This document shows positions 1-64,000 of a stretch of DNA of 64,000 bases, in pieces (position 1 is the stretch's first letter; the number at the start of each line of letters is the position of its first letter). The position numbers were made by a program, and so were the translations under genes. The notes beneath the pieces are model-generated. The model had not been told where the DNA came from and ran no database searches. It was given only the letters and a program-made list of their open reading frames with translations. Origin of the DNA: Octopus vulgaris (lineage: Eukaryota). The stretch spans positions 10,230,001-10,294,000 of the forward strand of contig OX597818.1 of the NCBI GenBank assembly GCA_951406725.2, written 5' to 3'.

Positions 1-366
1 TTGTAAGGCTTTGTTTCATACGTTCCAAGTAATATAAAACGTTGCTTTAATAACTCTCAAATTTTTGTGATGGTTGAAAAAAATTGAAAACGTGTGTCAT
101 ACTCATGTCTGCCTGAGAAATATATTCTTTGATTCAAAATGTGATACACAGGCCACGCACATATTTATAAAGGATACACGCTAGACATTTTAGTGAGATA
201 ACTCCCTCCTTACTTAAAAGAAAAAAAAGTGAAATGGCCATGAATAGAACAACTTTGATCATGTATCTACTAGACCTGGGGCTAGCAACAAGAACAATAA
301 TACATCAGTAGTTTCAGTAATAGAACTGGAATTGGAGAAACAGTGAAGACATGCTTCGAAAATCAT

Positions 367-426
<60 letters not shown>

Positions 427-429
427 CAT

Positions 430-905
430 ACCTGGTTCTATATCAAAGTGACCTTCTCCTGGAGACATGCTTTAACAAAGGCTAACGAGTGCCTCATTCC
501 GAGTGGTCATCCAGTATACTGGAAACCAATCCGAAATCTCTGAGGTCCCGTGCTGTTGTCAGATAGCCGTTGAACCTACACCAGGTTCCTCCGTCCTTTT
601 GACAGATTTTTGTTTCCAGACCTGCTGGGTTTCCAGCAATCCTTTTCACCAGGTAAGCCGGTGTAGTAGCAGAGAGTCCGATACTACAACAGGTTGTGTT
701 GGTTTCCATGTTAGCAATAACACCCGTGAAAGACCTCAAAAGTAAGCTCATATTGAACATTTTCGGCATCTTTTGCTTGCGCTTGAAATCATAGCGCTCG
801 CACGCGACAAATATTAGCAATGCATATCTTGCCCTGGCTTGCCACTGTATCATGCCTATAGGGTGAGACGATCTTTGGGGTTTTGTGCAAGCCGTATTGG
901 ATCTG
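430..905 (-). mobile_element. Degenerate Penelope-like element reverse transcriptase fragment
   Basis: Minus-strand translation across frameshifts gives PLE RT motifs in the expected order: YGLHKTPKIVSPYR (cf. YGLPKxHKxxxPxRP), SLLLRSFTGV (cf. SFDVxSLFTxV), CQKDG (cf. YxQxDG), WF/QY/LDD (cf. WFRYVDD). Confidence 0.55.
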
Positions 906-990
906 AAATTTTAGGTTGTGCAATTAATTCAGTTGAATTAATTACTTAAGTTGAAGCACCAAGACAGCTCGAAGTAAGGTGAATGTAGTG

Positions 991-1078
991 ATATAGTACG
1001 ACCGTTTCAAGCGACTCCATTTAATTGAACAATGCAATCATTACATCAATTTAAATGCAGGGATATCATCAGCTTCAT
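991..1078 (-). ncRNA. Type I hammerhead ribozyme motif with long stem II
   Basis: Minus strand: AUGAAG-CUGAUGA-[57 nt containing hairpin CAUUUAAAUUGA...UCAAUUAAAUG]-GAAA-CG-GU-CGU-A(17)-CUAUAU. Stem I has 5 of 6 pairs; GUA triplet; same strand as and ~90 bp upstream of the PLE RT remnant. Confidence 0.6.
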
Positions 1079-1398
1079 AAATAAAAATAATTTTTAATCA
1101 GTTGGACACATTAATATAATTTTTCTCAAATACTTTAACAGAACAACAAGATGGAAGAAATTCATGTTGTTGCTATTATAGCTAAGAATAGACTACACTT
1201 CCAAGAAAGGAATGAAGCCCACTGGGGTCATAGCTTGTAAAGGACTATGGTTCATTTCTAATTTATTTGTTTTTTATCAACTACTAAATCTAAGACTAGA
1301 CGACTGTGTCTGTTTGGAATGAAGGGATAGAGTGAGTTGACAGCTCATGGCTAGGTATGGTCATAAATATTGTCAAGACATTGGGAGTAGTAAGTTAC

Positions 1399-1431
<33 letters not shown>

Positions 1432-1433
<2 letters not shown>

Positions 1434-1867
1434 CGTTAATCCAAACATGAAAACACAAAGAGAAAACACAACAACGCGAGGAAATGGAACAAATATAGTA
1501 TTATTGGACGCTCAGGAAGGAAGGAAAGAAGGAGGGTTTAACGTTTCGAGCGGAGCTCTTCGTCAGAAACATAGGAAAAGGAAAGACCCAAAGAAGGGAA
1601 GACGGAGAAAAGAAATCGCCAACGGTACACACGTGGTCATACATGGTCTCTCTCTCACTTTTACTTGATCTGTCCCCTTCTCTCTCTTTTCTCTCTACTC
1701 ATCCTCTTTTTCTCTTCTCTTTCCTCTGATTCTTTGGTCTAATCTTCCCCTACCCTTCCATTTCTTTGTCTCGCTCTGCACTCACAGGTCAATCTTCGAC
1801 ACTCATCCCTTCTCCTCTCTGATTCCTTCTTTCTCTCTCTTCTCTCCCCTTTTTGCGTTTGTCCCTC

Positions 1868-1898
<31 letters not shown>

Positions 1899-2447
1899 TC
1901 TCTCTCTCTCTTCCTTCCTTTGCTTCTCTTTCTTTTCTTTTCTCTCTTCTCTGTCACGTGACCGCTGGCCGAAATCTGCCTTTCAGCTTCCCACCAGCGA
2001 CGTGTTAACATCGTTGTTTTTCGTCCGCCGCCAAGGCATCGCCGATAAGGCTCCTTTCCAATGCGCCAGAGAAAAATTTGTTTGCTTGTTATCAGTCGTA
2101 AGACACTTGTTGTTTTCACCGTTAATGCTTCTGTATTTCATGTTTCTGTATTCCATTATTGTTTTTTGCTTTTTTTATATTCGTCCCTTTTGCTGTCCCG
2201 GTGTTCGTATGCATTCGATCCTTCTTCCAGGAAATCTACGCTCCCAGCTTAGTTTTTCTAATGCTCGTTGCTTAGTTTTTCTTGGAGGGCTGGCCGTGAT
2301 CTAGTAATCTCAAGATTAATCAGCCGAAATTACTACGATGATCCGGTTCTTGACTGAAGACTGAGGGTTTCGAATGTCCTGTCCGTGTTTATTGTATCGT
2401 CTTCTAAGAGTTATACGTTCTTGTCCATGTTGTATTTTTCTACATAC

Positions 2448-2450
<3 letters not shown>
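1432..2450. mobile_element. Non-autonomous PLE-like (pseudo-LTR type) element between (TA)n tracts
   Basis: Flanked by (TA)n on both sides; HHR motif on minus strand at 1536-1570; CT-rich core; CUGAAGA...GUCCUGU motif at 2354-2383; related sequence at 3170-3352 and 29700-29742. Confidence 0.5.
1536..1570 (-). ncRNA. Minimal type I hammerhead ribozyme motif (PLE type)
   Basis: Minus strand GUUU-CUGACGA-A-GAGC-UCC-GCUC-GAAAC-GUU-AAAC: intact core, 4-bp stem II, loopless palindromic stem III (ACGU), 4-bp stem I. Confidence 0.7.
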
Positions 2451-2511
<61 letters not shown>

Positions 2512-3169
2512 CGCACAACCCATTGTGTCTTTCATTACACAAAAATGATATTGTATGATTTGAGGGATATTTGTTATTTACAATAGTTTGAGAGACCTTG
2601 TAGAGCAGTGATAGCGAAAATATGACACGAATATCAGACATGACACGATAATGAAGTTTGGAAAAAATACTTCTTCCTACAATATCATGTTAGAAAAGCT
2701 TTATACATAAAGATTTAGCTAAAACTAAAATGTTTGGATGACGTGTGAAAGTGCATGATTAAAGAAATCAAAATTGCATTACTCAAAAAGAACGAAACAT
2801 CACCATCACTAACCTAGAGATTTTCTCGATGGTTATAAAATTTGGTGACCATGAGTTCATACTGTCTGATAGAATGCCAGTCCTCTTACGCAAAATAAAG
2901 ACTTTTCCCGCAAAATACATAAACAGTTGATAGCGATTTATTCATAGATTTATTTTACAACTATTTGAGGATATTGGTGTTATAGCACTCATCCGCCAGC
3001 CCCCACCTTCTCGTCTCTCGCTCTCACCACGCGTGTACCTTTTGTAGCTATTACTTCATTCCTTCTATCTAGTCATCTGTCTATCAATTAGATCTTTCTG
3101 CCTATTTTCCGTTCAATATATATATGTATGAACATACACATACTTTTACACACACACACACATAACCAT

Positions 3170-3352
3170 AGACGTGTTTTCTTTGCGTGGGACTATTTAC
3201 CTTCTTTCCAGACCTTTCCTCTCTCCTCTCTCTAACAAAATGTTATGCACCCTTTCTTTCCATCTTTAACTGAGCGTCAAACTAATACATTCCATGCATA
3301 CGTCCAGTGAATTTTGGGCCACTTGTTTTTATCTCTATATTCGATTTGCGTA
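3170..3352 (+). mobile_element. Diverged copy of the 1432-1640 HHR-bearing module (ribozyme decayed)
   Basis: CTGAGCGTCAAACTAATAC matches CTGAGCGTCCAATAATAC of the 1432-1640 reverse complement; ends at TA repeat. Confidence 0.4.
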
Positions 3353-3388
3353 TATACATACATACATATAGATAGGTAGATATGTATG

Positions 3389-3456
<68 letters not shown>

Positions 3457-3480
3457 AATGTATGAATGTATTTACATGTA

Positions 3481-3846
3481 TTCTTTTATTCTTTTATTTG
3501 TTTCAGTCATTTGACTGTGGGCACGCTGGACCACTGCCTTTTGTCTTACAAATGGACCCCTCCCCCCGAACGTATTCTTTGTAAGCCTAGTACTTGTTCT
3601 ATCCGTCTCTTTGCCAGTTATGGGGACGTAAACACACCAGTATCAGTTGTTAAGCGATGGTGGGGGGACAAACTCAGACACACACATGTATTTATATATA
3701 TATATACGACGGGATTCTTTCAGTTTCTGTCTACCAAATCTACTCACAAGGTTATAGTAGAAGACCAAGGTGTCACGCAGTGGGACTGGATCTGGAGCCA
3801 TGTGGACAGTAAGCAAACTACTTACCACACAGCCACGCCTGCGCCT
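3481..3846 (-). mobile_element. tRNA-derived SINE, family A (octopus CORE-type)
   Basis: Reverse complement of the 7341-7735 copy; A-box TGGCTGTGTGG; tail TGACTGAAACAAATAAAAGAAT. Confidence 0.85.
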
Positions 3847-3870
3847 ATATGTGTATATATGTGTGTATAT

Positions 3871-4102
3871 AGGCGGCGAGCTGGCAGAAACGTTAGCACG
3901 CCGGGCGACCTGCGTAGCCGTATTTCGTCTGTCGTTACGTTCCGAGTTCAAATTCCGCCGAGGTCGACTTTGCCTTTCATCCTTTCGGGGTCGATAAATT
4001 AAGTACCAGTTACGCACTGGGGTCGATGTAATCGACTTAATCCCTTTGTCTGTCCTTGTTTGTCCCCTCTGTGTTTAGCCCCTTGTGGGTAGTAAAGAAA
4101 TA
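3871..4102 (+). mobile_element. tRNA-derived SINE, family B (tail type 1)
   Basis: GGCGGCGAGCTGGCAGAAACGTTAG head, B-box GAGTTCAAATTCC, body GCCTTTCATCCTTTCGGGGTCGATAAATTAAGTACC; multiple copies in window. Confidence 0.85.
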
Positions 4103-4126
4103 TATATGTGTATATATGTGTGTGCT

Positions 4127-4759
4127 TGTTCCCGGGTGTTATGACTCACAGCCACATTGTATTATTTGTTCCTTTCTTATGGGTAGAATCGGCACACGAG
4201 GAATATGATGCAAACCACTCTTCTTTATAAACTCTTTATCTTTTATTAAACTTTTAATACTTTTTATATAAAAAAATTTTTTTTTTAAATAAATAAATAA
4301 ATTAATTAATTAATAAATAAAATAATATATAAATATAAAAATATACATACATACATATATATATATATATATTTGTATATATATAAATAATTTATAAGTT
4401 TAAATTATTTAAATAATTATTTATTTTTAACTTTTATATTTTTAAATTAATTTTATGTATTGGCTTATGTTTTCCACTGTTTGATTTGCCTAATAGTGGT
4501 TTTATCTCTAATTTAATATAATATAATATATTTATACTATAAAATTGGATTTAATCCTCAATCTAATTTTTCCCTGTAAGTTTGGATTTTTTCCCTAATA
4601 TTATTATTATTATTATATATATATACATATACATACACTAGCAAAGCCCCCGGTGTTCCCGGGTGTTATGACTCACAGCCACATTATATTATTTGTTCCT
4701 TTTTTATGGGTAGAATCGGCACACGAGGAATATGATGCAAACCACTCTTCTTTATAAAC
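4127..4759. repeat. 106-bp direct duplication (4127-4232 / 4654-4759) around an AT-rich insert
   Basis: The two copies differ at 2 positions. Confidence 0.9.
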
Positions 4760-4775
4760 ATGTTTTTCTTATGAA
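4638..4775 (-). mobile_element. Helitron-type 3' terminus
   Basis: CTAG at 4638-4641 followed by T on the minus strand, with GC hairpin CCCGG-TGTTC-CCGGG 7 nt inside (4649-4663). Confidence 0.55.
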
Positions 4776-4785
4776 CAACGCTGCA

Positions 4786-4938
4786 TTTTCCGTCTACCAA
4801 ATTCTGCCACACGTTTGTGGTTAGCCCTGGGACAGAGTAGAACTCGCCCGAAGTGCCATAGAGATGGACTGAACGTGGAACCATGTGGTTGGAGGCATAC
4901 TTCTTAACCCTCAACCACACAGTCATTCTTGGACCTAA
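4786..4938 (-). mobile_element. Diverged SINE family A, 5' half
   Basis: TTTCCGTCTACCAAA...GGAACCATGTGGTTGG homology to other copies. Confidence 0.65.
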
Positions 4939-4947
4939 TATGTATGT

Positions 4948-4985
<38 letters not shown>

Positions 4986-5867
4986 TGTTTACATTTGTTG
5001 TTAATTCCAATATTGTATCCCACTTTGTCCCAACGTTAGTATTTCTTCCAGCAGATATCTATAAATTAAATGCTAGATTGATATACGTACTGAAGTCAGC
5101 ATGATCAATTAAATTTTTGAAGGGATACCCCATCATGTCGATAGTCACTTGAAATTTACGGTAAGAGATTACTAACCACAAGATAACGAGTTCAAAACTT
5201 CGTATTGAACTTCCACTCTATATGATAACACTATATACTACAAATAGCAGCCAAATCTCTCTTAAAATATACTGTAAATCTGTGTCTTTCATCAAAAGAA
5301 AGACACAGATTTTATATTTCAGGAAGAAGAAAAAAAGTATGCAAAGGGTCTGCTATATCAGATGCAACTCCGGGTTAAACAAGCAGCATACTTCACATTA
5401 AAAGATTATCTACTAAATAATTTTTATAAAGTTGACGGTATAGCTTTGAAGTTTCATTACCTGGTAAAACTCTATGTATTTTAAACAATTTCTTAATATA
5501 CCCTAAGACAAAGATTGTTCAGCCAGAGTTGCCTCCCTCAGCTAAATACCCCATAATTGTGCGACTCGTCCTCTGGTTTACGAGGTTATTCTTGTAGTAA
5601 AAAAGAGTTGTGCAAAAACCATACTTTATTTGGTAGTCCGAACATTACTGAATCCTTTGATACCCGATACATCAAAATCGGCAACTCAGTTTTCGAATGC
5701 CTAAAGAACAAACGCACGCACGTAGACACACACAAACTCTGTTTTAATGTGTGTGTGTGTGTGTGTGTGTGTGGCAAGAAAAATTCAATGTAAATATCAA
5801 TATATATGTATATATATATTTACTTGAAATGGATACATGGTGTTCACTTCAAAAATAATATAGATGT

Positions 5868-5904
<37 letters not shown>

Positions 5905-5905
<1 letters not shown>

Positions 5906-6440
5906 CGACTGCTCTATACTGTTTTCTCCCCCATCGTTTTCTCTAATTCCCTTTTTCTCCCCTTCACCGTTTTCTATCTATCTATCTCTCCCTCTTTCTC
6001 CTTTTCTCTCTCTCTCGTTGCTCACTCGTGACCATCGTCCATCTTTTCCTCACGTGATCATCTTTCTTTTCTTTCAAGACTGTTCTAAGGACTGGACGTA
6101 TCCTATTTCTCACTTCTACCCTTTCTCTTGTCAAAGAAAATATTTCTCCAGCGTTGGCTGTTTTATCCTGATTCTGGTCCAACGACCCTCCATGTCTGTT
6201 TTCGTCCGGTTTGATATTCCATAAATCCCAAATTTTATTTTGGTATTTATGGGAGTAACTGTCTTCGAAGACTCATATTGTCGTTTAATGCTCGAAATGA
6301 GATGTAAATAGACAGCCGACAACTGATGAAGGGTCGTTCTTTATGTTACTTGTCCTGTTTTCCATTTGCTTCTCTTGTTTGCGTATTGAACTCATTTGTT
6401 TTCGTATTTCATGCTTACAGTTGGTGACGTATTATACCTA
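5905..6440 (+). mobile_element. PLE-like non-coding module with CUGAUGA...GUCCUGU motif
   Basis: Same layout as 1650-2450 (CT-rich, CACGTGA, CTGATGAAGGG at 6323, TGTCCTGT, T-rich end at TA repeat). Confidence 0.4.
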
Positions 6441-6461
6441 TATATGTATATGTACACATGC

Positions 6462-6574
<113 letters not shown>

Positions 6575-6583
6575 TATATATAA

Positions 6584-6671
<88 letters not shown>

Positions 6672-6765
6672 GTACTGGGAGGATAAGAGACGGAACGAAG
6701 CGAAAATTCGAAAATTCGAACGAACCCGACGCGAAGCGCTGTCAGACGATAGTGTAATAAATAAA

Positions 6766-7250
6766 ATATATGCATACATACAAACATATATGTACGTACC
6801 GACATCTACATGTATATATACATGCATATATAAATATATATACGTACAGGACACCACAAAAAGACGTAAAACTCAACAGAAACGAAAACGGAAAAGCCAT
6901 TTTGTTACAACAGAAAGACAGAGACGTGGAACAGGACGAGAACGAATTGACGAGTCGTGTCCTGTCTTGCCTTCGAAACACGCTAAGTCTACTAGTGACA
7001 GCTGATGAAGGGAATTTTTCCTTGTGTAGCATGTCCTGTACCTTGTTTTTCTGTTGTAAATAATGTTTTTCCCGTTTTCGTTCTCGTTCTATTCCACGTC
7101 TCTGTCTTTCTGTTGTAACAAAATGGCTTTTCCGTTTTCGTTTCTGTTGAGTTTTACGTCTTTTTGTGGTGTCCTGTACGTATATATATATTTATATATG
7201 CATGTATATATACATGTAGATGTCGGTACATATATATATGTTTGTATGTA

Positions 7251-7258
<8 letters not shown>
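6766..7258. repeat. Long near-perfect inverted repeat (~180-bp arms, ~6766-6946 / ~7077-7258)
   Basis: Arms read as reverse complements with only a few differences; spacer holds a CUGAUGA hammerhead-like motif (6998-7039); embedded in (TA)n. Confidence 0.9.
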
Positions 7259-7340
<82 letters not shown>

Positions 7341-7342
<2 letters not shown>

Positions 7343-7735
7343 CGCATGAGTGGCTGTGTGGTAAGTAGCTTGCTAACCAACCACATGGTTCCGGGTTCAG
7401 TCCCACTGCGTGGCATCTTGGGCAAGTGTCTTCTGCTATAGCCCCGGGCCGACCAATGCCTTGTGAGTGGATTTGGTAGACGGAAACTGAAAGAAGCCCG
7501 TCGTATATATGTATATATATGTGTGTGTGTTTGTGTGTCTGTGTTTGTCCCCCTAGCATTGCTTGACAGCCGATGCTGGTGTGTTTACGTCACTTAGCGG
7601 TTCGGCAAAAAAGAGAACGATAGAATAAGTACTGGGCTTACAAAGAATAAGTCCCGAGGTCGATTTGCTCGACTAGAGGCGGTGCTCCAGCATGGCCGCA
7701 GTCAAATGACTGAAATAAGTAAAAGGGTAAAAGAG
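7341..7735 (+). mobile_element. tRNA-derived SINE, family A, full length
   Basis: A-box TGGCTGTGTGG, B-box GGTTCAGTCCC, CORE-like TCTTGGGCAAGTGTCTT, internal TA/TG microsatellite, terminal hairpin CAGTCA-AA-TGACTG and A-rich tail. Confidence 0.9.
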
Positions 7736-7910
7736 TATATATATATATCCGCAATTAAACCAGAACAGGATTAGTTGGCCCTTTCCAAGGCCAAGGCCAG
7801 CCCTCTCATTTGTTGCTTGCTGTAGTAAACACAGCTGACCTCTGCTGACCGCAAGGGTGTGTCGCTTCTTTTGCTACCTCATCGCACTACTACTGCTGCT
7901 CCTGTGACTA

Positions 7911-7963
<53 letters not shown>

Positions 7964-9397
7964 GCTGCTGCTACTGCCCCTGCTGCCACTGCTACTAATA
8001 ATAACAATGATAATAGTGATTTGCCTGGAGACAAACAGACACATACGACAGCATTTACATCACGCTGACAGAACATATACGATTCCATTACCCCTTCTAC
8101 CACCACCGCCGCCAACGCCATCGCCATCCTACTGGAAATAGCTCGGAGAATGCATGATGGTTCTGTCTTTTGTCTCCCTTCTCTGTCTCTCTTTGGCTGT
8201 CAATTCAATATCTGCCTCTTTCTGCAATGCTACATGAATTCTGTCGGCCTGTCATTTGACACCTTCCAAGCGGCAGGTCATGACATGAACTAATTTAAAA
8301 CTTCTCAAAATAAAATCCTATCCACCCGGAAAATGATGATGCCTGCGACCTCTGAATGTTACTCAAGGAACCAGACCACTGGTTAACCCTGTTTGCTTAT
8401 AGCACGTCCCTGAATACCAACCATGAAAATACCCACTAGAACCCGTGTCGTTCGAAGAAAGCGTTGACAAGTGACCTTAAATTCTCACATTGAGCTCGAA
8501 AAGTCTTTAAATCAGGACCAACCTCCTCAACAATCTGTTGCATATCAAACCAGGAATATTCTCGAAATTGACGCTCAGGACCAACTACCAAACCTATCTC
8601 AAAGAAATCGGGATATAGCTTTTTGATTTTTCTTTTTTTTTGATTCGCAAAAATGCATTTTTAAGAGGAAATAAAAAATCTGAAAATTGGCTATAATAAT
8701 GTAGACTTCCAGTCTCATTGCTATGAAGGTATTATGTTGAGGAGAAAAAAATTGGTGGAAAGAGTTACAGAGGTTTAAAGATAGTCAAAACCATGACAGA
8801 AATTTTCTGCGGTTATCGGAGCGGTTTCAACTTTAAGTTTGTACTCTGTGAAATTTATGGTTTAGTGTCGGTGACATGACCTGTTCATTGTAGGTTTCTA
8901 AATAAACAGAAATAACTAATAAAATCAACATGTATCATCTTACTGTTTCTTTTGTCTCTTCATTGATTGTATGTTATATTAATTGTTACATTAATATATT
9001 TGTATGCGTGTGTTTACTTTATGCGTATTTCGGTTTTTATGTATACCTATGATGTATTTGTGTACATCATTAATATAAAAGTGCATGTGCATGTATGTAT
9101 TCATATATAAATTTATATGTACATTTATGCATTCAAGCGTGTGCATGTGTGTGTGTGTGAAGGGGGCGTCAGTCTCCAAAACTCTAAAGTTGAGTAACGT
9201 TTTCATGCTTGGATTTGTAAACTACGATAAGAATAACACTGGTCAGCAAAGAATTTGCCCCAAGGAGAAGAATACCTGTATCTTATATGTTTTTGCATGC
9301 AGAATTCAAAAATAATGTCGAATTATCAGTATCACCCATTGTTTCTCTGTTCCACGATATCCCTGTCACTTCCTGTTACGTGGGCTAAATTTCAGTG

Positions 9398-9559
9398 GTG
9401 CACATATGGTTGTGATGCATGTGCCTAGTGTACCCTTATCAGACGGGTAGTCATGATGGGTATGCTGGACTTCATATATTTTATCCCAGTGTCACTTTGA
9501 TGGCATGTACTGGTCTCTCGCTCAATAATAATGATGATGATGATGATAATGATAATAAT

Positions 9560-9595
<36 letters not shown>

Positions 9596-9614
9596 AATAA
9601 TAATAATAATAATG

Positions 9615-9690
<76 letters not shown>
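9398..9690 (+). mobile_element. 5'-truncated copy of a (TAA)n-tailed retroelement 3' end plus tail
   Basis: 9398-9525 matches 23132-23260; followed by long (TAA/CAA/TGA)n. Confidence 0.7.
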
Positions 9691-9696
9691 TACTTT

Positions 9697-9903
9697 CTAC
9701 AATAGGCATATGGCCTGAAATTTGGGAGAGGGGAATAGTCGATTACATCGACCCCAGTACACAACTTGTTCTTATTTTATCGAGCCCGAAGGATGAAAGG
9801 CAAAATCGACCTCGACGAAACTTGAACTCAGACCGTAAGGAAGGACGAAATGCCGCTAAGCATTAAGGACAGCGTGCTAACGACTCTGCCAGCTCGCCGC
9901 CTC
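9697..9903 (-). mobile_element. SINE family B (tail type 2)
   Basis: Reverse complement of the family B head and body. Confidence 0.85.
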
Positions 9904-9911
9904 AATACTAC

Positions 9912-9951
<40 letters not shown>

Positions 9952-9952
9952 T

Positions 9953-10985
9953 AATTCTCTTTTTGGCCGTAATGGCTAATATAAAGATATATTAAAGGAT
10001 ATGACAGGACGATACAAAGGGTTTTAAAACGTGTAAGTAAAATGACAAGGACAAAACAAATAAAAAGTAGGCGGAGAGAGCTTTAATGCGACTCGTAGAA
10101 AAACCTACAAAGCTACAGGTACCTGATTAACGGGGCAAGAACCCTTCTCCTTTAATTTCCTTTTTTACAGCTGTATGCGCGGATATGTTCTTTTCACACA
10201 GGCTATTCTTCCGATATTCACCCACCTTCCAGCAAACTTGCTAGAAGACAACACTTCACTCTCCAACCTCACTTTTCTTTTCAAGTGTTACTTGAAAAAG
10301 TTGATAAGCGTTTGGTCAAAGAGGAAAGTGACTTTCAAACGAGTCCACTATACTACTTCTTTTGCTACAGCCAGTAGAAAAATGAAAATTGCCTTCCCCT
10401 CCCGGTTAAAGGCGGCCGGCGGGGCAATTTTCACAATGGATTCAGCTAATAACCGGATCCGCCCTACACGCGACAGCAGCTGTTTGACATAAACTCACAG
10501 GATAGCTATGTTCGGGCACTGAACGAGTGCATGCAGAACGGTTTCGTCGCTCCGAGCGCACCACGGGCAGGCCCGACTGATGGCACTTCTGTGCCTGTAA
10601 AGTTTATCTCGAATAGGCAGCGCCCCTCGGTAGCACTACCAGGTGAGGGATTTCTGGAAGTTATCCATAGGCCCCGGTCCGAAAGTGCTCCGAAACATAC
10701 CAGTAAGTTGATCCTCATCGACGCCTAGAGTTTCCCCGAGAACTTTCCTCCACTAACCTTCTATAGAACGCTAGAGTGGAACTACAACCGATTGCATCGC
10801 CCGCCTGGCCGAGGGCTGTGAGCGCTTGACAGCACTCGAAGTGCCAAGCGCTCTTCCTCGGTCTACGCTAAATCCAGGATTGCAGCTCAGTCAAAAAGAG
10901 GAGCTGTGGAAGAGCGTGTTTGACACACGGCGACCACACCTGCTCACCGTCCAGGGAATGCTGGAGATGCCGTAGTATGAGTGCA
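9953..10985 (-). mobile_element. L1/Tx1-clade LINE, 3' end of ORF2 (pseudogenised)
   Basis: Minus-strand translation W*CYRGALPIRDKLYRHRSAISRACPWCARSDETVLHALVQC (CCHC zf-RVT motif) then ...VAKEVV*WTRLK...; stops present; (TTA)n tail at 9912-9950. Confidence 0.8.
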
Positions 10986-11117
10986 GAATGATAATAACAA
11001 TAATTTCATTTATTTTTCACCGGAGCTAAGGACGAGGGGAGCAATTCAAAGACAGACACAAAGTATGGGTTTTTACATATAATGAAATGATAAAATAGAT
11101 AAATAAATATGAGGAGA

Positions 11118-11358
11118 GTAGACGTGGTACCAATAGTAATTGGTGTACTTGGAAGTATCAGCACTCAGCAACTAAAACGATTGGTACAAATGTAAAGATA
11201 GAACGCCTACAAAAATCATCATTGATTGGAACTGCAAGAATTCTTCGCAAGGTTTTTTAACCATGACCAGTAAACAAGTGTCACCTTAGTCTACTGGCTG
11301 TGGACACATTCCATCATACTCAGCAAAATAAGCAGTGAATTTTCATCAAATAATAATA
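11118..11358 (+). mobile_element. R4/Dong-type (RLE) non-LTR retrotransposon 3' end
   Basis: VVPIVIGVLGSI...LQKSSLIGTARILRKVF* matches the C-terminus of RLE-type ORFs; short 3' UTR ending in TAA repeats. Confidence 0.7.
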
Positions 11359-11362
11359 ACAA

Positions 11363-11560
11363 TGGTTTCTCGGTTAGGCATAAAGCCAACATTTTGATGG
11401 GTGGGGTAATCGGCAATTAATCCGCCCTAGTGCTTCACTAGTACTTTATTTTTCAACCCTGTATGTGTGAAAGTCTAATTTGACCTCGATGGGATTAGAA
11501 CTCAGATACATAGAACTGAAAAGGGATACCACGTGGCCTTTTGTCCACAACACAAACGAT
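11363..11560 (-). mobile_element. Diverged SINE family B
   Basis: TAGTACTTTATTTTTCAACCC...TTGACCTCG...GAACTCAG homology. Confidence 0.5.
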
Positions 11561-12110
11561 TCTACCAATTCACCAAGAAGATTGAAGAGGAAAAAAAGGA
11601 ACAAGGGCAGGAGGAGGAGGAAGATAAAGGGGGAGAATTATCATGTTGAGTATGATGACAACATTGATGATAATTGTGATGGTGCGATGACATTGATAAT
11701 GTTGGTAATAAGGAAATGGAGGAACAGAGGGAAGGTAAGGAGATGGAGGAGGTGGAGGAGGAGAAGGAGAAGGGGAGGAAGTTTGACAAATCTGATGAAC
11801 TTTTCAACTTTCATAAATGACTTTTCATGAATGCTTGTTGATCAACAATTAGATAATTGTGAAAGTAATCAGTAAGAGATTTCAAAAGGCTTCCATACAC
11901 GCATACTCACGTACAGACAGACTGACACAGAGATACACACGCGCGCTCACTGAGTTGCACATTCATACATACATGCATTCAGAAACATGTGTGCGGGAGT
12001 TTACCCGAATTTTAACCTTCGTACACACTCATAATATATACATACATTCACACATACGTGTGCACACACACACATACATACAAGCAACATATGCCTATAT
12101 AAACACGCAT

Positions 12111-12147
<37 letters not shown>

Positions 12148-12383
12148 CTTAAATAGATACACACGCTTACATGCATACATGCACATATAAACAAGCATAC
12201 ATACATAAAAACATACACACGCTTATATAGTTAAATGCATATAAGCACACACGCTTACATACATACACACATAGATACACACACATACATCCATACATAC
12301 ATATAAATACACGCGTATATACGTACGTACATACATACATACATACATGCATACATACATACATGCATACATACATACATACA

Positions 12384-12414
<31 letters not shown>

Positions 12415-13942
12415 TACTTACCCTGATAGCTTCTCCATGCCAAGACGTCTGCGGAACACTTTGATGTTTTCCCTGGGTTTTAACTTGGTGATTTCACGGT
12501 AAGATGCTTTTTAATAAAATCTGCTATCTTTGCGAATCTACTTTAGTTTATCAAAACAAACACTTCTTCATATTGCAGATCTCGTTGCTACATTGTCCCT
12601 ACGCTTCTAAGTTTTTTGTCATCATATTAGTTGTCCACATTCGTTGATTATTTGTCATTGTTCTCTAGATCATTCATATGGCATCATGGAAACATGAGGT
12701 GTTATGTGTGGATGTGTCAAGCCAGCAAATATCATTGCATTTACCCTCCTTTCCATTTCACTAGCATCCCACCCTAAAGTCTTATCTTAGGTTATTTAAC
12801 GGATTTGCACACAGATTTATTTCGAACAATCCACTTGGTGATGAAAATGGGAAATGCTCTCTTATTCACACTGAACCGTTATTACCAAATCTTGATGGCA
12901 GGCCAGTGCAAGTAATTTGTAAATTTCTCCATAGCCTATTACAAGTATTTCTCTATGTTCTCTATACTTCTGTAAATGTGATTTGAGACCAAATCTTCTA
13001 CTGAGAATTTCCTGAGTTATATAATTTCTCTGGTAATAATATGATAATATGGTGATAAATATAACGTATAAAAAATATATATATCTTTTCCTACATTGTA
13101 TCATTTCCTATTCCAAAATGAAAAAACTATAAATATATCAGTTTTAATATAGATTTACAGCGATATTTTGCTGGGTTTAGAGTAACAAAATACATATTGC
13201 ACAGTGTAAAACACAAAGAAATATAGCCATGTTTAACATCTTAACTCCTCTGTACATGCATATTATATTATTCTAGCAAAATAATACACACATTTCACGT
13301 TCCTAATAGTATTGTATTAATCAGCTAATCAGAGCAGGAAGGAAATTATTATGACCTTTGCAAGATCTTCCTAACTGATGAGATTTATTCGGTTGATGAC
13401 CAGCGTGCATTTGTTTTGTTCAACGGGAGATAGCATTTTCCATAGCATGGAATGACATTAAGTCGGTAGTCTACTTTTCGATACGTTTCCTGGTGTGTGA
13501 TTGCATAGCATAATAGCGTTGTTTCACATATGTTACAAGCACTTTACCAAATGGAACACTTTTACCGGCTATCACAATCCGTACAAGACAACGATCGTTA
13601 AAAAAATACAGAGATACCTTCATGTGCCACATACTCTGAAGGATTGCTTGGCTTCCATATTGTAGCAGAGACTACTGGACCCATGCCAAGAACTCTACAA
13701 AACCAACAGATTTTACCCAAAATAGGTCTATTGGTCGCACATTTGCCGAAAAGATAATATCCAACTTTACAGCTCGTTTCGTCTCATAGTTAATACTCCA
13801 CATTGCATGATCGATTTTGAAACTCGACCATGTTTATTATACCCTTTCCATAGAATACAGTGCATGAAGGCGACGAATAAGACGGCGTCTATTTTATGGC
13901 CCTCAAACAGTAAGTTTCAAGGCAAGCTATTATCCTAATCAG

Positions 13943-13995
<53 letters not shown>

Positions 13996-14708
13996 CGTTC
14001 ACCCCCTCTTTCTCTCTTCCCTCTCTCCCATTCTCTCCCCTTCTCTCCCTCTTTTTCTCTTTCACTTTCACTACACACATACACATGTATATGTATAATT
14101 GGTAATAATACACCGTAAGAAAAAATATATATATATACATATATTTATATATACATACATACATATATATATATATATACATACATACATACATACATAC
14201 ATACATACATACATACATACACACATATATATATATATATTACTCGCCCTCTCTCTCTCTCTCCCTCGCTTTAACTCAGTATCACTTTCATAAAGTTTAC
14301 TCTCCATTCCCGCTCACAAGTATTTTCTTTCACTTGAGAAATTTCTGGAGAGTATTATTGTTTCACTTGTTTATCAGAACCGCACTCCTATTTCTCCCTC
14401 TCACAGACATTCTATTAAATTTTCCCAGTACCCCAATAACTGATTATCTTTCCCACACACTCCTTTGTACGTTAATATTTCTAGCCGTTGCCACATCTAA
14501 CAGGCACACCCCACCCCCCACACACACACACACACACATACACACACACACATCTATGCAGTTGATAGGGTCACATTTCTCACTTGTTGGCTATTAAGTG
14601 TCATCCACATGCAACGTATTCACAACAAAACTTGTACTGTCTCTATAACCAGAGACCAATGGCGTTCAGTGGTAACATCCCCAGCTAATCTTTTAATACC
14701 ATACACAG

Positions 14709-15085
14709 TGTAATAAGAAACTTGCTTCTCAGCCACATGGGACCAGGTTCAGTCCCACTGCGTGGCACCTTGGACAAGTGTTTCCTACTATAATCTCAGC
14801 CCGACCAAAGCCTTGTGAATGGATTTGGTAGACGGAAACGGTATGTATGTACGTATATGTGTGTGTCTTTGTGTCTATGTTTGCCCCCAACACCGCTTGA
14901 CGAACCGGTATTGGTGTGTTTATGTCTCCTTAACTTTGCGTCTCGGTAAAGATACCCGTTGAATAAGTACCAGACTTATGAGAAATAAGTCCTATGATCC
15001 GTTTGTTCGACTAAAACCCTTCAAAGTGGCGCCCCAGCATGGCCACAGTCAAATGACTGAAACAAGGAAAGAAAATTAAAAGAAT
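14709..15085 (+). mobile_element. SINE family A
   Basis: GGTTCAGTCCCACTGCGTGGCACCTTGGACAAGTG; canonical tail. Confidence 0.85.
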
Positions 15086-18000
15086 ATCTCTGTAACAATC
15101 GTTGTTTTGTATGAACATTATGTAACTAAAGCCTCCAATCTCTCTATAAATGCTACATTTTTACATTTTATGATCAAGGGCATCCTAGTGATGACAGCTG
15201 CATCTTATTTTGAAAGACAGCATACGAGGGTGTCTTTGTTTAAGATAGCAGAGTGTTGTTAACATTCTGGCAGCTATTTCTAGCTTGCATAGCTACCACT
15301 CAGAGGCTCTTTCAATAGTATCAATAATGTACTGCTTAACACAATTTCTGATTCTTTTCTATAGTGCCCTTACATATACGAGATGTCTAAAATTGCGTCT
15401 CAATGACTAGTGTCAGAAAAATCTTCAACTGTGATTATTGCTGACCATATTACAAAACTCTAGTAAGACCCACTAGCTGTCTGGAACAGTGCTGATGCTG
15501 AAGTTATTACTATTGATGCTGCTACTACGCAAGCAAACATCCGACGAACTGTTCAGCTTTTATAAGTGACTTACCATAGATATTTATTGATCTTCAAGAT
15601 GTCTTTTTGTTTATCGATTGTTTTGTCAAAGATTCACTCACTCGTGTGCCTCAACCTCTCTAGCTCAAAGATACATTGTTTTCCCGTCCGGCTTTTTTAT
15701 AGCTATCAAAGCAATGTCTGACTTCAATTGATGTCACTGTTCCTCTCTTCATTTCTCTCAACAAACATATATCCCAGACTTACCTACAACTTGTTTTCGC
15801 TACACAGTTTGGAACAGATCCTTTTAGAAGGAAAAAGGTTAAATTTAGACAAAGACATGAGATAGTTCTAAGGTGCAGCGTTCCAGGTTGAAAAGAGAAT
15901 GCTAGAACTAATCGACTTGTTGCATTTGAAGCGAACAACGAAGTCTTCAAATTCGGTGAAGAGGAAGACGCATGTAGTTTTGATAGGCATTATCACACAA
16001 GGAATGTCAAACAGTAGTAATTACGTTAACCAGTAGCAAAATGATGGAATAAAGTTAAACCAACATATAGTAATATTGTTTATTAATGATCGATAGCAAA
16101 AAAGAGGTTATTATGACAATAAAACTCAACTAAAATTACACAGATTAAGTAATGCCTCCCTACTACCAAATTGTAGATGAGCAGGAATTATGGATGTGGG
16201 TATTCTGAAAATAGAATCCACTATTAGTTAAGCGGTGCAATGATGTCAGACCGCAATAATTTCACAGCTCTTAGCTTGGTTATTTTACAGCGTAATGACT
16301 GCAATATTCCAAAGGTCTCCTGAATGAATCCCCTTTTGAAAATAATGAACTTGTAATGGGCTACAACAGCCACTAACACTCATAAAATATACAACGTTAG
16401 AAGCTTATTGCCAGTAAAATACAGAAAGGAACACTATGTCCGTACTCTTTACAGTAATTTCATACTTGGGGTAGAGAAAACTGTCTGTTACCAAATGAAA
16501 TTTCTGTGTCTTTAAAGAAATTCGTAGGATATGAGGAGAGTGATGAATGACTGATTCAAAATTTTTCACTACACCTAGATTTTAATTTTATGTAAAGTAT
16601 TATTCCCATAATCATTCATGACCATTAAATTACAAATTGTGAGGTCTTGGCTTCGAAACCGGGAAATAACACAACGAATTGTCATTCGGGAGATACACCC
16701 ATGACAAATAAATTACTAGGACGTCACAGCTGTCTTGCTGAAAGCGCGAGGAATAAAGAGGAACATAACCACCCCCTAGTTCACTGTGGCATTATAACAG
16801 TACACAAATATCGCAATTTTGATACAGTAAACTACATATTTTACATTTCTAAACACAATGATGCATATGTTTCACTATTATACGCAACAATACATATATT
16901 TATCTACTGTTTTCCAACAATAAACATATTATGCAGATGTAATATACATTTCCCATTCTTGTTAAGAATATACATATTTCCGAAATATATTTTAAATTAA
17001 AGAACATCTTTTATAGTTCCAACAAAGCAATAAATATATTTAATTTTGTAGTCAAGGAAAACATATTCTGCACCAAAATACACATACTCAATGTTGAAAT
17101 ATTGCAATATATAGCAGAGAATTCTTTCAGAACAGTTGCTCATATTCCGCTGTAACATATTTTCCATAGATAACATTAATACAGTAATATATATTCTATA
17201 TATTTAACAGTTGTAATACAATAAAACGTACGCCTCGCAGTTGTAACGCAACAATGAACAAATTTTATAGCTCTAACATAACTATAGACATATTTCACTA
17301 TTCTATCATATATTAAAATGTTGATATTTTTTAATATAACAATATATCTATTTCGCAGTTCCACTACATAATAATATACATGTTTCCTATTTCTGATACA
17401 AGAATTTGCGCAACCAACACAAATAATAATGCAAAACAGATATGGCTTCGACAAATTAGTATCCCATTTGCTCGATGAAACTCGTATTGTTAACTTAATT
17501 TTCAGGTATACTCAGCCTGTTGCTGCTTGTAACAAAGATGGTCATCTGAATTATTAATACTTTCCAACTTCTGCAGATACAGCATTGATTTTCCAGAACC
17601 TTTGGTCCCAAAGCCATTCCAGAATTCTGACTTTTCCGAAATATAGATGGCCATATTGGTCAACATACTCTAAATTGAACAAACTTTAAATTTACTTAAA
17701 TAATAAAATGAAATGCAGGTACTGGTACATTAGTGTCATTTAGTGCGGATTATAAGAGGTCCGGACTATCTGGAGAGTTGTGCTGTACTTGTCTTATAGT
17801 TTAATAAACTGAGTAATGTTTAAACTAGAATTTCCTAAGTAGGCTTTCACAGGATTCCACGCGATAAACTAACAAATAGACTATTTCCAATTAGATTTTT
17901 CAGTTACTTTTCTTGATTTGTAATTTTAGTTTAAAGATAAGACTCATTCCTTGTAGACAGGAAAACCTGACATCTGTATGTAGTGAAACTTATGAAAAGA

Positions 18001-19650
18001 ACCACATAAAACGGAACTGTAGAAGAATTTGTTTAGTTTAAACATGGTCTTAATTAAGACAGCGAATTTTTTAAAGCTCTTTGTGTTGCACGTATTAGAT
18101 TTAGTACTGTCAGCCTCTTCAAAGATCGTTTTATGATTTGGTTAATCTGTTATGAAAGAAAAAAGAATAACAAATATATTCACTAGTTTACCTCAGACAT
18201 GAAATTTATTTGAAGTGGTCCTTAATACTAAAATGCTTGAGAAGCACTGCCATAGATACTTGTGCTTTTTAACATTCTAAGAACGAGGGCACAGTACTTT
18301 GTCTTGAATGTGGATGAGACACTATAGATATCCTGTGTGTAATTAAATACCGCACAACCATATATTTTGCTTGCATGTCAGAGGTTTGTACCATCAAAAA
18401 AGTGATGAATGTTTTAATCTGCAAATATGAAAACATATATCAGAGATAGAATATACTTAACTCAAACAATACCACAACATACCAGTACAACTTCAGGATA
18501 TACTCAAGTTTCACGACATACACATTCGAAAACAAGACAATTTTCAATAGAATAGTGAAACCTTAGAATAGCGAAACCGGTGGCAGTAGTTTGGAATTTC
18601 CTCCTTACATATTTTTGTTTTTCCCATAACAACTGGCTTGTAACTGTTCAAAAGGAGCGTTAAACATTGGATCTAAGCAGTCTCACATAGCTTGAAACGT
18701 CCAGAGGTGTAGCTCATTACTCTAGAGTCTAGAGTCTAGACCTACAGTATTCAACCTTTTGCAGTTCACCACTCCCTTTCACTGAATAACGTTTTACAAA
18801 CGCCCCTTCACTACGTCTTGCAAGAACCTGAAGCACATTATTGTAATCAAAGAGAAGCTAATTTTGCCTAATGCCTTATTATTCATATTTCCTGATAATA
18901 CTTACTACATTTTATTCTCTCTTTTTTATGTATACGTGGATTAATACCAGCGAGTTGAATTTATATGGAAATTACCAAAGAAGGCGACAAATTATATGAG
19001 GAAATTCCGTTAGACCTTGGCGAAGCGTTAAACGTGTTTCAACTAACTGAAAACAAATTGCTACACATATTCTATTACTGACAAAGGATTTTCAGTGCTA
19101 TTAAAAATATAAATACTGTACCTGATTTAAATATTATATTTCAATGAAAAGGTTGAAGCCATCTAAACGCCCTGTGACCACAATAGCATTGCTTTCAAAG
19201 GGAAGGCTCAATTATGACCTTTCAAAGTAGCGAAAGAAGCGCTACCGACCAGGGTAAAAATCAATCAATGTTGTTTAAAAAGTTACGGGTTCGAACTATT
19301 TGACCATCTTCCAAGTAGTTTTCATTTACTCACTTCGACATTTACGCCCGGTTGATTTCAGTTAAGTCGGTTGACAAGGGGGTTCGAACAAAAAAAGTCT
19401 TGACTTTGAAGCAAACTTCGAAACAATTCGGCCATGTTTGCACCGATACACATCTAATACAGCAGCACAAACATTTAATCGCTCTAACACAGCAATACAT
19501 CACAATTTCTCGCTGAATGTATTCATTTATCTATGGATTCCCTTATTTATTTATTTGCTTTGGTTACTCCATATTTTGACAAATAACATTTAAGGTAAAG
19601 CAAAACTCTTTAAGTTTTTGTCAAAATAGCATAGCTGCGAATACAAATAA

Positions 19651-19704
<54 letters not shown>

Positions 19705-19725
19705 TCCCTTACATACACGTATGTG

Positions 19726-19762
<37 letters not shown>

Positions 19763-21180
19763 CCGTATCTCTTCTTTCTGGAGTTTTACGTTGACATTTT
19801 TTCAGCTTGCTGATCCCACAGAAACTAAAGCTTCATTCTTAACACGATATATTATTTTACAGTTTGTGTATTATTATTATCACCGTCATCGTCATCATCA
19901 TCATCTTCATCATCATCGTCATCAGTGGCAAGATGGTAATTCCTGTATTTTTCTTTTTTCATTTTTATGTTCTTTTTAACTACTTCTGTTATTTCTTTCC
20001 ACCATCTTTAAATCTTTCTTTTGGTTCCTTTCTTGCATTGTTGTGTTTGATTTTGTCTTTTTGTGTTTTGTCTTTTTTGCTTTAGTTAGTTGCCTTCTAT
20101 ATTTTGCTTTCTTCTTTTTCATTGTTTTATGTCGTTTTAATGTTTGTTTGTTTGTTTGTTGGTGGAGGGGTTTCTACCATTTCTGCAGAGAAAAAGCTAT
20201 TCCATGCCAACTACACCGCATAGCTATCAATCTGATTTTCCCATTATTTCTCACTGATGTAGATCTTTCTTGATATATCCAAACATGTTAGGACAAAGTT
20301 AGAGTCTTCAAAGAAGCATTGCTTTCTAAATGATTAATCACCGATATTCATGATAAGAGTACAGCTTTGCTTCATTGTTACTACTTCGTCGTCAGTAGAA
20401 AGCGTTACGTGTTACTGGTGTACAGAGAAACAGTACAGCGGCCATTAAAACTACTGGCTTCACCTCATCAAATTGATTGACTGTGGGAAGACGACAGCTC
20501 AGTGTTATGGCGTTAGTCTAAACTGTAAAATTTACGATTGTTTGTGATAGCTTTCAGTTCTTGTTTCAAATCCAGCATAAGCTGATGTAGATTAATGTCT
20601 TAAACGAGGTTTTATTTCTGTAGATTTACTAATAATTCTTAACTGATATTACTGCCAACTTGACATCTTGCAAATATTTGAAGAAAATTTACACACTGTC
20701 TCAGACTTGTGGATGACCTAGTTGATAGGAAATCCGACTCTTGGTTTAAGATGCTTCGTTGTCTATGGCGAAAAATAATATTCATTGACCCAGTCCATTT
20801 GATTTCAACTGATATCACAAGAGGGTGTGGTTTACCATTCTATCCAGGAAAATTGTATGAGTTATGGGTGTTTTTGTTGATTTTCAGACTTGAGTTGTTA
20901 TCTTTCAAGAATGTAGCGAAGAAGAAGGAATGAGTCCACTAACACTTCAGTAACCCATTGGATTTTGAGATGAATGATATATCTTAAAATCTCATATGTA
21001 AAGAGCTAAATGTATCTCGCAAGAGGAGATACTGATCAGAGAGAAGATACTACACAATGTCTCAAGACTGAATCATCGCGAAGAAATTTCAAGCCATTTC
21101 AGTTCAAATTATTTTTTCTGTGTTTGTGCAAATAAAATGTAAATGAAATGCAAACTACATTGTAACTCAAGAGGTAATAA

Positions 21181-21398
21181 TGGTCTCAGATTTTTGACAC
21201 AAGGCCAGGAATTCTGGGGAGAGAGGTAAGTCGATCAGACTGACCCCCAGTGTTCAACTGGTACTTATTCTATCAGCTCCAAAAGGATGAACGGAAAAGT
21301 TGATCCCGACGACAATTGAACTCAGGACGTAAAGTCGGAAGAAATACTGCTAAGCATTTTTTGCCGGTGCGGTAACGATTCAGCTAGCTCCCCACCTT
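21181..21398 (-). mobile_element. SINE family B (tail type 2)
   Basis: Homology to other family B copies. Confidence 0.75.
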
Positions 21399-21614
21399 CC
21401 CAAGATTTAATAATTCTTCACATAACAATAATCTATATTTATATACATACAATAACATAGAAGCCACACTAGTGATACAGTAATTATAAAAGTAATACAA
21501 TTACGTTCAAGCATAGATGCATACGAATATATGTGTGTGTATGCGTAGGTGTATATGTGCGTGCGCGTGAGTGTGTGTACATGTATGTGCGTGTGAATTA
21601 AAAGGGATTATAAT

Positions 21615-21815
21615 ACCGGTTTCCCGGATTCTGCGGTGTATATATTTTCCCACCACTGACAGGTGCGTCACAGGATAACCTATTTTTGCAAGGAGAGTGG
21701 ACTACAAGCACGTGAAATGAAGTGCATTCTTCAAGAACACAACATATCGCCCAATCAAGGATTCAAAAGCTCAATGTTAAGATCATGAGTGCACCACTCT
21801 AATCACTCAGCCAAA
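21615..21815 (-). mobile_element. Third tRNA-derived SINE family (diverged)
   Basis: Minus strand begins TGGCTGAGTGATTAGAGTG (A-box), degenerate B-box, then GTGTTCTTGAAGAATGCACTTCATTTCAC body. Confidence 0.45.
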
Positions 21816-21945
21816 CGCATGCATACATACGTAAATACGTACATACATACGTAGATACGTATATACGTACATGCATACAAACATCTATACATACATTTAT
21901 AAATATATATACATGTATGTACATATTATGTATGCGTATATGTCT

Positions 21946-22023
<78 letters not shown>

Positions 22024-22146
22024 TGTATATCTGTATATATATTTAGTCAATAAAAAAGGGTAAAATTAATTAATTATTAATTAATTCGACCGAGCAGTGT
22101 TCGGTATGTAAAACGACCATTTACGGTATATTTGAAATATTACTTT

Positions 22147-22372
22147 ATAAAAATAGGGTAAAGTAAATTATTTTACTTTACCACATACCGAGCTTTATGT
22201 GGTATGTGGTAAAGCTCGGTATGAGCTTTATGTGGTATGTGGTAAAGCTCGGTATGAGCTTTATGTGGTATGTGGTAAAGCTCGGTATGAGCTTTATGTG
22301 GTATGTCGTAAAGCTGTGGTATGAGCTCGGTATGTGGTAAAGTAAATTATTTTACTTTACCCTATTTTTATA
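22147..22372. repeat. Inverted repeat (~47-bp arms) enclosing four tandem 33-bp units
   Basis: Arms TATAAAAATAGGGTAAAGTAAATTATTTTACTTTACCACATACCGAGCT and its reverse complement; units start at 22190, 22223, 22256, 22289. Confidence 0.9.
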
Positions 22373-22438
22373 AATGTATATATATATATATATATGTATA
22401 CAGACACATGTATTATGTAATCTGCATATATATATATA

Positions 22439-22700
22439 GGTACAGGAGTGGTTGTGTGGTAGCTTGCTTACCAATCATATGGTACCGCGTTCAGTCCCAC
22501 TGCATGACACCTTGGGCAAGTGTTTTCTACTATAGCCACGGGCCGACCAAAGCCTTGTGAGCGGATTTGGGAGATGGAAACTGAAAGAACCAAATCGTAT
22601 ATGTGTGTGTGTGTGTCTGTCTGTTTCTGTGTACGTTGTGTGAACCGATGTTGGTTTGTTTACGTGTCCGTGACCTTGCGATTCGGCAAAAAAGACCGAT
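22439..22700 (+). mobile_element. SINE family A truncated by the next insertion
   Basis: Head and body present; stops at GACCGAT. Confidence 0.8.
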
Positions 22701-22713
22701 GATAATGATAATA

Positions 22714-23501
<788 letters not shown>

Positions 23502-23749
23502 TTTAACAGAAATAAAAGTGCGATCCAGGGTCTGAAGACCTTGAGACACTCTGTTCTGCTAAATATTAATAAACATATAGATAACTAATATTTTAAGTTC
23601 TATTTTTCCTTTTGCATCAATATATATATATATATACATACACATCTATATATACATATATATATACGCATATATATGCATGTATATACATGTATATGCA
23701 TGTAAGTATATATGTATAGATTGTGTATGTATATCTACATGTGTGTATA

Positions 23750-23804
<55 letters not shown>

Positions 23805-25848
23805 ATGTGCGTGTAAGTTAAATAAAGTTCAATAAACATACAGATTCGTATTTAATTGTATACTGTAATACCCAAGGAAGAATTTGTTCCTGAATTTTAT
23901 CATTACGGTCCTCACTGTAACAGTTTCATCAATTATATGACGCTTAATTTATTTCACTGACATTGATCTTCAATGTCAAGAATTTCTTGAAGCAATATTC
24001 ACTCCAGCTTGTGATACATTTGATCATATAAAAAGCAGTTATATTACGCAAATAGGAAAGAGATTACTACTGTAATTATACGCAATTAAATAGTTCTTGA
24101 GTATCCAACATGAAAATTTAATTTTCTTAAGTGTCTCTATGGAATAACAAATACTGTTGGGCCAGCTTCACAAGAGAACAAGTATTAATGATCTCTGATA
24201 CTGACGTTTAAGAACATTATAATCTAAACCTTTTCCACATCACATCTGTCCTTGTGAAAAAGAAGATGGCAAGACTAACTTCTTGTAAGAAATTAACCGC
24301 CAATATTCTAATGGTAAATAATAATAGGCATTATAACTACCAATCTCAGATTTGATATAATTTCAGCGAAAGCTCAGTGAATGTGAGCTTATTATGCTGT
24401 TAATTTCGAACTGGTACTGAGAATGTCTAAAGTCTTTAATTTCATGTTAGCTCTGAGCACAGTCTATCACTAATTAACACATCTATCTTTTAGATCCTGT
24501 AATGGTGAATGAACACTTCTGTAGTGCATGAAAGCTAAATGATTTTGGCAGCGACACGTATAAGGGTGTTGTCATGATTCAAGAAACTATATCCTATCAA
24601 TTGCTCAGTACCTATCCTAGTGTTACTGCTTTAATCTTCGTAATTATTCATGGGGTGTGATTCAAGAGTCAGGTATCATGCATCCTATTTACATAGGTCT
24701 CAATTGTTATAATACCAGCTTTCAGAACCCAACATTTCTTAGTGCTAAGCCAAAGTCAACATAAAATATTTTGATGTAGCTATTCCTTTCCTCAAATAGG
24801 TCAATAACTATTTAATCCTGTAATACAATTTGTATGATAAGTAAATTGGTTTAATGCAGACTTGAAAGAAGTAAGACGAATAGCATTTGAATAGGATTGG
24901 AGAAATTACTAAAAAACGCTCCAATTAGAATCTTTAGCTGTAATCAAAAACTTAATTTATATCAGTTTAACTTTATATTACATAAGCATTTTGTTCCAGA
25001 TTTCATCAGTATTGTACAGCATAAATCTATCGCAATTAGATCAGCTCTATAATTTGCCGGTGATTCAGTGTAAGTACTTATATTTTTCGACAGTAAATAG
25101 TACTTACAGAGGTTTTTGCTTAAATCCCCTGGCAATATCTCAACACTATTGTCAATAATCTTTTATGTTCTGAATCAGAAGCAAAAGTTTGCATGTGCAT
25201 TCAAATGATAAAGACATGCAACTCATGAAAACCTAAGATTTTTTTTCTATAACAAATAACTAAACTGAAAAAAACTAAAAGAAAAATAAAATGCGAACAT
25301 TTACGAGCATAATAGTTGTTGCGAGGTGGGTTGGGGCGGTTAGCTTCAGATCAGCTCCCATCGAGAAATATAGAGGAAGTTCTATCTTTCTACCAATCAG
25401 AATTGTGTGTAATACGTATCTCTATCCACCTTGAATACTGATTAGTAACACAAATCTTTCGTAATTTTGCTGCAACAAAGTTACTAGCCTAACTATGAAT
25501 GTTATGCTTCCATATAATCTAAACCCTTGATAATAGTCTTTACTATGAGAGTGCGTCCAGTATCACGTTATTCAATGTGCCTTTCGGTTTCAAGACTGGG
25601 GTGTGGTGTGAGAAAGAGTTAGTTGCCATTCCTAGCAAGTTGAGCGTCCAAAGAACGGTACCTTCGTTGGTTTAAATATAATCGATTGGATGACTAGAGT
25701 TGAACAACAGATTAAGAGCTCTATACATATACGCGTGGTTGTATGTATGTGTGTGTATTTACATCCATATAATATATCATATATTATATTATATTATATT
25801 ATATTACATTATATTATGTAAATGCGAATGATGTTATATCATATTATA

Positions 25849-26062
25849 TGACAGCGAGCTGGTAGAATCGTTAGCACATCGGACAAAATGTTTAGCAGCA
25901 TCTCTTGCATTTTTACGTTATGAGTTCAAATTCCACCAACGTCAATTTTGCCATTTGTCCTTTCTAGGGCCGATGAAATAAGTACCAGTTAAGCAATGGG
26001 GCCGATGTAATCGATTCATCTCCCTCCCGCCAAATTTCAGGATTTGTGCCTATACTACAAAT
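25849..26062 (+). mobile_element. SINE family B (tail type 2)
   Basis: GCGAGCTGGTAGAATCGTTAG head; GAGTTCAAATTCC. Confidence 0.8.
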
Positions 26063-26277
26063 TGTTATACATCTTTTTCATGTTTCAATTACTCAATTGC
26101 AACCCTGCTACGACACTGCCTAGAAGCGTTAGGCAAAGAAATCGAAGTTAGTAATTATTTTTAAGCATCGCACTTATTCTTTCGAACGCTTTTGCTAAAC
26201 CGATAACTCACGGGATTTGAACAAATACTGCTTGACAAACACTGGGGAGACAAATACATGCACAAAGAATCGCGCGC

Positions 26278-26344
<67 letters not shown>

Positions 26345-26345
<1 letters not shown>

Positions 26346-27442
26346 GAGAGTATTGTAGTTCGTTTGAAGCATTGTGCATTGTAAAGAATAAAATGTTTCG
26401 AATGGTACAACAATGCACTATAATACAAGCAATGGGCTATATACTTGTTGTAATTTAACCATTTATAGTCTGATAATATTTCAGAATAAAATTCTTTCCT
26501 TAGATATTCCTAGGAACTGATGGAGTCGCTGCTATAATCGGGATTCTAACGGGTTTTTTTCCGGAAGCGTCTCTGCAGTGGTCTCACGAAGCTCTTTCCG
26601 GAATTCCTTATTTGAAGTGCGTGAGGTCGGCCATGTCTCAATCTTTTGTGTGCTGGCACATCTGTGGCGCTGCTTCTAAGTTATGTATTATACGTAAAGC
26701 CTCCTTTTCCCCTTCTTTTTTCTTCTCTTTTTTTTTGTTATAAACAATATATGAGCATGTTATAAAAAATGAACCTACACGCATCCAGATGTAGCTAAAT
26801 AATATATTGATTACCAACCTCTAGTCTGTTGTTAATTTGGGGCCCTAGTCTGTGAATGAGTTTAGCTTCCTTAATTCTTAAATTACCCATATTCTTTCAG
26901 CGGCCTCAATTATGACTGTTATGCTTTTGTCGGTGTCCCGGCATCTGTCTAGATGTTTTCTGAAGGAGGAGGCTCTCGTGTTCAGATGTTCTTTGATGCA
27001 GACGTGTATAGGTCTTGATGTGCTACCCACATAGAACTTGTTGCATTTGCTACATTGCATTCTATACACAACATTTACCCGTTGGCATAAATCTGTGTCA
27101 CGGATGGGACAGTTTGTTAGTGTGCGTTGATTGTTGTCCCTTGTTCATTTATTTGCGAGATGTCTTCTCAGAGAGGGGCCGCAGTGGGCTAGTTGTATGT
27201 CTAGCCATTCTCTTCTTATGGCTCTTCGGATGGCTGTAGTTATCCTCTCGCTAAAATGGGGTATTTTAAGGAAGCATGTATTACTGGGTTTTCTGTGTTC
27301 GGCGTGTTGGTCGTCTTGGGTACTGAAGCCGATTTATAATGGATCTAGGGTACCCGTTGGTTTTCAATATATCTAGGAAGCGTGTAGTGTGGGTCTCCTT
27401 GTCCTCCGTTCTGCTGCCCTTGCCCTGGATGCGTGCAAGTTC
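26345..27442 (-). mobile_element. Penelope-like element 3' part: thumb/linker, GIY-YIG endonuclease and pseudo-LTR
   Basis: LKTNGYP, LKIPHFSE, CPIRDTDLC, NVVYRMQCSKCNKFYVGSTSRPIHVCIKEH, KEAKLIHRLGPQINN (GIY-YIG); frameshifts and stops; ends at (TA)n. Confidence 0.85.
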
Positions 27443-28302
27443 GTGCGGTGAATAAATTGTGGTCAAAATTAAACAAAAATGAAAATGACACTGATACCTC
27501 ATTTTAACAGATATGTTTACAATTGTATTAAAATATTTTGAAATACTGAAGAGTAAATTTATTCAATAAAATTGCCATTGGCTTCAACCACGGTCTCCAG
27601 GCAACTTCAGAATCTCCTGCAATTCTTCTGGATGGTCTCCTTGTTCAAGTTGGGGAATGCTACCATAAACCTTGCCTTAAGTTCATCTTTGGTGTTACAA
27701 GGAGTTTTGTTGGTCTCTCGCACAACTACGCCTCAAACATAATAAATAATCAAGTGGGGCGTAGTCTAGGGAGATAGGTGGCCAGATGTTAGGGGTGATG
27801 TGGTCGCAGAAATTGTCTGACAGCCATGACTGGGTTCTTCTGCTTGTGTAACATGGGGCAGAGTCCCGTTGTTAGACATAGTGTGTTCCAGCAGCCACAC
27901 TCTTAACCCAGAAAAACAATGCCTCCTCCAGGCAATTATTGAAGACCTCTGTGTTGAGACTGAGGCCGTGTAGGAAGATAAATGGAGGTATAAGGTCGCC
28001 ATCACTAGAGATTACTCCAAACACCATGATGTTGACTCTCATGTCCTGAGATCACACTATCCTTAGATTGACAGCCAAACTCTCTGAAACGTTCCTATTG
28101 GAGCTTCCGGTGCGAATGCCAAGCAGTACAGCATGTCCTTTTCAAATTTCTGGCAAAGTGAATTGCGCCATGGTGTCTTTTTTGTCACAAACGGTGCGCA
28201 ACTGACCCTACTATACTGAGTAGTCGACGAAATTAAAAACAAACAATGTGCATGCACGAAATAGAATATATGAAACAGTGACTATTTACCCATCGCACCC
28301 TA
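27443..28302 (-). mobile_element. Tc1/mariner-superfamily DD37D (maT) transposon, internally deleted
   Basis: QRDSAPCY...WPPISLDYAPLDY with 37 residues between the second and third D; C-terminus EANGNFIE*; imperfect TIRs GTGCGGTGAATAAATTGT / ACTATTTACCCATCGCACCC. Confidence 0.8.
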
Positions 28303-28449
28303 TATATCTATCTATATATATCTATCTAGAGTAAACAAGAGAGACAGAGAAAGGCAGAAACTAGGAAAATGCCACTTATATTTAAACACTATACAAATAT
28401 TCTTTTAAAAAACTTTTCTTTTAATTTTTCTAAATTTAATTATTGTTAA

Positions 28450-28483
28450 AGTTAAAAAGGTCTCAATGACTGAAACCGGTACT
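28450..28483 (+). ncRNA. Decayed minimal hammerhead motif
   Basis: AG-TTAAAAA (CTGAAGA with three transitions)-GGTC-TCAAT-GACT-GAAAC-CG-GTA-CT; palindromic stem III ACCGGT. Confidence 0.45.
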
Positions 28484-28623
28484 GAAATGTTCTTTATAAA
28501 ATTATTTTAGCATTTTCTATCCGGACTTATTTTTTCATATATATATATATATATACATGAAAAGATAGCACCGGCAAATTGCTAGAAATATATATATATA
28601 TATATCTTTATATATATATATAT

Positions 28624-28755
28624 ATTTATTATATAGAAGGAGCTTCTACAGGACTAGAACTGTTTCATTCAAGAGAAATCTTCAGGAAGCTTCCTGAAGA
28701 TTTCTCTTGAATGAAACAGTTCTAGTCCTGTAGAAGCTCCTTCTACATAATAAAT
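28624..28755. repeat. Palindrome with no spacer (perfect over 28634-28745, centre 28689/28690)
   Basis: 56-bp arms are exact reverse complements; extends to 66 bp with one mismatch. Confidence 0.95.
28688..28738 (+). ncRNA. Type I hammerhead ribozyme motif (mirror copy on minus strand, 28641-28691)
   Basis: AGCUUC-CUGAAGA-U-UUC-UCUU-GAA-U-GAA-ACAG-UUCUAGUC-CUGU-A(17)-GAAGCU: 6-bp stem I, 4-bp stem III, GUA triplet (cleavage after 28732). Confidence 0.75.
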
Positions 28756-28842
28756 TAATTTTACTCTGCTATGTATTGAGTACCTTATTTACTGTGGTTA
28801 ACCCTGAATCAACCCGGGACCTACATATATATATATATATAT

Positions 28843-29268
28843 ATAAATAAAAGAATTCAACCTTGCTCTGATTTTCACGTTTTATTTACAATCTTATAAT
28901 GATATATTATAAGATAATATATTATAATTGAGTAAAATAAAATGAAATAGTAGAATGTTAAATATTCATTCTGATTGAACTAGTACTTTCATGCATTGAA
29001 TTCTGCAATCTTCGGGTTCATGTAGTAGTGTTGACAGTCATGCGTCAAAAATTTTGACAGTCAAAAATTGTGAAGCATGACTGTCAACACTACTACATGA
29101 ACCCGAAGATTGCAGAATTCAATGCATGAAAGTACTAGTTCAATCAGAATATATTTAATATTCTACTATTTCATTTTATTTTATATTATAATATATTATC
29201 TTATAATATATCATTATAAGATTGTAAATAAAACGTGAAAATTAGTGGAATTCTTTTTATTAATATAT
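28843..29268. repeat. Long inverted repeat (~200-bp arms, 31-bp spacer 29044-29074)
   Basis: Inner ~76 bp of the arms are exact reverse complements; outer parts differ by small indels; flanked by (TA)n. Confidence 0.95.
29098..29142 (+). ncRNA. Minimal type I hammerhead motif, U4C variant (mirror copy on minus strand, 28976-29020)
   Basis: UGAAC-CCGAAGA-U-UGCA-GAAUUCAA-UGCA-U-GAA-AGUACU-A(17)-GUUCA: 5-bp stem I, 4-bp stem II, palindromic stem III, CUA triplet. Confidence 0.65.
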
Positions 29269-29292
29269 TCTTCTATACACAATCACACACAC

Positions 29293-29353
<61 letters not shown>

Positions 29354-29563
29354 GTGTAGGAAGAAATGGAGCTGAACGAAGATTTAACAAAATTCCTTTT
29401 TATTATTTTCTACATATGTTTCAAAGGCTGCAAAGTCCCTAATTCGGATTAAAGGCCCCATGGTCGTAACCTCAACCGTACTTTTCTGTTGTGATTTTTG
29501 CTACCCAGGTATCGGTTATCATGTGAATAATCCGTAATAAGATAATTCATTTATCTACTTCAA

Positions 29564-29617
<54 letters not shown>

Positions 29618-29737
29618 TATTTGTATGCGCGGTGTGTGAGAGTACATATACATAAAATGAAACTACACACGATTTTTCCTCCTTTTTGTTTTTCTTTTGT
29701 ATTTTCCTATGTCTCCTGTTTCCGATGAAGAACTTAT

Positions 29738-30062
29738 TCGAACAAATCGTTCCCAGGACTTATTCTTTGTAAGCCTAGTACTTATTCAATCGGGCTGTTT
29801 TGCCGAACCGCTAAGTTACAGGTAAGTAAACACACCAACATCGGTTGTCAAGTGATGGTAGGGGGGGGATCAAAGACAGACACATGCACACATAAACATA
29901 TACGACGGGCTTCTTTCAGTTTCCCTCTATCAAATCCACTCACAAGGCTTTGGTTGGCTCAAGGTCACAGTAGGAGACACTTGCGCAAGGTGCCATGCAG
30001 TGGGACTGAACCCAGAACCAAGTGGTTGGGAAGTAAGCTTCTTATCACACAGCCACGCCCGA
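29738..30062 (-). mobile_element. SINE family A
   Basis: Reverse complement of family A; 3' tail lost at the junction with an HHR remnant. Confidence 0.85.
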
Positions 30063-30618
30063 GCTAAGATATATATGTGTGTGCGCGTGTGTGTGTGTGT
30101 GTGTGTATTTATATATACATACACCTATATAATTATATGATATCGCATAGTTTAGAATATTGCTGCACACCCACATTATTATTTGTGTCTGCGTGGATGA
30201 CGATTGCAGTCGAGGCTAGCACAGCGGGCGGCTAGTACTGATAGTACGGTTGCCAAGCGAGCTAAGATGCAGCATGAGATTTGCTATTCTCTGCACTTTC
30301 TACTAATGGTGGAAGAGAGGTTAGTGAAGTTAATATATGCGTGTATATGAGCGTATGTGTGTATTTTATGTTTGTATGCATTCAGTGGATTGATGTTGTT
30401 CTTAGAATGGTGTTATAGACAGAATGCCGTACAGTATTTCCGTTATGGCAGGGTATTGTCTTAGAACGTAGACTGTGATACCTTGAGCTTCCGGTAGCAA
30501 TACCTCTGTCTCTCGTACGTCTTGGTGGTTTTTTTCATTTTCAGTGGATTTTTTTCCGATGATGCTGGCAATTTGGTGTGATATTAGGTAACTCAAAAAA
30601 ATTTAACAAAATAAGTAT

Positions 30619-31014
30619 AGGCGTAGGAGTGGCTGTGTGGTAAGTAGCTTTCTCACGAACCACACGGTTCCGGGTTCAGTCCCAGTGCGTGGAACCTTGG
30701 GCAAGTGACTTCTACTATAGCCTCGGGCCGACCAAAGCCTTGTGAGTGGATTTGGTAGAGGGGAACTGAAAGAAGCCCGTCGTATATGTGTGGGTGCGTG
30801 TATATACGTTTGCGTGTCAGTGTTTGTCCCCCAACATCGCTTGACAACCCATGCTGGTGTGTTTACGTCCCCGTAACTTAGCGTTTCGACAAAAGAGACC
30901 GATAGAATAAGTACCAGGCTTACAAAGAATAAGTCCTGGGGTCGATTTGCTCGACTAAAAGCGGTGTTCCAGCATGGCCACAGTCAAATGACTGAAAGAA
31001 GTAAAAGAGTAAAA
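30619..31014 (+). mobile_element. SINE family A, full length
   Basis: GGCGTAGGAGTGGCTGTGTGG...GGTTCAGTCCC...canonical tail. Confidence 0.9.
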
Positions 31015-32057
31015 GGATTATAGTTATTAGTAAGTAGTTTGGGTTTTGAGTCAATAAGGCAGCTCCTATGACAAGTGTATTTTGGCAGTACATCTGGTCG
31101 ATCGAGGCTTTATAACCAAATTTTAACGAAAACTGCATCCAAATATCTCAGAGTAACCATTCCTGGTTTTTTTTTGGGGGGGGTGACGTAATCTAGTTTG
31201 ATATCACCACCAGGCCACCGGGTGCCTCTAGGTGAAATCACTATTCTGAAAGCATTCAATACAGTTCTCCGCTCTTACGGTTACTTATTCCTTTTTCCTA
31301 CATGTCTTAGATGTGACACTTCTGATTACCCATATGTTTGAATGAGTTCAGGTTAAATGTGTTACAGGACAAATAGTCTGTCAATAGCAAGTCCGACGTT
31401 GAGCGGAGGTGGAATTCGCCGAATCCTGCAAGAGTTTCCCTTCTTGCATACGTTGAAAGATAGATAGATAGATCGATAGAGAGAGAGGGAGATAAAAAGA
31501 CAGACAGACCGATATGGACATACCTATATACATACATAGTTATACACGAAGGCTTAGACACATACATACATACATACATACAGACAGACAAATATACATA
31601 CATATACATACATATGTACATACATACGTACACACATATACACATACACACACACACACACAAACGCAATGCTTTATTGCCTTTTGATGTACAGTAAAAC
31701 AAGCGATGTTGTCTCCTGACGGACCCAATAAGCAACATAGATTAGCTACAATGTAAATTACTCATAAAGTAGGGAAGCATCATAGAGTGACTGTTTTTCA
31801 TAGCTGAGTAGTTGTCGACTCATCATAAATTTAACTAGCTATTCAATGCACCACGCATTCCAATCAGAACAACCCAAATATATTTAAACATTATGAAGCT
31901 ATATTGATCACTCCTATTGTTTGTAGAAGGAAGTCAAGTGCATCTTCTCTGAGGAGCAGTCAGAAACCTTTGAAACAGTCCTTCAGGAGATTCCCTCTGA
32001 CTTCCATCCGGCAATACCATAGGAAGAATGTGAGGATTTACGATATTTAAATTTATT

Positions 32058-32272
32058 AAGGCAGTGAGCTGGCAAAACCGTTAGGGTGTCGGATAAAATT
32101 TTTAGCGGCATTTCTTCTGGCCCTTTATGTTCTGAGTTCAAATTCTGCGGTGATCAACTTTGCCTGCCATCCTTTTGGAGTCGATAAGAAGAAGTACCAC
32201 TTGAGCATTAAGGTTGCTGTAATCGATTCCCGCTTCCCTAAAAATTGCTAGCCTTCTGACAGAATTAGAAAG
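32058..32272 (+). mobile_element. SINE family B
   Basis: Head, B-box GAGTTCAAATTC and body motif present. Confidence 0.75.
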
Positions 32273-32811
32273 ACATGGCTAAATTTAATTTACTTCAGTT
32301 TCTTTGATTTATGCTGCGGTGTGTACAAAGTAATTCTGTCTTTGTCTCGGTCAACTTACAAAGTGATGTATATATATATATGTATGTATGTATGTACGAT
32401 AAACAGAATGTAACGCAGTAAGGAAGGAAAGATAAGTAAAGAAGAGGAATGAAAAGAGATAAGTAAAGAGAAGGAAACAAGGAGAGATTAATAAAGAGAA
32501 GGGGCACAAGAAATAAAAACAAGAGTGACAATAAAGAAAGTGAGTGTGGCGATATCAGCATGTCGTTAAAATCATTCTGTGAAATATAGGATTTTAGTTG
32601 AGAGCCAATCATTCGATTCTACTTTAGGACTGCATACTGAAGAACTGGCTAGAGAGTTTTCATTAAGCGAACAGCTATAAGAGTTCATGAAATTACAAGT
32701 GCGCTCGGTGATGATATTACCACCATTGAGTTTGCCTCTTTCGGTTTCTACGTTTGGAAGCTATATATCTGTTGTTTGACAGATGGCAGTTTGCATTAAT
32801 GGAATGTGACA

Positions 32812-33120
32812 GAGCTGAAGAAATTTTTCAACCGATTCTGATGAAACTTGACACACGCATAGCCCAATGTCATAATTCAAAACTAACGCAGCCAAAATTT
32901 TGAAAAGTTCCCCCAGTTCTGAAAAAAATCGATAAATTCGACATGGGGTCGAGAATCAGAAACACGAACCACAAACTGTCTAGGGGACGCAACTCAATCC
33001 TTTTTTAACTCTCAAAAAAAAATTTACCATATTTTTTTCCATTTTTTGGCTATAACTCTCTAAAAATGCTTTATAGTTATTTCCCTTACAAACCTGAGCA
33101 ACGCCGGGCGATACTGCTAT
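32812..33120 (+). mobile_element. Non-autonomous Helitron remnant
   Basis: 3' hairpin CCTGAGC-AAC-GCCGGG 8 nt before CTAT (expected CTAG); TTTTTCAACCGATTCTGATGAAACTT resembles 5' subterminal motifs of metazoan non-autonomous Helitrons. Confidence 0.6.
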
Positions 33121-34372
33121 CTGCATATAAATTGTATCTTATCTAAAAGAAATGTCCACTATGATTAAATGCTGCTACATTTGAAGATACACAGTAAAAT
33201 CACGGAGGATATTTATTGGGTGATTATAACCCTTATTAATATAAATTGACTCTTCATTGGCTATATAATATATAAAAATTTTATAAGCGTTTAAAATATA
33301 ATTGTTAGCTAATCTAGAAAATTAACTTTTGCAATGTTTCTCTCGATAGTAATTTATTCATCTAATTCTCAGAAAAATTAATGTTTTACTATCGAAATCT
33401 TACATTGGAGAAACAGACAATAAATTTGAAATAAAATATTGCTCTCATAGACATTAGTAAGTTAGCAGGAACAGAATATTTTTGACTGGTCTTTAAGGAT
33501 GTATTATTTCTTTTGCGCTTGCTTACAAGCATGGTAACAACAGAAATAAACTGAGTTGTCATATTTTATCTCGTAAAAAAAAGGTGTTATTATTTACATA
33601 CAACAATAACAGCTTGCATTCCAGAAATTATATTATCTGCAATTACTTGCATAAAGCAAAATATCAGTTAAGTAATTTTCAAAAGACAGAGCTACCATAG
33701 AAATTTTTTAAAGATTTGTTTATGAGACTCGCTCGTTTGTTACTTTCATATTCGTTTTCCATTCTCTTTACCTATTTCTCTTTTCTTGCTCCGTTGCAGA
33801 CTGGAAAAGAGAGGAGCGGAAAGACAGAGAGAAACATGAGACAAAGAGACAGAAATACAGAGAGACTAAAGAAACAGAGAAAAGGTTCAGATGGCGTTTC
33901 CAAATTATTTTTTCCTAGTTATACATTTGATAAACCGCTATATCACTTCCTCTCCACCTAATGCTCTTCCATCATTATAATAATATTTTGTAGTATTCAA
34001 GTTGGGAAGACTTTTTTGCAAATGGCCTAATATACCCCAAATTAGTATGATTCACTTATACTATCATTATCTTACTTCTATTAAGTTTGTTGTTTTTTAG
34101 TTTGTTGAACTTAAATTTTGGATATACTTTCAAATATTGTTTCTATTTTATTTTGTCTTTACATATACATTCAAACAATCGCTTCTTCTTTTGTTCTGTG
34201 AATATTCTTATAAAGGTTTCTTGTATCATGTTATAATGCTCGTTCAGAGAACGGAGCCATGAGACTCATAGTTTCGAATCTGAAGCTCCAGCTTCCAAAC
34301 AAGAATACATGTGCATGTGTGTGTGTGTTGTATATATAAATACGCATGTACACATATGTTTACGTGTATGTG

Positions 34373-34407
<35 letters not shown>

Positions 34408-34534
34408 ACTGTATGAATGTGGTTGCTTGCAAATGCAGTTGTATACACACACACATATTTACATGTAAGCGCATATGTATGTAAGTATGCATGTATTAGA
34501 GAGAGAGAAAGTGAGATAAAGCGAGAAATATATA

Positions 34535-34598
<64 letters not shown>

Positions 34599-35070
34599 CA
34601 GAGAAAGAGAGAGAGGGGAAGAAAGGGAAAATGTAAGAACGACTGCGCATGAAATTAAGGGAAAGGTAAATACAGATAGAGAAAGAAGGAGAGAGAGAGG
34701 GAAAAGGGCAGGAGAGAGAGAGAGAGAGAGTAAAATGTAAATATATGAATATGTATTTGTGATAATGAGTGGGAGAGGTGAATACGTTTGCTAGCTGCAG
34801 CAAAGATCGTCGATCTGGTGCTTAAGAAGCATGTCTGCCTATGACTGATGCTAAAATCTTGTTGAACCATTTACTGAATACCAATATTTATCCATTTCTC
34901 TTGCTTTGTATAGCGGTAAAACAGCAAGATTGATGGAATTACCTCGACTTCTTCAACACTAAACTTTTTGATGTGTGTTTGTGTGTGTATGAGATGTTTT
35001 CGCACAAGCTTCTGATGTATCTGTGTATCTGTCTGGGAAGCTGTATGTATGTGCATATATGTGTGCGTGG

Positions 35071-35129
<59 letters not shown>

Positions 35130-35254
35130 TGTGCATGGGGTGGCTGTGGGCTGGCTGGCCGTGTGATGTATCTGACTCTTCGCATTTGTGATTGTGTATA
35201 TGTATATATTCTAGCTTTGTTCCTTACTTGCTTGTGTAAGTGCATGTGTATGTA

Positions 35255-35294
<40 letters not shown>

Positions 35295-35714
35295 AGTGTG
35301 TGTGTGTGTGTGTGCGTGTGTGGTGTCTATATATCTCTCTTTGACTCATGTGCATATATTTATGAAATGGGCATGCGTAGGCTTTTGCATGTCTTTAAGT
35401 GAGTCCATTACATGTATGCATAAGATAGACAGTGGCCGTTTGTCATGCTTGTGTGTATGCGTTCTCTCTCTCTCTCTCTCTCCCGCCTTTTCTCTTTCTT
35501 TCTCCCTTTCTCTTTCGCTCTCTTTCTTCCTCCCATTCTCTTTCTATCGCCCTAGTAGCAAAATGCCCCCCACCACCACCACCACACACACACTCAACCC
35601 AAACTTTCTGCAAGTTAGATTTATCTTGACGTATCCTGAACAGTAGTTCGAGAGACTTCCACGTTAACAATTTATGTTTTTCCGGAGATTCTCAAGATTC
35701 TAATTTGCTTAATT

Positions 35715-36210
35715 CCTTTCTTCTCCTTCATTTCTTCTTTCTCTTCTTTTCTTCTTCTCCTTCATCTCTTCTTTCTTTTCATTTCTTCTTCTCCTTCATC
35801 TCTTCTTTCTTGTTTTCTTTCTCTTCTTTCTCGTCTTTTTTCTCCTCTTTTCTTTTCCTCTTTCTTCTTTCTCTTCTTTTCTCCTTTTTCTTCTACTTCT
35901 TTCTTTTCTTCTTTTCTTCTTCTTTCTCTTTTCTTTTCTTCTTCTTCTCTCTCTTCTCTTCTTCTTCTTCTTCTTCTTCTTCTTCTTCTTCTTCTTCTTC
36001 TTCTTCTTCTTCTTCTTCTTCTTCTACTACTACTTTCTCTTCTTCTTTGTCTTCTCCTAATTCTTCTTCTTCTTCTTCTTCTTCTTCTTCTTCTTCTTCT
36101 TCTTCTTCTTCTTCTACTACTACTACTTTCTCTTCTTCTTTGTCTTCTCCTAATTCTTCTTCTTCTTCTTCTTCTTCTTCTTCTTCTTCTTCTTCTTCTT
36201 CTTCTTCTTC
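35715..36210. repeat. Polypyrimidine/(TTC)n tract with a duplicated ~90-bp block
   Basis: TACTACTACTTTCTCTTCTTCTTTGTCTTCTCCTAA occurs at ~36025 and ~36118. Confidence 0.9.
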
Positions 36211-36492
36211 ACTATCACCCTCATCATAATATACTTCAATTAATAGCAGCAGCATCTCTCTTTCCGCCTAAGTCTCTCAGATTGTAGTTTCATAATATAT
36301 GCCCATGCAAACTTAACAATTTGAGCAAACATAGATGTATATGGGTGCATACGTATATCTCTGTATTTGTGCGTATGTGTGTGTGCGTGTGCCTTTCTGT
36401 GTCTCTGTGTGTGTAGCTATATGAGTATGTACGAGATTGTAAACTATCATAAAGACATGGTCGTGTTGATACAAGCGTACAAATACTTTCAT

Positions 36493-36542
<50 letters not shown>

Positions 36543-36567
36543 AATGAGAGTTGGCTCTCTTATATTT

Positions 36568-36606
<39 letters not shown>

Positions 36607-36699
36607 GACGTATGCTGAACAAATAGATAGATATAGATATAGATGTAGATAGATAGATACACACATACATACATACATACATACATGTATACACGCACG

Positions 36700-36746
<47 letters not shown>

Positions 36747-36749
36747 GGG

Positions 36750-36822
36750 GGACGGAACCCGGAACCATGTGGTTGGGAAGCAATCTTCTTACTACACAAC
36801 CACACCTCTCACTTCCTGTACG
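36750..36822 (-). mobile_element. SINE family A, head only
   Basis: GAACCCGGAACCATGTGGTTGGGAAGC...CACAACCAC. Confidence 0.7.
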
Positions 36823-37936
36823 GATGCACACACACATACACACACGCGTTCACACGGAATAGAATAAATAAATCGAATCAAATATATTCTCGCAAATTTG
36901 GAGCCTTAACGCCACGGTAAAGGTATAGTTTTTTTAGAATATAAATGGATTCTCTTCTCCAAATTCTGTAATGCATCCACTCTAAAATTTTAAGACTACT
37001 TGTTGGTCGAGAAAAGCATGTTCTAAAAAGTTACATATAGAGTGTTTAATGAAAAATAATGAAGTATCAAAATTTCCAAATTTTGATCTTTTATCCTTAC
37101 CAACCAATATCTCAAGTATGATAGTAAACATTAAAATTGTATATGTAGTAAATGGACGATGCGTTTGTTTGGATTTTTTTTTCTTTGTAGTAACAATTTT
37201 GAAAAGTATTTAAAATATCAAGAAGTATACTTTTAGGTTTCTTGAAAATGGAAGCGTACAAGAAGTTACTTTTGATGTTTAAATCAAAAGTTGTGTGTAA
37301 ATACTTCTAATTACATCTTCGTCAGATCATGGTTATTTTCTTTCTTTTGTCAGATGATGTCTTCAAAGAAAAAAAAAAGAAACAGAAAATAAAAAGGAAA
37401 TACTATGCGAATGTAGATGTTAAAAATCAAATTACAATTCATCGTGAAAAAGACGAAGAAGAAGGGAAGGAAGAGGAGAAAGAAAAGAAAATAGATACAC
37501 ACTTCCAGGAACTGGTTGTTCTACAAGGAAGGATGGATCTGGTGGTGTTAGAAGAGCTACATATTACAAATGACAAATATTTTAAATTCTTACATGTACA
37601 AATAAAGGAATAAGTAAATGAAATAAAAATACAATAATAAAGCTTGCAGCTGCTGCGAAGGGGTTTTAGAATTTTAGAATTGTTGACTACCAGACTGTTT
37701 CCAGAAGGATCGTTGCATGAAGGTTAATGATTTTGCCTCGAAAAAAAAACAGATGTGCTAGAGAGCTCTTAATATTAAAAATATATATTTAAGGCAAAAC
37801 TCGGACGTTTTGCCCGAGTACGGTACATAAACTGATGCTCTGCACAGGCAAAGGCAGTCATGGCCAAGATCTTGAAGGACGCACATATCGTTGTGAACGC
37901 GATACCTTCACACACAAACACACACACACAAACACA

Positions 37937-37977
<41 letters not shown>

Positions 37978-37994
37978 GCACACATACACACACT

Positions 37995-38344
37995 GACCAA
38001 AACCTTGAGAGTGGATTTGGTAGACGGTAACTGAAAGAAGCCCGTCGTGTGTGTATGTATGTATGTATGTATGTATGTATGTATGTATGTATGTATGTAT
38101 GTATGTGTGTGTGTTTTCGTGTGTGTCTAAGTGTCTGTGTTTATCCCCCACCAACGCTTGACAACGGGTGTTGGTGTGTTTACGTCCTCATAATTTAATG
38201 GTTCGGAAATGATACTCATAGAATAAGTACCAAGCTTTTTTTTATATACAGGGGTCGATTCATTTGACTAAAATTCTTCCAGATGTTGCTCCAACATGGC
38301 CGCAGTCTAATGAATGAAACAAGTAAAAGAATAAAAGAATAAAA
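37995..38344 (+). mobile_element. SINE family A, 5'-truncated
   Basis: GTGGATTTGGTAGACGG...tail GAAACAAGTAAAAGAATAAAAGAAT. Confidence 0.8.
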
Positions 38345-38648
38345 GGTATCTTTGCAAATGTATATAATGAGCGCCAGCGCGTGCATTTACATAGAGAGTG
38401 AAAGCATATGTAGAGGTATGAGTAAAGAAAAAAAACTCGAAAATAGGAAATGGAGAGATGTTTATTTGGGAAAACAACATGCGTGAAGTAGAATCATAGA
38501 AAATTATGGAGGCGGGCAATAGAAAAAGAGAGAGACTTAGAAAGGGAGAATGTGGGAAAGGGGAATGAGAGAGAGAGAGAAATATAATCACATAAGGTGA
38601 TGATGGCGATGCTATGTGCGCGTTTGTGAGTTAGTATATCAGTTTCTT

Positions 38649-39047
38649 AAGGCGGCGAGCTAGCAGAAACGTTAGCACGCTGGGTGAAATGCTTAGCGGT
38701 ATTTCGTCTACCGTTGCGTTCTGAGTTCAAATTCCGCCGAGGTGGACTTTGCCATTCATCCTTTCGGGGTCGATAAATTAAGCACCAGTTGTGCACTGGG
38801 GTCGATGTAATTGACTTAATCCCTTTGTCTGTCCTTGTTTGTCCCTTCTGTGTTTAGCCCCTTGTGGGCAGTAAAGAAATTGGTATGTCGTCTGTCTTTA
38901 TGTTCTGGCTTCAAATTCCGCCGAGGTCGACTTTGCCTTTCATCCTTTCGGGGTCGATAAATTAAATACCAGTTGCATACTGTGACTGATCTAATCGACT
39001 GTCCCCACCTCCCCCAAAAATTTGAACCATGTGCTTAGAGTAGAAAA
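38649..39047 (+). mobile_element. SINE family B dimer (tail type 1 then tail type 2)
   Basis: Body TTCAAATTCCGCCGAGGT...CATCCTTTCGGGGTCGATAAATTAA occurs twice (~38726 and ~38910) with different 3' ends. Confidence 0.85.
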
Positions 39048-39235
39048 CTATGTCAGTTTCTTGTTTGAAAGTAGGCGTGAGAGTCAGAATGTTTGTATGT
39101 GTATGCCTGGATACGTAGAGGATAGGTCCGTATCTGTTTGTAGAAAGTGTGAAAAGAAGAAAACTAGATAGGCAGACAGATAAACTGACAGATATGCAGA
39201 TAAATCGACGGAGAGACAGACAAACAGACAGACAA

Positions 39236-39278
<43 letters not shown>

Positions 39279-39323
39279 TGTAAATATGCAAACAGCCGAG
39301 AGCTAATAAGAAGGAAAGAATGA

Positions 39324-39389
<66 letters not shown>

Positions 39390-39428
39390 CGAGCAAGAAA
39401 CAAAATAAGAGAGACTAAGACACCGAGC

Positions 39429-39468
<40 letters not shown>

Positions 39469-39776
39469 GAGAAGGAAAAGCCAGCTTCAGTGTTGTTATT
39501 AAACTTTTTACACCTTTCCAGAGAGAAGAGCTGCAATGACTTTAAAATATTCTCTGCATCTAAGACAAGCTTTTGCATGTCTATGATTAAAGCCAATACA
39601 AAATATTAACCAGACTTAATACCAGCCTAGCAAAGATTTCAGCAGTATATCTTCTGCTTTTTCACTCTATCGCAATACATACACATACACATATAAATAC
39701 ACACACAGAGACACACACACACATATATAAATGGTGGAAGAGAGTGTGTTCGATTGCGTGTTTATACATACACACA

Positions 39777-39849
<73 letters not shown>

Positions 39850-40292
39850 CATTTCTTAAACATTTTCTCTGATTCTTGCTCGTAACGAACAAACCCAAGC
39901 TGTTATAGCATTTCATACACGAAAGCTGCCACTTTTCCAAAGCTAACAATGCAATATTTTGTTGGGTTTTTTTTTTCCTTTTCTTTTATATATTTAATAG
40001 ATGGGTGTTCGCCTGATATCGCTTCTGTTGATGTTGCTGCTCTTCTTGGAGCTGATCTTGTTCCTATCGTATGTTGTTGTTGTTGTTACTGTTACTGGTG
40101 TTGTTGTTGTTGTTGATTTTCTATTTCTTTTGCTTCCACTTTTTCTTCTCTCCTTCCTCCTCTGCCTCTTCTTCCTCCGCCTTCTCATTCTTCTTTATGT
40201 CATTTCTATTACTGTTCATATTTTGTTATCATTTTTTCTATCATACAGTATGTATATACTTACATATAAATATAAAGTTACATATGCACATG

Positions 40293-40344
<52 letters not shown>

Positions 40345-40486
40345 TATGAACATACATACACGCAAACATGCATACAAATATATACACATACATTTGTGTG
40401 TGTGTGTGCGCGCGCTTGTGTGTGTATGTGTGTTGCCATGTTATTATCGCTATTGTTATTGCTGTAGCTGCTGATAATGATGGAAG

Positions 40487-40556
<70 letters not shown>

Positions 40557-41600
40557 AACAATTGCATTAATCCTATGGTTTTCTTATTGTTTTTGTTAGT
40601 TTTCTTTTTTGTATGTTTGTTCTTTCATTACTTTACAATTTTCTCGCCATTTTTATTCGAAATTATTTGTTCTTGTTTATCATTATTGCCATTATTATCG
40701 TTATCATCGCTATATTCTATCAGGATTGTGTTTATTTTATCACAAATTCCGAGCTCGTTTCAAGAGGCAAGAAGCAGGGATTGCACGGCGTGGTAGGTAA
40801 AACTTTAGTAGGTGAAAGAACGGTTTAATAGATATTTAAATTGATTAAATTACATTACACAAATAACATGTCTTGCATCTGCACACTATAATCCTCTATT
40901 CCATCTACCGCCACCTCTTTCTCGTTCTCTGACACACGTTCATACACGTGCATACGCATATATATTCTCTATAAATGCTGATTAATCCATGTACGCATCT
41001 ACACCTTTAGATGCACATGTACTTTGGCATATACGAACGTGTCTATCTATTTAAAAAAATGTTCAAGCTTTAATGTAACCCGGTGCAAATGTGTGGGAGT
41101 GGCATTCCTTCTAAATCTCTTTCTTTTCAAGTATTTATTAATATTATTGTTATTGCTATTATTATTTTGATAAAATAGTTGCCGCTGCTGCTGCTGCTAC
41201 AAATGCTTTTGCTGCTGTTGTTACCACCACCGCTGCTGCCGCTGAATCGTTAAGCTGTTTCTTCTGAAATCAATCCAGCATTAATATGTAACTTTTATGT
41301 ACTGAGAACAGAAGTGGTTAATTGCCTTTCCAGCATTGCTTCTCAATTATATTTTGAAATATGTTTGAATGCACAGACTTGTGCGCATGCGCGTATATTG
41401 ACAAGCTCTGAAACTTTCTGCTACCTTCTCAGCTTCCCAGTAGTTCCATAAATATTTCAGTTTCTATGCAGAAATTCGAAGGAAAAAAGAAAGTGAATTC
41501 CGTAAAGGGAAATAACTCCATGTCGAGCGAGGGAGCACAAGGTTTCTTTCCATCCCTCATCAGTCTGTAAATAGTAGACTTCAATGCAAACAACAAATAT

Positions 41601-42552
41601 TTTCTGTGATACCGGCATTCTAGTGCCTGCACGATGTAAGTCCTTTACCCTATTCTTACTGACCCTAGTTACGTCATTGTGTATGTTATTCGGCGATGCA
41701 CTCCGTACACAAAAAAAATTTCAATGAATTGAAATTCACAAAAAAAACTAGCAGTAATAAATCTCTTTATTTATTTGCAACATTTAGATACACAGGAACA
41801 GCGAAACAAGAGAGAAAATAAAGGAAATGAAAGAAAAGAAAAAATTGAGGGGTAAAACAGCAGATGGAGAGGGGGGTGATGGACCACATACCCCAGGGTA
41901 AATGGTGTGCTCAGGCGCACCCCACGGTAATGACCGTGATGGTATTGCCACGGAATATGACTGGTGTATCCACTCCACTTCGCGGAGCTCATTTCTCCGA
42001 CGGGCCGCCGTTATTCCTATTTCACAGAGGAAATCGGGAGAACACCTGGCGTCTCGAAAGTGACTGACACAAACTGGCGGAAATTGTCAGAGAAACGTAT
42101 CAGGCAATCTTAATGAGTTTCCATAAGAACTGATATTGACTGGTTAGTCAGCTTTTAATGGTGTACCTTCCTAATATTTTCTAAAACAAAAAACGTAGAT
42201 TGTAAAAATGGGTACAGCATCGAACAAAATAACTTGTAGTATTTATTTGTTGCTGTTGTTTAACCCCAGGACAGTTCTCATTAGACAGAAATATGACGAG
42301 AGGCATTCTAACAATGACCGTCATCACCATTTATTCAAGGATAGTGTAAGTCCAATGCATGTCTTAGTTATTTTCCTGTTTAAGAAGTTAGCAGAGATAT
42401 AAGGGAAATGTGTTTGCTATTTCTAGACGATTTCCGTGATACCGGCCATTCCAGTGCCTGCACGATGTAAGCCCTTTACCTTATTCTTACTGACCTTTTG
42501 CCTTATTCATACTGACGCTATTCGGTGATGCAGTCCGTACGCAAAAAAAATT
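41601..42552. repeat. Pair of ~120-bp direct repeats (41601-41720 / 42431-42552), each ending in an A8 tract
   Basis: GTGATACCGG..ATTC.AGTGCCTGCACGATGTAAG.CCTTTACC.TATTCTTACTGACC and TATTCGG.GATGCA.TCCGTAC.CAAAAAAAATT shared. Confidence 0.85.
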
Positions 42553-43738
42553 CTCTTGTTACTATTTGTATACCTTGATGTTCTAAATTCAAATCTCACC
42601 ATGGGCGACTCTACTAGAGTCAATGAAATAAATTATAATAAAGTTTTAGGGTCGACCTAATCAGCTATAACCTCCACGAAATAAAAAAACATTCAGCTCT
42701 ATAGTTTTGAATTGTTCACTTCAAGTTCGAACAATAAATTTCCAAAATAACAGCATCCGGAATAAGGTAACGTAACTAACAGCATCTTTTGCAAATTCTA
42801 GCTCAATAAACACTGTTGTCCTGCCATCAGGATAGGATATGCTTCAGTACAGACAGAACCATCATAACGGCGTTATAGGCTGCTAGATATAGCAATGATC
42901 TATGGGTCTAAAGCATTTATTTCTTGACAGCATTGGGCCTCTTGTCTTAAGATTGTCCTGGTTGCAGAGATTTATTAAGTTCGGATTCTTCTGTCTTTGA
43001 AGGTCAAATTCACTGCAGCCAGCATTTGTCTGTATTGTCCAAATATTTCAATCACCTAACATTTGTGGAGATATTGTTTTAGATTTTAAACACACCTTGT
43101 GGCGGATTTTATCTACTAGTCTCTAGAATATTCTCAGTTGATCAAAGCTTTTAAATTCACTATACTACATAAGTGAGACTCTGTCGTATTTGTATTTAGT
43201 ATACAGAACTCTCGCCTCAGGTATTTTCTCTCTCATACATATTGTCAATTACGATAATTGCCAGCATCGTACTATTTTTTTTTTAACGTCTGTTTCTGTC
43301 AGTTTTAAAATGCTTTTGTTTTTCCTTTCCAAACAATTTTCTATTTTTCTTTCTCTCGTTTGCCAAAATCACTGTACACTTAGCAGCTAATAAAGTGTTA
43401 TTCATCATATTATTTTTTTTTTATTTACTGTATTCCCTATATTTACGTAATAAATGAATGAAAAATGATTCCTAGATGGATATAAAATTATAAAATCAGC
43501 ATCTCACACGAAATAGCAACTAAATATCCCTCAAATAACATACTATATCTCCTTTAATAAGAAAGTAGAGAATGAATAAGTAGGCCTGGATATTATTTTT
43601 TCTAAACGACGAAATCAAAAAGACGAAGTTTCTATGATTGGAGATGCCTTAATTAAAGATCTACCCGAACGTTGCAGGTCTGAGCTACAATGTAACAACC
43701 GCCTCTATTAACGCTATCACTATCACCGCAAGCACAGG

Positions 43739-43770
<32 letters not shown>

Positions 43771-43771
<1 letters not shown>

Positions 43772-43926
43772 AGCAGTGGTAAGAAACTTGCTTCCCAACC
43801 ACATGGTTCCGAGTTCAGTCCTACTGCATGACTCCTTGGGCAAATGTCTTCTGCTATAGCGTCAGGCCGACCAAAGCTTTGAGAGTGGTTTTGGTAGACG
43901 GAAACTGAAAGAAGCCCGTCAAATAC

Positions 43927-43967
<41 letters not shown>

Positions 43968-44152
43968 AGTGTTTGTCACCCAGTACTGCTTGATAACCGG
44001 TGTTCGGCAAAACACACCGATAGAATAAGTACCATGCCTAACAAAAAACAAGTGCTGGGGGGGGGGGGTCGATTCATTCGACTAGAAATGCTTCAAAGCA
44101 GTGCCCCAGCATGGTCACAGTTTAATGGTTGAAGCAAGTAAAAGGGAAAAGA
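43771..44152 (+). mobile_element. SINE family A
   Basis: Homology along the full length. Confidence 0.85.
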
Positions 44153-46394
44153 TAAACGATGAGTCTTGCGCAATCGCACAACCTGCGAAGAATAGCAGCC
44201 AGTTGTCTCTCAAGTAATACTCTATAGTTCTTAATACACTATGTTTGAAGAAAGGCTTTGGTCATATATTTGATGAATTAGTCTGACCAGCTGCTAAATA
44301 ATATCAATCACTAACTTTATCAATGAAGATGAACCGAGAAGAAAGCCTGTAGAACCACTAGGCTTACTAGAAATAACAGTCAAAATTTCCTTCAAATTAC
44401 ACCCTTCTGTCACGAGTTATGCTCCTGAAAATAAAGAAAGACGAAGTGATCCTTTTGATCATAGGTCTTCCTTGATCGAAGGCTGATTTAAGCTAATCCA
44501 CAATAACAATCATTAGTTGATAATATTCATGTGACTAATTATTATCTCCATATGGATCAAACAGTTCCTCTTTTGGCTAGATTCCCAGTCATCTGTATCT
44601 TCAATATTATCTTCTCTCATTGCCGTTACATCCAAGCAAATTTGTAGTTCTAACATCATTACACCATACTACTATATCTGGCCGTTGATTAGTTGCTGCG
44701 TTTCATAAATTACATGGTTCCTCGTCTTGCAAGAAACAGCAGCTAAATCCCTATTAAATTACGGCATAAATTAGAGAAGCCCACATATACATTTTCGTGG
44801 TTTGAATACCTTTAATCATGGAGCATCCTATTTATAGTGCATCCCAATTGTAAATCATCCCAGTCATAAATCATCCAATCGTAAATCATCGTAAATCGTG
44901 GCTGACATTAGGCTAAACGAAAAGAACAACTAATAATGACTTTATTGATTTCAGCGTGGAGGTTTAGACAGTATTGAAACTTCAGCCGCCATGATATAAC
45001 TACTTTTTCTATCCACTCTGTACGACAAATCGGTTACTTTACATTTTCTTTAAAGATAATAACTCAGCAAAAGACTTTCTTTCATATAAATTACACTTTG
45101 GTTACTTACCCCAGAAATAGTTTATTTATCTTGGCTGCTATCACGTAAGAGAAAACTATTTCTAATGTCTTACTATGATATCTTTATAACACGCTCTATT
45201 CAACAATGATGAATTACTTATAAACATATGCATCATTGGTAATCATTTATAATCATATTCTTTAGTTCTTGTTGTGGTAGTGGTAACTGTCGTCGTTGTC
45301 GTCGTTGTTGTTATTGTTGTTGTTTTTTACCTTTGTTCCGCTCACGTCAAAACATATTTCAACAGAACCACCATTTTACTGATATCGAATCTGATGAAGA
45401 CAGAGATAGCTACTGTATTATCTTATTTGTTTTCTCTTTCCTCTTATCGGCTGTGTCCGGCAAGAAAATATAGCGATGTTGCATGATATAAAGAATAAAA
45501 TTTGATAAATATAACTAGTTATATTTGCATTTATACTCCCTACGGAGTCAATATATTTTTAACGTATGTCGGTTAACTTTCAACGATTCAACGTACGAAG
45601 TCTCCAGCCTTTGTGTCAGAAGTCCACAGACTTCATGCTGTAGGCCAAATGTAACATTTTGGCGGCACATGTGCTAATTTATGTAACTGTACTTTATGTA
45701 AATTAAAAAGACCGAAAGGTAACTGATGAAAAATTATTCTAGTGAGTTTCGGATTTTGTTCTTCAACAACTTTGATTCCTATCATTTAATTTTTTCTGAA
45801 TAATGAGGCTGAAATGAAATAAGGAACTACTTTAAAAACAGAAGACTATCTTTGTTCGTGTTCAGCCCCAGGTACCTTGTTAACTTTGATCAGACTGACC
45901 TGCAATCAAAGGTATTCCAGCGGCGATTAATCTATGTTTTTGTATATAAGAGAAGACATAGTTCAATTAATTTTTCTCTTTAAGACGGCAGAGTACGACG
46001 CGAATGCTATTTAGTTATCACTTGCGTGTCAAACAACTGCATAGAGGCTGCCTCAGTGACTTGATTCATATATTATTTCCTCTGGATATAAACCGTTGTT
46101 ATATTTCTCTTTTTTCATTACTTACTTCGAGTTATATACGTGTTATTACAAAAACATTAGACAATGAAAGGTTTCATATTTGGTTTTAAATACGCATTTC
46201 TATAGAAAAGTTAGTGCACACGCGAACCCGTGTGTGTGATAAATGAATTAACCATGAAGCTTTAATTTTTATAAAATAAATATGATAAAACTTTGATTTA
46301 TATTTATAGAGGAAGGAGTTGGAGAACCCAAATAATGTAGTGATAGTAAGTGCCAGCAAAAGGACAGAATTGAATTACCAAAATAACTTAATAT

Positions 46395-46609
46395 TGGTTT
46401 CAAATTTTGGCAGAAGGCCGATAATTTCGGGGAGGGGTTAAGTTGATTATATTGATCCTAATGATCAACTAGTACTTATTTTATCGACCCTGAAATGATG
46501 AAAGGTAACGTCAACCTCGGCAGAATTTGAAATCAGAACGTACAGACGGACGAAATGCCGTTAAGCATTTTGCCCGACGTGCACATTATTCTGCCAGCTC
46601 GCTGCCTTA
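46395..46609 (-). mobile_element. SINE family B (tail type 2)
   Basis: Reverse complement of the family B sequence. Confidence 0.85.
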
Positions 46610-49248
46610 AAAATAATCTCATATTGAGTGCTATTAAAAAAGGTGAGGTAAATTTTGCGTTGAATAATCGTTCTCAGATGTCAATGACAATTAAGGTAAA
46701 AAGTGAAAATTAGAGATTGATCGATGCTAATAATTAGAAGTAAAAAATTACAAAGTTTAGAAACTAATTCGAGATAATCTGTGAAGCGGCAACGAAGAAA
46801 CCTGCCTGAAGCATCTGAATTCAAGATATCCGAACTTATTTCTTTAAAAACAAAAAAATGTTCTTTGTGCTTTTCTTATAATTTAAAATAATCGAGTTCG
46901 AAATTAAATCAAGGATTCAATTTATCGACTTCAAGCAGTTGTTATCTAGCTCAAGGCCAACTTACTCCAAACGGACGTATGAGTGATAAAGAAAAATTTC
47001 AACAGCAGCCACGCACCCCCGCCTTCTTTTCTTAAAAAAAATAATGTACGACTTTAACCAACGGGATCTACCTTTTTCAATACATTAGAGTGCAAATAGG
47101 GGGGGGGGGGCAAGTTATCTACTCCTTCTAAAAGTACCGACAACCACATAGAAGCTCTTGTCTTGGCAAGTTACCTTTTTGTAAGTTAGAGAAGGAGGGT
47201 TTGATGATAAGTTTGAACATCTAAAGATCAATACGTTGAGGGACGACGTGAGTAGAGGGAGAGGCAGGATTCTTGTAACCAAGTGAACTCAACAAAGAGT
47301 TGCTAAGGACCAGGTTGTAGTGCTAAATCGAGTGGTACGTTATTCCTGCAAAGGTGTGAAAACATATAGAAGATTTAAATTTATTCAACAAGATTAGATT
47401 TAAATCAGTTCTACAATAAATGCCGCTGACGAAACATTATTAACTGGTTGTACTGAACGATATTTCATATGTATGAAATATTTATTTCACCAATTCGGTG
47501 CATAATTTTATAGATTTAAATTCGTTGTAATACAGTTTCTGAAATAAGGAAAAAAATTCTCTGCTAGGGAATTAATACCAGTCTTAAATGTAATAACATT
47601 TTTGACTACCATCTATCATTCTGTCTCTAGAGATTTGAGAAGAATTCCAATTTGCAATTAACTACGAACGTGTTTAAGTGTTTTTCATAGATTCTTAGGG
47701 GAAGTTGAGAAACTACTTAATGTTCAATAAATTTCCATATTTATCAAAATAATTGAATATCGAAGTATTCGTTTCCTTCACATATGAGCAGACGATAAGT
47801 TGTTTTGGTTTTTTTTTTTTTTTGGTTTTTGGGGGATTTTTTTCTTCATTTTGGTGGGGGTTTTTATCCACCAATGTCAGCAACACAACGGTCAATATTT
47901 TAATCGTTTTTCGCAGTTTGGATTCAATGTCTTCTTTGCTACTACGGTAGATTGCCATGTAAAATAAATTAAACTACTTTCCTTATTATTTAACCGATTT
48001 TTCCCATAAAATAAATTAATGAATGAATCTAGAAAGAAAATTGATTTGTCTTGCAAAAATGAAGAGAGAATTAGAATTTTGAAAGCTGAAGCCATCTTCT
48101 GGCTAAAAAGTTGGTTGTAAAAAGACAAAATATGAGGGGGTAAATGTCATCAAATTAAAAAAAACTGATGCATTGTATTCCTAGAATACACTCGGTTAAT
48201 TCCACTCGCATAACTTTAAGGTTGTCAGTAACAAAGTGTGGAGCAGAAGGGTCATTGTCACAATAAACCGTGGTCTCAGGCGTAACTATGATGAAGAATA
48301 GAAAGACGATGTTTCTGCAAGATTTTGCATGATAAGCGTCCATAAAGAACGGATTACAAAACAATGAGTTGTAGCTTATTCACAAAGTAATGGTTAAATC
48401 TGGACAAGACTAAAGAAATTGAAAAATTCATTGAATAAAATGGCGAATAAAATCGTCTGTTTTCCTTTCATTCCGATGTTGTGAATTCTCTTGTGCTGCC
48501 ATAAAATTACAACTATTTTGTCAGAGAATAATTTTATCGAGTTTCGTGTTTAGTTTTTAATGATTTTTTTTTTTTAGTTTTATAATGAACTACGTGCAAT
48601 ATTTTAAAATAAAGGAGATTGATTAGTATCAAATAACAAAGAAATAACCAATGAATTTATTATTTTTGTTTCATTTTAATTTTAATGTGTTTTCATTCCG
48701 AGGTATTTTATTCGGCACACATGCATACACGTTTCACACTGTCATAAATTCACACACATCATGCTATAAAGGTTTATATGTGATGCATACACATGCTAGA
48801 ATACTTGTATTTACACGTGAACATTTTTATTTTACAATTCCAACATTATAGCACGTTGGATATTTCACGAATGTACAAAGAGAAAGTTACAAGCAGCTAT
48901 AGTGAACAATTCAGTTTAAAAACCAAGAGAAATTTTAATTAGTTTGAAGGTAATGCTTCTGTCTTTGTCAGTCTGTCAGCCCGTCCCTATACACTCATAT
49001 ACACATACAAGAGAAGAAGCGAGCATAACTGAATTGTGAGGAATTTTAATTTTCCTCGTAGTGTCCCAGGTTCATTCCGGTTGCAAGTCTCTTTGGCCGA
49101 GTGTCATCTATCATCTATTTTGGGCTCGAGTTGGTTGAAGCCTTGGAAATCTGAGTAAATGGAAGCCCGTTTCATGGACTGTATCAACTTCTAAAAGGGG
49201 CAGCCATATCAAACATTTTGTCAAGTTTGTACTCTTAACATTTTCTCA

Positions 49249-49464
49249 AGCAGTGAGTCGGGAGAATCGTTGCCGCGCCGGAAAAAAAAATGCTCATCAG
49301 TATTTTTTCCGACTTTACGTGCTGAGTTCAAATACCGCCAGGGTCGACTTTGTTTTTCATCCTTTCGAGGCCAATAAAATAAGTACCATTTGAAGACTAG
49401 GGTCGATGTAACTGACTTACTCTCTCCCCTCGCAGTTGCTGGCCTTGTGCCAAAATTTGAAACT
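49249..49464 (+). mobile_element. SINE family B (tail type 2)
   Basis: B-box, body and tail GGCCTTGTGCCAAAATTTGAAAC. Confidence 0.8.
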
Positions 49465-51945
49465 AATACTTTACCCACTCTGCTGAGTATGATGTTAAGA
49501 GTACAGATGTGTTTTGGCAATACTAAACTAGTTACACAGTAATTCAATAAGCAGATAGTTCCGTTGAGCGAGTAACTGGAATATTCATTGTTGCAATCAA
49601 CAGAGGTCCACTAACACGCACACAAAATCAAATCGTAATACGAGATTCTTTGGTCAAATCGTCGGACAAATTAAATTGCGTATTTAGTTATGCCTTTTCA
49701 CGTTCTGCATTTAAATTATTTTCATCCACTCTAGATCAATAAGATAAGTATTGTTCGAGCACTGAGATCGATTAATCGAAACTACACTATTCTTCGAAAA
49801 GTTTGCCACTACTTCCCTCAAAATTTCCCTTTTTCACCAAAAGTTGAAGCAATTATTGTCGGTATCACTGTCGCATCACAACAGACGGTGGGTTTGAATT
49901 CAATTCTGCAACATTTCAGGCAATAGAATCAATTAATTACTCACGCAGGTCTTCCATTAAGTGAAATAAAACAACCTAGTATTATTATAAAATCTCTTTT
50001 ATAAAGTGTTTTGAGTGAAACTTAGAAGAGAGAAGCTTTATAGAGTACTATGGGATCTCTCTCATAGCACTGTTGTTGAATAGCAGGCTTAATCTTTCAC
50101 CTGTTTAACGGCACAAGTCCACGCTGTTGCTAGCGTTCAGGCTAGGACTTTAAGCTGAGTATAACTACTTCCTTCCCCATCAGTCTCGAAGGATCTGCAA
50201 TGTCATGAGTACTCTCTTACCTCTATAATAAAAAACTTCATATATGCAAATTTCCTTTTAAAAATATCATATATACAAATTAGTCAGTTTGTCAGCGTCA
50301 GCCTTATTTTTGTCTACTTTATATAGTAGCGAACGGATGCTACTGACTGGGGAAGACGGCCGGTCAGGTTAACAAACCGTTAACTTCTTTATTTTTCAAC
50401 ACGTTAATAATATACAAAAGGATGTGCTTGCATTCTGCTTTAACCCACAAAGTTTAAATCTATTTCAGCTCTTCTGAATATTATATATCTTCCAATTTAA
50501 TTTTACTCAAATTCCATTGGTTTTGATATATGTTAACTAGGCTGCAATCAGCAGATTGTACTCCAACAACACAAGGGAATTACGGGTATAACGGGCATTC
50601 ATAACTTAAGTGTTCTTTTTCTTACGAAGCTAGTCACTAGGAAAATTTCAAAGTTCCTGTTAAACTTTTCTTTCAACAAAGGAAGTAGATACTTCATATA
50701 TACACATTGAGTATAGTTTGTGTTTTGCTTGAATGTCATTATAAATATTCAATAGAAATTTTCATATATCTCGATTCCCTACAGTTGTTGGTGTAATCTT
50801 CTGACATACCACACACACACACACACATACACATCAGAGGCAATTCCAGTTCATCAGCGTCACTCGGACTCATCACGGATTTCGCATGAGACACATGCCT
50901 GCTCAAAGCATTTCACGTTTTTCTGCAATATTTCTAGTCCCAAAATGGCTTATTTTTCATATCTAGCACTATGTCTTTATTTATTTCTAAGTTAAGGATA
51001 AACAATAAAGCAATCCTGAAAGACAAAACTGACCTTTACACACATACGCACAAATAACAGCAATCAAATAACGACAGCGGAGTGCACAACAAACATCAGC
51101 TATCTGACTGTAGTCTGTACTCTTGACAAGAAATGCCAGTTAGTCTTTTACACCTACCAGGCTCGTTTGGATTAGCCCGAGTTGCTGGATAATTTTTCGT
51201 TAAGAATATTGTAGAACGGAGACTTTTCATAGATCGGAATTTAAATCCTAATCTCTATAGAAATTTATGGTTTCAAGAAAGCATTGAATTTTAATTACTT
51301 TTAATTTTTACGATTATAGATAACAACTCGGACTGTAACTTCTGAGCCTGAGTCAGGCGCGTATGAACGATGTCGAGAGGTCGTCTGCTACGAGTGATAT
51401 TTTGACACGGAGCACCTCTACCACGACCGGCAGACACTGAACGAAAATAAATGAACTGCGACCAGGGCGAATAAAACGAACCCGAGTTATTTGCTGCAAT
51501 TACATACTTGAAGTCAGTGTTGGCAGAGATTGAATTAGCTTGTAAATATACACTCACTTTACTAAATTTATATAATATCATTTAATGTACGCAGTATTTG
51601 AATTTGAGCTATTAGCCGTTTCATGCAGTGAGAAAAGAATAATTTGGCAGATTTATATATCCTGCCTTGAGTATGAACGCAATATTTCTAGCTCAAATAC
51701 ACAGAGTTGCTCTTATATCAAAGAGAGGGCGCGTTTTAGCCTGCAAGATTGATTGCGGACACACGGCATCATATATAATCTAACAAATTATTTTGTTTCT
51801 AATGTATTAGTAGCTCATTTTTAAATACTCTGAATATATCATATGTATATCGCTCTCTGAAATAAGAAATGTTTTTGCTGATACTACCTATAACAGAACA
51901 GCAAATTCTATGTGTGTGTGAGTGTGTGAATGTGCGTGTATACAG

Positions 51946-51980
<35 letters not shown>

Positions 51981-52267
51981 TTGTATGTATGTATGTATAT
52001 ACATATATGTATGTATATATATATATGTATGCATATATATATGTATATATTTATATGTGTATATGTATATGTATATATATGTATATCTATGTTTGCGTAT
52101 ATATATGCATATGTATATATACGTATGTGTGCGTATGTATATATATATATAAACGCATTCATATATGCGTGTATGTGTGTGATACCTTGTGTTGGATTTG
52201 TTTTTAATGTTGTGCACCTATATATACCATAGGCTAGTGTTTATCTGTATAAGGATCGATAAGATCC

Positions 52268-52850
<583 letters not shown>

Positions 52851-53666
52851 AAAAAAATGGCTAAGAATCGAAACAAAAGAACTGGCTCCTGGACATTTTC
52901 TATCAACCACACTTCACTCAAATAACTGTAGTTGAAGAGACTTGCTCTTACCATATCATGCACTGATATCGAACCTGGAAATATTTGGATAAGAATCGAA
53001 AATGTTTACCACACAATCATGTCAATGCCAATCAGTCTTGATAGTTGTGTCATTAGCTAATACTTTTATAATTCCTAAGCATACATAGAAGTTGGTAATT
53101 ATCTCGGATTTCTGTTGTATCAAGTTATTTGAATAAATCTAGTCTGCTACATAAGACACTGGTTTATTTCAACAAGTTTATTCCACACAGCATTACGTAT
53201 TATGTATTCTATACAACATTACAATACATTAGAGTCATCATCAATTAGAAGGAAATGATGCCTCCAGCAATGAACTTATTCAACTTGTCGTACCTGCTTG
53301 GAGTTCAAGGAACTTGGTCGTTTATTGTTAAGTGATGCAATTAATAATGGCTAAGAAATTCACTTCGTACCCAAATGGTTTCGGATTCGATCCCACAGCG
53401 CAGCAACATGGGTGAATTCTATAAAGTATGTTTAAACGATGCCAAATGAAAGGAATTTGTTAGAAACAAATCCAATATATATTTGTGACTCTGTGTGGTG
53501 GTGGTGGTGGTGGTGGGGTGAGTGCGCGTGTACGTATGTATGCCGTGCGAAATATATAAACAACGTCGAAAGAGCTGAAAGCCACGCTCTGTTCGTTTTC
53601 TCAACTGCAAAGCCATTTCTCTGTCATTCTCATCGTTGTAAATAGAGTGAAACAATAACTACCCCA

Positions 53667-54419
53667 TAGGAAATTATTAGGTTCTCTTCAGTTTGGCTTA
53701 CAGATTTTTAAAATCTTTTTTTTTTTTTAACTATACAATTTGAAGTTTCGTATACTAATATAATTTCTCGCGCTGAACACGCTTTACTTCCAACGTTTTT
53801 GGCAAAATTTCAAAGTTAAGAAGCTATTTCATGTTAAAGTTGTCGTATTTGGGTAATTTTAACCAATCAACGACGTGTATTCAGCTGACGAAACCTACTG
53901 CTGTTTGCGATAGCAATCGAAGAGCAACAACTTCCGGGTCATCTCTACTAAATGTATTTTTCAACTAGGTGTGGATTATTCGGTGTGTTCTGTAGCTTAG
54001 TTGTGTTCTTTGGCTTACGCGTGGATATTTTTACTTACTGCCCGTGATTATTTTCACCACTCTGTTCTGTTTTATTTTTGTTTACTGCCTGTTTTGCATA
54101 ATACACGGTTTGTTTTTTGTTTTGTACTTTTTGTTTTTCTTTGTTTTGTTTTTGTTATTTTGCTTTTCGTAGAAATGACCCGGAAGTTGTTGCTCTTCGA
54201 TTGGTAAGACAATAAGCAGTAGATCTTCTTCAGTTGAATACACGTCGTTGACTGGTTAAAATTACCCAAAAATGACAGCTTTAATACGAAATAAATGTTG
54301 AAAGTAAACATTGTTCAGCGTGAGAAATTACACCAGTATACGAAGATTCAAACTGTTTAGTTAAAAAAAAATAATTTAAAAATCTGTGAGCCAAACTGTA
54401 GAGATCTAATTATTACCTA
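53667..54419. mobile_element. Foldback/MITE-type element with long diverged TIRs (~53667-53948 / ~54169-54419)
   Basis: E.g. CAATCGAAGAGCAACAACTTCCGGGTCAT vs ATGACCCGGAAGTTGTTGCTCTTCGATTG; termini TAGG...CCTA; no ORF. Confidence 0.8.
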
Positions 54420-54596
54420 ATTTATACAATGCATATCACGATACAAAATTTTAAAAGTCAGAGAGGGTTATGGGCATAGACACGCCACAGTGATGCGAGC
54501 CATCGAGCCCGCTTCTTGTTTTCTCCCACTGTAATCATGGCGGTCACTAATTTTCTACATCACACTCTATAAAAAGTATTACACACACACACACAC

Positions 54597-55086
<490 letters not shown>

Positions 55087-55277
55087 GGTATATATATATA
55101 TATATATATATATGGAGAGAGAGAGATAGATGTGGTACATAGACTGTGACAGAGACACATACATACATGTATGTATGCATGTACAGAGACACATGCATAC
55201 ATACATACATACATACATACATACATACATACATACATACATACATACATACATACATACATACATACATACATACA

Positions 55278-55310
<33 letters not shown>

Positions 55311-56127
55311 GCATGCATACATACCTATATACATTACATAGTGGATTTTTCATCCTTGATGTCAGAAATAAATGGAACAAAAGTACTACGGTTACAGTCA
55401 ATTTATTAGAATGTATTCGAGCGTAAACTATACCAAAGGCATTGCAATATTTTATAGCCATTTAAATATTACATTTGCAATATATGGATTGACGCAAGCG
55501 CTTGGGACGCGGTTGATATAGACACCTGAAAGCTAGCTTGACATAATCTGAGCACATTATCGTTATCTCTGATAATTATGAACAAGAACCTAACTTGTAT
55601 TGGACTTTGAGCACCGACAGAGAAGAAAATTGCTGATGACAAGAGCATTTCTTGCTCGGCAGTTCAGTTCAGATGTGAATTGAATGAAGTTGAGTGATTG
55701 TGTGTTTTTATATTAATCACGATGGTGATGATGTTAGCCTCACCACACCTCCCACCGTCAGAAAAGTCTATATGATAATTTGGTAATTAAAGAAAAATGA
55801 AGAGATGTCAAGGATGATAATGATTATAATGATGACGACGACGACGATAGTGACGATGGCGATGATGATGATGATGATGATAACGTCTACGACGACGATG
55901 ATGATGATGATGATGATTATAACGACTACGACGATGATGATAATGATGTTGATGCTAGCGATGACAACGGTGTAGATGATGGATGTGGCAAAGAGTCAAA
56001 GATAGTGACAGTATTTATCAATATCTTTTTTATAATGTGTTCAAGCTTGATATTAACTGATAATCGCTGATGTTTAACCCCAGGTCTGTTTGGATCTATA
56101 GAGTTATAATCAAAAAGCATGTCCCCA

Positions 56128-56170
<43 letters not shown>

Positions 56171-56506
56171 TTGCTTTGTTTCTTTTTATCAGGAAAAGAA
56201 CTTACTACATTGGCAAACGTTTGCTATAAGAAGGCAGGTATGATTTGAGAGAAATTTGACTGCTCTATCTATCAACCAAATCTCCCTCAAATCGCACCAT
56301 GTCGTCGCTAGCTCGTAAACTGAAGGTACAATTGCTCATCAAAGCATATGCTATTTAATGCCAATTTTACACAACCCCAAGAATTACCTGTAGAAGTCTG
56401 AGAGAACAAAACTTCGTTTAGGGAATGTTTTTAATAAAACTGGCACAATACTAGGATGTGTATGTACGTGTGTCTGATTGTATATGTGTAATTATGTGTG
56501 CACATA

Positions 56507-56833
56507 TTCTTTTATTATTTTACTTGTTTCAGTCATTTGACTGAGGCCATGCTGGAGCACCGCCTTTTGTCGAACAAATCAACCCCAGGACTTATTCTTT
56601 GTAAGCTTAGTAGTTATTCTATCGGTTTCTTTCGCCGAACCGCTCTGTTGCGGTGACGTAAACACACCAACATCGGTTTCAAGCGTTGGTGGGGGACAAA
56701 CACAGAATACAAATACATACATACATACATGCATACATACATACATACATACATACATACATACATACATACATACATACATACATACATACATACATAC
56801 ATACATACATACATACATACATACATACATACA

Positions 56834-56867
<34 letters not shown>

Positions 56868-57082
56868 CTATTATTAATATAGGATGAAGTTTTTTACAGA
56901 AAAAATTTCATCAAAAAGTGGCTGCATATCAAAATATCTTTAAAGGTTAAAATTAAAATTATAAACAACTTTCAGTACAACGTATTCTGTAGTGAGTATA
57001 TAATATGTGAAAATTGACGATTTAAAAGTCTGTTATCAGGATATTGGCATAGAAATCATTTTCTTTTGCCCTTGTTTATAAG

Positions 57083-57124
<42 letters not shown>

Positions 57125-57288
57125 GACAGGCTTCTTTCAGTTTCCGTCTACCCAACCCACTCACAGAGTTTTGGTTCGCCCGAGGTTTTAGTAGAAGGCA
57201 CTTACCCAAAGTGTCACGCAGTGGGACTGAACCCGGGACCATGTGGTTGGTAAGCTAGCTACTTACTACACAACCACTCCTGCGCCTA
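56507..57288 (-). mobile_element. SINE family A split by a ~220-bp insertion in its internal microsatellite
   Basis: 3' half 56507-56712, 5' half 57123-57288; unrelated sequence 56868-57090 between (TACA)n and (TA)n. Confidence 0.85.
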
Positions 57289-57988
57289 TGTGCATATGAA
57301 TGTTTGACCTCAGATGACGAGGGCACTGAAATGTCCACTTCATGAGTGTACATGTGCAATCGCGAGCTAATGAGTCTAAGTGCTCCTATTTAGTCACTTG
57401 CCTGTTAGAAATAGAAGGCTATCTCTCTCAAATTGAATAGTCTTTCAAAGTGGGCAGGGAATTCACTTGATGGTGTAGACGTAACAGAAGTATGGATGAT
57501 TACGGTTAGAACAGCTCTGATCTTCGGTTATTCAATTAGAGTTGGAATGAAGCAACAACGACACTAGTCTGATAATTGGGATTATTAATATGAGAAAAGC
57601 ATTTCAGAGAATAACAGTTTCTTTACATGAAAGAAAAAATACCAATTACATTGCACAAACCTATTCATCATTGTTGTATTGACACATTATAGAAAGACTC
57701 ATCTTGACAACACCAGCTTACATGTTCGTTTTTCCAACTTGCAGCATGCATTCAAACGATATCTCGATACACTTACAAATCTTACACAAAGACTTTTTGA
57801 CGGCTCCAACAACAAAAACATCCTAGATACGCCATCTTAACTGTCATCGACATCAGTAAAACATTTCAATTTATTCTCTGCTATACACTTATTCACAAAA
57901 TATTCAAAAACTCATGAAACAGCAAAAAACATTTTTCGAATCTGCCACTCAAAGTTAGCTAAGTTGCACAGAGTATAACAATGATCTA

Positions 57989-59385
57989 TCAGGTTGCCTA
58001 AAAAGTAAGCAACGTATTGAAACATGAAATTCGTCACAATATATTTCAACAATGTGAAAATTTTATTCATCAAAGTAAGTACCATTACAATCAACACATT
58101 TTTACCAACAAGTTTTGTTTATTACGGTAACATAAAATCTGGAGCTAATGAACTCTTTGATCTCACTTACAGCATCGGTTTGAATTTTGAACTCCTTCTC
58201 TCGCAGGAAACCATCAAGGTGCTTGAAAAAGTGGTAGTCGGTAGGAGAAAGGTCTGGGGTATAAGCTGGGTGGGGAAGAACTTCGTAGCCAAGTTCTCTC
58301 AACTTCTAGAGCGTCATTAGGGAAACTCGTGGTCGAGCATTGATCAAAGTGTTCATCAGCTCCAGATTTTTATGTTACCGTAATAAACAAAACTTGTTGG
58401 TAAAAATGTGTTGATTGTAATGGTACTTACTTTGATGAATAAAATTTCCACATTGTTGAAATATATTATGATGAATTTCATGTTTCAAAACGTTGTTTAC
58501 TTTATAGTCAGCCTGTTGACCAGTCTGGGACGAAGGAGTAACAGTTTTTCGTTCATTTTGGTAATTTCAAGGCAATGTTTCTCCAGTAATGGTTTTTTCC
58601 GGGTTTTAAGAAGTTATAGTGGGTGAGTCCAGCAGTACACCACCAAACAGTCACCATAACCTTCTTTCTGAAGAGCTCGGTTTAGGGAAGGGTTTTAGTG
58701 CTTCATTTTGGTCCAACCATTGCGAAGAACGGTTTTTTATTATTGTACAGAATCCACTTTGCATCACAAGTTACAATATGGTCGAGAGATGGATCGGTCT
58801 GGTTACGGAGAAGAAGCGACGATCAAATTTTATATCTGCGCATTTTCTGATTTTCATTCAAATTGTGTGGTACCCATTTGTCGAGCTTCTTTTTTTTCCG
58901 ATTGCTTGCAAATGGATTCAGGCTAACTTGAAGATCTTTTGCCAGTTCTAGTGTGATTTTACGTGGATTTTTCTCAATGTCGGTCTTTAATTGACTGTCA
59001 TGATAAATGGGCATCCACTACGCTCACGATCTTCAAGGCTCAGGTCTCCACTGCGAAATCGTTTAAACCTTGTTCGAGCTGATCGCTCACTGGTCATGTC
59101 CTCACCAAACGTTTCGTTGATATCGCGAGCAGTTTCAGCTGCTTTACGTCCGTTTTTGAAGTTGAATAGCAAAATTGCTCGAATATCGCGCTTTGACAGT
59201 TCCATTTCAGATAATTGTAACAACGGTGAAAAAAATATCAAAGCTAATTTATTGATGCATTTGGACAAGTCTATATCTGTATTATCAGACAATTGCAAAA
59301 ATATGTATAAAAGAATTCGAAACTGTAAAAATCCGGTACAAATTCTTCATGGTTCAAAAAGTTGCTTACTTTTTACTCAATCTGA
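57989..59385 (-). mobile_element. Mariner (DD34D-type) transposon with pseudogenised transposase
   Basis: TIRs TCAGGTTGCCTAAAAAGTAAGCAACGTATTGAA / TCAGATTGAGTAAAAAGTAAGCAACTTTTTGAA, TA on both sides; MELSKRDIRAILLFNFKNGRKAAETARDIN (ATG 59205), WVPHNL, VTCDAKWILY, NARP, HPAYTPDLSPTDYHFF. Confidence 0.92.
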
Positions 59386-59650
59386 TATATTTTCAACTGC
59401 TTCTTTTTACATTATATTTATGCGATAATCTCCCACATTCAAAAATCATGTACTTGCATATTATTAATTAAAAACTTACACGTATATGATATAATTAAAT
59501 TACCATACTACTCTGCTTGAAGATCTGCACAAATATTCTAACACTATATCAAGGTCCTCATTTCAAGCCAACTAAAATTAGCCCCTACTAAATCTATTGC
59601 CTTCTTATAAATAGCAAATCAAAGATTAGACGCTAGATGACATCACATAT

Positions 59651-59856
59651 GGGTGCAGGCGTGGCTGTGTGGCAAGAAGCTTGCTTCTTAACCACATGGC
59701 TCCGGGGTGTGAGTGAAATTAGTGTGTTTATGTCTCCGTAACTTAGTGGTTCCGCAAAAGGGACCTATAGAATCAGTCCTGGGGTTGATTTGTTCGACTA
59801 AAACCCTTCAAGGTGCTGCTCTAGCATGACTGAAACAAGTAAAAGAATAAAAGAAT
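59651..59856 (+). mobile_element. SINE family A with internal deletion
   Basis: Head joined directly to the 3' part. Confidence 0.8.
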
Positions 59857-60190
59857 ACCCCACATGGAACGGCTTACAACATGAGAATTCAAACGAACCA
59901 GCGATGAAGCCTCTACGTGGTTTTTCAAACTACTTCAAATAACAACGAAATCTTTCTCGGGTCACCTTGATACCTGTTTTATTTGGATGGACCCTCATAA
60001 ACGTTCGATATTTAAAAAATAATACATCCTTATGGTTAAATATTATTAGGAATTGTATTGTATAAAAAATTGTTGTAATATTTTGTGTGTTGTAGAAGTA
60101 TAAGTCATTTATTGCACATAGATTATAACAACACAATCTTATATGGACCCGCAAGGACCACTGGCCCCCGGTTGAGAACGGCTGTTCTAA

Positions 60191-60360
60191 CGTCCTGAAG
60201 ACGGAAGGAAAATGTTGGATAATATTGCCCTAGCCATAGTTTTCAAATATGTCTAAGGCAATATTTTAGTTTTAATCAGTCAGGATGCTCGCGGTTGGAA
60301 TTCCTTTAATCATAGGTCTGATCAATCAGGGATGACCTAGGGTTAAACAACATACAACAA
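60191..60360 (+). mobile_element. Old interspersed repeat (family C) ending in GACCTAGGGTTAAACAACA
   Basis: Related fragments at ~230-295, 5240-5385, 42250-42425(-), 43510-43700, 44370-44510, 45850-46050(-), 56070-56270(-), 57410-57560. Confidence 0.5.
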
Positions 60361-60769
60361 ATACAACCCGTTTAACACGACATAGTCTCTGATGTGCGGT
60401 TTTTGTATTCGTGTTCATTAGAACTTGACTATCATATTTAATTTTCTTTCTTTGTTCCTAAGCATTTTTTAATTATCTCTAAAATAACCGAATATTAAAT
60501 TATTTACGCTGATTTACACAGTATGTAGCAGAGATGATAAATACTTGTAAATATGATTATAGATTTTCATTCCAAAACAAATGACACTAAATATGTTTAT
60601 ATCGGATCATCAATTGAAACGCTTGAGCCGTTTGAATGCTGTCTCTTCTTGGAAAACATGAACTCATTACCCCTATTAGACTGATCGTTGTTCACTCAGG
60701 CTGAAATCATAATTTAGTTCCTTAGTATCGTATTGATATAAATAATTAAATAGTAAACCGTTGCGTCTA

Positions 60770-62030
60770 TCAGTTTGAAATGGCTGGCTGCCGAGCATCC
60801 CACGATAATATGTGCGTGGCAACGGCAGCCGCCGCATTCTGATTTAAATCTATTTCGCCTGCATGTGCAGTGGCGTCCGTCATAATTTACTGGTGTACAA
60901 GAATAGACCAGGCAACGAAAGAAAACTTACCCAACAGTGTGACTCTGTCTATCTCCACTTTTATTGTTCTACATATTGCATTTATACAAGAAAAAAGGAC
61001 TTGAACAGAGTCAGAGCTGGGTATAAACAACAGTAACAGTTATAGCAGATACAACATGCCTTTAAACAACAAATGTCATATGACTATTTAATGTGACTAT
61101 TTCTGATGTACAACAGCTTATATTTCTAGTAAGAAATGCGAATATAATTATTCCATTTTCATAATCACGTAACTAATTTATTCGTCTGCAATCCATTGCT
61201 TCAAGTGCCTTACATTCTACTATTCTTCTTCACCTTACTATATTATTTAGTCATAAACTCCCACTACAGTTCACCTATAGGGTTTTCTGTAACATGTACC
61301 TCCCTTATGAGTTAACGGCGGAGCCGCTACACGGACATTCAGCTTGCTTGGCATAGCAAGTAAATTTCCCTTGAACTGCATCCCACCGTCTACAAAAATA
61401 CACATTGAATTACGTAACCTTAGAAAAAAATCATGAAAAAATGACATTGAATGGTTGGTGCTTAATAACAATGATACTCCACACACACATCGATTTACTT
61501 TTCATTAAAATAGTACTATATATGTTACGTAGAACGGCCCTTCAAGAGAGCCTCCTTATTTCTTCCGCAGATCAGTAACATAGAAAGAACATGCTTTCAA
61601 TAGCCATCTATGAATCATAAACCGTTTACAGGCAAGTTAGTCGTAATAGTTGTCTGGAGATAACATCCCATGAATCTGCTGTCTGAAAGCACAATATATA
61701 TCGTCCCAGCTGACGAGAATCCCATGTATATTTCAGTCTAGTTGAGCTTTGTCAATGGCATGTACGGGCAGCAAGCCAGCTGCATGCACGGTATACAAAA
61801 CGACGAATAAAATAATCACTGGTATTGCAAAAAACCACCTGACTGGATAAAAATAGGTATACGTAACTGCCGCATTCTTCCAGAGACAAATTCTTTTATG
61901 GAGGTGATCCACGTTACTGGGTCTACTTTTCGTCTCGTTCCGATATATGCAGTATCATTAAACATATCATGCTCATAAAAGATGCCATCTCTGGTCAAAT
62001 ATCGCAGTAACTTACCAGTCAACGATGTAG
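60770..62030 (-). pseudogene. Possible heavily decayed EGF-repeat (fibropellin/Notch-like) coding sequence
   Basis: Colinear Cys-rich fragments in shifting frames: IDVCVEYHC, GYVIQC, HKGGTCY, IVECKAL/CRRIN/SY, YSCTPVNYDGRHC/EIDLN; many stops and frameshifts. Recognised by eye only. Confidence 0.35.
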
Positions 62031-62130
62031 TTACTTTAAGTAACAGACGGCTATTTTAATGTAATAGTACTTTTGTTGCCTATACTGAATGTGCTTACAT
62101 CTTCCTTTCACCCACAGAGAATCTTGGACT

Positions 62131-62369
62131 AATATGTGTTTGTGTGTATCTGTGTCTTTGTGTCTGATTGTGTGTATGCCTTTGTGTCTATGTTTGCCCC
62201 CACCAACGCTTGACAACCGGTGTTGATGTGTTTACGTCCCTGTAACTCAACAGTTCAGCAAAAAAGTTCAACAGGCTTTAAAACGTAATTGCTGGGGTCG
62301 ATTCTTGATTCGCTCTACTAAAATTCTTCAAGGCGGCACTCCAGAATGGCCGCTGTGAAACAAGAAAAG

Positions 62370-62370
<1 letters not shown>
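62131..62370 (+). mobile_element. SINE family A, 3' half
   Basis: GCTTGACAACCGGTGTTGATGTGTTTACGTCCC...GGCGGCACTCCAGAATGGCCGC. Confidence 0.75.
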
Positions 62371-62418
<48 letters not shown>

Positions 62419-62466
62419 CACATACATACATACATACATACATACATACATACATACATACATACA

Positions 62467-62497
<31 letters not shown>

Positions 62498-63051
62498 GTA
62501 TGTATGTATGTATGTATATATACATACTCAAACACAGATGTTTAACACTACTTCAGTACTTTGAACTCGTATCCTTCAGGCATAATGAAAGGGGAACAAA
62601 AATGATAGCGATGAAAGAAGGCTCAAGCCCATGATGCCGATGTCAATGGTGTGAAACCAGCAGTTTGCTAAATCCATGGTTACTGACAGATAGAGACGTC
62701 CTAAAAGTTCTGAGCATCGCTAATGATAAAATCTCGTCTCTTAATTATTCTTTTTCATTCGTACGGATGGCGTCTCTGACTAATCAACACTTTGAATTAT
62801 ATTTTTTAATTAAATAGACGTTGGCCAGTATCTCTATTACTACTGAAATACCAGTCAACTGACGTGCTATGTTGTTGAGGTTAGAGAAAACCAACGATCA
62901 AATGCATCCCGTCTATGAACACTCTGCTTTGGAAATAAACACTATCCAATATTTCCTGCCAGTTTTAAGACGGAATGATGTTACTTTGGGGACTTGGGGC
63001 CAGATTATCTGCCATGTCTAACAAATAGAACGACTACATGAAGTCTTATTC

Positions 63052-63101
<50 letters not shown>

Positions 63102-63256
63102 TCTCTCTCTCTCTCTCTCACGCTCTCTCCTTCTCTCCCTGCCTTTTCTCTCTCGCTCCCTGTTTTTGTCTCTCTCTACTTTTCTATCTCACGCTCTCCT
63201 GTCTTTTTTCTCTCTTTCTCTCTCTCACTTTCTCTCTTTCTCATTCTCCCTTCCTT

Positions 63257-63399
63257 TTTTTCAAATTACGCCAAAGTTGACATTGCTTATCATCCTTTTG
63301 GGGTCGATAAAATAAGTACCAGATGAACACTGGCGTTGCTGTAATCGGTTCATACGCCTTTCCTGAAATTGCTGGTCCTGAGCCAAGTTTTGAAACCAA
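63257..63399 (+). mobile_element. SINE family B, 5'-truncated
   Basis: CATCCTTTTGGGGTCGATAAAATAAGTACC and tail type 2. Confidence 0.75.
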
Positions 63400-63426
63400 T
63401 ATCTGCTACTCTAGTTTGTGGTGGTA

Positions 63427-63505
63427 GTGTCATTATGGTTTATCCTTAAGTACTGACTTAAGGATAAACCATAATGACACCATAATGACACCATAAACCA
63501 TAATG
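63427..63505. repeat. Perfect 25-bp-arm hairpin with adjacent templated tandem copies
   Basis: GTGTCATTATGGTTTATCCTTAAGT-ACTG-ACTTAAGGATAAACCATAATGACAC followed by CATAATGACAC and CATAAACCATAATG. Confidence 0.9.
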
Positions 63506-64000
63506 GCTGAATAAACTTTAAATACATTCAAGGCTTAACGACTCCGTCTTTTCCTTAGAAGCAGTGCGTCTTGAACCGCATTATCTAGTGTGAAAATCCT
63601 TTCTTAAGACACACTGTGTGTATTTTTGCGGATAATTTGGCAGCCATTTCTTACAACTCCAGTGAACACAAAAGAATTCATTTTCGCCTGTCTTTGTTGT
63701 TCTATAAAGCTGTTTTAAAAAGTATGACTAAAAGATGTACCTTCCTCCCCAACTCTCCTGACAAACTGTAAAAAGCCGAGTTGCTAGTTGGCAGAATTAG
63801 GTTTCAACGTTGAACAGGTAGAGCCACTTACATAGTAACTCTGCCAGGTTCTCACAGACATATAGCCATATATTAAGTTGTATACCAAAATTTATTAATG
63901 ATATGTGAATGTAAATGCTGAACTCTGGATGTGATGCAATGGATATGCATGTCATGTGGATTCACTCTCTAGAACGAGGACACATGATATGTATACGATT

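What the first reader, a model, noticed from the sequence alone, without database searches (positions are those of the whole stretch)
28330..29742. Cluster of hammerhead-bearing mini-elements in (TA)n: candidate ribozyme-based non-autonomous retroelement system
Seen: within 1.4 kb, five short non-coding modules separated by (TA)n each hold a hammerhead or remnant with unrelated stem sequences: 28450-28483 (decayed), 28641-28738 (twin), 28976-29142 (twin), ~29410-29475(-) (GAAAC-AUAU-GUA half only), 29718-29742 (CCGAUGA, truncated by a SINE). A GIY-YIG PLE lies ~1 kb away. Established: PLEs and retrozymes use type I hammerheads to process their RNA. Inference: diverse PLE-dependent mini-elements repeatedly target TA microsatellites, so this genome may hold very many uncatalogued ribozymes, often as palindromic twins.
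Basis: partly seen in the sequence, partly recalled or inferred. Interest (0 to 1): 0.85.

Follow-up and report, generated by a model that had tools for sequence, protein, structure and literature searches.

The report
Penelope end-pieces record capped-RNA copying
The five modules are short hammerhead-bearing pieces of five unrelated repeat families, four of them traced to Penelope-like retrotransposons, stacked in one (TA)n tract; in two families hundreds of copies stop at one point, often with an extra G, which likely records reverse transcription of an uncut, capped RNA primed from both sides of the insertion site.

Summary
Observation confirmed: four complete hammerhead motifs (two palindromic twins) against 0.017 per shuffled window, plus three remnants whose families hold complete motifs. 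Interpretation revised: these are not a separate non-autonomous system. Modules 2 and 3 are pseudo-LTR (5'-end) pieces of intact, tandemly arranged Penelope-like elements (Hydra-type and Neptune-type); modules 1 and 4 lie downstream of GIY-YIG-like frames; module 5's parent was not found. Hammerheads in pLTRs, inverted 5'-truncated copies, one-sided tails and (TA)n targeting are published. What I did not find in print: 777 and 102 short twins, and the solo copies, stop 29-30 nt behind a TATA-like box. In family 2, 36 of 54 solos carry an extra G there against at most 2 of 43 at a control window, and 0 of 60 sampled copies start at the ribozyme cut site. Best reading (inferred): both target ends prime on capped, uncleaved sense RNA and the two cDNAs join head to head. 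No RNA start or cleavage was measured; the G could also be templated by a 5' hairpin. A 200-kb sample suggests roughly 70,000 hammerhead motifs in the genome, which is within the published range.

The parts
28328..28537 (+). Module 1: 5'-truncated 3' end of a Penelope-like family (Neptune-like linker), with a decayed U3-A8 hammerhead at 28449-28484
   Evidence: Family copies end at the same (TA)n junction and vary at the 5' end; one of five long copies inspected (L074) continues into a GIY-YIG-like frame with CX4CxxC (no Pfam hit); core variant counts
28625..28825 (.). Module 2: head-to-head twin of the pLTR 5' end of a Hydra-type Penelope-like element; axis 28689/28690; hammerheads 28688-28738(+) and 28641-28691(-); tail 28756-28825 on one side only
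   Evidence: 1778 exact copies of the motif, 777 short twins; parent has a 722-codon RT plus endonuclease frame starting 183 nt after the axis
28846..29295 (.). Module 3: head-to-head twin of the pLTR 5' end of a Neptune-type Penelope-like element; centre base 29059; hammerheads 29098-29142(+) and 28976-29020(-); tail about 29268-29295 on one side only
   Evidence: 1131 exact copies, 102 short twins; parent is a 4271-bp tandem unit with a 430-aa upstream ORF and a 775-codon RT-GIY-YIG frame
29351..29562 (.). Module 4: unequal twin; the non-tail end with the 3' half of the hammerhead on the - strand (about 29351-29452) is joined to an inverted piece of the family's tail (about 29453-29562)
   Evidence: Family copies show the full motif, a 150-bp tail and variable inversion points; 259 exact copies of the motif's 5' part; 5 of 30 loci continue into a GIY-YIG-like frame with an N-rich linker (no Pfam hit)
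29660..29733 (+). Module 5: 5' half of a minimal hammerhead (core 29722-29728) of an older family, cut by a SINE-like insertion; parent element not found
   Evidence: family copies carry the full minimal motif with U4C, an unpaired base before stem II and a loopless stem III
29734..30062 (-). SINE-like repeat that truncates module 5 (the label SINE is recalled)
   Evidence: 84-86% inverted match to a second copy at 30626-30958
26450..27460 (-). Broken 3' fragment of a sixth Penelope-like family (GIY-YIG) with its own decayed minimal hammerhead near 26475-26510; not a parent of the modules

Best explanation
The modules are end-pieces (pseudo-LTR 5' segments, which contain the hammerhead) of several unrelated repeat families, four traced to Penelope-like retrotransposons, that inserted one after another into a (TA)n tract, and the twins likely form when both cut ends of the target prime reverse transcription on capped, uncleaved element RNA and the two short cDNAs join head to head. 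Shown: the parents of modules 2 and 3 are intact tandem elements; each insertion ends at one of two fixed 3' points (with or without tail); solos and twins stop at one point 29-30 nt behind a TATA-like box; many solos carry an extra G there. Inferred: that point is the transcription start and the G is the copied cap; the RT start site exists twice in a terminally redundant transcript, and use of the 5' copy gives a 110-270-nt run-off cDNA; one cDNA joined to (TA)n gives a solo, two joined to each other give a twin. The twins would be dead by-products, and the hammerhead a passenger at this step.
For: Parents: 4271-bp tandem unit with RT and GIY-YIG; 722- and 718-codon frames with YRDD, DKT and CxCX5C directly behind the module-2 pLTR (clade features). 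Two fixed 3' ends (unit positions 224 and 270) in the family-3 loci mapped. Stop point: TATA-like box at -29 (family 2) and -30 (family 3, with three CCAAT boxes); 777 and 102 short twins; 0 of the first 50 family-2 twin junctions reach the parent's -1 base (parent context in 38 of 38 and 40 of 40 read-through copies). Solos at the stop point: 54 distinct in family 2 and 67 distinct in the first 100 of 148 rows in family 3, against 2 and 2 in 11-nt windows 40-50 nt upstream. Extra G: 36 of 54 (24 directly before +1 A) against at most 2 of 43 at an internal window (Fisher p 7e-11); found in both subfamilies, with and without tail; 14 of 67 in family 3. An extra G marks cap copying in L1 (PMC11702581). 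Uncleaved template: 0 of 30 and 0 of 30 position-ordered copies begin at the cut site. Two cDNAs: the centre base of tail-bearing family-3 twins is T in 12 and A in 10, and in L162 neither arm can be a copy of the other. In vitro, a Poseidon protein extends both target strands, starts at two sites flanking the tail and uses uncleaved RNA (PMC11167929).
Against: No RNA start, cap or cleavage was measured. In both families the extra G also lengthens a 5'-terminal hairpin by one pair, so fold-back could template it; longer fold-back-like junctions exist (9 and 5). In family 3 only 14 of 67 solos show G and about 16 show an unexplained C or AC instead. In family 2, solos are also frequent inside the 5' segment (43 distinct in the first 100 of 120 rows over 11 nt), so the stop point is a sharp upstream limit more than a lone peak. 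Family 4 shows only a broad cluster of 5' ends with two possible G cases in 30 loci. Six of 9 loci have one arm ending at the ribozyme cut site, which could be rare cleaved templates. Arms share the subfamily marker in 56 of 57 twins, which one-template copying also predicts. Pfam gave no RT or GIY-YIG hit for the parents of modules 1, 2 and 4; these rest on motifs. Module 5 has no parent shown.
Confidence: 0.68

Rival explanations
1. The stop point is a reverse-transcriptase stall at the 5'-terminal hairpin (hammerhead stem I in family 2, a 7-bp hairpin in family 3) of a longer RNA, and the extra G is templated by brief fold-back of the cDNA, not by a cap.
For: In both families the G extends that hairpin by one pair; longer fold-back-like junctions occur 9 and 5 times; G is a minority in family 3 (14 of 67).
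Against: 23 family-2 solos have exactly one G, one has GG and none a longer templated run within the 4-nt window; 7 have G followed by a wrong base at +1, which fold-back pairing would not give. A TATA-like box lies at the standard distance in two unrelated families. Junction density falls to 2 just upstream.
Confidence: 0.15
2. Twins arise from one molecule by self-priming: a single cDNA snaps back at its palindromic end, or an antisense RNA primes itself (the model proposed in PMC3846280).
For: Both hot spots are short palindromes; arms carry the same subfamily marker in 56 of 57 twins; two family-3 copies share rare variants in both arms.
Against: Tail-bearing twins would have to be primed from the tail arm and keep one centre base, but T and A occur 12 to 10. 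Unequal twins exist in which the tail-less arm is longer than the tail arm. The extra G sits at the sense 5' end.
Confidence: 0.1
3. One reading: the twins are non-autonomous palindromic retroelements (retrozyme- or MITE-like) that are transcribed, self-cleave and are moved as units by a Penelope protein.
For: Hundreds of near-identical twins with constant outer ends; non-autonomous hammerhead elements derived from pLTRs are known (10.64898/2026.07.22.740005); a 362-bp tandem hammerhead family exists in this genome.
Against: About 11 junction types among 50 twins; a continuum up to multi-kilobase inverted pairs; the outer ends equal the parent's own two 3' ends; both ribozymes point outward with no direct repeat to make a circle; the full transcript is a perfect hairpin.
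Confidence: 0.07

Closest known systems
Endonuclease-positive Penelope-like elements with an inverted 5'-truncated copy and one-sided tail (Craig et al. 2021, 10.1101/2021.04.23.441226; passages and sections 11, 15 read; Arkhipova et al. 2013, PMC3846280, parts 1-4 of 5 read)
   Same: Partial tandems, head-to-head inverted copies, palindromes at the junction, tail at one end, (TA)n targeting, TATA and initiator-like motifs in the pLTR. Family 2 has the Hydra marks (DKT, CxCX5C, hammerhead, TA targets); family 3 has DKG and CX4CxxC (Neptune type).
   Different: Here hundreds of insertions consist of the pLTR 5' segment alone and stop at one base with an extra G; those papers describe no such fixed stop. 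Arkhipova 2013 proposed self-priming on an antisense template; the junctions here favour a sense, capped template. Family 2 has a 3.3-kb microsatellite-like 3' region.
PLE hammerheads and minimal hammerheads (Cervera and de la Pena 2014, PMC4209133; parts 1-2 of 4 read)
   Same: Type I motifs in pLTRs, palindromic short stem III, unpaired base before stem II, U3-A8 core variant, thousands of solitary copies, pairs on opposite strands 100-700 bp apart.
   Different: Families 2 and 3 have U.U at 10.1/11.1 (also reported for an axolotl motif, PMC7229834 passage) and the young family-3 subfamily has U4C. That paper proposed cleavage and circular templates; 0 of 60 sampled copies here start at the cut site.
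Poseidon element PAc in vitro (Frangieh et al. 2024, PMC11167929; parts 1-2 of 4 read)
   Same: Two internal RT start sites bracketing the tail, extension of both target strands, AT-rich targets, uncleaved RNA as substrate.
   Different: In vitro only and with synthetic RNA; the text read gives no cap signature, no joined twin product and no genome-wide junction counts. Different clades here.
Non-LTR retrozymes (Cervera and de la Pena 2020, PMC7229834, passages; Li et al. 2026, 10.64898/2026.07.22.740005, parts 1-3 of 5 read)
   Same: Short non-coding hammerhead-bearing repeats related to pLTRs, very high copy numbers.
   Different: Retrozymes are head-to-tail tandems of 150-450 bp that give circular RNA; the modules are solos or head-to-head pairs cut from coding elements.
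LINE-1 twin priming and cap-derived G (PMC11702581, passages)
   Same: Second target end primes a second cDNA, giving an inversion; extra G at fully copied 5' ends.
   Different: In L1 the two primers copy different parts of one RNA; here both arms copy the same segment and give a palindrome.

Membership tests
Type I hammerhead ribozyme | Conserved core with stems I, II and III in type I order | tested here: met
   Modules 2 and 3 complete in the window; modules 1, 4, 5 complete in family copies only
Type I hammerhead ribozyme | Self-cleavage at the predicted site | not testable with these tools
   No assay; 0 of 60 sampled genomic copies start at the site, which speaks to the template used, not to activity
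Penelope-like element (EN+) | RT and C-terminal GIY-YIG endonuclease linked to the repeat | tested here: met
   Family 3 by Pfam; family 2 by motifs in an intact 722-codon frame, no Pfam hit; families 1 and 4 endonuclease-like end only; family 5 not shown
Penelope-like element (EN+) | Partial tandems (pLTRs), inverted 5'-truncated copies, one-sided tail | tested here: met
   Tandem periods 4271 and about 5200-5400 bp; inverted pairs and two fixed 3' ends
Hydra clade (family 2) | DKT for DKG, CxCX5C linker, hammerhead, (TA)n insertion | tested here: met
   Seen in the frames; definition
Hydra clade (family 2) / Neptune clade (family 3) | Placement in an RT phylogeny with reference elements | not testable with these tools
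Neptune clade (family 3) | CX2-5CxxC linker between RT and endonuclease | tested here: met
   CX4CxxC before the GIY-YIG motif; the linker is shared with Nematis, so it does not separate the two; the upstream ORF as a Neptune trait is recalled
Non-LTR retrozyme | Head-to-tail tandem of 150-450-bp non-coding units, each with a hammerhead | tested here: not met
   Same-strand neighbours lie 4-6 kb apart in coding tandems; short pairs are on opposite strands
Non-LTR retrozyme | Expressed as monomeric linear and circular RNA | not testable with these tools
   Only assembled contigs of runs guessed to be RNA were available
MITE / DNA transposon derivative | Fixed internal sequence with symmetric terminal repeats, moved as a unit | tested here: not met
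   Ends are asymmetric (tail on one side in 53 of 57 family-2 twins) and the centre varies; target duplications cannot be read inside (TA)n

The most novel reading that the evidence does not exclude
The genome holds about a thousand frozen intermediates that show in vivo how Penelope-like elements copy themselves: both target ends prime on capped, uncleaved sense RNA, short run-off cDNAs reach the cap and join head to head, and the hammerhead is not used to make the template. This would explain the inverted pLTR structure, replace the antisense self-priming and cleaved-circle models for these families, and let pLTR transcription starts be mapped from DNA alone.
Probability: 0.55. Interest if true: 0.65.

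Novelty: new member of a known kind. Interest (0 to 1): 0.45.

Why it matters
How Penelope-like elements form their tandem and inverted ends, and what their hammerheads do, are named as open questions in Craig et al. 2021. Two young, intact families with about 900 short twins and well over 100 solos give base-exact junctions that discriminate between the proposed models and yield simple tests (map the start, assay capped against uncapped RNA). They also warn that short perfect palindromes of this kind are retrotransposition by-products that can be misfiled as MITEs or microRNA hairpins (Rfam's best matches were microRNA models below threshold). The ribozyme count, about 70,000 by extrapolation, is large but below the 120,000 reported for axolotl.

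Tried and rejected
Rfam scan: no hammerhead family among the listed matches; microRNA matches are below gathering score and reflect the palindrome. The neighbouring GIY-YIG fragment as parent: no DNA similarity to nine parent or family loci. A surplus of copies downstream of the cut site in family 2 (2386 against 1778) first looked like run-off at a cleaved end, but the 30 loci showed a second subfamily and internal truncations instead. RNA evidence: no RNA holder listed on record, only runs guessed to be RNA and kept as contigs; laying four of them gave no molecule ends, so start, cleavage and expression stay open. First long loci for family 2 showed no PLE frame; a protein search then found intact copies. 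A third-family test of the G in family 4 was inconclusive. Module 5 was not linked to a coding element. Single-motif folding energies are no better than shuffles (z about 0), as usual for such motifs, so they were not used. In one search the window copy was mis-parsed and left out of the 9:9 centre count. Lunse et al. (PMC5785218) is not held; I know it only from a review passage. Literature searches for a cap or strong-stop signature in PLEs, for palindromes and for cephalopod hammerheads found no such report; most subscription papers are not searched and no supplements were read (those of Frangieh 2024 and Craig 2021 could show such junctions). Earlier findings of this scan: none.

Full report
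Check of the observation. A hammerhead descriptor allowing U4C and U.U finds four motifs in the 64-kb window, the two arms of each twin, against 0.017 per shuffled window in 60 shuffles. The twins are 95-98% palindromes. The three remnants are genuine: module 1 belongs to a family with a U3-A8 core (20 of 24 parsed copies; the window copy has G5A), module 4 to a family with a full motif and a long stem II, module 5 to a family with a classic minimal hammerhead. The modules are unrelated in DNA and each is multi-copy in the 2.8-Gb genome. The host is probably an octopus-like cephalopod; that is recalled from the SINE and microsatellite make-up, not tested.

What the modules are. The module-3 motif occurs 1131 times exactly, often with a 4271-bp period. 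That unit holds a 430-aa upstream ORF and a 775-codon frame with RT and GIY-YIG domains, DKG and a CX4CxxC linker: a Neptune-type element. The module-2 motif occurs 1778 times for one subfamily; it sits 183 nt before an intact frame of 718-722 codons with YRDD, DKT and CxCX5C, the marks Craig et al. give for the Hydra clade; Pfam does not recognise this protein. Module 1 (one long copy) and module 4 (5 of 30 loci) follow GIY-YIG-like frames without Pfam hits. Module 5's parent was not found. The GIY-YIG fragment 1 kb away is a sixth family. So the cluster is a nest of pLTR pieces. Such nests are uncommon: 3 of 114 loci fetched for one family held another of the five within about 1.5 kb. Repeated targeting of (TA)n is the simple cause and is published.

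Anatomy. Insertions end at one of two fixed 3' points, with or without a tail; inverted pairs usually have one of each (53 of 57 family-2 twins). Inverted pairs span from tens of bases to over 9 kb. The short twins are one class of this continuum: 777 in family 2 and 102 in family 3 (control 0 and 2). Among the first 50 family-2 twins I count 19 perfect or point-mutated perfect junctions, 16 of a second type and 15 of nine rarer types; none reaches the parent's -1 base (parent context).

The fixed stop. In both parents the twin axis lies 29-30 nt behind a TATA-like box, and family 3 has three CCAAT boxes upstream. Solo copies joined straight to (TA)n stop there too: 54 distinct in family 2 (65 rows) and 67 distinct in the first 100 of 148 rows in family 3 (one search lists more starting 1-2 nt later). 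Windows of 11 nt lying 40-50 nt upstream hold 2 and 2. Of the 54 family-2 solos, 24 have G directly before +1, 7 have G then T in place of +1, 5 have one or two G before +2, 11 have no extra base, 3 have C, 2 are twin remnants and 2 carry parent upstream bases. At an internal control window at most 2 of 43 show an extra G (first 100 of 120 rows; p 7e-11). I fetched 40 of the 54: the G occurs in both subfamilies and with and without tail. In family 3 the G is seen in 14 of 67, and about 16 show an unexplained C or AC. In L1 an extra G at full-length 5' junctions reflects the cap (PMC11702581, passage). Penelope's start lies in its pLTR (PMC2377424, passages).

No sign of a cleaved template. With patterns just 3' of the cut site, 0 of 30 and 0 of 30 position-ordered loci begin at that site. 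Six twins have one arm ending there; these may be rare cleaved templates or joins through the 6-nt stem I overlap.

Two cDNAs or one. The centre base of the main family-3 junction, read relative to the tail, is T in 12 and A in 10 (pooled loci, part of them ranked by similarity to the window copy). A snap-back from the tail-primed strand would fix it; two cDNAs annealed over a central mismatch would not. In L162 the tail-less arm is longer than the tail arm, so neither copies the other. Arms agree at a subfamily marker in 56 of 57 twins, so the two templates would mostly come from one source.

Mechanism. Shown: parents, two 3' ends, the stop point, the G, the absence of cut-site starts in the sample. 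Inferred: transcription from the pLTR gives a capped RNA that contains the RT start region at both ends; the protein cuts (TA)n and both ends prime, as a Poseidon protein does in vitro on uncleaved RNA (PMC11167929); priming at the 5' copy runs off at the cap after 110-270 nt; joining gives solos or twins. A read-through transcript of a twin would be one hairpin, so twins are likely inert. Main caveat: the G also extends a 5' hairpin by one pair in both families; longer fold-back-like junctions are rare (9 and 5) but exist. Family 4 gave no clear third test. RNA data gave nothing on starts.

Scale. Twenty arbitrary 10-kb stretches held 5 strict motifs (one marginal) against 0 in 25 shuffles: about 70,000 genome-wide, 95% range about 23,000-160,000. 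Two of the five belong to a 362-bp tandem family that looks like a real retrozyme.

Comparison and novelty. Hammerheads in pLTRs, opposite-strand pairs and U3-A8 cores (PMC4209133), U.U at the base of stem II and counts up to 120,000 (PMC7229834), inverted copies with tails and (TA)n bias and pLTR-derived retrozymes are published. A 2026 repeat annotation of an octopus lists recently active Penelope-like families and does not contain the words hammerhead or ribozyme in its main text (PMC13282606, passages). I found no report of a fixed stop with cap-like G or of dual-primed twins in PLEs (searches; subscription papers and supplements not covered). Arkhipova et al. 2013 explained the head-to-head palindromes by antisense self-priming and left the question open; Craig et al. 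call the hammerhead's role unclear. Verdict: new members of known clades, not a new system; the junction record makes an open mechanistic question testable. Interest 0.45.

Noticed in passing
L405:8200-9500 (G000:C6 near 50.009 Mb); also L306:187-550: A non-coding 362-bp head-to-tail repeat with a U3-A8 hammerhead in each unit, an inverted part and a (TA)n end: a candidate true non-LTR retrozyme family in this genome.
   Followed up: partly
L202, L203, L206, L477 (parent of module 2): The family-2 element carries a 3' region of about 3.3 kb made largely of TA/CA/TG microsatellite-like runs and forms inverted pairs up to about 9.6 kb; it may spread microsatellite-like DNA through the genome.
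   Followed up: partly
L442, L443, L457, L459, L461 (parent of module 4): Asparagine-rich linker with a variable (AAC/AAT)n run in frame before the GIY-YIG domain, recalling the N-rich inserts of rotifer Penelope elements.
   Followed up: no
L156:4882-5014 and 5183-5193 (run X10): Two low-depth contigs with clustered T>C or A>G differences near the family-3 hammerhead; could be A-to-I editing of double-stranded RNA from inverted copies, but depth is about 2 and the run is only guessed to be RNA.
   Followed up: no
window 28553-28587: A 35-bp non-repeat piece between modules 1 and 2, flanked by (TA)n, with no convincing match among the loci held.
   Followed up: partly
window about 1530-1570 (-): A further complete minimal hammerhead of another family, seen at 10 sites among all loci held.
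   Followed up: no
L209:652-1038: A family-2 5' end joined to three separate pieces of its own coding frame, with gaps between them; internal deletions or template jumps.
   Followed up: no
L310, L368, L380, L390: Short repeated copies of the element's first bases at the 5' junction, as if the reverse transcriptase restarted or jumped at the RNA end.
   Followed up: no
window 27480-28230 and 58987-59346: Broken Tc1/mariner-like transposase pieces (label recalled from the translated motif and the sequence; not tested).
   Followed up: no
window 29734-30062(-) and 30615-31000(+): Two copies of the same SINE-like repeat in inverted orientation, 84-86% alike.
   Followed up: no

Follow-up and report, generated by a model that had tools for sequence, protein, structure and literature searches.

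A 430-base inverted repeat with a hammerhead-like motif in each arm in Octopus vulgaris, probably a head-to-head Penelope-like element end

Penelope-like elements (PLEs) have been described with terminal structures in which copies lie head-to-head. PMC3846280 describes pseudo-LTRs (pLTRs) of ~200 bp, an adjacent inverted pLTR and an optional 31-bp tail; there, 18- and 38-bp palindromes are found at pLTR 5′ ends and head-to-head is the commonest arrangement. Inverted 5′-truncated copies, tails and microsatellite targeting are also described in PMC8557442, and the hammerheads presented in PMC4209133 include dual ones on opposite strands, 100–700 bp apart, with a palindromic loop 3 and low dimer activity. 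According to PMC11167929, both strands of AT-rich DNA are cut, reverse transcription starts in an AC-rich stem-loop set the tail, and ribozyme cleavage is dispensable for insertion in vitro. As to the origin of PLE inverted repeats, self-priming is proposed as their likely cause in PMC3846280, and the account in PMC11167929 leaves the later steps unvalidated. Non-LTR retrozymes form a further point of comparison, and a preprint (bioRxiv 10.64898/2026.07.22.740005) presents retrozymes as derived from PLE pLTRs.

The locus considered here lies in a 64-kb stretch of Octopus vulgaris DNA (hereafter the window), which is AT-rich and filled with microsatellites (GC 0.25–0.43 per 2 kb) and in which inspection revealed no long real ORFs. 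Positions 28843–29268 form a genuine inverted repeat of about 430 bases with a hammerhead-like motif in each arm. The features of the locus and its surroundings are given below.

26737..27457, minus strand: third family, a broken Penelope-like relic with RT thumb and GIY-YIG, 1.4 kb away
28624..28822, unstranded: separate-family 66-bp foldback with a canonical-core hammerhead, cuts after 28732 (+) and 28647 (−)
28825..28844, unstranded: left-flanking (TA)n run and probable insertion target, common to the neighbouring palindrome's extension
28843..29043, minus strand: left arm, an inverted copy with its 3′ end leftward, tailless; outer limit blurred by (TA)n
28976..29020, minus strand: hammerhead-like motif, same sequence as the plus copy, predicted cut after 28981
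29044..29058, unstranded: left half of the centre, a perfect 7-bp mini-hairpin departing from the mirror of 29060–29074 at three positions
29054..29063, plus strand: palindromic seed around A29059, 10-bp inverted repeat with 29078–29087; putative foldback point
29060..29074, plus strand: right half of the centre, an imperfect hairpin; putative original element sequence
29075..29268, plus strand: right arm, a direct copy with the hammerhead-like motif followed by an AT-rich 3′ region (GC 0.12)
29098..29142, plus strand: type I hammerhead-like motif, predicted cut after A29137
29269..29294, plus strand: 26-nt extension present on this side only, with A or C at 20 of 26 positions; candidate PLE "tail" (cf. 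PMC11167929, PMC3846280)
29295..29350, unstranded: (AT)n run, right flank

The inverted arms of about 200 bp reported in the initial annotation are borne out. Alignment of 28843–29043 with 29075–29268 gives 186 identical columns of 206 and nine difference events (three substitutions and six indels, the last indel depending on where the arm end is set), which include a 7-nt indel near the outer end. All of them lie outside the inner 76 bp, which are perfectly paired outward from 29043/29075; this distal clustering has P = 0.016 under uniform placement, a value confounded by composition (GC 0.38 against 0.12 distally). The right-arm 3′ region contains an AATAAA at 29227. An assembly or chimeric-read artefact appears unlikely because the arms differ by nine events and the flanks are not mirrored. 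In the 64-kb window, blastn found no further copies of either palindrome's arms and no ORF is tied to those of 28843–29268, while a 45-aa frame crossing the arms had 0 matches among 1.84 billion proteins. Two motif patterns gave 0 and 0 matches in prokaryotic genomes, as expected and uninformative for an animal repeat. Short motifs of both palindromes had no relevant match in the consensus supplement of PMC8557442, where line breaks could mask matches and those displayed fell within unrelated sequence.

The centre of the structure is itself built of repeats. The 31-nt loop at 29044–29074 reads as first written, and the three pieces then named are all present: a 7-bp mini-hairpin (29044–29050/29052–29058), a 10-nt match to the arm (29054–29063 = 29031–29040) and a 10-nt direct repeat (29044–29053 = 29060–29069). 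Inside the loop 12 of 15 position pairs are complementary around the single central base A29059; the arms therefore extend to the centre, and apart from three mismatches the whole is palindromic about one base. The three-piece description is a valid decomposition, but a foldback centred on one nucleotide plus one template switch yields the same sequence. The mismatches (29044, 29048 and 29051) are all generated by one inverted template switch over 29044–29053, and, starting from the symmetric form, only 6 of the 8100 possible three-base changes of that segment are explicable in this way. A direct copy from 29060 accounts for the centre equally well; templating is therefore evident, its route and order of events not being fixed by the sequence. 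The 10-mer that the centre shares with the arm appeared in 27 of 5000 inner-arm shuffles and 125 of 5000 whole-arm shuffles, which lends modest support to the view that the match did not arise by chance. Arm homogenisation and spacer inversion through template switching have been reported (PMC8604942).

Each arm had been said to carry a minimal hammerhead cut after 29137 (+) or 28981 (−). These predicted sites agree with ours, but the motif is of the type with a short palindromic helix III, whereas a strict "minimal" form lacks loop III. Stem I has 5 bp (29098–29102/29138–29142); the core comprises CCGAAGA (29103–29109) and GAAA (29128–29131); stem II has 4 bp (29111–29114/29123–29126) with a U·U at 29110/29127 closing its base; and stem III is a single base pair with a palindromic GTAC loop, followed by the UA cut after 29137. 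The consensus is satisfied at C3, G5, A6, G8, A9, G12–A14, A15.1–U16.1 and H17 and in the three-helix junction. The motif shares with the PLE type I hammerheads of PMC4209133 the type I topology, the 5-bp helix I, the palindromic loop 3 and an AU-rich 3′ flank, and the two copies, on opposite strands and 156 bp apart, fall within the ~100–700 bp given there for dual hammerheads. It differs from PLE hammerheads in having C4 rather than U4 (in both arms), an unpaired U·U in place of the usual G10.1–C11.1, and a helix II of only 4 bp; by eye, neither C4 nor the U·U closure occurs in any of the 56 PLE hammerhead rows of Fig. S3 in PMC4209133. Both departures have natural parallels: U4C reduces in vitro activity yet is tolerated in a viroid (PMC3088659), and a natural U·U at the stem II closure appears in PMC3088659 and in an axolotl retrozyme in PMC7229834.

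The retrozymes presented in PMC7229834 share more with the locus than this closure, which in Amex2 forms the helix II base: a type I hammerhead with a 1-bp helix III and a palindromic tetraloop (axolotl Amex1), a non-coding nature and a similar size. Retrozymes, however, consist of units in head-to-tail tandem, able to circularise and to dimerise in cis, which the octopus inverted pair cannot do. A non-LTR retrozyme was rejected on the tandem arrangement, the copies being inverted and the window containing no direct copy.

Statistical support for the motif depends strongly on where it is looked for. Rfam gave no hammerhead at gathering score in the window and none at E ≤ 10 in 28400–29500; its microRNA matches, far below gathering, reflect the hairpins only. 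A canonical-core descriptor misses the motif and has two matches in the window, both in the 28624 palindrome. A relaxed descriptor, loosened after the motif had been seen, has four matches in 64 kb, all inside the two palindromes, against 0 of 60 shuffles with stem I of at least 5 and 3 of 60 with stem I of at least 4. On a looser score the motif reaches 23, a value attained in 18 of 10,000 shuffles of the arm and in one of the 301 real 209-bp tiles, but also in 11 of 40 whole-window shuffles. By these counts the motif is significant in its place and unremarkable alone. Its best support is the context, an unrelated neighbour having a canonical core with the same U·U closure and A17. We call the motif hammerhead-like and, as a ribozyme, probably weak.

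Predicted folding bears on the idea, put forward for testing, of dimer-dependent cleavage through the AGUACU of stem III. Stems I and II are predicted to pair with probabilities of 0.86 and 0.91 when the motif is folded alone, of 0.28 and 0.58 when the right arm and its tail are folded, and of 0.0 and 0.0 in read-through RNA, predicted to form a hairpin of −268.4 kcal/mol. Closing stem III in the monomer is predicted to cost 4.8 kcal/mol, and the AGUACU dimer helix (−4.8 kcal/mol, predicted) is possible only between two separate sense RNAs. The copies lie on opposite strands; each transcript would thus hold a single sense copy together with its full complement, the sense copy being, by prediction, hidden in the hairpin, so that the two motifs cannot form a cleaving pair in cis. 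Twin action in cis is therefore not supported, and cis-dimer cleavage was rejected on strand geometry and predicted folding. A present-day function is likely absent.

A second foldback lies immediately to the left. The 28624 palindrome has a zero-base spacer, a 67-nt one-sided extension on the right and a hammerhead score reached in 0 of 10,000 shuffles. The initial annotation assigned the two palindromes the same outward-facing geometry and different families; the hammerhead-like motifs indeed face outward in both, and blastn finds no match between them. Common to both are (TA)n flanks, outward hammerheads, a one-sided extension, U·U closure and A17. Since the two neighbours are unrelated, their common U·U closure may be the mark of a hammerhead subtype of cephalopods. 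Of the five short-spacer hairpins that passed a survey of the window, two were rich in microsatellites and one was a 25-bp hairpin without the motif; the only two long non-microsatellite foldbacks were the 28624 and 28843 palindromes, both bearing motifs. The general mechanism then suggested, without a name, from the likeness is supported in so far as the two loci appear to share one, with a templated centre here; it is most likely PLE retrotransposition and is not new, as the geometry is that of the published PLE inverted pseudo-LTRs described in PMC3846280, PMC8557442 and PMC4209133. The foldback point of the neighbour lies inside its stem I, on the 5′ strand, and its 4-bp stem III with a palindromic loop has a predicted dimer duplex of −14.2 kcal/mol. 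To its left, an old imperfect inverted repeat (28503–28590, 27 of 37 columns) surrounds a (TA)n run.

The flanks of the 28843–29268 palindrome are asymmetric. The 26-nt extension is found at the right arm only, the left arm being without it, and could be separated from host DNA only with other copies. The sole flank repeat, 22 nt of C(AT)n found at both 28824 and 29294, is useless as a TSD, and the (TA)n flanks would mask any TA duplication.

The PLE relic 1.4 kb away has a GIY-YIG match with Pfam E = 0.0014, below the curated cut-off; its reading frame shifts near 27290 and is interrupted by a stop near 27146. Of 30 candidates in a homologue search 4 matched, the best being an RT-bearing Octopus bimaculoides protein with 82% identity, and by tblastn the relic is 76–80% identical to two Octopus bimaculoides proteins; queries with its four relatives matched only 26737–27457. 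It has no DNA similarity to either palindrome and its 3′ region differs. As the source family of the arms the relic was rejected, there being no shared DNA. Near the left end of the window, 1534–1572 (−), with its core at 1566, is a canonical PLE-type minimal hammerhead with a consensus core, an extra A after A9, an ACGT helix III and a G–C closed 4-bp stem II, ~100 bp upstream of a (TA)n run; it is single and non-inverted, with no second copy in the window.

Taken together, these features make it probable that the element is the 3′ end or pseudo-LTR of a PLE, or of a non-autonomous derivative, which was inserted in (TA)n and whose cDNA folded back to give a head-to-head duplicate. The locus shares with the inverted pLTRs of endonuclease-containing PLEs (Adineta vaga Pen2/Pen2a/Pen3a, PMC3846280; scheme in Fig. 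2 of PMC8557442) the ~200-bp repeat, the head-to-head orientation, the junction palindrome, the one-sided 3′ extension and the AT-rich or microsatellite target. Unlike them, it has no ORF or second direct pLTR, a tail of 26 nt against 30–40, a TSD obscured by (TA)n and a junction carrying a template-switch cluster. In favour of a PLE origin, such elements are present in this genome (the relic and the minimal hammerhead at 1566 (−)); against it, the 3′ region of the nearby relic is different, no ORF is linked to the arms, the motif breaks the consensus twice and has no Rfam match, and the tail, shorter than usual, could be host sequence. Family membership is likely, with neither a second copy nor a cognate ORF found.

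From the geometry, motif, flanks, extension and make-up of the centre, which can be read directly, we infer the following course. A PLE protein would have cut the AT-rich target and reverse-transcribed an RNA from its AC-rich tail through the ribozyme, cDNA synthesis halting ~45–50 nt upstream of the core. The cDNA end would then have folded back at the palindrome centred on 29059, likely the 5′ half of a 10-bp hairpin that the source had upstream of its ribozyme (29054–29063 with 29078–29087), and primed a copy of itself; this self-primed copy would be the left arm, ending short of the tail. One short template switch, then or in later replication, may have perfected the 29044–29058 mini-hairpin and made the 10-nt direct repeat. 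The ribozyme would be inherited cargo, which in the source may have cleaved weakly as a dimer of same-sense tandem copies, and read-through RNA, from whichever strand, should by prediction fold into a long hairpin hiding it. Foldback at the cDNA level is our own proposal, PMC3846280 arguing for self-priming on an antisense template. Under a single foldback the nine arm differences would be explained only as later decay.

Two-ended priming, in which a dimeric PLE complex makes a double-strand cut, primes on two RNAs, perhaps from different source copies, and the two truncated cDNAs are joined head-to-head by multi-step templated end joining with the loop built from the three pieces first named, is rather unlikely. 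Purified PLE protein, a predicted dimer, cleaves and extends both strands, and its two RT start sites would leave just one end with a tail (PMC11167929); moreover, the arm differences are indel-rich and lie away from the ribozyme, and a direct copy, a snap-back and a re-annealing reproduce the loop exactly. However, both arms end at the same inner point (12 of 15 pairs, one base), as independent truncations rarely would, the neighbouring palindrome has a zero-base spacer, about three switches are needed against a foldback and one switch event, and distal composition can explain the clustering of the differences. A bolder extension, which we regard as distinctly unlikely, is an octopus family of tiny non-autonomous Penelope derivatives that are obligate head-to-head palindromes with a distinct hammerhead subtype (U·U, A17 and, here, C4), each insertion recording a pair of cDNAs that a dimeric enzyme synthesised from the two DNA ends and that templated joining then connected; if it were true, junctions like the 31-bp loop would settle the origin of PLE inverted repeats. 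It is quite improbable that a solo pseudo-LTR or retrozyme monomer was inserted once and later duplicated in inverted form by host replication or break repair. Template switching does make and perfect hairpins in host DNA (PMC8604942), and a ribozyme-free 25-bp foldback with templated repeats stands at 63427–63480, but the duplicated part ends at the (TA)n run without taking in any host flank, the two long foldbacks of the 64 kb carry hammerheads and sit side by side, and the layout is the usual PLE one.

The remaining alternatives concern the nature of the repeat itself. MITE and Foldback-type DNA transposons have long inverted repeats and TA-rich flanks. That the locus is such an element, its hammerhead a chance look-alike, would agree with those two properties, with the missing Rfam match and two consensus breaks, and with a relic at ~27500–28200 that we take to be mariner-like; even so, it is very improbable. 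The arms are least similar at their outer ends and perfect within, the opposite of what a transposase requires, the motif score is reached in only 18 of 10,000 arm shuffles, and its oddities are common to the neighbour. The one-sided extension, the ribozyme-like motif and the single copy in the window also set the locus apart. On terminal conservation, with all nine differences distal, a MITE or Foldback element was rejected. A functional twin-ribozyme unit, or a host-selected hairpin RNA locus with cooperating ribozymes, would make sense of the perfectly matched inner 76 bp spanning both motifs and of a stem III palindrome predicted to pair between molecules at −4.8 kcal/mol. With only a single sense copy in each transcript, pairing probabilities of 0.0 for stems I and II in read-through RNA and a C4 that lowers in vitro activity (PMC3088659), we consider it extremely unlikely.

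The repeat at 28843–29268 is most likely an ordinary scar of a PLE that copied its end head-to-head during insertion, as is known from other animals. As head-to-head PLE ends with paired hammerheads have already been published, the single locus matters little, and what it modestly adds is one case bearing on the way in which PLEs make inverted repeats: junctions collected genome-wide at base level would separate foldback from the joining of two cDNAs. A narrow literature search on octopus Penelope hammerheads returned no article concerned with such motifs by title, which is not proof of absence.

Several other features of the window deserve mention. Abutting the PLE relic, ~27500–28200 (−) contains what are presumably degenerate Tc1/mariner-like transposase fragments, although Pfam gave 0 matches for a 59-aa piece of them, and a 119-aa frame at 58987–59346 (−) resembles, as we take it, the N-terminal helix-turn-helix of a mariner transposase. 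Apparent decayed hammerheads seen by eye near 28472 (+), 29422 (−) and 26664 (−) fall outside the top 30 of the relaxed scan and do not enter the counts above. The segments 29351–29567 and 28340–28536, unique sequence between (TA)n runs, each contain a GAAA with a palindromic loop and a TA after it, and lack a recognisable core; they may be ribozyme ends in decay, although the relaxed scan gives them no significance. At 63427–63510 a perfect 25-bp hairpin with a 4-base loop precedes short repeats templated on its arm and has no hammerhead motif. Finally, 29734–30958 holds two inverted copies, 84–86% complementary, of an abundant SINE-like repeat, of which many more are spread across the window.
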